This document shows, in pieces, positions 1 to 64,000 of a stretch of DNA of 64,000 nucleotides. Position 1 is the stretch's first letter, and the number at the start of each line of letters is the position of its first letter. Under the pieces are notes generated by a model. It ran no database searches. It was not told the origin of the DNA and saw only the letters and a list, made by a program, of their open reading frames with translations. Source of the stretch: Picochlorum sp. SENEW3 (taxonomy: Eukaryota). The stretch is taken from the NCBI GenBank assembly GCA_034226945.1, contig CP120456.1, positions 930,001 through 994,000 of the forward strand, written 5' to 3'. The translations under genes and the position numbers were made by a program.

Positions 1-342
1 CATGTGTCGTGCAGGGAAAAAAGTGATCCGTCACATGTGCAGTCACCTTCGAGCCCAGCTGTCGTGGAACGGTTGCGTGTAGTCATGTGTGATGATATTA
101 GTGAGAGTCCTTTTGTGTCGGATTGTAGAATGGGTGCAATGTCGCGGCATGTGCGTGCATGCAGTCATGATTTTGAAGAGGGTGTGTATGGTGAAGTGAC
201 CTTGTCGCCTTGGATGTCGGCATCTCCTCGGCCAGTGGACACGGCAGACTCTAGTGCGGCTAAAATAAATCATAGTACTGGGACAAGGCCATCGAGGGAG
301 TCTCTGAGCTTTTACGACATGAATCCAATGGTTGGGTTTTAA
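1..342 (+). CDS. 3' end of a gene running in from outside the window, unknown product
   Basis: Open frame from the window edge to a stop at 340-342 (...NPMVGF*), followed by an AT-rich spacer; low-complexity Ser-rich tail with no recognisable domain. Confidence 0.4.
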   Translation, partial: HVSCREKSDPSHVQSPSSPAVVERLRVVMCDDISESPFVSDCRMGAMSRHVRACSHDFEEGVYGEVTLSPWMSASPRPVDTADSSAAKINHSTGTRPSRESLSFYDMNPMVGF

Positions 343-511
343 GGCATCCTCTTTTTTTTACTGTACACACATACAAGCGCTTTGTGTCCTTAGATAGATA
401 AGCAAGAAGAAGAAAGAAAAGTGAAAAAAGAATAGATAAAAAACAATACCGCACAGCAACAAGCTATGAATAGATAACGCCAAGAAGAATAATAATTATG
501 TATTTGCTTTT

Positions 512-1513
512 CTAACGCTGAAGAAGAATCATTCTACTTCTGTACATGCCTACAGTCACAGCAGCAACCCCTGCCACCATCCCAGTATAGAACAAGACCC
601 GTCGATACGACCGTTTTGATCTCGAAGGCAGCGTACACAGCTCTCGTATCCTATCAATATCGATATCCGTGTCCCATGACGCCCGTATACCAGGAAGGTG
701 TCCTGCCCCAAGCACAGCAACAATACGAGTGTACCCACGGTGTTCCAAATCCTTCAGCATAAAAGCCATGTATTCATCTCTCTCGTTCAGCAAAGGTCTC
801 ATGATACCTGGATAGGCTCGAGAGAGTTCTTTCACCGCCTCCGTGAAGACATCCGTCTCCCTCATTTCTTCAATTTTTGATTCCAAATTGTCCGTGTCAA
901 TCGATAGCCCCGTCCACACGAGATGCAATGTGATTTTAATCTTCTCCACGAGACTCAGCGAATCCCATACTCGAGCCAATGTTATACTGAGCAAGCGATC
1001 CCCGAGAATAAGATCCACATGCGTTGTCATCTGCTGTGTCTCATGAGCAGCCACCCGGAATTCAGAACCAGGCTCCACCTCCAAATCATCAGCAACCTTC
1101 CCCAACAACCACCCATATAACCCCTGAAATATCGTCATCTTTCCTCGCCGAACTTGCGAGACGACATTACCCAGGGGAGCCGCCCCATTCGTTGCCGTAC
1201 TGTTCTCCAGTAGAGATGTGGGTGGCCTGCTATTCAAAAGGTGGGCTCTCTCTGGACAGAGCTCCAGAAAGCATGCATCAGGCTGCACCCGCCGTATCAC
1301 CCTAGATACATCCAAACAAGATTGTTTACTTACATGAGCAGTACCGACGATGTAAAATATCGCCCTCCCTCGAGTGAGAATATCAATGCCTGCTTCTTGG
1401 TCGATAATGTCGGCAGAAACCCAACTCTCCTGGGCAGTTATAGGATCATCCATGGCACTAGCATAGTACTTTCCGAGAGTCGATATACTATTTATAGACC
1501 AAGATCGCGTCAT
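512..1513 (-). CDS. TRABD: TraB/PrgY/GumN-domain protein with C-terminal membrane anchor
   Basis: Motifs YIVGTAHVS, FLELCPER, PGSEFR, LILGDR, LLNERDEYM, VAVLGAGHLPGI and a C-terminal hydrophobic segment; start codon uncertain (ATG 1513 or 1453). Confidence 0.85.
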   Translation of the reverse strand: MTRSWSINSISTLGKYYASAMDDPITAQESWVSADIIDQEAGIDILTRGRAIFYIVGTAHVSKQSCLDVSRVIRRVQPDACFLELCPERAHLLNSRPPTSLLENSTATNGAAPLGNVVSQVRRGKMTIFQGLYGWLLGKVADDLEVEPGSEFRVAAHETQQMTTHVDLILGDRLLSITLARVWDSLSLVEKIKITLHLVWTGLSIDTDNLESKIEEMRETDVFTEAVKELSRAYPGIMRPLLNERDEYMAFMLKDLEHRGYTRIVAVLGAGHLPGIRASWDTDIDIDRIRELCTLPSRSKRSYRRVLFYTGMVAGVAAVTVGMYRSRMILLQR

Positions 1514-1721
1514 CGAATTGGTACACAGAGCCAATGCTCTGGTATGAACTTCCTTCTCCTTGGTATAGTTGCCGTTCAAATCGACTATTTGACCGTATAT
1601 AGATATACATGGTCTCTGCAGGTTTTGAATTCATCTCAACGTGAGTCACGTCCCTTGAATGCGTACCATTTTTTCAATAATAACGTCAATTAATATAAAT
1701 AATTACATATAGAGTGATGCA

Positions 1722-4538
1722 ATGAGTGATTATTCTCCCTCTGCGGATGAGGACGAGGAATTTGAATACCTTGACGGTGTTTCTGAAGAAGAGGACATGG
1801 AAGTCGCTGGAGGCGAGGAAGGAGAAGAAGGAGAAGATGAGGATGAGGATGGATTTGATATACTGAATTTTCTAGATGACCAGGATGATATTCCTACGGC
1901 TATTGCTGCGTTGGGTGGAATGGCCAACGACAGTGTACTGGAGAATATGAGACGACGTGGATTGCAACACAATACCCGGGAGCAGGATGGTCCCAGGACA
2001 AGGAGAACGTCTCGTTCGGTTCGGTTTGCAGATGAGGATCTGTCTGCTGAGGAGGAGCCTGAGGACCTGGAAGAAGAGCCCCATGCATACAAGGTGGATA
2101 AATGGAGTGATGAGCAGGCTGAGCAATTGGGTTTTGCTCCTCCGACGAGCACAAAAGCTCAGAAGAGAAGGGAGCAAGCAAGGGTTCGAAAGATGGCGGA
2201 GGGTAGGGTGGTGAGAGATCGCTCAGGCATGCCAGAAGTGGCAAAGGATCTGTTGGGCAAGGGCAACACATGTTTCTTCCGGGCAGAGTATGATGAGGCT
2301 GAGAAGATATTCATGAATTGTATACGTATAGCTCCAGAATTTCCGGATGCGTATTCGTCGCTGAGTAGTTTGTTTGCAGAGAAGGGGGATCATACAAGAG
2401 CAATGAATTTTCTCATGGTGGCTGCGCATCTCACAAAGAAGGAGTCTCAGATCTGGAAGGATGCTGCTGTGATGTCAAGGAGTCAGGGAGCTCTTCGACA
2501 GGCAGTGTATTGCTTGAACCAAGTGATTCGGAGGGAGAAGAATGATTTGGAATGGAGGTATGAACGTGGGTTGATTCTGAAGGATTTGAATATGGAGAGA
2601 AAGGCATTGGAAGATTTGATGTACTATCATGATAGATGTCCTGACGATCCAGAGAATATAAAGACAATTACGAGGCTCTTGTATTCGATGGATAGATTGG
2701 ATGACGCAAGGAATGCTATTCAATCGTACATTGAAACATATCCTGAGACGACAGATTTGACTCATATCAATCTTCTCTCTGAGCTTTATATGCATCCTGA
2801 TATACGCGATTGGAATGCGTTATTGGGATTGATGGAAGAGACGCGGGAGGCTGGGTGGGCAGATCCTCAGGATCTGCCCACAGAATTAGAGAGCAAAGAA
2901 GCCATTGCATACGCACATCTAGGTGATGTTGAAAAAGCTTCAGCAATCTGTCAAAAATTACTCGAAAAACCTGTGGATATATTTCCAGATGTATTCATCT
3001 ATGTAGCTACTGAGTTTGAGGCGTTACAGATGTATGATTATGCTGTACCATTTCTTGAAAGACTTGCATGTGAGGCGCATGGGTCATCCATGGATGTGTG
3101 GAGGAGATATGCAAATGCGTGTCAGCAAGCAGAGGGAGGTATACAAGGAGCCATAGAAGCGTGTACGAAAGTCGTGCAACGGGTTTCGAGGGACAACCCA
3201 GACTTTATTGATGCTGTCATTAGACTTGCTGACTTGCTCTTGGAGAATGGTCAAATAGAAGAAGCAAAATCTTCTCTTGCTGAGCTGGAGTCAGTTGATC
3301 CATATCCTGGCGGGGTTTTAACAATCCCAGAACATGTATATACTACTAGATCGCGCGTGCTGAAGGCATGCGAGTGCGATGACTTGTACAGCATGCTGTT
3401 TTATGAGCCAGTTTTGAAGAGCTTGAAACTGATTTTCCACTCGCCTGATAACGTGGAGAGAAAGGGTCGGAAAAAATCAGGTGATGGAGGCGATAAAGTT
3501 GGAAATGATTTATTTGTGTGGGAGAGTTCTCAAGAGAAGCGCAGGAAAAAAGCAAAGCAGCAGGATGGGGGAGTTGAAGAACCCAGCATGTTTGGTGCTG
3601 ATATGGAAGAGTCAGATGTGAATATTCCAGTGCTCAGCAATCCATTAAAAGATAATCAATGCTTTGACGTGGTTGTGCACTTGATAAAAGTGTTACTAAA
3701 GCAAGGTGAAATCGAAAAGGCTCACGATATTTGCGATCTTGCCGTGACTGTCCTGTCAAAGAAGCACCCAAACAAGGATAGAAGGGATACAGTCAAAATG
3801 TATCTGGCAGATTGTCAGTGTCGCATGGGCGACCTCTCTAGCGCTTTGAAGCATATCAAGGCCCCTGCAGATCATTGGCCCGACTCTGCAGAGGTGTGGA
3901 ATATATTTACCAAAATTACCCTCGGGGTTGGAGGTGTGAGGCAGACTTCAAAGTATATTAGCAACATGAGGCGGAGGCATCCACACTCTTTGGCACTTGC
4001 TCTTTTGAATGGCCACGTATTTCTCCAAAGTCATCAATACGCTGCTGCCCTTGGTGAATATTTTGATGCTTATAGGATGGGTCCCTGGGAGCCTGTTGTC
4101 AAGATGTGCATAGCAAATCTCTTTGTCAATTACGCATGTGTGACAAAGAAGGATAGGGATATGGCACTGATGCATGCATTTGCCTGGATGCAAGAATATG
4201 CCAAACTGCGTAAGAATAATGTAGAATTTGCATACAATGCTGGGAGGATAGCACATCAGTTTTCCCTTTTACATTTGGCGGTGCCACTGTATAAGGAAGC
4301 CCTGATGCACCACGATCATGCCAACCTTCCGTTCGACATGGAACAACTCGAGATAGAGAGGAACGCTTTCAACAATGGACATGTATCCAGGATCTCTCAC
4401 TATATTTCTAAGGGTAGTTTAAATCCAAAGAAGTCGGACCTTTCCCGGGAATCTGCTTTTAATTTGGCATTGCTTCTGCGGGAGTCTGGTGCACATGAAC
4501 TTGCAAAGAAATGCATGAAAAAATATCTTGTATTCTAA
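1722..4538 (+). CDS. GTF3C3: Transcription factor IIIC TPR subunit (Tfc4/TFIIIC102-like)
   Basis: 938 aa; acidic N-terminus, TPR array (AMNFLMVAAHL, QAVYCLNQVIR), C-terminal YNAGRIAHQFSLLHLAVPLY and DLSRESAFNLALL typical of Tfc4. Confidence 0.88.
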   Translation: MSDYSPSADEDEEFEYLDGVSEEEDMEVAGGEEGEEGEDEDEDGFDILNFLDDQDDIPTAIAALGGMANDSVLENMRRRGLQHNTREQDGPRTRRTSRSVRFADEDLSAEEEPEDLEEEPHAYKVDKWSDEQAEQLGFAPPTSTKAQKRREQARVRKMAEGRVVRDRSGMPEVAKDLLGKGNTCFFRAEYDEAEKIFMNCIRIAPEFPDAYSSLSSLFAEKGDHTRAMNFLMVAAHLTKKESQIWKDAAVMSRSQGALRQAVYCLNQVIRREKNDLEWRYERGLILKDLNMERKALEDLMYYHDRCPDDPENIKTITRLLYSMDRLDDARNAIQSYIETYPETTDLTHINLLSELYMHPDIRDWNALLGLMEETREAGWADPQDLPTELESKEAIAYAHLGDVEKASAICQKLLEKPVDIFPDVFIYVATEFEALQMYDYAVPFLERLACEAHGSSMDVWRRYANACQQAEGGIQGAIEACTKVVQRVSRDNPDFIDAVIRLADLLLENGQIEEAKSSLAELESVDPYPGGVLTIPEHVYTTRSRVLKACECDDLYSMLFYEPVLKSLKLIFHSPDNVERKGRKKSGDGGDKVGNDLFVWESSQEKRRKKAKQQDGGVEEPSMFGADMEESDVNIPVLSNPLKDNQCFDVVVHLIKVLLKQGEIEKAHDICDLAVTVLSKKHPNKDRRDTVKMYLADCQCRMGDLSSALKHIKAPADHWPDSAEVWNIFTKITLGVGGVRQTSKYISNMRRRHPHSLALALLNGHVFLQSHQYAAALGEYFDAYRMGPWEPVVKMCIANLFVNYACVTKKDRDMALMHAFAWMQEYAKLRKNNVEFAYNAGRIAHQFSLLHLAVPLYKEALMHHDHANLPFDMEQLEIERNAFNNGHVSRISHYISKGSLNPKKSDLSRESAFNLALLLRESGAHELAKKCMKKYLVF

Positions 4539-4594
4539 TGTACAGAGTCGATAATAATAATACATATACAAGGATATCAAATTTTTTGTATCAT

Positions 4595-6301
4595 TCAATT
4601 CTTCATCCCGGCAACAGCAACCCATCTGGCTGCAACAGCCGTACATTGTTTCTGAAGCAGGGCAGAGTCAACAAAGCAGGATTCTGTGGCACTTCGGATA
4701 ATTTCCTCAGATTCTACGGCTAAAAAATATAGCAATAGACCCGACTTTTCATATTTCTCTCTACAAAGCTCATAATTTCCCAAAAGTTCTTCTGCAGCGC
4801 CTTCTTGAGCCAATTCCTGTGCTGCCTGATGGCAAATATCAAACCACTCTAGAATCGATACATGGTCATGAATATACCCTGCATGATATTTGTACAAATA
4901 TCCCATCGCCGACTTGGCTCTCTCTGCTATTTTATGACAGTGATCTGTAATACTTCCTTTGTCAACATCATCGTTACTCTCTACGCTGGTCTGGGATGAT
5001 GCCATTGTGGATTGGTGCTCAACACTGTCAATGGTTGCATTCAAAATTTGCAATGCTGCAACATGAAGCCCAATCTTTTTCAAATACTGACCCATGGAAG
5101 TATCAGGAAGGCATTGGATATCTTGTGCTAGCGAGTCTAAAAGGATCGCAACTTGGGACAAAAACTGGTGTTTACCATAATGCTGCCATGGAACCTCTTC
5201 AATAATAATCTTTTCTGCCATGCACCCCTGAGAGCTTGATGGCAAAACAGGCTGATATCCCTTTTCACCTTTGTCCAGTGATCTTGGAGAGTGTAGTAGC
5301 ACAAAATCATCTTTTTCTTCGAACAGGATGTCTTCTTCAGTAACATCCATTTCTTCTACCCGAAGCTGTTGGTTACGCATCAGGCCTTCATGATGCACAG
5401 GATGTTCTGCACTCGTAGTATCCAATGTGCCTTCCCCGAGAATATATGGGTGACTGAAGAAACCCTCAAAACTTATCCTCTCTACAGGACGCCTCTGCAA
5501 CAAAGTGCGCATCAAATGCTTGCATGCATATGACAGCTCTGTTGAGACATCAGATGGGATGCATGGCTCCCGACTTCTCATTTCCTTCAGCAAAGATGCT
5601 TGATTTGATCCCGTGTACGGAGGGCCTCCACATAGCATTTCAAACATGATCGCACCAAGGCTCCACAAATCTGCCTTTGCGTCATACTGTTGTCCCATAA
5701 GAATCTCTGGAGCCATGTACAATGGACTTCCGCAGAGCGTGTCAGCCATCAGATGAGGTCCAAGTGCCCTTGCAAATCCAAAATCAGCGATTTTCACCAC
5801 AGGTGACTCCTCGTTATCATCAACTAATAACAAATTCTGCGGCTTCAAATCCCGATGGACGACATGATGCTTCCACATTTCTTGCATCCCCGCACGCAAC
5901 TGCCGTAGAATGTGTCTTGCCGTCTTTTCTGAGAGTCTACCAGTGTCCCTCAACCTCTGTGACAAATCACCTCCAGCACAGTACTCCATCACTAGATACA
6001 TTTTCCCACCAGACTCGATAACATCATACAGCTTGACCACATTTACGTGGTCAATATGCCGAAGGGTGTAAATTTCTCCTTCCAGGGACTGTCGAAGTTT
6101 TGGACTCAACTTGTTTTTATGGATCTCTTTAATCGCTGCCAATCGACGCTTTCCTGTCTCTATGTCAATCTCATCCACATGCACAGCCTTCCAAACGATA
6201 GCAAAGGACCCAGACCCTAGCACAGATACAAGTTCCCAGGAACCTACAACGTGGCTCTTTCCCTTCGACGTTCCCTTCCCTACGTCCTCATGCGCACTCA
6301 T
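4595..6301 (-). CDS. ATG1: Autophagy Ser/Thr kinase ATG1
   Basis: GSGSFAIVW, HRDLKPQNLLL, KIADFGFAR, TLCGSPLYMAPE, YDAKADLWS; central DDFVLL AIM-like motif; C-terminal MIT-like region (GAAEELLGN...Y). Confidence 0.92.
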   Translation of the reverse strand: MSAHEDVGKGTSKGKSHVVGSWELVSVLGSGSFAIVWKAVHVDEIDIETGKRRLAAIKEIHKNKLSPKLRQSLEGEIYTLRHIDHVNVVKLYDVIESGGKMYLVMEYCAGGDLSQRLRDTGRLSEKTARHILRQLRAGMQEMWKHHVVHRDLKPQNLLLVDDNEESPVVKIADFGFARALGPHLMADTLCGSPLYMAPEILMGQQYDAKADLWSLGAIMFEMLCGGPPYTGSNQASLLKEMRSREPCIPSDVSTELSYACKHLMRTLLQRRPVERISFEGFFSHPYILGEGTLDTTSAEHPVHHEGLMRNQQLRVEEMDVTEEDILFEEKDDFVLLHSPRSLDKGEKGYQPVLPSSSQGCMAEKIIIEEVPWQHYGKHQFLSQVAILLDSLAQDIQCLPDTSMGQYLKKIGLHVAALQILNATIDSVEHQSTMASSQTSVESNDDVDKGSITDHCHKIAERAKSAMGYLYKYHAGYIHDHVSILEWFDICHQAAQELAQEGAAEELLGNYELCREKYEKSGLLLYFLAVESEEIIRSATESCFVDSALLQKQCTAVAARWVAVAGMKN

Positions 6302-7128
6302 ACTGAGCTAATTTTATTTGTTCTAGTGAATGAACACCAGCATTCAACGATTCTTCTCTCTAGACATTCGAGTCTGGAGTCTGCTCCTGAAACAATGTAC
6401 CAATTGCTCGAACGCTTCTATGCCTTATTTCTCATCTACGAATCCCTTGTATTCACATTAATATATTCTATGACAGTTTGAGAGTAAAATGAATGGATAA
6501 TACTGTGAGGGGAACGGTTGAATTCTATTTTCGAAATGGCCTATTATGACATCCTCCTCCATGGAGTCCACCCTGCTTGGCCATGGCCATTGCTATAGCA
6601 AAGTGGCCTTGGGAATTCCAATGTCGCTGTGGATTGAACAGTAGGCAACGTATTCAGATGTCATGTTCATGACGTAGTAGTAGACGTGTTGCGATACAGC
6701 ATGCTCACCCCTGAAGTATGTCTCAGCTACATGAGTGAAGAACTCAACACTACTCGGGCAGCATGTTGGTTGTTTTGTCTTTCGAGCATCTACGATGCGG
6801 CGTACCATACGACGCCTTGACGGGCTGTACGTTCCATTACAGTATAGCTATTATGTGTGGGAGATCCAAGGAAACAATCGCAACCAGGGTCAATATCCGC
6901 GGCTGAATCCACCTTGCGTGGATCTGGACAGGCTGTCGCGACAGCAATGCGCGCGCAATACCGCGGCCGAATCCAGCGAATCCTGACACAACCATGTACA
7001 CGTAGCCTGCAACACGGCATCAATCACCCGCGGATCGTCTATATAACGCACGCGATCATGAACCCAAACAAGAAATACACAAAAGAATACATCTTTTTCG
7101 AAAACTGAACGAAGAACATATCCATACC

Positions 7129-7572
7129 ATGTTCCGCTACTGTGCACTCGTTGTCGCCGTCGTGTTGCTCGCACTCGGAAGCGTGCAGGCTGTTGATGAC
7201 AGGCCATTCAAGTTTGGACCCACTGGAAAGTGGAGAGGAGATAAGGTGAAGCAGAAGAAGAGCAAGTGGACAGGACCGGACGAGGATGTCCGCGAAGCTG
7301 AAGCCATGGGAAGTTGCTGGATCTACTGCACCAGTGGCAAGAATGCAATCCCCATGTACTACACTGTGGGCAATATCGTGGCCAAGAACGAGGACGAGTA
7401 TATTTGCCAGTGCTATGATAAGAGAAGTAAGAATACCAAGTTTGTGCACTGCACTGAGGAGAATAACCAATGCTCTGGTGGGGATGTGAAAGACTTTGGT
7501 TTTGACAACACCTACCTCACCTTCTTCTGCCAACCAGGCATTGACGGATTCCCTTGCACCAAGACAACCTAA
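7129..7572 (+). CDS. Small secreted cysteine-rich protein, unknown function
   Basis: 147 aa single exon; signal peptide (ALVVAVVLLALGSVQA), 8 Cys in the mature part, strongly biased codon usage. Confidence 0.7.
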   Translation: MFRYCALVVAVVLLALGSVQAVDDRPFKFGPTGKWRGDKVKQKKSKWTGPDEDVREAEAMGSCWIYCTSGKNAIPMYYTVGNIVAKNEDEYICQCYDKRSKNTKFVHCTEENNQCSGGDVKDFGFDNTYLTFFCQPGIDGFPCTKTT

Positions 7573-7777
7573 TAAAGTAACTAATTCTGGACTTCCCATT
7601 TACGGAGATAAGGGATGTTCCGCAACAGGCTTGGTCTCTCCCTGCGCCTGACAGTGTCGTGGCAATGAGTGCCACGTCAGCAGAGAGTTCCATGGCATTA
7701 TGAGATGCATTGTAGCGCTCGCATACTCATATGATGAATCAAATAAACGTGTAACTTACAAATAAATAATACGAAAC

Positions 7778-9196
7778 ATGATAGTAAGAGATATACTCAC
7801 AGTACAAAGGCATCGGTGTGTGCCAAATTCGGCATCATCTCACAAGCCTTATGCACCTATGCGCCCTCGTGTAGCACAATGTGGTATTATAAGGCATCCA
7901 ATATGCCATAAAAATAGCAAATTACTAGCAAAAGGGGTGAAGCATGAGGCTGCACCTGTAGCAACAGAAGAAGACCACGTCAGACAAATCCTTGCTGACG
8001 TTGGAGGCAAGCAAAAGGTTATGATTGCCCAGGTTGCCCCGGCGGTACGCGTGAGCCTGGGTGAAGAATTCAATGTAGATCCTCCGGTGACGGGGAAGAT
8101 TGTGACGGCTCTGAAATTGCTGGGATTTGATTATGTCTTTGATGTTATTGCTGGTGCTGATCTCACAATCCTAGAAGAAGGCTCGGAGCTGATACAAAGA
8201 CTTGCTGATAATCTGCAAGGGAAGGAAGACGCAGCACCTCTTCCAATGTTCTCCAGCTGCTGTCCGGGTTGGATTGAATTTGTGGAGAAATGCTCTCCAG
8301 AGGTTATACCATATGTGTCTACAGCAAAGAGTCCTCACATGATGCAGGGCGCCATTATCAAGACATTCTTTTCTGATATTATTAAACGATCGGAGGAGGA
8401 TATTAGCGTGACATCGGTGATGCCTTGCGTGCGGAAACAAGGTGAAGCTGATAGAGAACCAAATCAAACACCTGCTGGTCATAGACATGTGGATCATGTC
8501 GTCACCACAAAGGGACTCGCACAAATGATCAAGGATGCAGGTATCGATTTTGCAAATCTTCCTGATACTCATTTTGATGCCTTCATGGGGCTTGGATCGG
8601 GAGGCGCAGTACTGTTTGGAACCACTGGTGGTGTTATGGAAGCAGCCCTCAGAACTGTGTATGATATTGCATCGCAAGGATCAGGGGCTGGGCCCTTGGA
8701 TCATCTTGAATTTGAAGACGTCCGCGGGATGGATGGTATCAAGGAAACTTTTCTGCGTATTCCTTCAAACCTAGAGGGTCCTCTACACAACTCAGAGGAG
8801 TTGGAGTTGCATGTGTGCGTATGCAATGGCTTAGGTAATGCGAAAAAGCTACTCAAAGAAACGATCGAAGGAAAAAGTAAATACCACTTTGTCGAGGTGA
8901 TGGCATGCCCAGGAGGGTGCATAGGTGGAGGTGGACAACCAAGATCCAAGGGAAAGGAAGCCTTGATGGCCCGCCAGAAAGCATTGTACAATTTGGACAG
9001 TTCCAGTGAGATTCGCCAGTCCCACCAGAACCCAGTCATCAAAGATCTATATACCAAGTACCTCGTGACACCTGGAAGTGAGGTCGCTGAGACATTGCTT
9101 CACACTGGTTATGTTGAGGGTGGACCAGCAAAATACAAGGGACAAGGTGTTTCTGAAACATCCGATGAAGACATCTGCGACGCTGATGATATCTAA
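7778..9196 (+). CDS. HYDA: [FeFe]-hydrogenase, H-cluster-only (M1) type with transit peptide
   Basis: VAPAVR, L1 FSSCCPGW, L2 MPCVRKQGE, L3 EVMACPGGCIGGGGQP, FGTTGGVMEAALR, LLHT; basic N-terminal presequence; no ferredoxin-like F-domain. Confidence 0.95.
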   Translation: MIVRDILTVQRHRCVPNSASSHKPYAPMRPRVAQCGIIRHPICHKNSKLLAKGVKHEAAPVATEEDHVRQILADVGGKQKVMIAQVAPAVRVSLGEEFNVDPPVTGKIVTALKLLGFDYVFDVIAGADLTILEEGSELIQRLADNLQGKEDAAPLPMFSSCCPGWIEFVEKCSPEVIPYVSTAKSPHMMQGAIIKTFFSDIIKRSEEDISVTSVMPCVRKQGEADREPNQTPAGHRHVDHVVTTKGLAQMIKDAGIDFANLPDTHFDAFMGLGSGGAVLFGTTGGVMEAALRTVYDIASQGSGAGPLDHLEFEDVRGMDGIKETFLRIPSNLEGPLHNSEELELHVCVCNGLGNAKKLLKETIEGKSKYHFVEVMACPGGCIGGGGQPRSKGKEALMARQKALYNLDSSSEIRQSHQNPVIKDLYTKYLVTPGSEVAETLLHTGYVEGGPAKYKGQGVSETSDEDICDADDI

Positions 9197-9238
9197 TCCC
9201 ATATTTAATGCACAAGTTATGTTTAATAATTTGAAAAT

Positions 9239-10900
9239 ATGAAAGAAAAAACGCCATCAAAGGCATCTAGGGGAACTCCTGCAAGGTACGAGGAATTCAA
9301 ATTTGAACGTTCGTTGGTGTTGCCAAAAGCGGGGCTAGATGCGACTATGACGGATGTATGTAGGTCTAAAAAGGATAGTAATCTTTTGACTGGTATTTTA
9401 AAGAGGCGATTAGCCAGAGAGGAGCAGGACAAACAGGCCAAGGCAAAACTCGAAGAGGCACGGCAACGGGCGTCCGAAAGAGAGGCTAATTCGGATGTGG
9501 AACAGCATATTCTGTCTCTTGAACAGCAAATTAATGATTCATTCGGTGGAGACTGTAATGAAGAGTCCACAGAGAGCTTTTTAGAGTCCGTTCAGGTGAT
9601 TCGGGGTGTGGAGCAGCTGGATGATCTGGACATTCAGTTGGGAGAAACGCTGTTTGGGAGGAAAATGAAGGAAATACTGGGCTGTATGAGTGCTTCACTT
9701 GGATATACAGAGAAACAGAGGACGTTGATGATTGTGGGTGAATTTATGCTGTCTGGAATGATGGAGGCACTGGTGCAAACTCAAGGGGTGTGCCCAAAAG
9801 AGTTGCTGTGTTTAATGGTTCGCATCATTGGACATCATGATGATATCGAAGAGGCCGGTAACGCAAAAAGATGTTTGGAAAGGATATGGAAACTTCTTTA
9901 TATCGGCAAGAAGAAGCCTGCGAGTCTTCCCAATGCTGTGACACGTGTGCATGTTGCTGATCTACCCAGTTTTGGAGATTATTACAAGGAATTGGTTGCC
10001 AACGGATGTCAGATGAAAGCTGTGGAGGTGAAGGAGGATGTTCGAAGTCAAGGATACCCTGAAAGTTCTAGGATTCATTTTATTGGACTTGTATTGGATG
10101 CTATCAGTGACTATTGCTGCTTTCTAAAGGATGCTCGGTGTCATCTTGATCAGAGTGAGATTGAGCAGGCATCCATACTGGTGCAATTGGTGATATGTCT
10201 TCGATATGATCCCAATGCTTTTCGAATCCTAGAAAGCCTTGATACGGCGCTTGTGTGCTTGCTGGGCGCATTTGATGATGTGACATGGAAAATGCTGCTC
10301 CCTACTCTAAGTTATCAAATGGCAGTCGCATTTTCAATGGATGCGCCGAAAGGCCTCAAGGTCAGAGTGATCAGAGGATTGCCGTGTGGATTTAGAATTT
10401 TGAATAAGCGTATGGATCCTATTCGCCGAAGATGCACAGAGTTGCAGCAACTCGCTGCAGCACTCATGCTGGATGTCATCTTGGAGCCATTGGATTCGAG
10501 AAAGCAACCGCGCAAATCCATCACGACCCGGTATCCACTGGATGTAGAAAGCTTTATATCGTCGCAGAATTGGTTCTCTAATATGGAGCTTCTATCCGAA
10601 TGCCCATCGTCCGAATCAAATGCTATGAACCATTTCACCAGGGTTGAGATGCTTCTCCATCTGTCCAATCTCATGATGTGGCCGTACATTCTCACAGCCA
10701 TGAATTCATCTACAGCTCCTATTACGTATCTGACGACGACATTTTTGAAGAAATGGGCAAACATGCTGGCCCAACTTCAGCGAAGAATTAAGAATCTGAA
10801 TCCTGAGGAACAGGCTGTCAAAGTATTGGCAAATTTCTGGAAAATGCAGTATGAGACGTATCTCGACGAATACTGCAATATTAAAAATATCCATGTATGA
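9239..10900 (+). CDS. Helical protein, possible SLF2/Nse6 (CANIN/FAM178 domain) SMC5/6 loader subunit
   Basis: 553 aa single ORF; N-terminal coiled coil and a helical pattern (LPSFGDYYKELVANG; LVICLRYDP...LLGAFD..W; RCTELQQLAA; VKVLA) recalling the CANIN domain; assignment by recall only. Confidence 0.5.
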   Translation: MKEKTPSKASRGTPARYEEFKFERSLVLPKAGLDATMTDVCRSKKDSNLLTGILKRRLAREEQDKQAKAKLEEARQRASEREANSDVEQHILSLEQQINDSFGGDCNEESTESFLESVQVIRGVEQLDDLDIQLGETLFGRKMKEILGCMSASLGYTEKQRTLMIVGEFMLSGMMEALVQTQGVCPKELLCLMVRIIGHHDDIEEAGNAKRCLERIWKLLYIGKKKPASLPNAVTRVHVADLPSFGDYYKELVANGCQMKAVEVKEDVRSQGYPESSRIHFIGLVLDAISDYCCFLKDARCHLDQSEIEQASILVQLVICLRYDPNAFRILESLDTALVCLLGAFDDVTWKMLLPTLSYQMAVAFSMDAPKGLKVRVIRGLPCGFRILNKRMDPIRRRCTELQQLAAALMLDVILEPLDSRKQPRKSITTRYPLDVESFISSQNWFSNMELLSECPSSESNAMNHFTRVEMLLHLSNLMMWPYILTAMNSSTAPITYLTTTFLKKWANMLAQLQRRIKNLNPEEQAVKVLANFWKMQYETYLDEYCNIKNIHV

Positions 10901-11002
10901 TACTTTGAGTTACATATACGTTTTCGTTGGTGTGAAAAAATCAGTTCTTTCTTCATTCATCTTGACAAACTTCATGCATGTTTGCATGCAAGAGTAATAA
11001 TA

Positions 11003-12506
11003 CTAACACAGGAAAATCTTTTGAACGACCTTCTTTAAAGACCCTTCGCTATTAGAGGACTCCTTTTCCTTCAGAACTTCTGATGTTGGCGTGGCGTCTC
11101 TTCTGCTGAGTCTGCGCAGAAGAGACATGCGAGAAAGCGGCCTCACCTGCCTCTGTGAATTGCTCACTAATCTATCCTCATCGTCGCCTTTCTCATGTGG
11201 CTCATTTGGCGTTTCTAATTCACTGTGTTGAACTACAATATCTGATCCGCACATGGGCGTTGCATCATCTTCCGTTCCTTTGGGAATGTGGGCACCACCA
11301 TGATGTGCTGACCCATGAATGAACACATCTGCCTTGAGAGGAGGCTCTTGTGGATTTTCTGAATGAGGAACAATCTCGAAAGTCTCTGAAGTTTCCGAAA
11401 CATGGCGTACTGGATCACATGGCGTTGCATGATCACGTCTCTGAAGCAGTTTAGTAATCCTACGGCGAAGTGTGAATGCAGATGGGCGATCCTCTGAGCG
11501 ATACTCCATCATATCCAGGATAATATTTTGACATTCTACGGATACACACGAAGGAAAAGACCCTATGTTATAGCTTAAAATAGCGTCTTTAATCGCCTGC
11601 TTGCCTTTCCCAACAAAAGGCAATTTTCCAGTAACAAGTTCATACAGTGTCACTCCAAGAGCCCATATGTCCACCTTTTCATCCGTCGGATGAATATCCT
11701 GAGGTTTGATCTGGCGCTGGACAATCTTCTCCACCGGAGGCAACAACACCACTTCCGGGGCCATATACTCCACGGTACCAACAGGTGATATGGCAGATTC
11801 CTGAAGTCTGCACATGGTCAATCCAAAGTCACCCAGCTTGACCTTGCCATCTTTGTCGAGGAATATATTTTCCAGTTTCAAATCTCTATGGATGATCTGA
11901 AGAGAATGAAGGTGACAGAGAGTGTCCAGCAATGGCACTCCTATCCGACGAAGGGCATCAACTTCATGCATGGCCTTTTTCCTGTCCAAGATCCACTCCA
12001 GCAAATCACCTCCAGGGCAGTACTCCATCACTATATAGTAGTTAAACTCATCTGCAAAGGCAGTAAAAATCTGTACAGTGTTTGGGACTTTTCTTGAAGC
12101 AAAATATCGCATCATTGCTATTTCTCTCTTGATGGCTCTCAACTTTGTACTAGACACTTTGCCCCTCTCATACACTTTGATGGCCACCTCCAACCCCTGC
12201 TGCTCTGCTTCAGGGACATCTCCTACGCTCACATCTGTTGAGACATTTTGTAACCTCTTGCAAAACGCCTTGTATATGATAGTATCCCTGCACAATAAGA
12301 GTACACATTCTCGTCAGTCATCATTCACGGACGAGTCCCTGAATACTAAGAGCAACGCACTTGCCACGCCCCACTTCCACAATCCTCTCAAAATCCTTGC
12401 CAATATCCCAATTTCTCTCGTGAAATATACCAATTGGACACCTTGGTTGATCCATATGCTCCGCACGTGCCTTCACAGAATCCTTGAGAGCATGATCTGT
12501 CATCAT
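11003..12506 (-). CDS. Aurora-like (CALK-type) Ser/Thr kinase, 2 exons
   Basis: Exons 12506-12361 and 12287-11003 joined by a GT..AG intron give GRGK-DTIIYKA; VAIK, HRDLKLEN, DFG, GTVEYMAPE, EKVDIWALG. Confidence 0.85.
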
Positions 12507-13161
12507 TTAACTATTTTTATACTAGACCTGTTTCCTTGCTTTTCACCTTCGCAACAGTGATCACTAAACTGAATCCGTCACTCCCGCGACCAAAAGCAGC
12601 TTCAGTAATAGTCCTATCACTTGATAGTCTCTCTCGATCGATTCAGAAGAATATCGATCGACCGACGAATCAATGGTCTACTCCTTTTGGGCTTTGAACA
12701 ACAACACACGTGGCTAGCTGTTTGCTCACCTGCCCTCCATCCATTGATATCCCGACCTCATTCGACTATATATTTGTACACTATTCTATCAGTACCTATG
12801 GTCGAAGCTGGTGCGAATGAGAAAGAAGACGAGGTCGACCACTGACGTCCCCTTGGGGTTGACTCGGTGATGGTTGGAAAAGACACGCAGAGCGCCAGTC
12901 AACGACACGAAAATATTCTCCCTGATATTCTATCGTAAAAACCTATATTTGAAGTAATACTATCTTCCTTAATATTGAAGCTATGCGAGTGACAGCAATC
13001 GCATGTCCTTGGGGGTCCGACGGTTGTCCTAGGCAATACGCTTTAATGGCGCCCCCGTTGAACTTTTTATGGTCATGCATGACAACCACAGCCCGATGGA
13101 AGATTTTTTGACCTTCTTTTGCTTGTCTGATTTTAAAATAAATGAATCATTAAATACTATA

Positions 13162-14933
13162 TCATTTGCCGCATTCGCGATAGTAATATTCCATTGGGTG
13201 GTCACACATTCCATGTGTGCATGAAGCATCATTGAATGCAATGCACTTGGTACCATGTCCAGTCATTTTCTCAGGGGAGCATTCCGATGTACTGCAACAG
13301 AAGACACCTTCATCTTTGTGGCTAATTTGCAGGCCAAGCATCCATGCTCCAACGGAAGTGTCTTCATTTGCATATGCTTGCAATACCTGTCTGCTGCGGG
13401 CCAGATGTCTGGCGATTGCCCTGGTGAAGCCATAAAAGTCTCCTGAGGCATGCCTGGGGTACTGTATATTGCTATCTTCATCTGTTTTATCGCCAAATCT
13501 CCAGGAGTCTTTCTCGAACCAGGCGCTGCCAGGCTCTGTGACGACTGCTCCAGACTTCATGCAGCCAAGGTACAGATTGCCCTGGTTTCGAAATGGTTTG
13601 AGGAATTTTTCAAGTCGTTCTGGGAATACGAGCATTGAATCTTTTGATATAAAATAATATCGCGCATCGAATTGTTTCACAGCTCGTTGCAGACCAAAGA
13701 GGACACGATCAGCTCCGAGAGATTTGCTAACACCTGCATCCATCAAAATCAAATCTTTGCCATGGGCTTCATACTCTTGTTGAACTTTTTCTTTGTGGGG
13801 ACCTGAAAAGCGATTGTCGACTAAAAATTTGACAAGCGTGGTTTTCTGCTGTTTCCCAGAACCCCATGTTTTTCGTATTGCCATTCGTTTGTCGGCATTC
13901 TGCGCATCTGATTGAACCAGAATCACTGCAGTGTACTCTGGAGTTTCTGACCCCTCTAATGATATTTCTTCTGCATCATTTTCTGCCCTTCTCCAAGGAA
14001 GTTGCGTCTCAATCTCGTCCCATAGTTTCGTCAGCTGGTTATTTCTTTGTGTGATGATTTTGTCTTTCCGTGCAATTACAGTTTGTGCACTGACTTCTCT
14101 GGTACTCTCTTCGAACTGCACTGGAGAATGGAACGCCTCTATCATTTTTGATTTAGGTTTCTTTGGATCTGCGATGAATAATCGCAGTTGATGGATCCCC
14201 AATGGAATCCGAGGCAATGAAATATTGAATGTCAAGATGGGCACACTATCCTGCTCTGTGCTGTCATCACCACGACAAACAGCCACCATGTCCGTCGTCG
14301 GATCTTCTTCAACAGATTCAATATTTATACGAGATACTATGTGCCCGTCTATTCCCACGTATCCTATAAGAACAGTCTGCTCAGATGTTTCCTCTCGATT
14401 GCAGGCCCATCCTAACAAAAACCCTTCTTCAATGGTATCAATGGAAGCGATCGATGTCTTTGATGTGGGTGCTAACACATCTTCTTTTGAAGGAAATTTG
14501 ACGCCAATGTCTTTGATGCGATCCGGAATGTCCCCATGACTGATGGACCTGATGCTGTAAAAGGATGGCTCAGTCTTCTTGCTGCAGTCTCCCGTGGCTC
14601 TGGAACGGCTCGTGCTTCCTAAAGAACCAGCGTCCTCTACTTTGAAATTATATAACTCTGATCTCTACAGAGAGTGTGAAGAATATTAATACAGTTAGAG
14701 CACGCGACATTTCAAATGAGGACGACAGAGACAAACGCACCAGCCTTTCTATTTCACGATGACCTTGCCATAACCTACAGGAGCGAGCCATAACTTTTAA
14801 AAACAGTAAAGATACATTCTTTAATAAATTTATAGACGTACCGAGATGAAATGTACACTGTTGCGGCAAGAGCTAAGAAACTGAGAAATGTCAATTTCGA
14901 CTGCTGGATCCTTTGTCCAGACTGATTTTTCAT
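13162..14933 (-). CDS. GT31 beta-1,3-galactosyltransferase (HPGT-like), 3 exons
   Basis: ATG 14933, TM anchor LSFLALAATVYISSRLWQ after splicing, last exon from 14664; RMAIRKTW, LYLGCMKSG, YPRHASG, YANEDTSVGAWMLGL. Confidence 0.85.
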
Positions 14934-15110
14934 TGAACTGTATCACAATTTTACATACATAAAATATCAAACCAGAATATGAATAGGTTCAGCAGGGCAT
15001 TCGATGCATGTAGTCGACCCATTGAGCTCGGCATGGCCCCTGGGCTGACCAAGATCTCCCATCTGGATCTCTGGAGCAACATGTAGTTGAAACATACCGA
15101 GGAGAGTACA

Positions 15111-17907
15111 TCAATCTTGTTGAACAGGATCCTGTATTCGTTCTTCTGCCTGATTCACGGGATTCTGGGCATTATTCTCGTCTCCTCTCCCTTGCTGTGC
15201 ACCATGCTGTGTCGAGCGCCTTCTCCATACAATTAGCCCTAGTATTGCCACAAGCCACATAAGTAAGGACGAATCCACGGCGTCGTCAACAAAATCAAAT
15301 AGTTTCCCCAAGGATATGAGCGATTTCACCGGTGCATGGAGAGCATATGCTGCCATGCCAAAGATTGTTGCTTTCTGAGCTCCAGAAGAGTCTGATTCGA
15401 ACATGGGGTTGATTAGCCCAATCAGAGCATTGGGAAGTTTTGGCCTCGTCATATCCCAGAATTGGTGCACTCGTAGCCATAGAACTGCAAGGAAATTGGG
15501 GAGGTATGTGCCCGGACCAATGAGCATTGCTTGATCATAGTACCTCTTTGCAATATGCATATCTCGGGGCATGCCGAGTCCATATTGGTGCATATATCCG
15601 AGGTTGAACAATGCTCTTGCATTGTTACGCTTCGAGGCAGCAGTATAGAAGTGTCCAGCTCTTTTCAAATCAACATCCACCCCTCTACCATACCAGTATG
15701 CATCTCCCAAAGGAATCAATGCACCCGAGTTTCCTTGTCCAGCAGAGAGCTTCAACATGTATGCAGCAAGGGTATCAGATTTTGGTCCATTATAGCCATA
15801 CGCTCGCCGAAGGAGCCATGCAGCATTACTTTGTGCAAGTTCCACACCAATGCTTGCACCCTTCAAGTAGTTGTAAAGCGACCAACTATAATCACCTTTC
15901 TCATAGTCGCCTGCCGCTTCTGATAAGCTTGCCCAGCCACGCTCGGCTACTTTTTTCAGGAGCTTGACTGCATCTTCACATGCATCGGCTGAGCTCGCAC
16001 TTGTGCCTGTCAGATGCAAAACAGCCAAGTTGTATGATGCTAGCAAGTTGCCTCCTTTGGATGCGGTCTGGAAATATTGCGATGCCAAAGAGACGTCTCG
16101 CGTCACACCCCAACCATGCAGGCGTACTAATCCTGCAAAAATAATAAAATATGAGCAATGGAAAAGATGGCACACAGTGTGCTTCCTCTCTTCGCCGCCG
16201 ACAGGATTTGAACCTGCGCGTGTCTCCACAACGGATTGTTCAGGTCGCCTGAACCGCTCTCGAAAGCCGCGTTCGAGCGACTATTCAAATCCGGCCCCTT
16301 AACCACTCGGGCACAGCGGCTTGGAGTGCAAAACCGAATTTCCAGGGCTACAGGTCTAGATGAGTCACGCCACGGAGCCTTACAAAACGACGTACCTGCG
16401 TAAAAATAAGCATCCGATTTACCAATCCAGTCTTGTTTGATATCTATTGATCTCTTGAAGTACTTGGCGGCCAATATGTGGTCCACTTGGGACCCTTGAC
16501 CTGTGAGGTGCATCAAGCCTAGACCGAAAAGGCCACTTGGATGTCCTGCAATACACAATCGTTAGTGTGAAGCGTCCTAGTACAATTATATTCATGCGCA
16601 CGGACCTTTTTCTGCTGCTTTTGTGAACCAAGATCGCGCAGTCGCATTGTTCTGAGCAACAGCTATACCATTTGCGTATGCATGACCAACATGTGCCATG
16701 GCATCAGCATCACCCATCTCGGCAGCTTGCAACAAATAATCCAATGCGGATATAAGATTTTGTTCTTCTCCATGGGTAAGAAGATGTGCAACTGCCCGCG
16801 CAGCTTCAGCATGGCCATAATCTGCAAACCATTGATAGTGCAGGAATTCTTGCTCTGCTGAGGGCGATGGCCTTGATTGCCGTTTCTTGTCCCCAAGCCT
16901 CATGTCGTTTATGGTAGGAAGTCCTCCATCCACTGTCGCTGCGGACACGACGGAAGATGCCACGGGTTCATAATACAAGAGTGCTGCTGGACAGCTCTTT
17001 TCAACTCCAAGACCCTGCACCACCCACGCAATCTGTGAGAATCACTCCACATACAAGAAACACGTAACCAGCATCTCATGTAGAAAATACATACATGATA
17101 GTACCGAAAACCAAGGGCCATCTTTGCTAATGGATCATCTCCTTTGGCAGCAAAAGAAAAGTGTAGCATTGCAAGATCCAAGTCAGGTTCTTTCAAAACA
17201 AATAGCCAGTCATCATCATTTGGAGCAACTGGCTCTACACCGACAGAATATAATACACCCAAGTCAGCCTGAAATTCGGCAATTCCAACCGCAGCCAACT
17301 CCTTCACCAGTCGGTGAGCTATTGCTGGATTCAAGGGCACTCCAGAACCTACACAGTCACACCTCGTTTTAAATCCATCTCTGTGATACCACACGAGTAC
17401 CAAACATGTCGTACCATCTCTAAATGCAAAAATAAGCTCTCGGACAGCGTCGATGTGCTGAATAGTGCCATTGCGCCATTCAACCTGGACATCATCTGCA
17501 GTGTAATAGAGAGATCCGTTCATTTCATATCCAGATGCACTGGAATGATTCATGGACAGATGCACGATCCCAGCGGCGGCATATAGCTGATGAACAGACA
17601 ACCTCAGTTCCTCTTTACTGGCGTGGTCCTTCAATCGGGTAGCCATTGCTTTTTTGAAGAGTTCCTCTGCTCTACTGCTGCTGTCATTTCTGTGTTCTTC
17701 TTCTTTCAGAGAGGATGTCTCGTGTTTCTCATGAGCTGTCGCATTATTCTCCCCAACACTGATATTAGAAACATCAATATTGCCCACCAGAACACCGTCA
17801 GATGGGGTGTCAAGGTCTCCTTTTGTGTTTTGGCAGCACGACAGCACCAAGACTAAAACGATCACTACAGACGCCCATTTCCCTCTAATGAAGCAGTGCC
17901 GTCTCAT
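15111..17907 (-). CDS. HRD3: ERAD component HRD3/SEL1L (Sel1 repeats), 5 exons
   Basis: Exons 17907-17415, 17348-17095, 17014-16606, 16545-16396, 16132-15111 sum to an in-frame 775 aa; signal peptide, Sel1 repeats, GVELAQSNAAWLL, ALFNLGYMHQYGLG, AKRYYDQA, C-terminal TM. Confidence 0.9.
16193..16320 (-). tRNA. tRNA-Ser(UGA) with a 47-nt intron at position 37/38 (16237-16283)
   Basis: GCCGCTG acceptor stem pairs with CGGCGGC, discriminator G, D-loop AGTGGTTA, anticodon arm CGGA-TT-TGA-A/A-TCCG, long variable arm, T arm GCAGG-TTCAAAT-CCTGT. Confidence 0.93.
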
Positions 17908-18336
17908 TATTAAAAAACAAGCTATATTTCAGCTGATATGAGTCCGTTATTGCTGTCCAATCCGAGAAAATGCGTGGATCAACATTTTTTCGAACGAGTC
18001 CTCAGCATCTGACGACCATTCTAGAGCATCCAACCAAGGATTCAAATCAAAGACGTATAAATCTTTAGTTCAATTTATCAATTCCCCTGAATTTGAGACT
18101 TTTGGCTCGAGTTGCATTTCTTTCGAGAAAGCATTTGCTGAAACCATGCGATTGATGCGACATGAGACACCTGGCAAACAGTCAAACACTCTTGGGCAAA
18201 CAAACGCTTGACAATCGTCCAGATAGTTGCGACACCGTTGATCAGATGATTTAGTAGAACCATGACACGATATTTCAGTAGAAAAAACAGCATATGCGTT
18301 TTTTTTTTCCTACCTGTGTCGTATACGTGCAGCAGT

Positions 18337-18900
18337 ATGTGGACATTGTCGGTCATACTCCTCATCTTTTTGCCAGCTCTTTGCCAGGGACATGGGTTCC
18401 TGAAACACCCACCCAGTAGAAACTTTCTAGCTTCCAGCTACTACTGCCCACAATGTTTAAACGCTGCTCCAACAAATCCGAATGGGGAGTCGTTCCCTGA
18501 TGGAAAACATGGTATCTGCGGAGATCCGTATTTCTCCCCAACGCCTCGTGATCATGAAGCGATGGGCAAGTTTTGGACAGGCGAGTCGCAAGCGACCTAT
18601 AAAGAAGGCCAAGTTATTGAGCTCAATGTGTTTGTCACAGCATATCACAAAGGAAATTTTGAGTTCAGTATTTGCAAAATTGACGGAACGAGGGCAGAGG
18701 ATGAAGCAAGCCAGTTTACACAGGGATGTCTTGATGAGCACAAGCTTGTTCAAGCAAATGTTCCACAAGCACAGGTGCCAGGAGACACCTATTATTATAT
18801 CGGACCAAGTTCAGATGGGTTGGTGACGGGAAACAACTGGGAACAAACAATGTACTATAATGTAATAATAGTATTTATATTATACATCATATGCATATAG
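18337..18900 (+). pseudogene. C-terminally truncated lytic polysaccharide monooxygenase (AA15/AA10-like, chitin-binding type 4)
   Basis: Signal peptide then His1 (QG|HGFLKHPPSRN), GICGDP, VTAYHKGNFEFSIC; frame drifts into AT-rich DNA after about 18861 without the usual LQW...CADI half. Confidence 0.7.
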
Positions 18901-19059
18901 CTATGTGACTGTAGTGTTTTCCGTTGTATCACACGTCGGGGATGTCCTCCTCTGCTCGTGTCCGAGGCCTCTGGAAGACATTTTTCCCCACATTCCAACA
19001 GATTTTGAAAGTATGCCCACATGATGTAAGAAAGTCTAACAAGGTATAAAAATCAATAT

Positions 19060-19826
19060 CTAATTACCGACAGCAGCATTCATAGCAGAATACACCTCCA
19101 CCCCTACTTGGGCTGCGGCAATCTCGTAATCATCTCCCTTTGCCTGTACTGATGCCAGCTTTGCTGTGTACTCCTGCAGCCCCGCCTTGACGGCCTCTGG
19201 GTCCAAATCACTCACTGGGACAGCCTCAACAGCACACACATCAGCAGTAGAATCTTCATGTACAAATGCAAAGCCACCACTGACAAAATACTTCTCTACA
19301 TCCTTGTCCAATTCCTTGTGAACTGTTACCAGCCCAGGACGGAGTTCTGCAACAGTTGGAACATGCCCAGGCATCACTCCAAAATCACCAGTCACGGCTG
19401 GCATCAACACCAGATCCACATTTTCCCCTTTAAATACGGTGCTGTGGGGCATGAAGAAGTTGAACTTCAATTTATCCGGGGTGACACCGGCTTTCTCCTC
19501 TTCACCTGCAGCCTCCTTGGGAACGAAGTTGCTAGGGAACTCGGGTGGGGCAAGGGTTCCCCCGATAGGCTCGAATTTTTTCAAAAATTCCTGTATATAG
19601 TAATAATATGGCTCATATCCTGACGATTCATCGCAAAAGAAGAAAGAATTGTGCCGATTTCATGAGATTCGCAACACGAGCAAAAGTGACCAATCTGGCG
19701 TACCTGTTTGCTATTTGCACTGGCATCTTCCTCTTCGAATTTTATCAGTGAACTGGAAACCCCGCGCTGGCTCATAATACGCTGTTGCGCAAGGGCAACA
19801 ACTCTGGAACTCGCGCGTCTCAACAT
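19060..19826 (-). CDS. ATP16: Mitochondrial ATP synthase delta subunit, 2 exons
   Basis: Exons 19826-19704 and 19590-19060; presequence MLRRASSR; KLKFNFFMPH, GDFGVMPGHVPTVAELRPG, YFVSGGFAFVH, VCAVEA. Confidence 0.95.
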
Positions 19827-20333
19827 GGCGTATCAGTGTCCTCTGCCACCTGTTGGCTTTCCAATGACACGATTTTTTTATTTTTTTCAGTTTATTGGCT
19901 ATTTGGAGATGTTGGCATGGATGACTGTATTCTTCCCATGCGATCGCTCTAAGAGGATTCATCCATCAAGCTTCTAGCTTGATCATAAGGCTGTTTTTTG
20001 TTTGATGTTTGGTCAGAGTGACTGTTACATGAATGTATGCAGAAGGAAATCACCTGATGACGATGAAAGAAGAAAGAAAGAAAGAGGGTACGTATCATTC
20101 AGAGAATCAAATCGACAGGTAATGCATTAGTAAGACATGGTCAAAAAAAAAAAAACTCTTGTAGAGAGATCTTTCTCTCCCTAATTGCATTCGACATTAG
20201 AAGCCCAGTCGCAGAAGGACACAGCGAATAATTGAGAGATTGAGGAAGAGATAATTGTACAAGTATGTCACGGATGCTCCAATTCCTTTCGAAGTTCTTG
20301 AACGAGGGAGGTGGGAGGCCCCCTCTGCTATAG

Positions 20334-20940
20334 AAACGGCATAGCGGCATGATATGCCGTTTTCAACATATTTATCTGTCAAAGGACCCCTTTGATAGGC
20401 AAATTTGTTATGAAATCGATATGCTGGAGTATATTTGCAGCATATTTGCCTTGATTCTGCCACAGAGGGCCTTCATTTGTTTTAAAAACGTATTCTAGAT
20501 GCAATTAGTAATCATATATATACAAAGATCCAGACACAATTCCCGCAAGAAAAGTGTTTCTGACGACCAACCAAAGGTGGATGGCTGTAGGCATAACTAG
20601 TTATGCCAAGCTGATCAATAAAATTCTTCACCTTCGACTGTCCTGGTGCATGCTGCTAGATTCAATCAAGATCGTTGCAATGTCACGCTTTCACACAGCG
20701 AATTAGATGATTCGATGAAGTGCAGTTCAAATTCTGTTGGGCAGCATAGGGATGGCCTTCTTTCACCCTCCTACTAAGCCCATCTTTCGACCGGAGGATC
20801 TTCTGAGATAGCATGTCGGGCCCAAAGAAAAACGGCATAGCATAGCATAGACTATGGCATAGCGAGCCGCTATGCCGGTGACCCAAGCGTAGTGATGACA
20901 TCCGGCCCGTGCCATGAGGCCTCATGGCGGTGCATGGAGT
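20334..20940. repeat. Cluster of GGCATA-based palindromes and repeats (probable transposon subterminal region)
   Basis: AAACGGCATA-N9-TATGCCGTTT (about 20334-20362), perfect GGCATAACTAGTTATGCC (about 20590-20607), tandem GCATA repeats and GGCATAGCG-N-CGCTATGCC (20835-20877), GCCATGAGGCCTCATGGC (about 20911-20928). Confidence 0.55.
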
Positions 20941-21510
20941 TGATATGCTGTGACGATTCCTGTCAGACCCATATTTTTTTTGTGAGAATTATCTCGTCCC
21001 AAACTGACGTTTGTCAACGGCATCTCGCGAAGAAACATAGCTTCGCTGTGGTAGGCTACTACAGTAACGATAGTATAGACTCGGACGACGACTGGCGTAG
21101 TCGTGCGTTTCCGACCCTTGGTCTCGTCGTCTCGTATTATCAAAGTAGTAGTAATTCTTTAGTAGAGTTTATATACGAATTATAATTCCATAAAAAGGAC
21201 CGCCGGTGCTGCTGCTGCTGCTGGGCGTGCGGTTGGTTGTTGAGTGGAAACACCAGTTGTTGTTGTTAGTTTTTTTGCACGAGCGTTGACCCAGCAGCTG
21301 CGATCAACGCCCGTGGAGGCCGTGCACTGATCAGCCGAGCCTGTTCGGACGGATACAGAGACAACTATTACACACACAAGGTACGAATCCCATACAGACA
21401 TGAAGGACCACGTTTCATAACAGGGGAGTTACGATCAGTTTCCTTGTGTAGGTGACAAAGGAACCGTGGCGCGTGTGTGAGGAGGAAGAGATAAAGATAC
21501 GGTAGTGCCA

Positions 21511-22770
21511 ATGGAAAAAGGGTTCGTTAATCAAGGTCCTACCGTCGCAACATCGACGCCTGGAGGGGAGGCTCCCCACATGGAGTGTGATGACCCAACA
21601 GGGTCCAGACCTACAGGAGACCACAGGAAAGAGGCAAAATTCAGGACTGAAAAGTTAGGTCTGTATAGAAAAACACGGGGAAAACAGAGTAAATACGCGC
21701 AAGAAGTGAGGAAGGTGATAAAACCTGGATCTCTGGGCGGGTATCAAGACCACAACCGAAAGAACAAGGGACAGTGGAGGGGTATTGCTCGCATATCCAG
21801 AATCAAAGAGCTTCTGTATGACACGGCCACGATGGTGGGCCACATATCCGTCGAAGCCACCCAAGCTGCTCACTACCACGTGTACCGATGCCTCGAGGAA
21901 GGTATTGATCTGGGGAAGATGGATTACAACAATTTTTGGAGCTACATCTTTGATGCCATCAAAGACCTCAGGTATGGGGACGGCCTCAAACAGGACATCA
22001 GGACACCCCTGTACGACTCGCTCCGACAGTATGCAGAAGAGGCTCCACTACCTCAGGCAGGCGAGTCTCTGAGATGGGACGTTGACGGTCACACGGCCTG
22101 GCGTCGGCATTGCCTCAAAGCTGCGGCGGATGCAAAGGCTCAGAATTTGCACATTATTCTGCACCACAATGCGTATCACAACCTTTGCAAGATTGTCAAG
22201 GTTCGGCTTGCACGCACCTTTGGGGCACGGTATGCGGATGACTTTCGTTCTTTGGTGTCTGCCGTTGCCGCCGCTGTGTGGGAGGACGTGGATTTCCGTG
22301 ATGTGAAGGAAGGGTATGACAGATTGAAGAATCTAACCGAGGAAGAGGTCCGAGACATCCAGGAGGCGATCGTCAACCCTATTCGAGAGAAATTTCCGGA
22401 TCAGGAAGGCCGAAAGGAAAACGCCAAGATGATAGAATTCGTGCACTTCGTTGCGGGCGAGGTGATGGAATACAACCGCCATCGTTCTGAGCAGTCCGGC
22501 CCCGGGAGCCCACCGCAGGCCATCGAGTTAGTGAATGTGTGTGTGGGAGAAAAACTGGCGGTGGCCATCGAGCGAGATTTGAGGAAAGGGTCGCTCACCA
22601 AGAAGGCGTTTGTCCACCACGTGAAGCATGCGCTTGACATATTCCGACAGTGTTCTGGTCCAGACGTGTTCACCACCCGTACAGACCAGGGACTCCGGGA
22701 TGGGGACAACGGACAACGTTTCGTGGACCGAAACGACAGGTATCGGGGGCAAAGGATGTGGGGTATTATT
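21511..22770 (+). pseudogene. Fanzor1-like RNA-guided nuclease, N-terminal (WED/REC) half only, truncated before RuvC
   Basis: RIKELLYDTATMVGHISVEATQAAHYHVYRCLEEGIDLGKMDYNNFWSYIFDAI and HCLKAAADAKAQNLHIILHHNAYHNLCKIVKVRL follow the Fanzor1 REC pattern; similarity ends at RMWGII (about 22770), after which the ORF is antisense of another gene; no RuvC motifs. Confidence 0.65.
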
Positions 22771-23785
22771 TCAATCTGTGCCCAGGCTTCAGCTTTCCTT
22801 CTTTCAAAATGTCTTTGTCGCATGATATCCCGAATTCTCGGTGGAGATCTCCCGTCTCTGCGTCGATATGTTCCCGTTCTTGTAGAATCATACCCCAAAC
22901 ACCATCTTTCCTCCTAATGACACTTTGCCCACATTCATACGAAGGACGACCCTCACGCGTAGGTCTTCTCTGCCAGGGATACTCACTCAAATTTTGAGGA
23001 TTTAAATATTCTTTTTCAATACTGCATCGATCCCTCGGAATCGTATGCTGCATATAATGGTCTGAAAGAACTTAGATGCCAGTGTGAGTCAAAACCTGCT
23101 CTTCTTCTTTGCTCAAAGAAACAAGGAAGAACTCGCAGACAGGTACGCCTCGATCAAGTGTATTCATGTCAGGGTCTTTGAGGACGAAAATACACATCCC
23201 AACAAGGTCTGCAACGTCATCGTCAAACAACAAGATCGGCATATCTTGCTTCATCACTAACAGGTGGAATTGCATCAAGTCCTTGGCATACTTGGGCACT
23301 GACTTCGGCATGGTTGCGGGCTCATCAACCTCATATATATTCAATATACAAGGAAACGAAATCACACTGGAAGGCAGCGATAAAGCAGATGGGCACGCGA
23401 CAATATATGGCCTGGTACGCAGCGGCCAGAACCCGTTATTGAAGACCAGATATTTGCGCAGGTCTTCGTCGCGCGGTATGTCTTCGCCGCCAAACGCATA
23501 GCATATTCTTTTCAAGTAGATGATATTGGCATCGTCAAACGTCTGAATTGGAAGACGCAGTCGTCCCTGTCTCCTCAAGGACGTGTAATATCGCTCCCCA
23601 GATATCTCATACAGCTTCCCTGCCTCAACCCGTGCTCCGAGAGCCTGGTCGAAGGCATCAGTCCCGCGGCGCAGGTCCCAAAAGTCCTTTTCACATTTCT
23701 GTGGATCAAAGGGTATGATATCTAGACCTTGAAGCACTCTGCCCTGCTCCTGAGTCCACAGTGGTGGAGAGTCCTGGTCGCCCAT
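22766..23785 (-). CDS. Unknown transposon-associated protein, probably 2 exons, likely 3'-truncated
   Basis: ORFs 23785-23072 and 23053-22766 with a TTTCAG acceptor at 23062; TATA-like element near 23835; lies about 310 bp inside a CACTT-type end. Confidence 0.5.
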
Positions 23786-23929
23786 GAGTCCCGTGAAGCG
23801 TTGCCACCAGTGCGACTCTGGCGATTGATTGCCTTTATATAGCCCTTACAATTAAACAATATCTATTGCTTACTATCCATCATATGAATTTGAAAGCATA
23901 AACTCTCCGACGCTCACCCAAAATTCAAA

Positions 23930-24096
23930 TTAGTCTAAGCGGGAATGCCGCCATATTTTCAGAATGGGGTTTGGAAACACGGCGGTGATCCGGCTTATAA
24001 GCGGGAACGCCGCCGAGTTTTGGGGTTTTGGCCATTGGGCGCCACCCTCAAATACGGCGGTGATCCCGCTTATAAGCGGGAATGCCGCAGCAAGTG
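23930..24096 (-). mobile_element. Orphan CACTA-like terminus (CACTTGCTGCGG) with palindromic subterminal repeats
   Basis: Ends ...CAGCAAGTG at 24096; three AAGCGGGAA(T/C)GCCGC units, two of them within CGGCGGTGATCC(G/C)GCTTATAAGCGGGA palindromes; no partner end found. Confidence 0.5.
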
Positions 24097-24133
24097 GTAC
24101 TTTGGTAAATTTCGTGTCTGAACGATTTCTATA

Positions 24134-24660
24134 CTGGAAAAATTTTAAATTTCGTTAGGTAAATCGCATTAAAACGAATTTAGATTAAAATGAGCACATA
24201 TTCTGGGGAGTAGCCAACGAAAATTGAATAAAAGTTCCAATTTTTTTGGCAATTCCCCTGCTTGACAGTCTTTGCCTATCCAGCAACCCTTTTGACCGAT
24301 GATATTGATCGACTCATTGATCTTCTTCTTTTCCCATCAAATGTCCCTCTTGACAGGCAAATCGACTGCGACTTGCGAGTCATAAACTGCTGACTGGGGT
24401 TGCCCCTGAGCATGCTACACATCCATACCCTGCCACTCAATGATCCAGAGGATTCACAGAGCTCAAATCTCTTAGATCCTGTATGAAATGCCCTTGTTAG
24501 GTCAACCAGAACAGAGGCTGACGAAAATTGAATAAAAGAAACAAGGCATTTGAAGCTGACCAACGAAATTTGATTAATATGAAGGGGCAAAATTTCCTCG
24601 CGCTTCGCACGACGAAATTCAATATTTTAATCAATAAAACGAAATTAAAAAATTTTCCTG
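24134..24660. mobile_element. Tc1/mariner-type MITE (527 bp) with TA target duplication
   Basis: TA|CTGGAAAAATTTTAAATTTCGTT ... AACGAAATTAAAAAATTTTCCTG|TA imperfect TIR; internal ACGAAA(A)TT repeats; one end recurs at 31295-31353 and 61771-62453. Confidence 0.7.
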
Positions 24661-24675
24661 TAGTTTTCAAGGACC

Positions 24676-25701
24676 ATGGTCCTTGAAAGCAGGACGCTGC
24701 ACCATAGTGGACGCCTGGTATGGCTGGGGACAATAATATTCACATTTTTATCGCTCAACGCTTCCCTTAACCTACTGAACAAGGTATGCAGAACTGTTGA
24801 ATTGCCTAGTTCGAATTCTCCATGATATTAATCCGAGTGATAATTTATGCAGTGGACGCTAGGGCACTTTGGGCTATCCTTTCCATTAATCCTGACATCT
24901 GCTCATATGGGGTTTAGTTTCCTGGTATTATCTCCACTATCATTCGGATGGAATATACATCAGCATAAACAAATGTTGGAACAACAGTGGAGAGGTATTT
25001 TTTGCATTGGTGCATTCATGGCACTCAATATTGCACTAAATAACATCTCTCTCCTTTACATCAGCCTTTCACTGAACCAAATAATACGATCGTCAATCCC
25101 TGTGGTCACGTCATTAATAACAGTTGCTTTGGAAGGAAGGATACCTGGCAGGAGCGAGGCTTTTGCTTTGATAATTCTAACCATTGGTGTCATGCTCGCT
25201 GTTTGGGAGGGGAGTCTGTCAGGTAATCCTTTTGCAATTATGATTTGCATGATGGGCACAATATCAAATGCTTTGATGATGACTACCAGTGGTAAATTGA
25301 TGTCTGAGAAGTTGGACATCATTAGGTTGACTTTCTATACTGCTCCAATCTCTCTTGTGTGTCTTTCCCCATTTGTCATGCTGATGGAAGCCCAGCAATT
25401 CAAGCTTTATGCTACCAACGACTTCTCGGAGAAATTTTGGATTTTGTTTATTGGATGTCTTAATGCTTTGTCATATAATTTGGTGCATGCACTAGTCATT
25501 CAAAAAACCTCTGCCGTAACATCAACTGTTCTTGGCCAGATCAAGATAATTGGATTGCTTTTGGCTGCAGCAGTCATTTTAGAGGAAAGGAAAGAATTTT
25601 CTCCGAGAATGCTCACAGGGTGTTTTCTGACTTTAATTGGATTTTTTCTATACTCTCGAGTAGAGATTGCAAGGCTGAAAGCGATTCCTGCGAAATTGTA
25701 G
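24676..25701 (+). CDS. Nucleotide-sugar transporter (TPT/DMT family), 2 exons
   Basis: Exons 24676-24783 and 24853-25701 give LNLLNK-WTLGHFGLSFPLILTSAHM; NIALNNISL, NQIIRS, YTAP, TSAVTSTVLGQIK; about 10 hydrophobic segments. Confidence 0.88.
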
Positions 25702-25933
25702 ATTTGAGAGTTTTAAGTCAGTGCAAAGCTTCAGGTCAAGAGGATTTTTTTTTCCATTTAATGGCCGCCCTTAATTGATTCCAGGGTTGCAGATCGTGTC
25801 ATATTTTTGGTACGGTCAAAGGGTATCATCTCAGATCCAAGTGTCTCTCAATCCTAGATGGGCGTGATTCTCGTGGGAAGTCATCCAACCCACTGGTGAG
25901 GGTTTTTGAATTCAATTCTTTATTAGTTGAGGC

Positions 25934-28863
25934 CAGGGTTGCAGATAGTGTGATATTTTGATTTTTTATGACATTTCCCGAAATTGGTGTCATATTTCCT
26001 GGCGGAAATATGACACCAAAATATGACAAAATCTGTAAAAAGATGACACCAAAGTGGCTCAGGAATGGGATCTTCAGGGGACGACGAGGCGGGACATTCC
26101 TCTCCCCTAGAGAATAGTGAAAGTGATTTCTGCGAGATCTTGAGTGAAAAAGAAATAAAACAAAGACAGGGTAAAATAATAGAGTCCAAGGGCATCAACG
26201 ATGATACCAGGAGGGCAATTCGAGCTAACCTTGAGAGTTGGGAGGAAGCAAAGTCAAAAATGTCTTCCCAGCAGACTGAGGCCTCGAAGCGGAAGTTCAG
26301 TGGTGATCCAGACACAAGTGCAGGTTCTAGTAGAGCGGTGAAGAGTAGGAAGATTAATGTTCATTGGATGGCCGAGTTTCCTTGGCTGCGTGTGGCAGGC
26401 CAAGAACAATACTGTGAATGGTGCTCATTAGGCACAGGCAAGATGGTGATAGTCAATGCTGCAAAGAAGAAGACATTGCTAGCACAGCATCAAAAATCAT
26501 CAAAACATAACCACTTCATGATCTTTTCGAAATCAGAAAAGACATTTAAGGTCAAAAACGACACCCAGACAAAAGTCAAACAAAGCTTGCAGAATCCCAC
26601 TTCAAAGATCAAGCGTCAGAAATGTTTTCAGCTTACAAGCATCTTGTCGCATATTACCCAGTATGGTTCAGTTCATGGATTTGAGAACAATGTTGGTCGA
26701 TTAATGGCGTGGTTACCAGAGAGTGACCATGGACTGCTGAGTAAAGAGCACTCTTCAAGGCATTCTATTTGGGAGATGGTTGATGCTCTGGATAAGGTTT
26801 TGAAAGAAAAAATCCGGGAATTGATCTCTCAATCCTCTTTTATTGCACTGACAATTGATGCCAGCACAGATAATTCCACTATAGATCAAATGGACGTGGA
26901 AATGCAGGTCTGGAGAGGAGGAAGAGTCTTACATCTCTTCTTGTTCATGGCGCCAATGAAGGAAAGAACAAAGGCACATGATCAAGCAGAGCTTGTTTTC
27001 GAAGGGCTCAAGGAATTCACAGGCCTGTCTCGTGAGGATCTTGCACGAAAAGTGGTATCTATTGCCGCGGATGGATGCAGTACGATGCAAGGCAGAAAAA
27101 ATGGAGTTCTAGCTAAAATGATGAAGAGTCTGCCATTTCTGTTGCCAATGTCCTGTGCTGCACACAGAGCCAATCTTGCGTGCGAAGTTATCAGCAAGAA
27201 CAAGTCATTTGCAGAAATTTGTCAACTAGTCCAAGATGTCCGGGAATTTCGTATACGATTCACCATTGAGAATGAGGAACCTGGATGTTTCTTTTGAAGA
27301 AGTTGGACTCAAGCCAAAGAAGATAGAGCGAATAATTGATGTACGATGGATGCCTGTAGATTCATCTTTTAGATCCTTCTGTTATGGTTTGCCGGCAACC
27401 TTACGTTGTTCCAGGAAAGAATCTGCTGTGAATGTGAAAGCAGGTGAATTATTCCGAAGACTGTCTGATTTCACAACTCTCTGGGAAATATTTCTGCATC
27501 TCCCTTTGCTGCAAACACTTGGTAGGATGATGAAAAAATTCCAACAAAAGGACATTTTCTTTCAGGATATGCAGACCATTCTTGAAGATGCTTCAAGAAA
27601 CATCAAAGAGAACTATCTGGAGGAGAAATCTGCATTCAAGACCTTTGACTTTGAAATGTTATTTAGAGAGGAAGACCTCAGCAGAAGTTATATGAATGGT
27701 AACCCCTTTACAGTTGGGAAAAAATGATATGGGGGAATGGTATTGCTACTTCCATACAATGGAAGACAAGTATGTACTGAACTTTGATCGATATGACCGC
27801 GAAGTATCTCAGATTCTGGCAAATGAAAGGAGCAAGGGGCAAGTGAGAGCCGCTAGTATGTTGGATTTGTTAAACGAGGATATGGATGTTGATCTAGAAC
27901 TCGCTAAATTGCCTCCCAAAGATTGGGAGTTTCCAAACAAAGCAAATGAGAAGTTCATGAAGGTCCTGACAAGGGCTGTGGATCTGACGGAGAAGACTGC
28001 ACGGGACTTCTTGTCAGCATTGGAAGCAAGATTCCCATCTGATAAAATTCTTGACGCATGCAAAATACTCTCACCAGCGTCGTATGTTGAGGAACAACCA
28101 TCAGCTGAGAGGACAGACAGCCTGAAAGATGTCAAAAGGAAGGAATATTTGCATCGAATAGATGTGTTGCTGGAACTGTTTGGAAAGGCCAAAGACAATA
28201 TTGAACCTCCAATTGACCGACATCAGGTGAATTTTGAGATGAGAGACTTTCTGGAGATTGTTAAAGTAAGAAGTGAAGCATTCATAAATTCCTGCTGTGG
28301 GGAGAAGTCAGGCCCAATCAAATTTCTCAATTATCTGTTACAGAATGGCCTTCTTGAGAGCAAGTGTCCTGAGCTTGTAAAGCTATGTCAGTTGATTCTC
28401 ACGATACCATTCACCACAGTGGAAAATGAGCGCCGGTTTGCTCACATGAACCTCACTAAGACAAAGACAAGAACCAGGCTTGACTCCAAGCATTTGAATT
28501 CATGCCTTCGACTGAAATATATCCCTTGTGAGTTGTGGGAGGACAGCAAGATCTATAATGAAGTAATTTTACCAGCTTTTGAGGCCTGGAATTCCATGTT
28601 AAGGCGGTGTGCAGTTGAATGAACATTTTAGAATGAGTGATTTCTGTAACCTTTGGATGGATAACGTGCCGTCCGATCAAGTCGCCCTAATGAAGGGATA
28701 TTTGGATCGATCAACCCCCTGTGTAGAACTTGCCCATCAAACGTCCCCTTTGACCGTACCCAAAAATATGACAAAAACATGACGAAATATGACATTTTCG
28801 GTCAAAATCGGGCTTTAGTGGGACACCAAATATGACAAAAATATGACACTATCTGCAACCCTG
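25934..28863 (+). mobile_element. hAT DNA transposon (about 2.9 kb) with an extra TIR copy at 25782
   Basis: TIR CAGGGTTGCAGATAGTGT ... ACACTATCTGCAACCCTG; subterminal AAATATGACA repeats; no matching 8-bp TSD. Confidence 0.88.
26065..28622 (+). pseudogene. hAT transposase split over three frames
   Basis: TTF-type finger (W..EFPWL..YC..C..H....H), LTIDASTD, AADGCSTMQG, CAAH, VRW, C-terminal dimerisation motif IPFTTVENERRFAHMNLTKT; frame changes near 27270 and 27720. Confidence 0.88.
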
Positions 28864-28904
28864 ACTTAGGAGGTTTTGTATCCCTTGATAAATTTCTCAA
28901 CATT

Positions 28905-31266
28905 GTGCTCAAGAATCGGCTGACTCTGCCCATGAGTAGCTTCATCCCTGAGACACAAACGGCCTTTCTCCCTGGACGACACTCAGCGCAGAATATATGG
29001 ATTCAAGATGCGGTGCCACACCTCTTGACACACGAAAACAAATGGGCATTGGTGGGTCTGTGTGACTTCCAAAAAGCATATGATACCATTGACCGGGGTT
29101 TTCTGTTACAGATTTGCAGAGAACTCCGAATGCCAGGCTTCCTTATGGCCTGGATACAAGGTATCATGAAGCATACTAGGAACCGTGTGTATGCCGATAA
29201 CCACATATCGTCATACAAGCAGTTCCACGCGGGGATCCGACAGGGCTGTCCGGCCTCACCCATCCTCTACCTCCTCATTGGGTACATGCTCCACCTCCTC
29301 ATTGATGCCACGGACATCGGCATCACACTCCAGTGTCCATATAGAGTGGCCAAATGCCACAATGGGGACGAGCATTCGATGCATGCAAGCCCACCACCGT
29401 GACTCTAAAGTTGAGCCAATATGCAGATGATAGCAAAGTGTTTCTCGGCAGTCAAGAGCAGGTCAAGACGTTCAGGGCCTGCATGAACATATTTCATCAG
29501 GCTACTGGACAACGATTGAATCGAGATAAGACACACCTGCTGGCCATCGGCAGGATACCCTCCACACTGCCTCGTGCACTGGAGGGATTCCAATTGGTGA
29601 CAGAGGCCAAGGTGCTGGGTATCACCGTGCACCATGGGACCGCACCACCGACGGTCGACTGGGACAGCAAACTGAACAGCATGGCAACGACAGCCAAGGT
29701 CATCAAAGCTAACAGGATCTCCTGTTTTGGAAAGTTCCGATTGTGGAACACCTTTGTCATTTCGAGAATCTTGTATGCTGCAGAATTCACCAGAGTGCCA
29801 CAAGAGGTCCTGAGAGAGATCACCAAGCTCACACGAGAACTGCTGCCTGATAATGCTCGCTGCTGGAGTACGACACGAATGTCGGACCCACCACAAGAAG
29901 GAGGTCTAGGCTGCCTCAACTTTGCAGCGCATCCCCAAGCAAGACAAGCAAAATGGTGCTTGCGGCTGCTACGCGTGGGCACATCGCAACTGTGGTCGCA
30001 GCTGGTGTGGAATGCCTTCCTTCTACACCCACATGATGCTCATATTACCTCCACCCAGTGCTTGCGCGAGTGCGCATTGCCGCCAATGACGACCATCGTC
30101 GAGGGACAAGCATATCTGGTCTCGATCCCAGCGTGCATCGAGACCATCCAGGCAAACAGGACCCAGCCAGAGCAACAGACTTGGTACAGGGACGACTACC
30201 ACTGGACCATCGGCCAAAAAGCCCACCCGATGAAGAAGTATACAGTGAAGCTGGGCACTCGCTTGTTATCGATGGAAGCTGAAGGACAGCTAGAGAGGGC
30301 CGATGCCTATAACAGATGGCTGTATGCCCTCTGCGGAGCCACACAGGCTCCGGGCAGCCCCCTGATCCACCAACACCTCTGGAAGCTCCCGATGGACAAT
30401 ACGTGGAAGGAGCCGTTCTGGCATGCGTCCATGGGCGGTTTCATCCGCTCGTCGGGGTCGAAGCCATGCGCATGTGGCATGTGCGAGACACCCGACATCC
30501 TTCACCACTTCAAGCACTGCCCTGTGGCAGCAGCCGTGTACGGTCAGCTGTCGGGCGAGTTCATCCATGCAGAAAAAGTGCCGTTCCTCGTATGGACAGG
30601 AACACCTCCCCAGCATGTGCCAAAAAGTATATGGCTCTTCATCTGCGTCAGCGCGGTGTATGCCATTGACAGAGGCAGACGCTACATGTACAAATTGAAG
30701 TACCATACAGAGGGCCCAGTCCCCCAAACAGATACCATTGTCAGCAAAGGAAAGACCATCGCCGTTCAGACCTTCTGGAACCTCCTCCATCTCCACGCCA
30801 AGAAGATGCCTCAAGGCAAGCCAGAGCACGCCACCCTCCCAATTATAGCCTGGAACACCAACACCAACAGCTGGTTCCCCAAACCACCACCAGGGGTGCA
30901 ACTTGTAGGAAGCATCCATTAGCCAATAGCTATCCAAACATTCTCTCAGCGATGGAATAAGAAGCATGGCCCAGAGGTCCATGGGCTGCCAGAAGGCAAA
31001 ATCTTCCCAGTGCCTCCACAACACACTTCCAGGCTTGCCTCGTCGTGTGTGGATTCCACTTCTTCCCTTCCATCACTGAGAACGAATGGTTTGAGTCAAT
31101 TGTTTGCAATCCATCAATTATTACACCTTGGCCTAAACGAGGTGATGGTAGTGAGGATGAGTAAAGGCTCCTTCAAGGAATCGAGCCCCTCAATCCGAAT
31201 TTGAGGATTGTGCTCATCTTTCACTATGCATCACCACCGGGCATGTAAGACTGGAAAATAAAAAAA
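28905..31266 (+). mobile_element. LINE family A (L1/Tx1-type non-LTR retrotransposon), 5'-truncated
   Basis: RT motifs QTAFLPGR, DFQKAYD, GIRQGCPASP, QYADD (frameshift near 29400), GGLG, C-terminal CACG...HHFKHCP; about 340-nt 3'UTR ending GACTGGAAAATAAAAAAA. Confidence 0.92.
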
Positions 31267-31717
31267 TTAAGTAGGAGATCTTCCTTCCTACTTACATTTT
31301 AATCTAAATTCGTTTTAATGCGATTTACCTAACGAAATTTAAAATTTTTCCTGTATATAAACAATAATTGATCAAAGATCGTAGTGTTTCTGAACATAAC
31401 ACTTACAGAAAGGATGGTGGCCTCCTTAAATCCCAAAATTCTCTGAGGGGCGTATTTTATTATTTCGACGATGCCATCGAAAAGAGAGTAAGAAAATATG
31501 TCTATTGAAACAAAAATGAGGAAATTTGGTGCGATATTCGAAAAGTTATGGGGCCCTGTGTAAAATGGCTTGTGTGAAAATTTTCTGAAGTCAGGTCGAC
31601 CGCCTGTGGTACTAATTAAGGAACTTCTGGTGTCGATCACAAGGCACCCAGATCTTCCACAATAGCCTCGATTCACTGCTGTTACTTGGAAATTATTTAT
31701 ACTTTATCCGTTTATTG

Positions 31718-34700
31718 TCATTCGATATCGACACTGTCCGCTGCTGCAAAGGTGGAACCTCGGGTTGGGAAGAAGGCAAGCATTTTGTCCATTTCTTTCT
31801 TGTGGCCGTCCTCCACAAGCTTGTAGTGGGGCCATTCTCCCTCCCAACCATCTTTTGACATTTGAAAACTAGAAACTTGGCAGACGATATCGTCGATCGG
31901 CACGCTGGACACACGTTCGTCATGCCTCCACAGCCTCTCTCCTGTGAACTCCTTCACCATGTACACAGTGGTTCCATGGCACTCCATCTTTTCCGTCTCA
32001 TATATCCCGCAAATCGCGTATCGTTCCACTTCATCTGGCTTCCGGGGACTGAATACGCGGACAAATTCATACACCACCCCAACGTGGAGAGCCTCAGAAT
32101 CCTTGTCCCTCAGCAAGACAAAGTGTGACCGCCTCTTCGTATCACGCCTGTCATAGAATGTTTTCACACAACAGCCTTTGCCATCTACCAAGACGTTGCA
32201 AGAAAAATGACTGTACAATTTGATATCTCTCTGCGGCTCCCTCGGTCTCTCGTCCTGGTGCTTTGTGTGAAACTCTCTGATGAGGTTCAACTTCTTCTTC
32301 TCGATGGACTCCCTCAGCTTATCCCTCTGCTGCTTCGATGCATCTCTAGCTTCGATGCATTTCGTCGTACTCCGCTCTACTCCTTTCCCTTGAAGAGCAT
32401 ACGTGGTGCTTGGATGGGCGTCGTACATGGTGCCCGCAGCCTTTCGGTGTTGCTTCGGGGCATACACTGGGATGGCACTCTGGTCGGCTGACCCAAGCTT
32501 GTGCTTGGCTTTCTCCAATGCCGATCTGATAAGATACCGTTTTGCTAATGTTGCCTCGGGCGTATTGATACAACTCGTCGAGGAGACGGCCCGCATAGCC
32601 CGTTCGACCCACAGCTCTGACAACTGGTGCAGTGGGCCCAGGAAGGCCTCCTGGTGATGCAGGAGGCAGTTGGCTGTATGGAGGTTGGGCGTCAGCAATT
32701 CGTATGCCTTCTCTTCCTGACATATCCTTGAGAACTGGTGTAGATGCCAGAGGGCTTGAGATGGCTCGAGCCGGGCGGCTTCAGCGTGGCTCAGGTGATG
32801 CATGACAAACTGCCTCAAATGTGACCAAGCTTCCATGCCCTTGGGTGTGAGCACAGAAACACCCGTCACCTCCTCGTTGAAGAGGGCACATGAATGTACT
32901 TCTACGAAAACTTTGACTTCCTCGCAAATCCAAGAGTAGCAGTGCTCTAATGGCGAGTATGGACGATTGAACGAGTTGTTCAGAGTAATTCCTCTCTCCA
33001 GTTTCTTGACGGTCTTCTTGCTGTAGACTCTCATACTCCTGCTGTCGGGATCACTGGTTTTCTTGTTGCCGTGGCCATCCCACAAGTATTTGATAAAGTT
33101 TTTCGTTATGCCTAAGAGAATCAGATGGTATAGAGGAGCTGGTATCCCGTGCTTGACATGCAAAGTAGGCACGGCATGAAACACTTTTGCATAGTCATGA
33201 ATCCCAAGCCGATCCTGCCATTCTTGCGTGCTCGATCCGTCGTATATGCCATGGGGCATCACAGTTTTCATAATATTTAATATGTTTTCCAGGTCAGCGT
33301 GTCCGATCACGGACTGCTGCTGAATTGCATCATCATCACAGCGGGACACCTGGAACTCTTCGTTGGTGATTCCATTGATATGTGTGACAGGATCCTCCTC
33401 CTCGTAGCCTGTGAGTAGCCTTCTCTTATATGATTTGCCGTTTTTTCTAGTTATGGCTTCTGAGGCCCGCTGCCAGCAAAAGTAGCACCCTTTGATGGCG
33501 TTCCCTGGAGCGCACATGTGGATCTTTTCTCTGGCCTTGGCATCTGCATGAATGAATCCCAGTATGGGTCGATGAACTCCAGTATGTCTCACCACATGAC
33601 CATCTTCTTCCAGTTCATCATACTGATATTCCATGGGAGATGAGCGGAGGCGCTCAAACTCTTCACCAATAAAACATAAGAAGGGGTTGAGGTTTTTGGG
33701 TTCTTTTGGGCCTGGGATAATTCCCAACAATCTCGTGTTGCAGCTGAGATAGCGGCCTTCAGGGTCCATATCTTCACACTTTAATACAATCAGAGTACAA
33801 GAATGTGCTTTCCTTCCAAAAGGCTGGGATCCATCCACGCCGATCGACCAGATACTAGTTGTGTCGTCGCCTGCTGTGCTTTCCCTCTCCTTGATCCATT
33901 TGAACCACTCGGATGTGTACACCGTGTTTCCTGCGCGACCGTTTTCGATGCTTTTGTTTCTTGATTCTCTAAATTTGCGCGAAGCGAACAGACTCTGCAT
34001 ACAGTCTTGCACCCCAAAGTAATAAAAGTGCTGCATGGGTCTTGGGCTCCCACCCCTGTCGGCCGTGAACCTCTTCCTACCACACCCTGCTCCACATTCT
34101 TCACGCATGTCCCTATCTTTGAACGGGACGACGTTGTCGTAGATGTATCCGCAGGGACACTTATGGTATTCGACAGTCTGAAGGTCTGGAACATCCATGG
34201 CCTTCCTCAGAAGGTGGATGGATGGTGGAATGATCATCCTGTCATGGTTGCTCCTCCCCATCCGAACTACGCTCAAGATATCCTGCATGAGCTCTTTTGA
34301 TACAGCATGCTTTAACTCTATTTCGAGGAGCGCAGATGTGAGCTGAAGCAAAGTGCAGGGTGCCTCATCTTCCTCGTCTTCATCCTCTTGTGGCTGATCC
34401 AGCCCCTCGCCACGTTCCTTACCCAACACTGCCATTAGAAAGATTTGGAAATGCGACCCCTGAGTGCACCGAAAGCGTTCAATAGGTCCATTCTCGCCAT
34501 TTGGCTCATGCTCATCACTCGAAGCGTCGCTGTCTTCAAGGTCCTGCAGGAAGATAGCTTTCACTCTTCAGAACAACAAGAACCAGAATCAGGAAGCATG
34601 ACATGTGTCTCCTCACCTCGGTGCACACGCTGCCCTCATCGGATGATTCCACTGCTTCATCAAAATCTTCACAGGAGCGAATTGGTAGAGTTTCGTCTCG

Positions 34701-35132
34701 GTCATAAGGGAGGAGAGTAGTGGACACTTGTCGATCGAGTTGGATTGTGGCAGCACCATCTTCAAGACTCCTTGGGTGGCACTCATCCGTCACCGCCACA
34801 TCGAACTTCAAGGCAATCTCTGGATGCTTATTTCGTATGTGCTGGAGCAATTTCCGTCGATCTAGGTCTCCCGGCTGATTGAGGCACATCCTCTCATAGA
34901 TGTGAGGCTTCCCATGATAGCCACAAGACTTCCCATACGGGCACTGCACTCGGCACCACACCTGCCTAGATTCTCGATCGAATCGAATCATGGATGGTCG
35001 ACATTCACGCTCCAGATGAATGCATGACTGATGAAAGTCGGTCCACAGTTTTGCTACCTTTTTTGTTCCAGTTCTACTCCTCTTTGACCTTCTCCCTCCC
35101 TGGGAGGTACTTTGCTCCGTATCACGATTCAT
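31718..35132 (-). CDS. EnSpm-type (Transposase_21/Tnp2-like) transposase with N-terminal BED-like finger, 2 exons
   Basis: Exons 35132-34617 and 34543-31718 (73-nt GTGAGG..CTGCAG intron); GVDGSQPF, GIIPGPKEP, HADAKAREK..GCYFC, LYHLILLG, NLH, ELWVER; exon 1 has W..F...C....C...LLQHIRNKHP. Confidence 0.88.
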
Positions 35133-35339
35133 TGGAGATTATACCAAAAAAACATTATTTTATTGTACACGAGCCGTGATGATATGTTGGCAAATGGATA
35201 GGAGTCGCTCTCGCACGATGGTTTGCAGATGCATTCGTATGGCATTTTGAATTCCTCATGTTGCGGACGAGCTGCACTTTGGTTCCATTCGCCCTCTGGA
35301 CCAGCAGAATATATAAAGTATATCCAAAATTAGGTCTCG

Positions 35340-36566
35340 ATGATTCGAATCAAACCCAAATCGGGAAAAGGTCCCTGTCTAGAAATTCAAACATCCGGGT
35401 CAGCAGCACCCGGAGACGACTATTTCAAGCAAATCGCGTCGTTTCGAGAGAAGGAGGGAATACAGAATGAGATTATTATCGAAGCTGAGGATTGCTCGGG
35501 AATACGAGTGGATCTGGATTACCTGACCCCGGAAATGGAGGACATCTTGTGGTGGTTGGAGGCAAGCCCTCCCCCTGAAGTTGCCAACTCTTTTCCCTTA
35601 GATGTTGATGAGGGAGGCGATGTCTCGATCGGAGACAGTTCAGAAATGATGTTTGTTGAGGATACGCATCTAGAGAAACACGCTCGCGAGGCATGCATGA
35701 AGTACTGGGCCAGGTCTCCTGTGAATAATGACTTTGAGCAGTGTCAAGCATACCTGTCCAAGAAAAAAGGCATGCCCAAGGCACATGAGATCCTTTTCGA
35801 GTTATGCAAAGAAAAAGTTGTGCTGGAATGCGGAGAATTGGCCAGGGTTTCGAGATCATACACAGCAGATAGACTCATGACATACCTGAGCTCAAATCAC
35901 CGGAATAATCACAACAGACATGTCAGAGACGGTGTCCGGAAAAACATGGATGCAGATCGTCACTGGTACCTTCAATTTGGAAGATATCTTATCGATTGCA
36001 TCGGAGAGTATCTAGATGGACTGAACCATGCGGCAGAAGGCGACAAGAGGTTTTCCACCCAAGAGCACTTGCAGCATCTGAGACCCTTCGTGTTACAAAA
36101 GCTCCCTGCGTGGTATTCTCCAGACAAGTATTCCTTCATCTTTACAGGGGCCAAGAAGAATTCTGGAAATGAGATGAATTCGCTTATCATCGACGATCTT
36201 GACAAAGTCAGAGAGGAACATCCTGAATTCGACGGGAAGGCTAAAGCTCTCATGTCTGAACAAATACACAAGCAAGCACTCGACAGTGTCAAACATGTAC
36301 ACGAGGAGAACAAGCGGTTGAAGAAACTGCTTTCCAAGAAAGATAAGTCAGAGGATGACGCCAAGGCAGAAAGGGATATCCTCAAGAAACAGTTGGCAGA
36401 ACTCCAGAAGGAGGTGGAGCAACTGAAGAGCAGACGTCCAGGGGCAAAGCGTGGTGCGAAGCAGCGACGAACGCAGGATTGTGGCAACGACTACGCTAAA
36501 ACATATATCACAGGGACATCCAGGCGACGGAGGCCTCTCGAGGATGCACAAGACAAAGAGAATTGA
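35340..36566 (+). CDS. CACTA accessory ORF (408 aa, C-terminal coiled coil and basic tail)
   Basis: Intact ORF divergent from the transposase inside the TIRs; conserved but frameshifted in copy 2. Confidence 0.75.
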   Translation: MIRIKPKSGKGPCLEIQTSGSAAPGDDYFKQIASFREKEGIQNEIIIEAEDCSGIRVDLDYLTPEMEDILWWLEASPPPEVANSFPLDVDEGGDVSIGDSSEMMFVEDTHLEKHAREACMKYWARSPVNNDFEQCQAYLSKKKGMPKAHEILFELCKEKVVLECGELARVSRSYTADRLMTYLSSNHRNNHNRHVRDGVRKNMDADRHWYLQFGRYLIDCIGEYLDGLNHAAEGDKRFSTQEHLQHLRPFVLQKLPAWYSPDKYSFIFTGAKKNSGNEMNSLIIDDLDKVREEHPEFDGKAKALMSEQIHKQALDSVKHVHEENKRLKKLLSKKDKSEDDAKAERDILKKQLAELQKEVEQLKSRRPGAKRGAKQRRTQDCGNDYAKTYITGTSRRRRPLEDAQDKEN

Positions 36567-37525
36567 CCCACATCATGGCACCCTGGAGATGCACAAGTGA
36601 GCCGGGTGGTTGGGTTGGACGGGTATAGTTTTTTCCAAGTAAATATTTAGCACTGTCCATACAGCCTCACAATGATACAGTATCAATAAATAAACAATAT
36701 ACTCTAATGTAAGTTCCAAATTCGTAGCAGAGCGGCTCGCTCGCAGCGTGACCAACGACATTCCATCACTAACGACCACCCTTGTATATGTGCCTGCAGG
36801 TATAGAGTCCCTCCAATCACGTCGCCAAACAATCAATAAAGGTAAGAACTGACAATTATGTGTGGTGCAGGTGTGAATAGACGTGGCATGGAGAGGACTC
36901 GCCGTCTGGCAACAGACGGTTAACGGTTTTTCCCCAATGGTCGCCCCAGTGCCTAGAGTGGCACAACAAGGGGTGATCATTGGTGGAAAAGCAATGAATA
37001 AATCGAATTGTAAAGTATCGTGTAAAAAGAATTAAAAAATCGAGCAGCCCCGGAGGGGGCGAGCAACGATCTGTCGTAATTAGATATATTAAGTACAACC
37101 CGCCTGCGAAAATTTTCCAAAATTCCCCGACCTGCCAGTTAGCACGTTCTTTTGATCGAGTTTTGATCCAGCGCAGTGGAGCCATTTCACGCACTCCCGC
37201 CGCTCTAAAAAGTTGCATTAATACTTAAAAGTTCATATTGTGTCCAGGGAACGGCGTCTTTACGCGTCAAACATAACTTTTGGACGCTCAGTTTCAAGCG
37301 CATCTGCACATCCCTCCGAGAGGCGAACTCCCGATTGCGCGAACCATTTGGCGTCAAATTTTCACGAGATACTCTATTTGTAACACTGATCAATAATATA
37401 TACGAGCGGGATTATATAATGCCCTGTACGCGACGAAATCAGCGACCCAAAATCAAGGGGACTGCCATCCTTTCTGTAAGTGTAACGAGAAGCTCATACT
37501 CCTCATCGAGAGGCAACCTGCGACG

Positions 37526-38854
37526 ATGGCCACGGCTGTCGCCAACCTCCAGAACTTTATGGAGGCTCTGCGAGAAGCAGAAAAAGCAACAAAGTCAGCA
37601 AGAGTGACTTTCACCACCACCCTGCAGTGCGAGAATGGAGAACCGGAACGTTCGTACATTCAAAATTTGAAATTGCGAATCGACCGATCCATCATCTTGC
37701 ACCTCGAACAAGGGTTGCAAGCCTACGGAAATCAACCTTTATTGCAAGATAACATTGAAGATCCCCACAAGATGATGTTCACGGAGGAGAAGATCGGCCA
37801 CCACTATGCCACCAAAACAAAGACACTGAGGATTTTCTGGAATATGTGGGTGCTGCGGGAATTTCAGCCACATTTCGGAAAAATCGTCAATGACGGGTCC
37901 TGGATGTTCTTTGAACATGAAGACAAACAGTTCCCGGTGACTGTACAGTATGAAACTCAGACACAGACGCAACAAGCCATCTTACGGGGTGTCCCAACTC
38001 GACACCCGGAGCTGCTTCAACAGTTCTTGGGAAGTATCATGCAACACTTGGCAAACAAAGGTAACATCTCGAAAGAAGCGGAGATAATGACATGCGCACC
38101 TCGCAGCCATACGAGGAACGCCGGAGAAATGCCAGAATACCTCCATGCAACAGAATGGCTCATCACCTACAAGGACAACAGGCCAGGACAGAATGGCACC
38201 ATCCCAGTGGGCCCAACAGGACCTGCACTGGAGTGGCAGGTACTCAGACCCCGCCGCCCACATGTCTCATTGGACACAGTACCAACCCTGGCCAACTACC
38301 CAGTGAGAGAAGTACAGTATGCCGCCATGGTGGAGAACAACGAAATCCAAACCGACGATTTCGTGAACATCACAAGCGAGGAATTCGCAGCCCAAGTAAA
38401 CCAGACACAAGAAGCACACACAGAAACACAGGACACATCAGCACCCCAGCCAGCACAACAGATGGAGGAGGACCAACAGGAGGCACCCAACACCGAAGAA
38501 CACGACAACCTTGTCGACCCACAGCACACCGCCGCCAACCAACAGGATGGAACGAATGAAGCTATGACACAGAGGGAAGAGGGACCAAGGGAAGCCGGCA
38601 ACACAGAGGACTCAGAGGATGTGGTGTCTGCAGAGACACGCACTGTGGCGAGCAACACAGCGACGTCAGGCCTGGACAACTCTGAAGAAGCACACAACAA
38701 TCTGCAGGACCTGATAGGGGAGGAGAGCCAGAGGAGGATCACAAGAGCCTCGACCAAAAAGAGGGAGCAGCAAGGCTCACCAAAAAAGAAGCTAGCCACA
38801 GGCCCCTCACCAACGGCATCGCCTCAGAAGAAGGCGCATGCCATCCGCAAGTAA
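37526..38854 (+). CDS. LINE-B ORF1 protein
   Basis: 442 aa ORF ending 10 nt before ORF2; A-rich coding strand, Q/E/T-rich disordered C-terminus. Confidence 0.75.
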   Translation: MATAVANLQNFMEALREAEKATKSARVTFTTTLQCENGEPERSYIQNLKLRIDRSIILHLEQGLQAYGNQPLLQDNIEDPHKMMFTEEKIGHHYATKTKTLRIFWNMWVLREFQPHFGKIVNDGSWMFFEHEDKQFPVTVQYETQTQTQQAILRGVPTRHPELLQQFLGSIMQHLANKGNISKEAEIMTCAPRSHTRNAGEMPEYLHATEWLITYKDNRPGQNGTIPVGPTGPALEWQVLRPRRPHVSLDTVPTLANYPVREVQYAAMVENNEIQTDDFVNITSEEFAAQVNQTQEAHTETQDTSAPQPAQQMEEDQQEAPNTEEHDNLVDPQHTAANQQDGTNEAMTQREEGPREAGNTEDSEDVVSAETRTVASNTATSGLDNSEEAHNNLQDLIGEESQRRITRASTKKREQQGSPKKKLATGPSPTASPQKKAHAIRK

Positions 38855-38864
38855 ATCATTATCC

Positions 38865-41800
38865 ATGATGATGAACGGCTTGAACTTCATGACATTCAAC
38901 GTAAGAGGCTTGACCCCAAACAAATACAGTGCCATGATGAAGCTGTTAGAAGATCACAGGATTGATATTGCCCTGATACAGGAAACCCATCTCAAAGGAA
39001 ACACAGACGAACACAACTTTACAGACCTACTCGATAGAAACACACAAGCAGAATGGAAAACATTTTGGCACAATGATCGCCAACACGGCAGAGCCGAGGT
39101 ACAGCAATTTGGATCCGAACCTATCGGCAAGGCAGAGCACCAATTCACCTCCACCCCAGCACAGTGACAAGGAAAGGCATGGGCCGCATGATCAGTCTTT
39201 CACTGGACTGGTCGGGACATAAACTAAGAATAGGAAATGTGTATATGCCTACCACCTCCACCTCCAACCACTGGACGATCAGCACGGCTCTGATCAACCA
39301 CATCAAGAAAGATACACAGAGAACACAGGGAATCATTTATGCTGGAGACTGGAATTTTGTTGAAGACCAGACACTGGATACTACCTCCACAAAGAGAATC
39401 AACAACAAACAAGAACAATACCTCATCAGGTACTGGAAAGAAACTGTAGGGAACTCGATCACAGAATGCCAACAGGAGACACTGAGACAGAAACACATGT
39501 ACACACAACACCATGGAACCATGGAAGGAACTATTCATAGCCGCCTGGACCGCTTCTATGCCTCGTCAGACATGACCAGATATATCACACAACCTATCAA
39601 AACGATAGAGATCCACAGCTACGGAATAGTATCAGACCATAAGCCAGTCATCATGAGCATCATCGGGAAATTGCCCCATAAAGATGCTGCACCCGTGCAG
39701 AAAGAATACATGAAAAGGATTAAAACCGCAGCAAAATGCCACCCACTTGCAATGAAGGAGGCGAGGAACGCATTCGAGGCTTTCCTCTCCTCATTCCAGG
39801 GTGGTGTTTGGCTCTCGGAGGAAACCCAAGGGTCTCTGCCGGACACTGACAGACATCGGATGATACTCGAGCAGTATCCACATATTAAACGCCAACTGGG
39901 GAAAATATGGAACCAGGCCTCGAACCAAGCAATTGAAGCACTGAAGCTGGCTTTACATCAAGCCGAGGAACAGGGCATTGACCGACACATCAAAGATTGC
40001 AAACGACAGCTGCAGCAAGGGCAACAGGCAAATCGATCGGATTCACACACGTGTATTCCAAATGACGCAATGGATAAACTCTCTTATCAGCTGCTGATGA
40101 GACCCAAGGGGAGCAACTGCATTGGAAGCTTGACTGACCCAAAGTCACGGTATACTTATACCAGTCCCAAAGGCATCGCAAATTGCCTTGCCAACACGAT
40201 TGCAGAGGTATCAAAGCCTCCGCAAACAAATCAGGAAGCCCAGCAGGAACTGATCGATTTGATTGCGGAGGAAGATCGCACTGTCTTCCCGACCTTTTGT
40301 AACCCCTCAGAGACAATCAGCTCACAGGAAGTCGCCAAAGCCATCAGGAAAATCCGCAACTCCTGTCCTGGAGATGATGGGTTGCAGATTATCCACTACA
40401 GAAAGTTTAGCAAATGGATGTGTCCGATCTTGGCCACACTATTTTCCGCCATCATCGCAAGGAACGAGATGCCAGCCAAATTTCATCATGGCACGATCAG
40501 AGCCATTGAAAAGGGAGGAACCCTGACAGATCCCACCAATTATAGACCCATCACCCTACTCAATGTGGACTACAGAATCTTCGGGTTTATCCTGAAGGAG
40601 AGAATGACTTTGAGCCTCCAGAACTTGATTCCAGCAACGCAGACAGCCTTCCTGCCTGGAAGACAGTCAGCAGAAAACATATGGGCAGTACAGACCATCC
40701 CCCTACTCCTACACAGAGACAACAGAGAAGCATTGATCGCCCTATGCGACTTTCGCAAAGCCTATGACACGATTGATGAGAGCTTTCTGTTTCAGATATG
40801 CCATACACTCCAGATGCCAGACTACCTGGTGAGATGGATTCAACTCATGCTCCAGGAGACAACCAGTAAGGTATATGCAAACCATTGCTTTTCAGACTAC
40901 AGACAATTTCATGCAGGGCTGAGACAGGGATGCCCAGCGTCCCCACTACTCTACCTGTTAATTGGATTTATGCTAGCTCGCCTGGTACAACACTCAGAAC
41001 TGGGCATAACAATACCATGTCCACTCCAGACAGACCCAACACAGTCAGATACAGCCTTGAAGCTATGCCTTTTCCAGTTTGCTGACGACAGCAAACTCAT
41101 TCTCGAAGAAGATCAGATCCCGCGCTTTAAACAGATTATGGCGCTGTTCGCTGAGGCAACAGGGCAGCACTTGAACAAGGAGAAGACCAAACTCTTGCCC
41201 ATAGGCGCCCTCAAGACCCTGCATCACAAGCAACAGATCGATGACTTCAAGGTCACAACAGAAGCAAAAATCCTAGGTGTGACACTACACTGCGGAATTG
41301 ACGCTCCGACATACCATTGGCAAAGCAAAATGTCCCAACTCCAGCAGCTCACGGATAAAATCAAGCGTATGACAGGACTGTCCATCTTTGCAAAATTTGA
41401 CCTCTTCAACAAATTTGTCACCTCCAAAGTACTCTATGCTGCAGAATTTATCTATACACCGCCATCCATAGTCGATGGCATCCATAAGATGGCAAGGAAG
41501 CTTTTACCACCAGATGCACCATGCTGGAAAAACGAAGCAATACAGTCTAGAGCCGATCTTGGCGGCCTGGGCATGCTCCCCTTTCGGGAACATATCAAGG
41601 CCCGTCAATATAAATGGCTCATCAGCTCTCGTGTTAGGCACCACCACCGTCTGGTCCACGCTGGTATGGAATGCCACAGCACACTACAGAAGAACCAACA
41701 GGCCAACAAAGATCATGGCTCTCAGGCTCCTCACCCAGCCGTGTGAGTTACCGGGAGTCCACCCGGCTCTCATGGAATACAGCGAGGACAACGAGATCTC

Positions 41801-42610
41801 ATTGCACTCGCTGATCAACTCAGTATTCAGGAATCCAACAGAAGAAAGACAGTGGAACTACTGCTGGCATCGCTACAAAGGAAACCAGTTGCCACTCCAC
41901 AAGTATACGGTGAAAGATGGCACTCGCCTGATCACCATCAACTCGCCAGACCCAGTCAAATGGCAGCAAGCGACCAACAATCAGATTGCTTGGATACACA
42001 CTGTGAGCGAGATACGGCCCAGGTTCGGTAAGATGCTGGGAAACATCAGAAAATGGTGGAGAGCACGGGTGCCCAACCCGTGGAAGGCGATCATATGGCA
42101 TATAAACTCAGGAGGGCTCCTCGTGAGTCATCTCCCAGCGGAGAGGCGCAAGGACTGTGCATGTGGACATTCGAAGGCATCAATGGACCATTATGCCCGA
42201 GAATGCCCTATTGCCAAACATGTCTACAGCCTCCTCAAACCAGAAAGCATGCTTGCTGGAACAAACAGCCATTTCCAACTCCTTCTTCACAACATATGGA
42301 GCAACACATCTCCAAAGGATGTGGACGATGCCATATGGACTGAGATTAGTATTATTACCATCAATGCTTTGGATGTGGGCCGTAAAACAGCCTACAGACT
42401 CCTCCACCACTCCACCACAGAACATCCACCACAGCCACAGGATATCCTCAGAAAGGCCAGCCACACAGCAGAGCAGTACTTCTGGGAACTGCTGAAACAA
42501 CGAAAGCCAGCTTCCCTCCACCATCGCCAACAATGAAAGAGTTGCCATTCCTGAAATGGCAACCTGCTAACAATCGCTGGGTGTTACAGAAACCCCTGAT
42601 ATGGACCTGA
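38865..42610 (+). pseudogene. LINE-B ORF2 (AP endonuclease + reverse transcriptase + zinc finger), frameshifted
   Basis: TFNVRGL, IQETH, GDWN, SRLDRFY, SDH; NYRPITLLNVDY, DFRKAYD, GLRQGCPASP, QFADD; CACG..DHYARECP; frame changes near 39095, 41630 and 42510. Confidence 0.92.
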
Positions 42611-43071
42611 CTAGAAACAGATCAGTGACACTCGTGCAGTGAACAAGGAAGCGCTTGCCACTTCCAGGACAAACATCAGCATTCCAAGAGAGACTATAGT
42701 CAGATTTGCCTGAAGTATGACGGCCCAACTGCTCCTGTACGGTTTAGTGGTACCCATGGTAAAAATTTCACAACCTGGAGCAGTCGTCATATGGAAGGTC
42801 GAGGAAATCTGTTTCATTCACTATGCTACACTCGCTCAAACAAAACACTACAGAGGAGTATGTCCAATGGACAATGTACAGGTCAGGAGGTTTTGTATCC
42901 CTTTATAAATTCCTCAACATTTTATTTAGGGATTTCCTCCTGTGGGGCTTGTATGATTTGGAAGATATTCGTCATATTTCTCGACTGTGTAATAATCCCC
43001 TATAAAAAATAAAACTTACATTGGTGGAGCTGCGAAGAATCGAATTTCCCCGTTGTAGAGTCCCGACGGCG

Positions 43072-43284
43072 GAGGTATGGAAGAGGTCTTATTCAAGACC
43101 CCGAGCTAAATCACCGGTCGCTTAAAATATCCGACCGGCCAAACACGGTCCAAAATCTACATGTTTTCTAACCCTAATACCCTAATCCCCCGGCCCCCTA
43201 CCCGACCCTACCCGGTCCCTGGACCATTTGATGGGAAATCCCTAAACTACAGGGGGTCTTAAATAAGGCCTCTTCTCTGTATGG
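43072..43284. mobile_element. Putative ~210-bp miniature inverted-repeat element
   Basis: Inverted repeat GAAGAGGTCTTATTCAAGACCCC (43080-43102) / GGGGTCTTAAATAAGGCCTCTTC (43253-43275); GACGGCG direct repeat at 43065 and 43285; internal CCCTA repeats. Confidence 0.5.
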
Positions 43285-43536
43285 GACGGCGAGACGATGC
43301 CTCGCAATACGCGCTCGCGAGCGACGATCGTCCCAGAGTTAACTAACTCTACTTCCTTGAGGACTCCTCATGAGGATCCTTGATCAAGGCCCTCATCCTG
43401 TTTCCCTACAGTGCTAATTTACTTCACACACACGATAATCCCCCTATTATTAAAAAAAAAATTGGGGCTCATGAAATCAACCAATAACTATTGGAGATTA
43501 GTGCGGTGCGCCTTTTTCAAAATAATATTCTCATTA

Positions 43537-44989
43537 ATGAAGAATATTCTTGCCGGCGAAGATAGGTTTGATTGACTCAACTGGCTAGCCACAGCGCTGT
43601 GCACGGTCTGATTTCAGCCGGACCTTGCGCAATTAGAATGCGGTTGAATCAATATATTTATCTTTTTATCATGCATGTAAAATACTTTCTTAATACCTCT
43701 CTGTATCCAAATTCAGGTTTGCAATCTTGCTTGCAGTTCTCTACTTATTGCATAAAGCAGGTATGAGCTTAATTGTGTTTAACCACCTCGTCAGGATGTT
43801 TGTTGAACAATATATCAATGGTGAGGTGTTCTCTTGTGCGCAGATCTGTATTCAAGTGTGCCTGAACGTGTGGCGGTACCTGCATGCTTCTCAGGTGGAA
43901 ATCCATCTGTTTTAGTGACTGGTGCTGCTGGGTTTATTGGAATGCATACGACGATCAGTCTGTACGAGCATGGCTTTTCTGTAGTTGGAATAGATCTTTT
44001 CACGGACTACTATTCCGTGCAACTGAAGCAAGATAGGGCAAAACATATCAAGCAGAAGACTGGAATTAATATTATGCAGTTAGATATCGCCAGCACCAAT
44101 CAAATAGCACGTTTGTGTGATCTTTGTCGTGGTTTTGATTACATCGTGCACCTTGCAGCACAGCCCGGCGTTAGATTTTCTGTGGAGTATCCCGAGGAGG
44201 CAGTGGATGCAAACATTTCAAAATTCATGTCTTTTCTGAAAACTGTTGTGAGATCGAGTCCCAATCAAGTTCGCTTAATCTTTGCGTCATCTTCCTCAGT
44301 CTACGGAATGAATCACAAGATACCCTTTGCAGAGGAGGACAAGACTGACATGCCTGCTGCAATTTATGGGGCAACCAAAAAGGTACGTCCTCAGTGAATT
44401 CAGGATTGACAGTAACGATGTCCATGACTCCCAGTAAATGATATTGCAGGCCAACGAGTTAATGGTCTATGCCTTCTATCATCTCTATGATGTCAGCGCA
44501 ATTGGTCTAAGATTTTTCACTGTATATGGGCCTTGGGGTAGGCCAGACATGGCTGTCTACACATTTGCTATGAAAATCGCTAAACAGGAGCAAATAACAA
44601 TCAATGTTGATAGAGATTACAATGAATTCAGGAGAGACTTCACTTTTGTTGATGATATAACGAATGGCATTCTATCTAGCATTAGGTACCTCAACGGAAC
44701 CCATGAGAAAGTCTATGAAATATTTAATTTGGGGACCTCGGACCAGCATGCAGTTTCTGATGTCATTGGTGCTTTAGAAGTAGCCCTCGATAAGAAAGCT
44801 CTAACACAAAAGCAGATCGTGGGGGCAAATGGGGATATATATGCCACTCATGCTTCTTTGGATAAATCAAAGAGAATCCTCAATTATTCCAACAACTACT
44901 TCCTGACTGAAGGGATACGGACTTTCGCTGAATGGTTCAAAATCTATCATAAGATTACTAGTAGTGGAGAGCCTGCTGTCATGTTTTAA
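43537..44989 (+). CDS. GAE: UDP-glucuronate 4-epimerase (membrane-anchored extended SDR)
   Basis: VTGAAGFIG, HLAAQPGVR, ASSSSVYG, YGATKK, GLRFFTVYGPWGRPDMA, RRDFTFVDD; core exons 43844-44382 and 44450-44989; 5' exons (43537-43565, 43717-43761, TM anchor) tentative. Confidence 0.88.
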
Positions 44990-45442
44990 TGAAGTAGCGC
45001 TGGTCACAGGGTGTGTGCCGTAGTCAGCAGATGTAAGCAATTTTCTCCCTGATATCTATATATTATTAAACTACATCTCAATATACATCGATTGAGGTAT
45101 ATATGAGCGTCACTGGTGCAGAATCAAAGACGTGCAAGGCCGGGGAAGCCCGAGAGGACAGTTGCCCACGGTCAAAGAAGGCTTTTCAACTGCCTCATGT
45201 GGGTAGGTTGGTAGGGAACTTCCCTTTATCGACTCTCTTTCTATTCTACCGTATAAACGCCTCGCTCACACGTCAAACCGAAACTTGAAGACTGTGGTGG
45301 AAATATACAACTGTTACACTGTTCCAGAATAGTGCTCGACACTCTTTGGGACGATATAGTTCAATATTTCTTCATTTAATAATTTGTTTTCACAACAAGA
45401 GGTCTTCTGATGGTAACGTTACTCCACAGCGCAATGGGACAT

Positions 45443-45858
45443 TTTTTATTTTCCAGTCTTACATGCCCGGTGGTGATGCATAGTGAAAGATGAGCACAAT
45501 CCTCAAATTCGGATTGAGGGGCTCGATTCCTTGAAAGAGCCTTTACTCATCCCCACCACCATCACCTCGTTTAGGCCAAGGTGTAATAATTGATGGATTG
45601 CAAACAATTGACTCAAACCATTCGTTCCAGTGATGGAAGGGAAGAAGTGGAATCCACACACGACGAGGCAAGCCTGGAAGTGTGTTGTGGAGGCACTGGG
45701 AAGATTTTGCCCACTGGCAGCCCATGAACCTCTGGGCCATGCTTCTTATTCCATCGCTGAGAGAATGTTTGGATAGCTACCTATTGGCTAATGGATGCTT
45801 CCTACAAGGTATGAGTGGTCTTGTGGTCCTATTTAAGGCCTCTTCCATCCTCCCAGAT
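45443..45858 (-). mobile_element. Short LINE-A 3' retrocopy with a 50-nt foreign head and 12-bp TSD
   Basis: 45443-45808 matches the LINE-A 3'UTR and tail; TSD GCAATGGGACAT at 45431-45442 and 45859-45870. Confidence 0.85.
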
Positions 45859-46105
45859 GCAATGGGACATACGCTACGGGCCTCCCAGATAGATCTCGCA
45901 GGCCCGGATTTGGACCCTCCAAAATCGGCCATTTTGAGGCCCCCAAATGAGGGCCTCCCAGCTACAGCCGGGAATCCCTCATTTCCGCCAACGATACAAA
46001 GATCCCTGAGTTGCCTATCTTGGGTCTCTGACCATGAATTGGGGCGCTCGATCCCCGTCTCTTCTAAATGTTCAGTCATGGCGAATCTTAAAAACGATTA
46101 TATGA

Positions 46106-47420
46106 TTTTTTTTATAGGGGATTATTACACAGTCGAGAAATATGACGAATATCTTCCAAATCATACAAGCCCCACAGGAGGAAATCCCTAAATAAAATGT
46201 TGAGGAATTTATAAAGGGATACAAAACCTCCTGACCTGTACATTGTCCATTGGACATACTCCTCTGTAGTGTTTTGTTTGAGCGAGTGTAGCATAGTGAA
46301 TGAAACAGATTTCCTCGACCTTCCATATGACGACTGCTCCAGGTTGTGAAATTTTTACCATGGGTACCACTAAACCGTACAGGAGCAGTTGGGCCGTCAT
46401 ACTTCAGGCAAATCTGACCATAGTCTCTCTTGGAATGCTGATGTTTGTCCTGGAAGTGGCAAGCGCTTCCTTGTTCACTGCACGAGTGTCACTGATCTGT
46501 TTCTAGTCAGGGTCCATATCAGGGGTTTCTGTAACACCCAGCGATTGTTAGCAGGTTGCCATTTCAGGAATGGCAACTCTTTCATTGTTGGCGATGGTGG
46601 AGGGAAGCTTGGCTTTCGTTGTTTCAGCAGTTCCCAGAAGTACTGCTCTGCTGTGTGGCTGGCCTTTCTGATGATATCCTGTGGCTGTGGTGGATGTTCT
46701 GTGGTGGAGTGGTGGAGGAGTCTGTAGGCTGTTTTACGGCCCACATCCAAAGCATTGATGGTAATAATACTAATCTCAGTCCATATGGCATCGTCCACAT
46801 CCTTTGGAGATGTGTTGCTCCATATGTTGTGAAGAAGGAGTTGGAAATGGCTGTTTGTTCCAGCAAGCATGCTTTCTGGTTTGAGGAGGCTGTAGACATG
46901 TTTGGCAATAGGGCATTCTCGGGCATAATGGTCCATTGATGCCTTCGAATGTCCACATGCACAGTCCTTGCGCCTCTCCGCTGGGAGATGACTCACGAGG
47001 AGCCCTCCTGAGTTTATATGCCATATGATCGCCTTCCACGGGTTGGGCACCCGTGCTCTCCACCATTTTCTGATGTTTCCCAGCATCTTACCGAACCTGG
47101 GCCGTATCTCGCTCACAGTGTGTATCCAAGCAATCTGATTGTTGGTCGCTTGCTGCCATTTGACTGGGTCTGGCGAGTTGATGGTGATCAGGCGAGTGCC
47201 ATCTTTCACCGTATACTTGTGGAGTGGCAACTGGTTTCCTTTGTAGCGATGCCAGCAGTAGTTCCACTGTCTTTCTTCTGTTGGATTCCTGAATACTGAG
47301 TTGATCAGCGAGTGCAATGAGATCTCGTTGTCCTCGCTGTATTCCATGAGAGCCGGGTGGACTCCCGGTAACTCACACGGCTGGGTGAGGAGCCTGAGAG
47401 CCATGATCTTTGTTGGCCTG
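46106..47420 (-). mobile_element. LINE-B 3' fragment (5'-truncated)
   Basis: Near-identical reverse complement of about 41699-43009, including the ORF2 C-terminus and 3'UTR. Confidence 0.92.
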
Positions 47421-47861
47421 ATAGTAATGATAGTAATCACCGATAATGTTTATCTGTCTCGCAATGCTTTGCAGCGTATGGAGATTTTACCCGCGATTCG
47501 AGATTTGAACTCCCTATCCGAGGAGGTCACGCGCATGGGAAACTAGCCTAATTAGGCTAGTTTTTTATAAAAACCATACCCGCCGGTGGGCCGACCAAGC
47601 ATCCGTCGGGTCACCTCATCGAGTGACACTCGCGTGGCTTTCGTTTGTGCGGCCCGCAATCGCAGCAGAAATGGCTTTAAAATATTTAAAATATCGCAAC
47701 AAAACGCTCGAAAGTGCACGAGAGGCCAAGGAGCGGCGCAGAACCGGCCTCCCGGGAGCCCATTGTTACACGCGTTCTCGAGTTTCACTGCGTGCAATGA
47801 AACGGTCGAAGAGCGTTTCATACTACTAAAGTCAGTTAATAACTAATATATTTGCTGCCTC

Positions 47862-49487
47862 ATGAATCTGGAGTATCGTGTAGCGCATATGCCGGGGTAT
47901 TTGGAAGACCCCGAAGTTCGTCGCGACTTCCAGCGCCGCACGCGGAAAATGGATGCTGTAATGAAGAAATGGGAGAGAGATATATCAAAATTGATCTGCA
48001 AAGGCTTACACGAGATGTCTCGTGAGCACAAGCGGCTGTTCAGCAAAGATGAAAGGGGCCTGGTGAGCATCCCTGACTTTTTGGGTGTTTTGACCTGGCC
48101 GGACCACAAATCCACGGTAATTCGCAGCTCTTTGTATCAAAATGGTATGTATGGTTGTATGAACGTGTAGTGGTGGCCACGATCGAGGCCTGTGGGTAGC
48201 ACAAGCCCACACCAAAGGTGTCCATGTTGTGGGTGACTTGCTAGCTTCTGTGCAGGTTTGAGAAAGGAGTATGCCGAGCGAGTTGCGAGCGAATGCGAGT
48301 CTCTCCACCGATATCATTGCGATTTGCAATGTAACATTCATCAGGAACGGTTTGTCATGGTGGATCAAGGGGTAAAGGATGATGAGGAAACTCTGAAGGC
48401 TCTGATTGACATCAAGGTCCATAAGCTGAGAGAGCACGCTAAGAGGGCAATGAAAGAGGCTGCAACGGAGACTAATAGAGGTATGTGAATTTCTATTATC
48501 TTGATAGCAGCTTGCAGATACGGAATAAAGGCCAAACAGGGTTGAGGGCTGCACTAGACTGCTAGCCCATTGTGGCCTGGCTGAGATGAGATGAGTCTCT
48601 CACAAAGCATTCGTCTTCTTGCTGCAGTTCTTTCCTCTACAGATATTCATGTTGCCGTTACTAGCGCCACTAAGTTGCACATTAGACAATCGGAATGCAA
48701 TGGTGGGTGTGAAAGGTGCACATTGGCAAGGCAACATGCATCATGGCCAGAGCAAGTTCCCTTCATTTGCTATTCTGCCTTATCCAAGGCTCAAATAAAC
48801 ATATTAATAGAGCATTTTCGTCGCGTTGACAAAGAATTGTGGTACGAAACCAAGGGAATTGAACAAGAGGAAGAGGAGGGAGCAGGCATAATGACTCAGG
48901 TAGCAGAGGACATGGGAAGACATGGCCCTGACCCGCACCATATACGAAGAACGTTTGAGGCTTATTTTGATGATAGGCATAATCCATTTAGTGCGCCTTC
49001 GGACCGGCATGCGCCGCAACAAGACGGCAGAGGAAGTGACAACCCCCTGGGTGCAGATGTGGTTCTCCCAGCAACAGCTGGTGGAGGTACGGCCCCCATG
49101 GAGCTCGCGCTGGGATTGCATCCCGAACAAAACGAAGTATTAAATGATTTTGTAGAGGGGTCGCTGGATATCAATGCGGTTGCAACCCAAGAAATGGCAG
49201 ATGTGGTGAGTGCTGAACAGCATCCTGGTGCAGGTAACATCCATGCTGGACAGCTTGCCCCACCATCTATCGAGAGAGCGCTACCATCTGGCCCGGAGGA
49301 GAACATCATAATTGATGGAAGTGTAGAGCAAGTTACTGCCCTCAATCCGCGCGGCGGGGATCCTGACCAGGTTGAAGAGGCTGAGCCATCACTTGCCACT
49401 GCAGAACAGGTTGCACCCAGGGGGCGAGGAAGGCCACGTGGTAGCCTCACAAAGAGGCGTGGTAGGCCCCAAAAACGCAAACAATAG
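47862..49487 (+). CDS. Unknown 450-aa protein with two C-terminal AT-hooks, 3 exons
   Basis: Exons 47862-48144, 48256-48480, 48643-49487 splice in frame with GTATGT..CAG introns; CNGGCERC..H..C cluster; PRGRGRPRG and KRRGRPQK. Confidence 0.7.
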
Positions 49488-51076
49488 AATCAGGGTGCGG
49501 GAATGGCCTGTGCTCTCCTAAAGGATGGGAGGAACGCATCTCGTGCGCCAGAACGACTTGGGGCAGTTGGGCAAGGTGATGAGAAGGCGTGAAATGTGCG
49601 AGTTTTGGCCATGACCTGCTCCACAGCGAATGCTCAATTTAATCTAAATTAAATTTATATTTCATTGATGCGGCAATGCGCGGTTAGGTCTTCTCCATGG
49701 TAATTTCAGAACTTGAACGCACATTTCCAACATCGGAGAACGTGTCAGTGACGGTGCGTGTCCCTTGTCCTGGTATTGAGGGCGCAAGAATTTAGATTCA
49801 TAATACTAAAAGATGTCATCGCAATTGTTGCGCACCACTATGTGCGCCAGCAGAGGCAGTTCTGGTCAGGTGGGGGATCTCCATGCCTGTTTTGCGACAT
49901 GTTGTCGTCTTTTTGGCACGCATACAAGGAACCGAATTCAAGAAAACTCGTCTTCAAATGATCTTTATCCAAAAATAAATCTAAATGCGGGATTTGATGC
50001 GAGGGTCGCGAGCGCTGGGACGCGACATTGCTCGCAGAGTTGGATGGAGCGTCTTGGGAACCTGCAGTTGGAGCTGGCCAGATGGGGCTCTTTTCCCCTC
50101 CACAAGGCGTTCCCGCGCATATTTCGCCGATTCAAGAAGCTCTATACATTACTTATATGCTATTTAGTGGTATGAATCGGTGAACGGGTCGAAATAGCGT
50201 GACCGAAATTCCGAGTGACTCAAGTGCACAAGCGTTTAGGCAGGCTTTTTTGGTGCCAAAACTCGTTCCGGCCTTGGGGGCGGTCACTGCAAACGTCCTC
50301 CCACCCGCTTCTTTAGGCTTAGAAATATTTTTAAAGGGATATGGAGCGAGTTTCCGAGTCTCCCATGCCTCAGACAAGCAGCAAACGAGCGCAACAGGGG
50401 CGTTGCTCGGGGCGGAGGCCTACGAGCGCTGCAGTGACGACCAGTGTCCTCCGTGCCTATTCTGTGGTCTACTAATACATATTGGAGTATTTGCAATCAT
50501 TTGATTGGTATATAGCACCGAATACACCCGAACTAGAGAAGCTCGGCTCCAACGACATTTTGGGGGAATTCCTTTTTGGGCCGCGCATGCTACCCTTGCT
50601 CTGCACAACCTAACTCAATCATTAAATCAAGTATTTATTTGCTAAACGCATGTCTAGTTTGGAAGAACAGGCGAGGAGTGCGCTTCACAAGCCCAGGAAC
50701 TTGGCAGTGTTTGAAATGGCATGTTCGAGCTCTTCCTGGGACCTAGCGATCTCCTGCTCCATTGCGGATGTGATTTACTTAGATACTGTGGGTTTTTATC
50801 AATTTTGAGTGTAATCGAAAGCCAAATACAAAATGGTCTCAGATCGACAAGTTCGGAGACTTGACGCATGTTGCAGACATGCGGACTTTACCGTTAGGCG
50901 AAGGAAATTGACGCCTTTGCAATACATTGCAAAAAAATTCACATTTACATTACTATAATATATTTGGAACCTATTGCAGACTCAATGCGAGTAGAGTTTG
51001 GAGAATCGAAGACATTCCACGAATTGCAATTCAATTGGCTCGAGTGACCAAGCTTCTTGCGTGCTTCCTTCACCCT

Positions 51077-54000
51077 CTATTCGGCAACAACTTCATTTTC
51101 TTCATTATTTATTTCATTATCGAACGGGTCATCGTCCTGTGTTGGCGTATCATCCAGTATCTGGGAATGGTCGGGACGGGCACCCCTAACGAACACATCT
51201 GCGCACAGCCGTGCTTTAGTAGCAAGCGTTGAAACCTCCGCCTTCACTTTTTCCAGCTGCAGTTTGTGAAAATAGAGTGATTCAACCTGACTGTGTTGCT
51301 CTTGAAGCTCCACACCCAGCGTGTAAGCATATGGGCTGTTCTCCTCTGGGATTCTTGCATCCTGATGCAGTTGGTGCTCCTCAATTCTCCCCTGAATCCC
51401 AGCCATCTCGGCATCGACAGCGGCTTTTTCGCTATGAAGCAGCAACTCACATCCTTTTATCTCCTCGAGCAAAAGTTGTTTCTCCTCTCTTGCTCTCGAG
51501 AGGAGATTAGCCTTGGCATGCAGTTGAACCCTGTAGCTTTCCACCATGGTAGAACTGTTTGAAATCCAAGGATACCTGCCTTCCTCCAACGCGGCATGAA
51601 ACCGCTGTGCATTCAATGGCTCTCCATCTTGAAATGGACCAACCAGGCGATAAATGACCTCGGCTTCCTCCCATGCCTGCCTCGTTTCAGGTGGAGACAC
51701 TGCCCTCATGTAGGAAGCAAAATCAGGGAACACTATGCTTGCAATTGGGCCACCTTGACCGCGCTCCAAGCAGTTCTCGCAATGTATACTGTATATAAGG
51801 GAGCTTATATCAATGACGTGACGGACAACTTTACGCAGTTGACTCTCCAGAGCCTGCAGGGAAAGGTACACATGGGTCAAGTTCAAACATGAAGAACCTC
51901 ATGGAGCAACCAAGGCACACCTTTTTCCTCTTCCTTAGCCTTGCGGCCTCGCCTCGGCGGGTGAGCATTCTATTTTCTTGTAAACGAAGTATTTCTTTCT
52001 GATGAAAAAGAGCCGTCACTCTATTCTGCTCGCATCGTAGCCTCCATGCCAACAAACCCATCTCCCCCTTGCGACACTCATATGCATTGTTGACATACCC
52101 TTGGGGCAATCTCCGCAGTGCTTCCCGCATTTTTCTATTTTCAATATCCAAACACTTTTTTTTCGTCGTCATCTCTGCGACATCTGGACCGAGCAGCACG
52201 CGGAAGAAGGGATGGCTTCTCACTGAATCCCAAAAGTGTTTGAAATAGATGTACCTCAACCTGGCTTCAGCAAATTGGACCTCAAACGACTGTTCTGGAC
52301 GGTCCCGATCTACTCCTGCAGGAGGATTATATCTCATTTGTATCACCTACATGAACTGAGTGGTCAGGTTGCGATGAACAACGAGCATCAGAGTATCAGA
52401 GCATACCTCATCTTGGCTGAGCCCACTGGCCAGGAGCAGCCCTATTAGCTCTTGGACTTCCCGCTCTGCTAGCTGAATTTTAGCCTCAGCGCGTTGACTT
52501 GCATCCCACAAGAATTTTATGCACCCTTGGCGCTTGGTGCGATTCCAGTTGTGCACCAATTTCTCTATGCCCACAGCTCTGCCAGACAGGGACTGATACT
52601 GTAGTACATGCCCTGCTTTCCTGAAGTGGGACCAAGCAATTTCCGTGGGCTCCCCCGCTCCAACACCGGCAAATTCTACACTAAGGTAGCTGTTCTTCAA
52701 TTGACAAGGAATGTCGTGCATCTGGTAGTGCATGGGGGGCAATGGGTATGCCATCACCTGGGTGATCCATGAGGACACCATTGCGCCAAGCTCTTGTTGC
52801 TTTGCTGTCGCCCATGACACCGCATGTCCCTTGTATCTACAGTTTATATCGTACCAAAGATTTATTGGTAGCCCTATTTGGCCGGCGATGCGCTCCAGCA
52901 GCATGGAGGCGTAGGACCATTTCTCACCTGCAACACATTTGAATCTGTCTTCATGCTATGCCTCCACATTTGGACCAGGGGAACCTCAGCATACCTTTTG
53001 TCATGTTCAGCATGAGTAAACACGATCCATGTCTACAAAATGCGCCCACAACTCCTGTACGGTCGTGGTACTGGGACCTTCTCTTGAGCATTGAGTCAGC
53101 CTGGAATTCAGACCCACAGGTTGCCACTGCATTAGCCCTTGACTGCGACGTGTAATGCTCTTCAAACTCTTGCACCTCGTTGTCAGGGAGGAGTTTTATA
53201 CTAAAAGGAGGATCGTACTGTCGAGATTTCCCTGCTTTCGCCATGTGAGGCAAGCCATAGTGCCCATCAATGTATACTGAATGAAGCAGCAGTTGACTCC
53301 CAGAGGCAATTGGCTCAAAGGTTGCCATATCTGCACCAGATTTCTCCACTTTGGTCTTTGATATATGTATCAAATGATTTTGAGATCCTAGACAAGCGGG
53401 ACACTCCATTGGACAGTCTCTATGGGTGGAGGAGTACATGTATGGATCATTGGCAGTCATCTCAAAAATGGTGTACTCATGAAGAGCCCTGCTCAAGTGC
53501 TTGGACATCTGTTCTGCACTAATCTTGACATGGCATCCATTCCTCATTAATGTGCGCTTAAAACCTTTGGCGAATGAAGACACGGCCAGCCTTGGAGAGA
53601 AGTCTATCTGATCCCTGAGGAAAGTCAGCAAGTCCATGTGGTACAAGACTACTTTGTCATCCCTGAGTGCGTGGAAAAGATCAAAAGGCTGCACATAACC
53701 AATATATTATTTATTGTGTCTTTTCACCGCGGACGGACGTGATATTGTTGTCGAACATACCCAATCAGGAGTTGAGGGAAAGGCATCAATGTCTGCTGGA
53801 ATCACATGGAATCTGCCACAGCCACTTGGGCCATGCATGTTGCACCTGCGATGCAATACGTCGTGAATCGCCTCACCTTATGTTTTTCTTTCATGTTTCA
53901 TTTCGTACCGCGCGCATTCTACCAGAGGGATGCTGATAACATGGCAAAACTGCATGGTGAGGATGGTGACTTTCCTCCTGTCAAACTCTGACAACAATGA

Positions 54001-54492
54001 ACCACTGCCACGGCAACGCGGGCATGTTTTCGATACCGACTCCACCTTACTTTTTATACGTTCTTTTTCAGTGTGCATAGCGACTTGTAGGCTGTGCCGT
54101 CGATCCCTGTGGCGTAATTTGGCCTGGTCAACTATCTTGTTCCTCACTTTGCCCCATGCCTCTTCCTCTCTCTTGTTTCTCTCCTCGTGCACACTCCTCT
54201 CAGACTCCAAATTCCTCCTGTCATCAGATTCGTACTCTTCTTCGGAATCCTGGCCACGATCCTCGGTCTCCTGGGGCTCAGAAACAAAAGGGGCCAAACC
54301 CGGATATTCCCTGGTCACCGACCAGCGAGCTCTGCGAACCCTACTCCTTACTCGTGTACTATCAGAATAATTTGGATTATCTCTGAGTATTCTGCGCAAT
54401 TTCCGTTCCTCTGCGGCGACAACCTGGCAATAGCGGATAGGATGTTGAATGCGACTTCGCAACCACAGCGTATTCTTCTTCCTACGTGCCAT
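51077..54492 (-). CDS. KDZ (Kyakuja-Dileera-Zisupton) transposase with CxC domain, 6 exons, 1028 aa
   Basis: Exons 54492-53909, 53845-53761, 53688-52995, 52927-52407, 52346-51921, 51853-51077 splice in frame; CPRC..FPSTP (CxC), CPAC, YIDGH, DRTGVVGAFCRHG, GEKWSY, YDINC, HYQMH..CQ, GEPTEIAWS. Confidence 0.9.
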
Positions 54493-54899
54493 TTACGCCA
54501 TGAAAGTACTATATATATTTCATTATTAGTTATTTTAGTTTGTATGGCGTCGGTGGCGTGCTATATTGCCCTGTACAGCCCAGCGCAATCAACCGGGCTC
54601 GGTGCTGACAACGGTCTGCACACGTACCACAACACCTGTAACCAAATGCTACTCCAATTTAAAAATAGATATTTGGAATTATTTGAAGCATTTCTGAGCA
54701 ATCAGCGGAATAAAAGATGCACTGTGCAGGTCAGGAGTTTTGGTCCCAGGCCCACCCGAGGGCACCGACGACTGACCCGACGGCGATCCGAGAACCCCAT
54801 TTTTGAGCCAATTTCCATGCGCCTTAGAACTATCCGAGCTCGGATACCTCGAGGTATGGAAGAGGCCAATATAGGCGCCTGTAGGAAAAGCGAGATGGA

Positions 54900-55036
54900 C
54901 CCCTAAACTTTGGTCGCCGATTCCGTCGCGTACAGGGCGTTATATATTCCCGCTCGTATATATTATTGATCAGTGTTACAAATAGAGTATCTCGTGAGAA
55001 TTTGACGCAAAATGGCCCGCGCAATCGAGAGTTCGC
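54900..55036. repeat. Diverged copy of the CACTA subterminal block without the CACTT TIR
   Basis: Matches about 55607-55743 and the reverse complement of about 37323-37459 (core TATATATTCCCGCTCGTATATATTATTGATCAGTGTTACAAATAGAGTATCTCGTG). Confidence 0.8.
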
Positions 55037-56499
55037 TCTGGTCGACTCTGCTCGATCTGTTCAAACTTGAGCTGAGCAAAACTCGCGCTCAGAGCGAATT
55101 CGGTCAAGATTGTTGCAGTACAGCGAAAAGAATGTAATATAGAAAAAATTTATGCACAACGCCGGGCCCGGGGTGGGCCAACGGCGATGATCCAATTTTG
55201 TTACACCCGATGTATGAGGGACGGCCTTAGGGCGGAGGAAGGCCGGTCCTGGCCAAAAAATTTCACACTGATTGTCCATACTAATTCGGGATAATATTTC
55301 GAGGGCCGCGTAAAATTCAAATTTAACACTACCCAGATTGGGATGGGGGCGAATGAGGCCTTCCTGCGAGGGGCTGCTCGGGGCGCGAAACAAAGGATCG
55401 ATGAGCCGGCCAAACGGGATCTCCAGCGAATAAATCACCCTTTCGTGCGCACAAAAGGCTTTTAAATGCAATTTTAATAGGTTAAAAGAGAATGCAAGGG
55501 CCTAAAAAGGCTTCTCAGCGGGAACCGATCCGCCCGAAATCACCTCAGTTTAGGGATCGAAAAGAGGGTGTCTGATGCCCAATCACTTACAGAAAGGATG
55601 GCAGTCCCCTTGATTTTGGGTCGCTGATTTCGTCGCGCACAGGGCGTTATATATTCCCGCTCGTATATATTATTGATCAGTGTTACAAATAGAGTATCTC
55701 GTGAAAATTTGACGCCAAATGGTTCGCGCAATCGGGAGTTCGCCTCTCGGAGGGATGTGCAGATGCGCTTGAAACTGAGCGTCTAAAAGGTGTGCTCTCG
55801 GCGCAACAACGCCGTTCCCAGGACACAATATCAACTTTTAAGTATAAATGCAACTTTTTAGAGCGGTGGGGATGTATGAAACGGTCGCAGTACGGAGGAT
55901 CGAGTCTTGATCATTTGGGTCTCTTTAAGTGCCTGCAGCGGATTTGCCCCAAATTTTCGCAGCCGGATTGTATTTAATATATCTAATTACGACAGATCGT
56001 TGCTCGCCCCCTCCGGGGCTGCTCGATTTTTTAATTCTTTTTACACGATACTTTACAATTCGATTGATTCATTGCTTTTCCACCAATGATCACCCCTTGT
56101 TGTGCCACTGTAGGCACTGGGGCGACCATTGGGGAAAAACCGTTAACCGTCTGTTGCCAGACGGCGAGTCCTCTCCATGCCACGTCTATTCACACCTGCA
56201 CCACACATACTTGTCAGTTCTTACCTTTATTAATTGTTTGGCGACGTGATTGGAGGGACTCTATACCTGCAGGCACATATACAAGGGTGGTCGTTAGTGA
56301 TGGAAGGTCGTTGGTCACGCTGCGAGCGAGCCGCTCTGCTACGAATTTGGAACTTACATGAGAGTAAATTGTTCATTTATTGATATTGTATCATTCTGAG
56401 GCTGTATGGGCAGTGCTAAATATTTGCTTGGAAAAAACTATACCCGTCCAACCCAACCGCCCGGCTCACTTGTGCATCTCCAGGGTGCCATGATGTGGG

Positions 56500-57721
56500 T
56501 CAATTCTCTTTGTCTTGTGCATCCTCGAGAGGCCTCCGTCGCCTGGATGTCCCTGTGATGTATGTTTTAGCGTATTCGTTGCCGTAATCCTGCGTTCGTC
56601 GCTGCTTCACACCACGCTTTGCCCCTGGACGTCTGCTCTTCAGTTGCTCCACCTCCTTCTGGAGTTCGGCCATCTGTTTCTTGAGGATATCCCTTTCTGT
56701 CTTCGCATCCTCGTATAATTTGTCTTTCTTTTCCATTGATCGCTTTGGCTCATTGTACTTTTCCTGGACATGTTTGACACTGTCCAGTGCTTGCTTGTGT
56801 ATTTGTTCAGACATGAGAGCTTTAGCCTTCCCGTCGAATTCAGGATGTTCTTCTTTGACTTTGTGCAGATCGTCGACGATGAGCGAATTTATCTCATTTC
56901 CAGAATTTTTCGTGGCCCCTGTAAAGATGAAGGAATACTTGTCCCGAGAATACCATGCAGGAGCTTTTGTAACACGAAGGGTCTCAGATGCTGCAAGTTC
57001 TCTTGGGTGGAAAACCTCTTGTCGCCTTCTGCCGCATGGTTCAGTCCATCTAGATACTCTCCAATGCAATCGATAAGATATCTCCCAAATTGAAGGTACC
57101 AGTGACGATCTGCATCCATGTTTTTTCGGACACCGTCTCTGACATGTCTGTTGTGATTATTCCGGTGATTTGGCTTCAGGTATGCCATGAGTTTATCCCC
57201 TGTGTATGATGCCGAAACCTTGGCCAGTTCTCCACATTCTAGCATGACTTTTTCTTTGCATACTTCAAAAGGAGTTCATGCGCTATGGGCATGCCTTTTT
57301 TCTGTGGCATGTATGCTTGGCATTGTTCAAAGTCACCATTGACAGGAGCCCTGGCCCAGTACTTCATGCAGGCCTCGCGGGCGTGCTTCTGTATATGCTT
57401 GTCCTCAACAAACAGAGACTCCGAGTTGTCATCGATTGAAATCTCGCTACTCTCGTCAATATCTACGGGAGAAGAGTTGGCAACTTCACCAGGAGGGTCT
57501 GCCTCGCACCAGTGTAAAAGATGTGTGACGTCGGGTTTCAGACAATGTGGGCTAACTCGTACTCCAAAATGCTCTATAATGATATCATTTCTAATGCCCT
57601 CTCGCTCTCTGAATGCAGTTGTCTGCTCATAGAGTTCATCGTCAGTCAACCCTGCTTCGGTGGCCTGGAGTTCCAAGCACGGCCCTTCCCCGGATTTATG
57701 CTTTATTCGTACTCTAGGCAT
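56500..57721 (-). pseudogene. CACTA accessory ORF of copy 2, two frameshifts
   Basis: Three overlapping ORFs (57778-57239, 57245-56889, 57069-56500) together align to the 408-aa ORF of copy 1. Confidence 0.8.
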
Positions 57722-57921
57722 AAGTTTTCGAACACAATGTGCATTATACGACTGCAAAGACTGACTGTCAGCGTGCAATTGATAGACAATTGAAAGTCAG
57801 ATTTTGAATTTCAAATTTTTGGCTTGCGAACAATTGCGACGGACGAGGGGCTCATATGCTCTAAATTTTACTCTCACGATTACAAATCGTAATATAGTAT
57901 ATACATTTATGATATACCACA

Positions 57922-60900
57922 ATGGACGGTGTTGAAACGCAACGAAACCCCGAGCAAGGATCTCAAAGGTCAAAACGGAGGAGGGTAGCACGCAAGAAAA
58001 TAACAGAGCTATGGAATGACTTTTACCAAGCGTGTCTTCGTCTCAAAGCCCCATATGGACCCATGGTAGACTCGTTGCATGCAGAAAGCGAGCAGAGACA
58101 TTGCAGGGTATACTGTCCATACGGGGAGACGTGTGGATATTCTGGGAAGCCACTGTGCTTCGAAAATATGCTGTTCATGGACGTCACCGGAGATGTAGAC
58201 AGGAGAAAAGTGCTTGATCACGTGCGTAACAAACATCCACATATTGCAGCGAGGTTTGGTGTGGAGAAGAAAGGGGAGGGCCACCCAAGGAGTCTTGAAG
58301 ATGATGCCATAGTCCAACTAGATCCACATGTGTCCACTACTCTCCTCCCTTATGACCGAGACGAAGTTCTAACCATTCGCTCCTGTGAAGATTCTGATGA
58401 AGCAGTGGAATCATCCGATGAGGGCAGCGTGTGCACCGAGGTGAGGAGACACATGTCATGCTTCCTGATTCTGGTTCTTGTTGTTCTGAAGAGTGAAAGC
58501 TATCTTCCTGCAGGACCTTGAGGACAGCGACGCTTCGAGTGATGAGCATGAGCCAAATGTTGAGAATGCACCTGGTGAACGCTTTCGGTGCACTCAGGGG
58601 TCGCATTTCCAAACCTTTCTAATGGCAATGTTGGGTAAGGAACGTGGTGATGGGCTGGATCAGCCACAAGAAGATGAAGACGAGGAAGACGAGGCACCCT
58701 GCACTTTGCTTCAGCTCACATCTGCGCTCCTCGAAATAGAACTAAAGCATGCTGTATCAAAAGAGCTCATGCAGGATATCTTGAGCGTAGTTCGGATGGG
58801 GAGGAGCAACCGTGACAGGATGATCATTCCACCATCCATCCACCTTCTGAGGAAGGCCATGGATGTTCCAGACCTTCAGGCTGTCGAATACCATAAGTGT
58901 CCCTGCGGATACATCTACAATAATGTCGTCCCGTTCAAAGATAGGGACATGGGTGAAGAATGTGGAGCAGGGTGTGGTAGGAAGAGGTTCACGGCAGACA
59001 GGGGTGGGAGCCCAAGACCCATGCAGCACTTTTATTACTTTGGGGTCCGAGACTGTATGCAGAGTCTGTTCGCTTCGCGCAAATTTCGAGAATCAAGAAA
59101 CAGAAGCATCGAAAGCGGTCGCGCAGGAAACACGGTGTACACATCCGAGTGGTTCAAATGGATCAAGGAGAGGGAAAGCACAGCAGGCGGCGACACGACT
59201 AGTATCTGGTCGATCGGCGTGGATGGATCCCAGCCTTTTGGAAGGAAAGCACATTCTTGTACTCTGATTGTATTAAAGTGTGAAGATATGGTCCCTGAAG
59301 GCCGATATCTCAGCTGCAACACCAGATTATTGGGAATTATCCCAGGCCCAAAAGAACCCAAAAACCTCAACCCCTTCTTATGTTTTATTGGTGAAGAGTT
59401 TGAGCGCCTCCGCTCATCTCCTATGGAATATCAATATGATGGAGTGGACGAAGATGGTCATGTGGTGAGACATTCTGGAGTTCATCGACCCATACTGGGA
59501 TTCATTCATGCAGATGCTAAGGCCAGAGAAAAAATCCACATGTGTGCTCCGGGGAACGCCATCAAAGGGTGCTACTTTTGCTGGCAGCGGGCCTCAGAAG
59601 CCATAACTAGCAGAAACGGCAAATCATACAAGAGAAGACTACTCACAGGCTACGAGGAGGAGGATCCTGTCACACATATCAATGGAATCACCAAGGAAGA
59701 GTTCCAGTTGTCCCGCTGTGACGATGATGCAATTCAGCAGCAGTCCGTGATTGGACACGCTGACCTGGAAGATATATTGAATATTATGAAAACTGTGATG
59801 CCCCATGGCATATACGACGGATCGAGCACGCAAGAATGGCAGGATCGGCTTGGGATTCATGACTATGCAAAAGTGTTTCATGCCGTGCCTACGTTGCACG
59901 TCAAGCACGGGATACCAGCTCCTCTATACCATCTGATTCTCTTAGGCATAACGAAAAACTTTATCAAATACTTGTGGGATGGCCACGGCAACAAGAAAAC
60001 CAGTGATCCCGATAGCAGGAGTATGAGAGTCTACAGCAAGAAGACCGTCAAGAAATTGGAGAGAGGAATTACTCTGAACAACTCGTTCAATCGTCCATAC
60101 TCGCCATTAGAGCACTGCTACTCTTGGATTTGCGAAGAAGTCAAAGTTTTTGTAGAAGTACATTCATGTGCCCTGTTCAACGAGGAGGTGACCGGTGTTT
60201 CTGTGCTCACACCCAAGGCCATGGAAGCTTGGGCACATTTGAGGCAGTTTGTCATGCATCACCTGAGCCACGCTGAAGCCGCCCGGCTCGAGCCATCTCA
60301 AGCCCTCTGGCATCTACACCAGTTCTCAAGGATATGTCAGGAAGAGAAGGCATACGAATTGCTGACGCCCAACCTCCATACAGCCAACTGCCTCCTGCAT
60401 CACCAGGAGGCCTTCGTGGGCCCACTGCACCAGTTGTCAGAGCTGTGGGTTGAACGGGCTATGCGGGCCGTCTCCTCGACGAGTTGTATTAATACGCCTG
60501 AGGCAACATTAGCAAAACGGTATCTTATCAGATCGGCATTGGAGAAAGCCAAGCACAAGATTGGGTCAGCCGACCAGAGTGCCATCCCAGTGTATGCCCC
60601 GAAGCAACACCGAAAGGCTGCGGGCACCATGTACGACGCCCATCCAAGCACCACGTATGCTCTTCAAGGGAAAGGAGTAGAGCGGAGTACGACGAAATGC
60701 ATCGAAGCTAGAGATGCATCGAAGCAGCAGAGGGATAAGCTGAGGGAGTCCATCGAGAAGAAGAAGTTGAACCTCATCAGAGAGTTTCACACAAAGCACC
60801 AGGACGAGAGACCGAGGGAGCCGCAGAGAGATATCAAATTGTACAGTCATTTTTCTTGCAACGTCTTGGTAGATGGCAAAGGCTGTTGTGTGAAAACATT

Positions 60901-61338
60901 CTATGACAGGCGTGATACGAAGAGGCGGTCACACTTTGTCTTGCTGAGGGACAAGGATTCTGAGGCTCACCATGTTGGGGTGGTGTATGAATTTGTCCGC
61001 GTATTCAGTCCCCGGAATCCAGATGAAGTGGAACGATACGCGATTTGCGGGATATATGAGACAGAAAAATGGATTACCATGGAACCACTGTGTACATGGT
61101 GAAGGAGTTCACAGGAGAGAGGCTGTGGAGGCATGACGAACGTGTGTTCAGCGTGCCGATCGACGATATCGTCTGCCAAGTTTCTAGTTTTCAAATGTCA
61201 AAAGATGGTTGGGAGGGAGAATGGCCCCACTACAAGCTTGTGGAGGACGGCCACAAGAAAGAAATGGACAAAATGCTTGCCTTCTTCCCAACCCGAGGTT
61301 CCACCTTCGCAGCAGCGGACAGTATCGATATCGAATGA
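57922..61338 (+). pseudogene. CACTA transposase of copy 2, one frameshift near 61070
   Basis: Exon 1 57922-58440, intron 58441-58513, exon 2 near-identical to copy 1; C-terminus continues in ORF 61069-61338. Confidence 0.88.
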
Positions 61339-61805
61339 CAATAAACGTGTAAAGTATAAAAATTATCCAGGTAACAGCAGTGAATTGAGGCTACTGTGGA
61401 AGATCTGGTGCCTTGTGATCGACACCAAAAGTTCCTTAATTAGTACCATGGGCGGTCGACCTGACTTCTCAAAATTTTCACACAAGCCATTTTACACAGG
61501 GCCCCATAACTTTTCGAATATCGCACCAAATTTCCCCATTTTTGTTTCAATAGACATATTTTCTTACCCTCGTTTCGATGGCGTCGTCGAAATAATAAAA
61601 TACGCCCCTCAGGAAAATTTGGGATTTAAGGAGGCCACCATCCTTTCTGTAAGTGAATGCGCTGTCCACATGGTCTCAGGGCCGGTAATAGGCTTCCAAA
61701 CTTTTTCACGATGTCGTTCCCTCGGCTCCCCTGGCGCGTACTAAATTCCCTCGCACCCCTAAATCAATGTGAATATGTGCTCATTTTAATCTAAATTCGT
61801 TTTAA

Positions 61806-62416
61806 GGCCGCTCTTAATTGATTCCGTGGTTCCCGTCCCCGAGCGAATGGATTTCGCGAGGGTGTGCCCAAAAAAATAGAATACCGTCTATCTCATCACT
61901 CGTGAAGAATTTGCACTTTTCGAGGCCACCATGCGATAGAGCTCGTCAAAAGGAGTCGATTGACGGGCTTTTGGGGCCAAACTCGATCATGGACCATCGT
62001 TGATGGCCGTGGACTGGATCCAGCCATGACTCCCCAGTCGGCCAATTTCAAATTGTGCAGTTGACCTCATAGACTCTGTAAGGCTCCAAAAGAGAAGATA
62101 GGGCTATGAGAAGCCACTGCATCTATACATGCTCGAATAGATCGCGGTTGGCAGAGGTCTGACTGTGATGTTGACCAGACCAGCCTTGGGGAGATGCCCC
62201 ACACGGAGCCATACGGTGATTTTTGACTTCAAACTTCGCAAAGGGTATCTAAATTACATATACATTGTAGAAACATTACAGAACTAGAGATTTGAAGGCA
62301 TTTGAATGCCCTATCGTCGATTTTATTTTTTCGAGCTTTTCTCATTTTTCGAGCGCCTACCGACTGGATTCTGAGAATCACCTAGACGGGAACCACGGAA
62401 TCAATTAAGAGCGGCC
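61806..62416. mobile_element. PIF/Harbinger (Tourist-like) MITE, 611 bp
   Basis: Perfect 32-bp TIR GGCCGCTCTTAATTGATTCCGTGGTTCCCGTC; TAA TSD confirmed by the empty sites (CGTTTTAATGCG) at about 31310 and 24170. Confidence 0.92.
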
Positions 62417-62495
62417 TAATGCGATTTACCTAACGAAATTTAAAATTTTTCCTGTATATAAACAATAATTGATCAAAGATCGTAGTGTTTCTGAA

Positions 62496-64000
62496 TTTTT
62501 TATTTTCCAGTCTTACATGCCCGGTGGTGATGCATAGTGAAAGATGAGCACAATCCTCAAATTCGGATTGAGGGGCTCGATTCCTTGAAAGAGCCTTTAC
62601 TCATCCCCACCACCATCACCTCGTTTAGGCCAAGGTGTAATAATTGATGGATTGCAAACAATTGACTCAAACCATTCGTTCCAGTGATGGAAGGGAAGAA
62701 GTGGAATCCACACACGACGAGGCGAGCCTGGAAGTGTGCTTTGGAGGCACTGGGAAGATTTTGCCCACTGGCAGCCCATGAACCTCTGGGCCATGCTTCT
62801 TATTCCATCGCTGAGAGAATGTTTGAATAGCTACCTATTGGCTAATGGATGCTTCCTACAAGTTGCACCCCTGGTGGTGGTTTGGGGAACCAGCTGTTGG
62901 TGGTGGTGTTCCAGGCTATAATTGGGAGGGAGGCGTACTCTGGCTTGCCTTGAGGCATTTTCTTAGCGTGGAGATGGAGGAGGTTCCAGAAGGTCTGAAC
63001 GGCGATGCTCTTTCCTTTGCTGACAATGGTATCTGTTTGGGGGACTGGGCCCTCTGTATGGTACTTCAATTTGTACATGTAGCGTCTGCCTCTGTCAATG
63101 GCATACACCGCGCTGACGCAGATGAAGAGCCATATGCTTTTTGGCACATGCTGAGGTGGTGTTCCTGTCCATACGAGGAACTGCACTTTTTCTGCATGGA
63201 TGGACTCGCCCGACAGCTGGCCGTACACGGCTGCTGCCACAGGGCAGTGCTTGAAGTGGTGAAGGATGTCGGGTGTCTCGCACATGCCACATGCGCATGG
63301 CTTCGACCCTGACGAGCGGATGAAACCGCCCATGGACGCATGCCAGAACGGCTCCTTCCACGTATTGTCCATCGGGAGCTTCCAGAGGTGGTGGTGGATC
63401 AGGGGGCTGCCCGGAGCCTGTGTGGCTCCGCAGAGGGCATACAGCCATCTGTAATAGGCATCGGCCCTCTCGAACTGCCCCTCCATCGATAACAAGCGAG
63501 TGACCATCTTCACTGTATACTTCTTCATCGGGTGGGCTTTTTGGCCGATGGTCCAGTGGTAGTCGTCCCTGTACCAAGTCTGTTGCTCTGGCTGGGTCCT
63601 GTTTGCCTGGATGGTCTCGATGCACGCTGGGATCGAGACCAGATATGCTTGTCCCTCGACGATGGTCGTCATTGGCGGCAATGCGCACTCGCGCAAGCAC
63701 TGGGTGGAGGTAATATGAGCATCATGTGGGTGTAGAAGGAAGGCATTCCACACCAGCTGCGACCACAGTTGCGATGTGCCCACGCGTAGCAGCCGCAAGC
63801 ACCATTTTGCTTGTCTTGCTTCGGTATGCGCTGCAAAGTTGAGGCAGCCTAGACCTCCTTCTTGTGGTGGGTCCGACATTCGTGTCGTACTCCAGCAGCG
63901 AGCATTATCAGGCAGCAGTTCTCGTGTGAGCTTGGTGATCTCTCTCAGGACCTCTTGTGGCACTCTGGTGAATTCTGCAGCATACAAGATTCTCGAAATG
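62496..64000 (-). mobile_element. LINE family A copy, runs off the window end
   Basis: Close reverse-complement match to about 29758-31266, including the ORF2 C-terminus (63987-62842) and the tail. Confidence 0.93.

Follow-up and report, generated by a model that had tools for sequence, protein, structure and literature searches.

Intact sisters of an oversized Fanzor1 gene in Picochlorum and a copy very probably split by a recent rearrangement

Fanzor1 proteins comprise families 1-4 of the Fanzors (preprint 10.1101/2023.06.13.544871); their reRNAs adopt three-stem folds that include the TSD (PMC10711439), and the RNA of GtFz1 overlaps 17 codons (PMC10432273). In the latter paper, Saito et al. 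also observe that tests of the native role of Fanzors need the removal of many copies. The element described here, from Picochlorum sp. SENEW3, encodes a protein of a known kind, and its sequence is already catalogued: Data S1 of Jiang et al. 2023 (PMC10530073) contains Fanzor50_0237 and Fanzor50_0798, assigned to ‘family4’, whose first 400 residues are near-identical, as judged by eye, to the proteins encoded by our window and its sister copies on contigs C3 and C10 and to that of C7, respectively, and which, at 1034 and 1021 residues, are as long as the stop-to-stop frames of C3/C10 and C7. Since the N-terminal motif of the family is matched in Data S1, absence of the family from the catalogues is ruled out; the same motif gave 0 matches in the available portions of the Saito and Yoon supplements, and the four Picochlorum Fanzors in Yoon Table S2 belong, by eye, to the other families of this genome. 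In the accessible text of PMC10530073 both proteins appear as table rows only, and not among the tested proteins. PMC8557442 does not mention Fanzor, and a search of the literature on Fanzor and Picochlorum, as far as the texts were accessible, found no paper on this element. A preliminary description of the locus had supposed a probably uncharacterised family, which is right with regard to experiments but not with regard to the catalogues.

The window, by which we mean the whole 64,000-nucleotide stretch of DNA that was analysed (positions 930001-994000 of contig C4 in genome G000, which has 13.85 Mb in 14 contigs), contains host genes in its first 20 kb and mainly transposon-like ORFs in the remainder; the ORF at 7766-9196 is one that, by its motifs, we take to be [FeFe]-hydrogenase-like. 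A stop-free frame runs from the ATG at 21511 to a stop at 22915-22917, and thus includes the roughly 420 open codons that had been read up to 22770. Sequence comparison places the end of the Fanzor sequence close by, at 22753, after 414 codons and one nucleotide, and the terminal 54 codons of the frame are antisense MuDR-like DNA. The 5′ piece (Table 1) encodes a disordered N-terminus, the first WED strand and a REC lobe with a clade-specific insertion, and lacks RuvC, as had been noted, the catalytic residues D763, E942 and D986 of the full-length protein all lying beyond residue 414. When a model of the fragment was compared with known structures by VIA-align, the top seven rows were all Fanzor1 chains at Z 8.8-10.0 (for helical bundles, values below about 13 may not be specific) and the next, unrelated chain scored 5.9, in line with the earlier reading of the central region as REC-like; SpuFz1 was matched at Z 10.0 (224 aligned, rmsd 5.4), and the enlarged REC1 is found in the fragment itself. 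In Foldseek, the fragment alone had no match at E<=0.001 (SpuFz E ~1, prob 0.66-0.69). A Pfam search of the window ORF returned no relevant family.

Table 1. Features of the split Fanzor1 element and its immediate surroundings (positions in the window)
Feature	Position	Strand	Basis
LPMO (AA10-like) host gene, 5′ part, interrupted by the Fanzor right end	18292..18855	+	Pfam LPMO_10 E 6e-9
Candidate guide segment in the right flank, antisense to the LPMO-like gene	18836..18855	-	position only, by analogy
Fanzor 3′ piece: last 16 codons, stop (18929-18931) and 73-nt tail, forming the right end	18856..18979	-	97.6% to C10 element nt 3627-3750
Main exon of an ATP synthase delta/epsilon host gene, lying between both Fanzor pieces	19060..19659	-	Pfam ATP-synt_DE_N E 5e-17
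hAT-type MITE without its left 28 bp; right terminus abuts the Fanzor left end	20334..20891	+	92-93% to complete C1, C6 copies
Predicted TAM/target CGTA	20888..20891	+	analogy to SpuFz1 CATA (PMC10432273)
Left end and 5′ leader, starting GTGATGAC; no TIR	20892..21510	+	same start in C3, C10, C12 and window copies
Fanzor1 coding 5′ piece, residues 1-414 of the 1,024-aa protein	21511..22753	+	95-96% aa identity to intact C3/C10; model matches Fanzor1 chains, Z 8.8-10.0
Terminal part (1.35 kb) of a 4.8-kb MuDR-like TIR element; blunt join to the Fanzor 5′ piece	22754..24105	+	97-99% to 4 other copies; long TIRs

A search of the genome with the window piece returned six matches, namely its own copy, copies on C3, C10, C12 and C7, and a second piece on C12. 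The C3 and C10 copies have 1034-aa stop-to-stop frames and the C7 copy, 63% identical to the window piece, one of 1021 aa; counted from the ATG, the three proteins have 1,024, 1,024 and 991 aa (C3, C10 and C7). The C12 copy is broken by five small deletions of 1-2 nt each, and those homologues of the divergent C7 copy that carry a name are from Picochlorum. Intact copies had been suspected in this genome and do exist, the C3 and C10 frames being stop-free with D763-E942-D986, so that full-length homologues keep RuvC. The predicted structure of the C10 protein (mean pLDDT 81.6) placed seven Fanzor1 chains first in Foldseek (E 7.5e-13 to 3e-10; next 5.6e-4), and in VIA-align it matched PpFz1 at Z 21.2 (522 aligned, rmsd 4.1), SpuFz1 at 18.9 and GtFz1 at 16.9, the seven Fanzor1 entries spanning 16.9-21.2 and the others beginning at 11.7, with TnpB at 10.2 and Fanzor2 at 9.3. 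A Fanzor2/IS607 affiliation was rejected, since the compact TnpB-like fold is not matched, no serine-recombinase partner is present and one ORF lies between the element ends. The RuvC D-E-D, with its rearranged glutamate beside a C4 zinc finger, is present in the intact copies and in a piece on C6 described below; D763, E942, D986 and the finger cysteines C949/952/973/978 are invariant in 11 of 11 aligned proteins, as are the D and G of the TDG motif in WED (T676-D677-G678). Because the A2 profile (SpuFz1 6.6e-62) is inflated by 60 generic Fanzor1 rows, a profile of the eight clade members defined below plus P0010-P0012 is the stricter test, and it gave PpFz1 at 3e-8 and SpuFz1 at 6e-8. With the full protein, Pfam returned only Cas12f1-like_TNB, below cut-off, and phmmer of the single sequence against the PDB gave two chance matches only. 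Nei-Gojobori comparison of C10 with C3, in which counts are small, gave dN/dS of 0.45 overall, 1.0 in residues 541-640 and 0.09 in residues 761-1024, the last from 6 synonymous and 2 nonsynonymous changes. The fold of the intact sisters, their catalytic residues and the profile matches agree on the Fanzor1 identity originally proposed for the window ORF.

Among 621 proteins found at E<=0.001 in 1.84 billion representatives, only P0002 and P0004-P0006 score above 330 bits (948-1,003 aa, 33-35% identical). In a FastTree phylogeny of 63 sequences of at least 600 aa, which left out eight shorter A2 rows, P0002-P0006 and the three own copies form a clade of eight with support 1.0, and 52 other Fanzor1-like proteins measure 607-868 aa. 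Clade-specific blocks lie at residues ~301-360, 385-480 and 541-640, all predicted to be mostly helical; across the first two, occupancy per 20-residue block is 0.81-1.0 in seven clade members against 0-0.37 in the 52 others, which bears out the lineage-specific insertion that had been placed after the EYNRH motif. A second insertion had been placed after FRTEKLGL: an extra loop does exist (residues ~75-95, after the first predicted strand at 65-74), but that position was only rough and P0010-P0012 have the loop as well. A profile search of a 5.8-billion set recovered P0001 only, 0 of 606 pattern matches in viral contigs were confirmed, and from the ESM Atlas came no more than leads to the clusters PF07282/PF26935, with no clear result on the insertion. 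In JGI metagenomes 81 of 217 pattern matches were confirmed, none sufficiently similar to serve for RNA covariation (right-end matches reached E 0.006 at best).

Other Fanzor sequences also occur in this genome. A second Fanzor1 family is represented by two 2.57-kb elements, 99% identical, at C7:399434-402003 and C7:1084354-1086923 (L057, L058), with 25-bp TIRs, TA flanks and a ~770-aa ORF; near-identical proteins stand in the available portion of Table S2 of Yoon et al. At window 24132-24662 lies a MITE with TIRs nearly those of this second family, a candidate ‘ghost’ element or shared-transposase relative. A third, divergent RuvC-containing Fanzor1 frame of 366 aa occupies C4:53205-54305 (L059:4206-5306, minus strand), weaker matches to Fanzor C-termini occur on C8, C5 and C6, and a decayed Fanzor 3′ fragment is contained in a 6.5-kb subtelomeric duplication (C4:1186739-1193228 and C7:2500-9000; L074, L075; 99.5%), to which blocks on C11, C10 and C1 are related.

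The carrier of the gene is a non-autonomous single-gene Fanzor1 element of 3.75 kb, with a single ORF, no TIRs and no transposase inside. Its copies on C3, C10 and C12 and the split copy are 95-99% alike by region and have common ends but different right flanks. The bases before the left end are CCTA in C3, C10 and C12, CGTA in the window and AATA in a diverged C12 relic, and all four copies have TTATA at the close of the right end, with four different flanks. An 18-bp palindrome at 20911-20928 was found at seven places with at most 2 mismatches, a control pattern at none. The left and right ends are not complementary, and self-comparison of L027 and L028 gave no inverted match; since the Fanzor gene is not enclosed by terminal inverted repeats, a TIR DNA transposon (Mariner, hAT, MuDR) as carrier was rejected. 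Each of the three independent left flanks is similar to terminal or subterminal motifs of hAT type; the MITE that flanks the element in the window is called ‘hAT-type’ from its ends, its complete copies on C1 and C6 show 8-bp duplications, and a search for its missing left end found only these two. The left flanks derive from different hAT-like contexts, yet each has a TA directly before the common left end, which fits targeted insertion and argues against a spread that is one-ended, starting from the right end with a variable upstream flank, instead of by unit insertion at (C)NTA sites. To such one-ended spread we give appreciable but lesser weight: the copies on C10 and C12 have a common left flank of 3.3 kb and differ immediately beyond the right end, 3′ fragments predominate among the partial copies (nine loci against one or two 5′, several sharing one larger repeat), the element has no TIR, and movement of this kind is reported for the CRe-1/2/3 Helitron2 elements (PMC3627910). 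However, BLASTN found no similarity between either element end and stretches, which may miss the Helitron ends, around six of ten Helitron-like matches, and no TSD was found around the seven truncated copies examined.

With the C10 element as query, three pieces cover it exactly, without gap or overlap: query 101-1956, 1957-3737 and 3738-3861 correspond to window 20881-22753 (+), C6:802809-804589 (+) and window 18856-18979 (-). The terminal 124 nt are therefore inverted, 1.9 kb upstream of the 5′ piece, and the middle piece on C6 is stop-free over 593 codons and holds D-E-D. The RuvC half and the 3′ end with its candidate RNA locus, which the preliminary description considered lost, are thus respectively stop-free on C6 and inside the window. 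An intact copy of the MuDR-like element (L032:3173-7953; its Pfam match to ZSWIM1-3 RNaseH-like, E 1e-4, is below cut-off) is continuous over 4539/4540, and its position 4539 follows the Fanzor 5′ half in the window while 4540 precedes the middle piece on C6, where the other MuDR-like part abuts the Fanzor sequence. These junctions are reciprocal and lost no Fanzor or MuDR base, and so point to a recent exchange between C4 and C6. A recent truncation had been proposed from the clean frame; the break is indeed recent, but the element did not decay and was split in three. That the MuDR-like element simply inserted into the Fanzor ORF and truncated it has next to no chance of being correct: its DNA does start exactly where Fanzor homology ends, but the junction lies 1.35 kb inside the MuDR element and not at a TIR, and the reciprocal product on C6 contradicts a simple insertion, as does the inverted Fanzor 3′ end upstream.

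Under the exchange between C4 and C6, the whole 3.75-kb element would once have sat in the LPMO-like gene, and a recent multi-break event would have cut it twice and the MuDR-like element once. Two ends are left over, the 3′ end of an AGPase gene on C6 and that of the ATP-synthase-delta gene in the window, and a fourth break probably fell between these genes; if they were once neighbours, we infer that four breaks account for all eight ends. The ends appear to have been rejoined bluntly, presumably by end-joining. Contigs from four of 24 runs bear on this history, with the provisos that X1 may be the source sample and that loose ends could come from other copies. X1 contigs bridge 18855/18856 and 18979/18980, the latter with 39 nt on the short side, without substitutions; no bridge over 22753/22754 was among the matches listed. 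X9, which stems from a different study, connects 18854 with 20222 in opposite strand orientation, the two being separated by 1,025 other bases; its locus is Fanzor-empty, and its contig continues the LPMO gene in the orientation that the model predicts. The TA of the predicted target is a putative duplication; the X9 match ends at 18854. A 109-bp stretch at window 20220-20328, 96% identical to C12:15950-16057, starts where X9 leaves the window, which indicates replacement or relocation of roughly 1 kb of sequence at this place, among it the 3′ part of the LPMO gene. X4 and X9 continue from 18982 into sequence unlike the window. In X11, the right end lies in the LPMO gene and the 5′ half runs on into a variant otherwise seen solely in the C6 piece, an arrangement that would be expected of the unbroken ancestor.

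An assembly error between repeats is highly improbable as the origin of the split: the region is TE-dense, and that no bridge over 22753/22754 was among the matches listed would suit it, but the junctions join unrelated sequences without shared homology, one of them is crossed by the X1 contig over 18979/18980, and each Fanzor piece has its own variants, 2-5% from every intact copy. It is hardly credible that Fanzor itself cut the breakpoints, even though two breaks lie inside a nuclease gene of which the genome has intact copies; comparison of eight candidate guides with three break regions gave 9/12 nt at best, and SpuFz1 cuts are staggered (PMC10432273) whereas these joints lose no base. 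We therefore consider it very probable that the window ORF is a real Fanzor1 and that this copy is a dead fragment of a recent reciprocal rearrangement; the series of breaks, in which nothing was lost, is the trace of a very recent and apparently strain-specific exchange between two chromosomes.

TE-dense tracts extend over window 20000-64000, C4 ~950-1105 kb and C6 ~597-803 kb, with MuDR-like, hAT, LINE-like and other DNA-transposon-like ORFs and Helitron-like matches. The rearrangement joins the C4 and C6 tracts, which may once have been one cluster, possibly centromeric. The window part includes a hAT transposase in three frames at 26047-28622, with a Dimer_Tnp_hAT match, and subterminal inverted repeats beside it near 25787-26052. 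Nested inverted duplications, 90-99.7% alike (31400-34871/58189-61655, 35553-37482/55584-57511, 29758-31265/62496-64000 and 41699-43009/46108-47420), suggest further rearrangements within the tract.

The preliminary description found no omega-RNA locus, a reading that is not borne out, since the inverted piece at 18856-18979 (-), the last 124 nt of the element, holds a candidate omega-RNA. Three hairpins are predicted for this piece (z -2.95, matched by 1 of 200 shuffles), and of 31 windows along the C10 element the corresponding one folds with the lowest z (-2.77; next -2.2); the predicted RNA overlaps the coding end by 16 codons. Shorter 3′ pieces from four of five other copies folded no better than shuffles (z -0.3 to -0.8). 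Covariation over 10 copies is weak, with 2 of 23 pairs changing on both sides, a value that 139 of 500 shuffles reach, and a control slid by -3 scored 0.100 against 0.078 for the candidate. By the proposed mechanism, the omega-RNA would span the last codons and the right end with ~15-20 nt of flank as guide, which would direct RuvC (D763, E942, D986) to DNA next to 5′-(C)NTA, and cleavage would favour re-copying of the element into empty alleles; candidate guides had no 12-nt match elsewhere in the loci scanned.

Fold, catalytic residues and selection are established for the intact sisters, and by analogy with SpuFz1 and GtFz1 the sisters on C3 and C10 and the divergent one on C7 are probably RNA-guided nucleases, with RNA, TAM and cleavage as predicted. 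It is less probable, though a sizeable chance, that the intact proteins keep D-E-D but are no longer RNA-guided nucleases, having no working omega-RNA or being silenced, and that selection reflects past mobility. The weak covariation would fit such a loss, as would the lack of an Rfam match to the candidate RNA, the absence of a transposase from the element and the divergent C7 tail, which has no terminal hairpin; but the tail forms three hairpins with the last stem pairing the terminal TA, as in Fanzor1 reRNAs (PMC10711439), the stem of hairpin 2 is kept despite loops of 9-26 nt, dN/dS in RuvC is low, and a transcriptome source yielded P0155, a C7-type member that has RuvC. Only tentatively do we propose that an oversized Fanzor1 clade (948-1,024 aa), with REC and helical WED insertions of its own, is still active in the alga and that its TIR-less element either homes on terminal motifs of hAT type or, anchored at a fixed right end, carries upstream DNA with it. 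If this were true, three intact copies in a 14-Mb genome and the empty X9 allele would make a native Fanzor role testable by knock-out and crosses.

The genome has three intact copies of this family and two of the second Fanzor1 family, and to the catalogued sequences we add the element ends, a predicted TAM, a candidate omega-RNA, the catalytic residues and the insertions, a sufficient basis for a TAM screen. SpuFz1, from the Spizellomyces punctatus element Spu-1 (PDB 8GKH, 9CEZ), resembles the algal protein in fold (Z 18.9, 530 aligned, rmsd 4.1) and in its TDG, DPG, E-x-R-S-S plus C4 finger and RDxN motifs, and Spu-1 is likewise a single-ORF element with TA at both ends and a short 3′ tail. 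The algal protein, however, has 1,024 aa against 633 aa, is 15% identical and carries insertions of ~180 aa in REC and ~100 aa in a helical part of WED, and its element is without TIRs whereas Spu-1 has TIRs of 30-33 bp (PMC10432273). PpFz1 (9CF0) is the best structural match (Z 21.2), and GtFz1 (9CER; Z 16.9) likewise lacks inverted repeats and has an RNA that overlaps the last codons (17, against 16 predicted here; PMC10432273); compared with both, the algal protein is larger and 15-17% identical, and its TAM is a predicted one. The Fanzor1-Helitron2 elements CRe-1/2/3 of Chlamydomonas are also green-algal, TIR-less Fanzor1 carriers with an excess of 3′ fragments (PMC3627910), but the algal element described here differs from them in being intronless and in that neither Helitron ends nor variable TSDs were found in the stretches and truncated copies examined.
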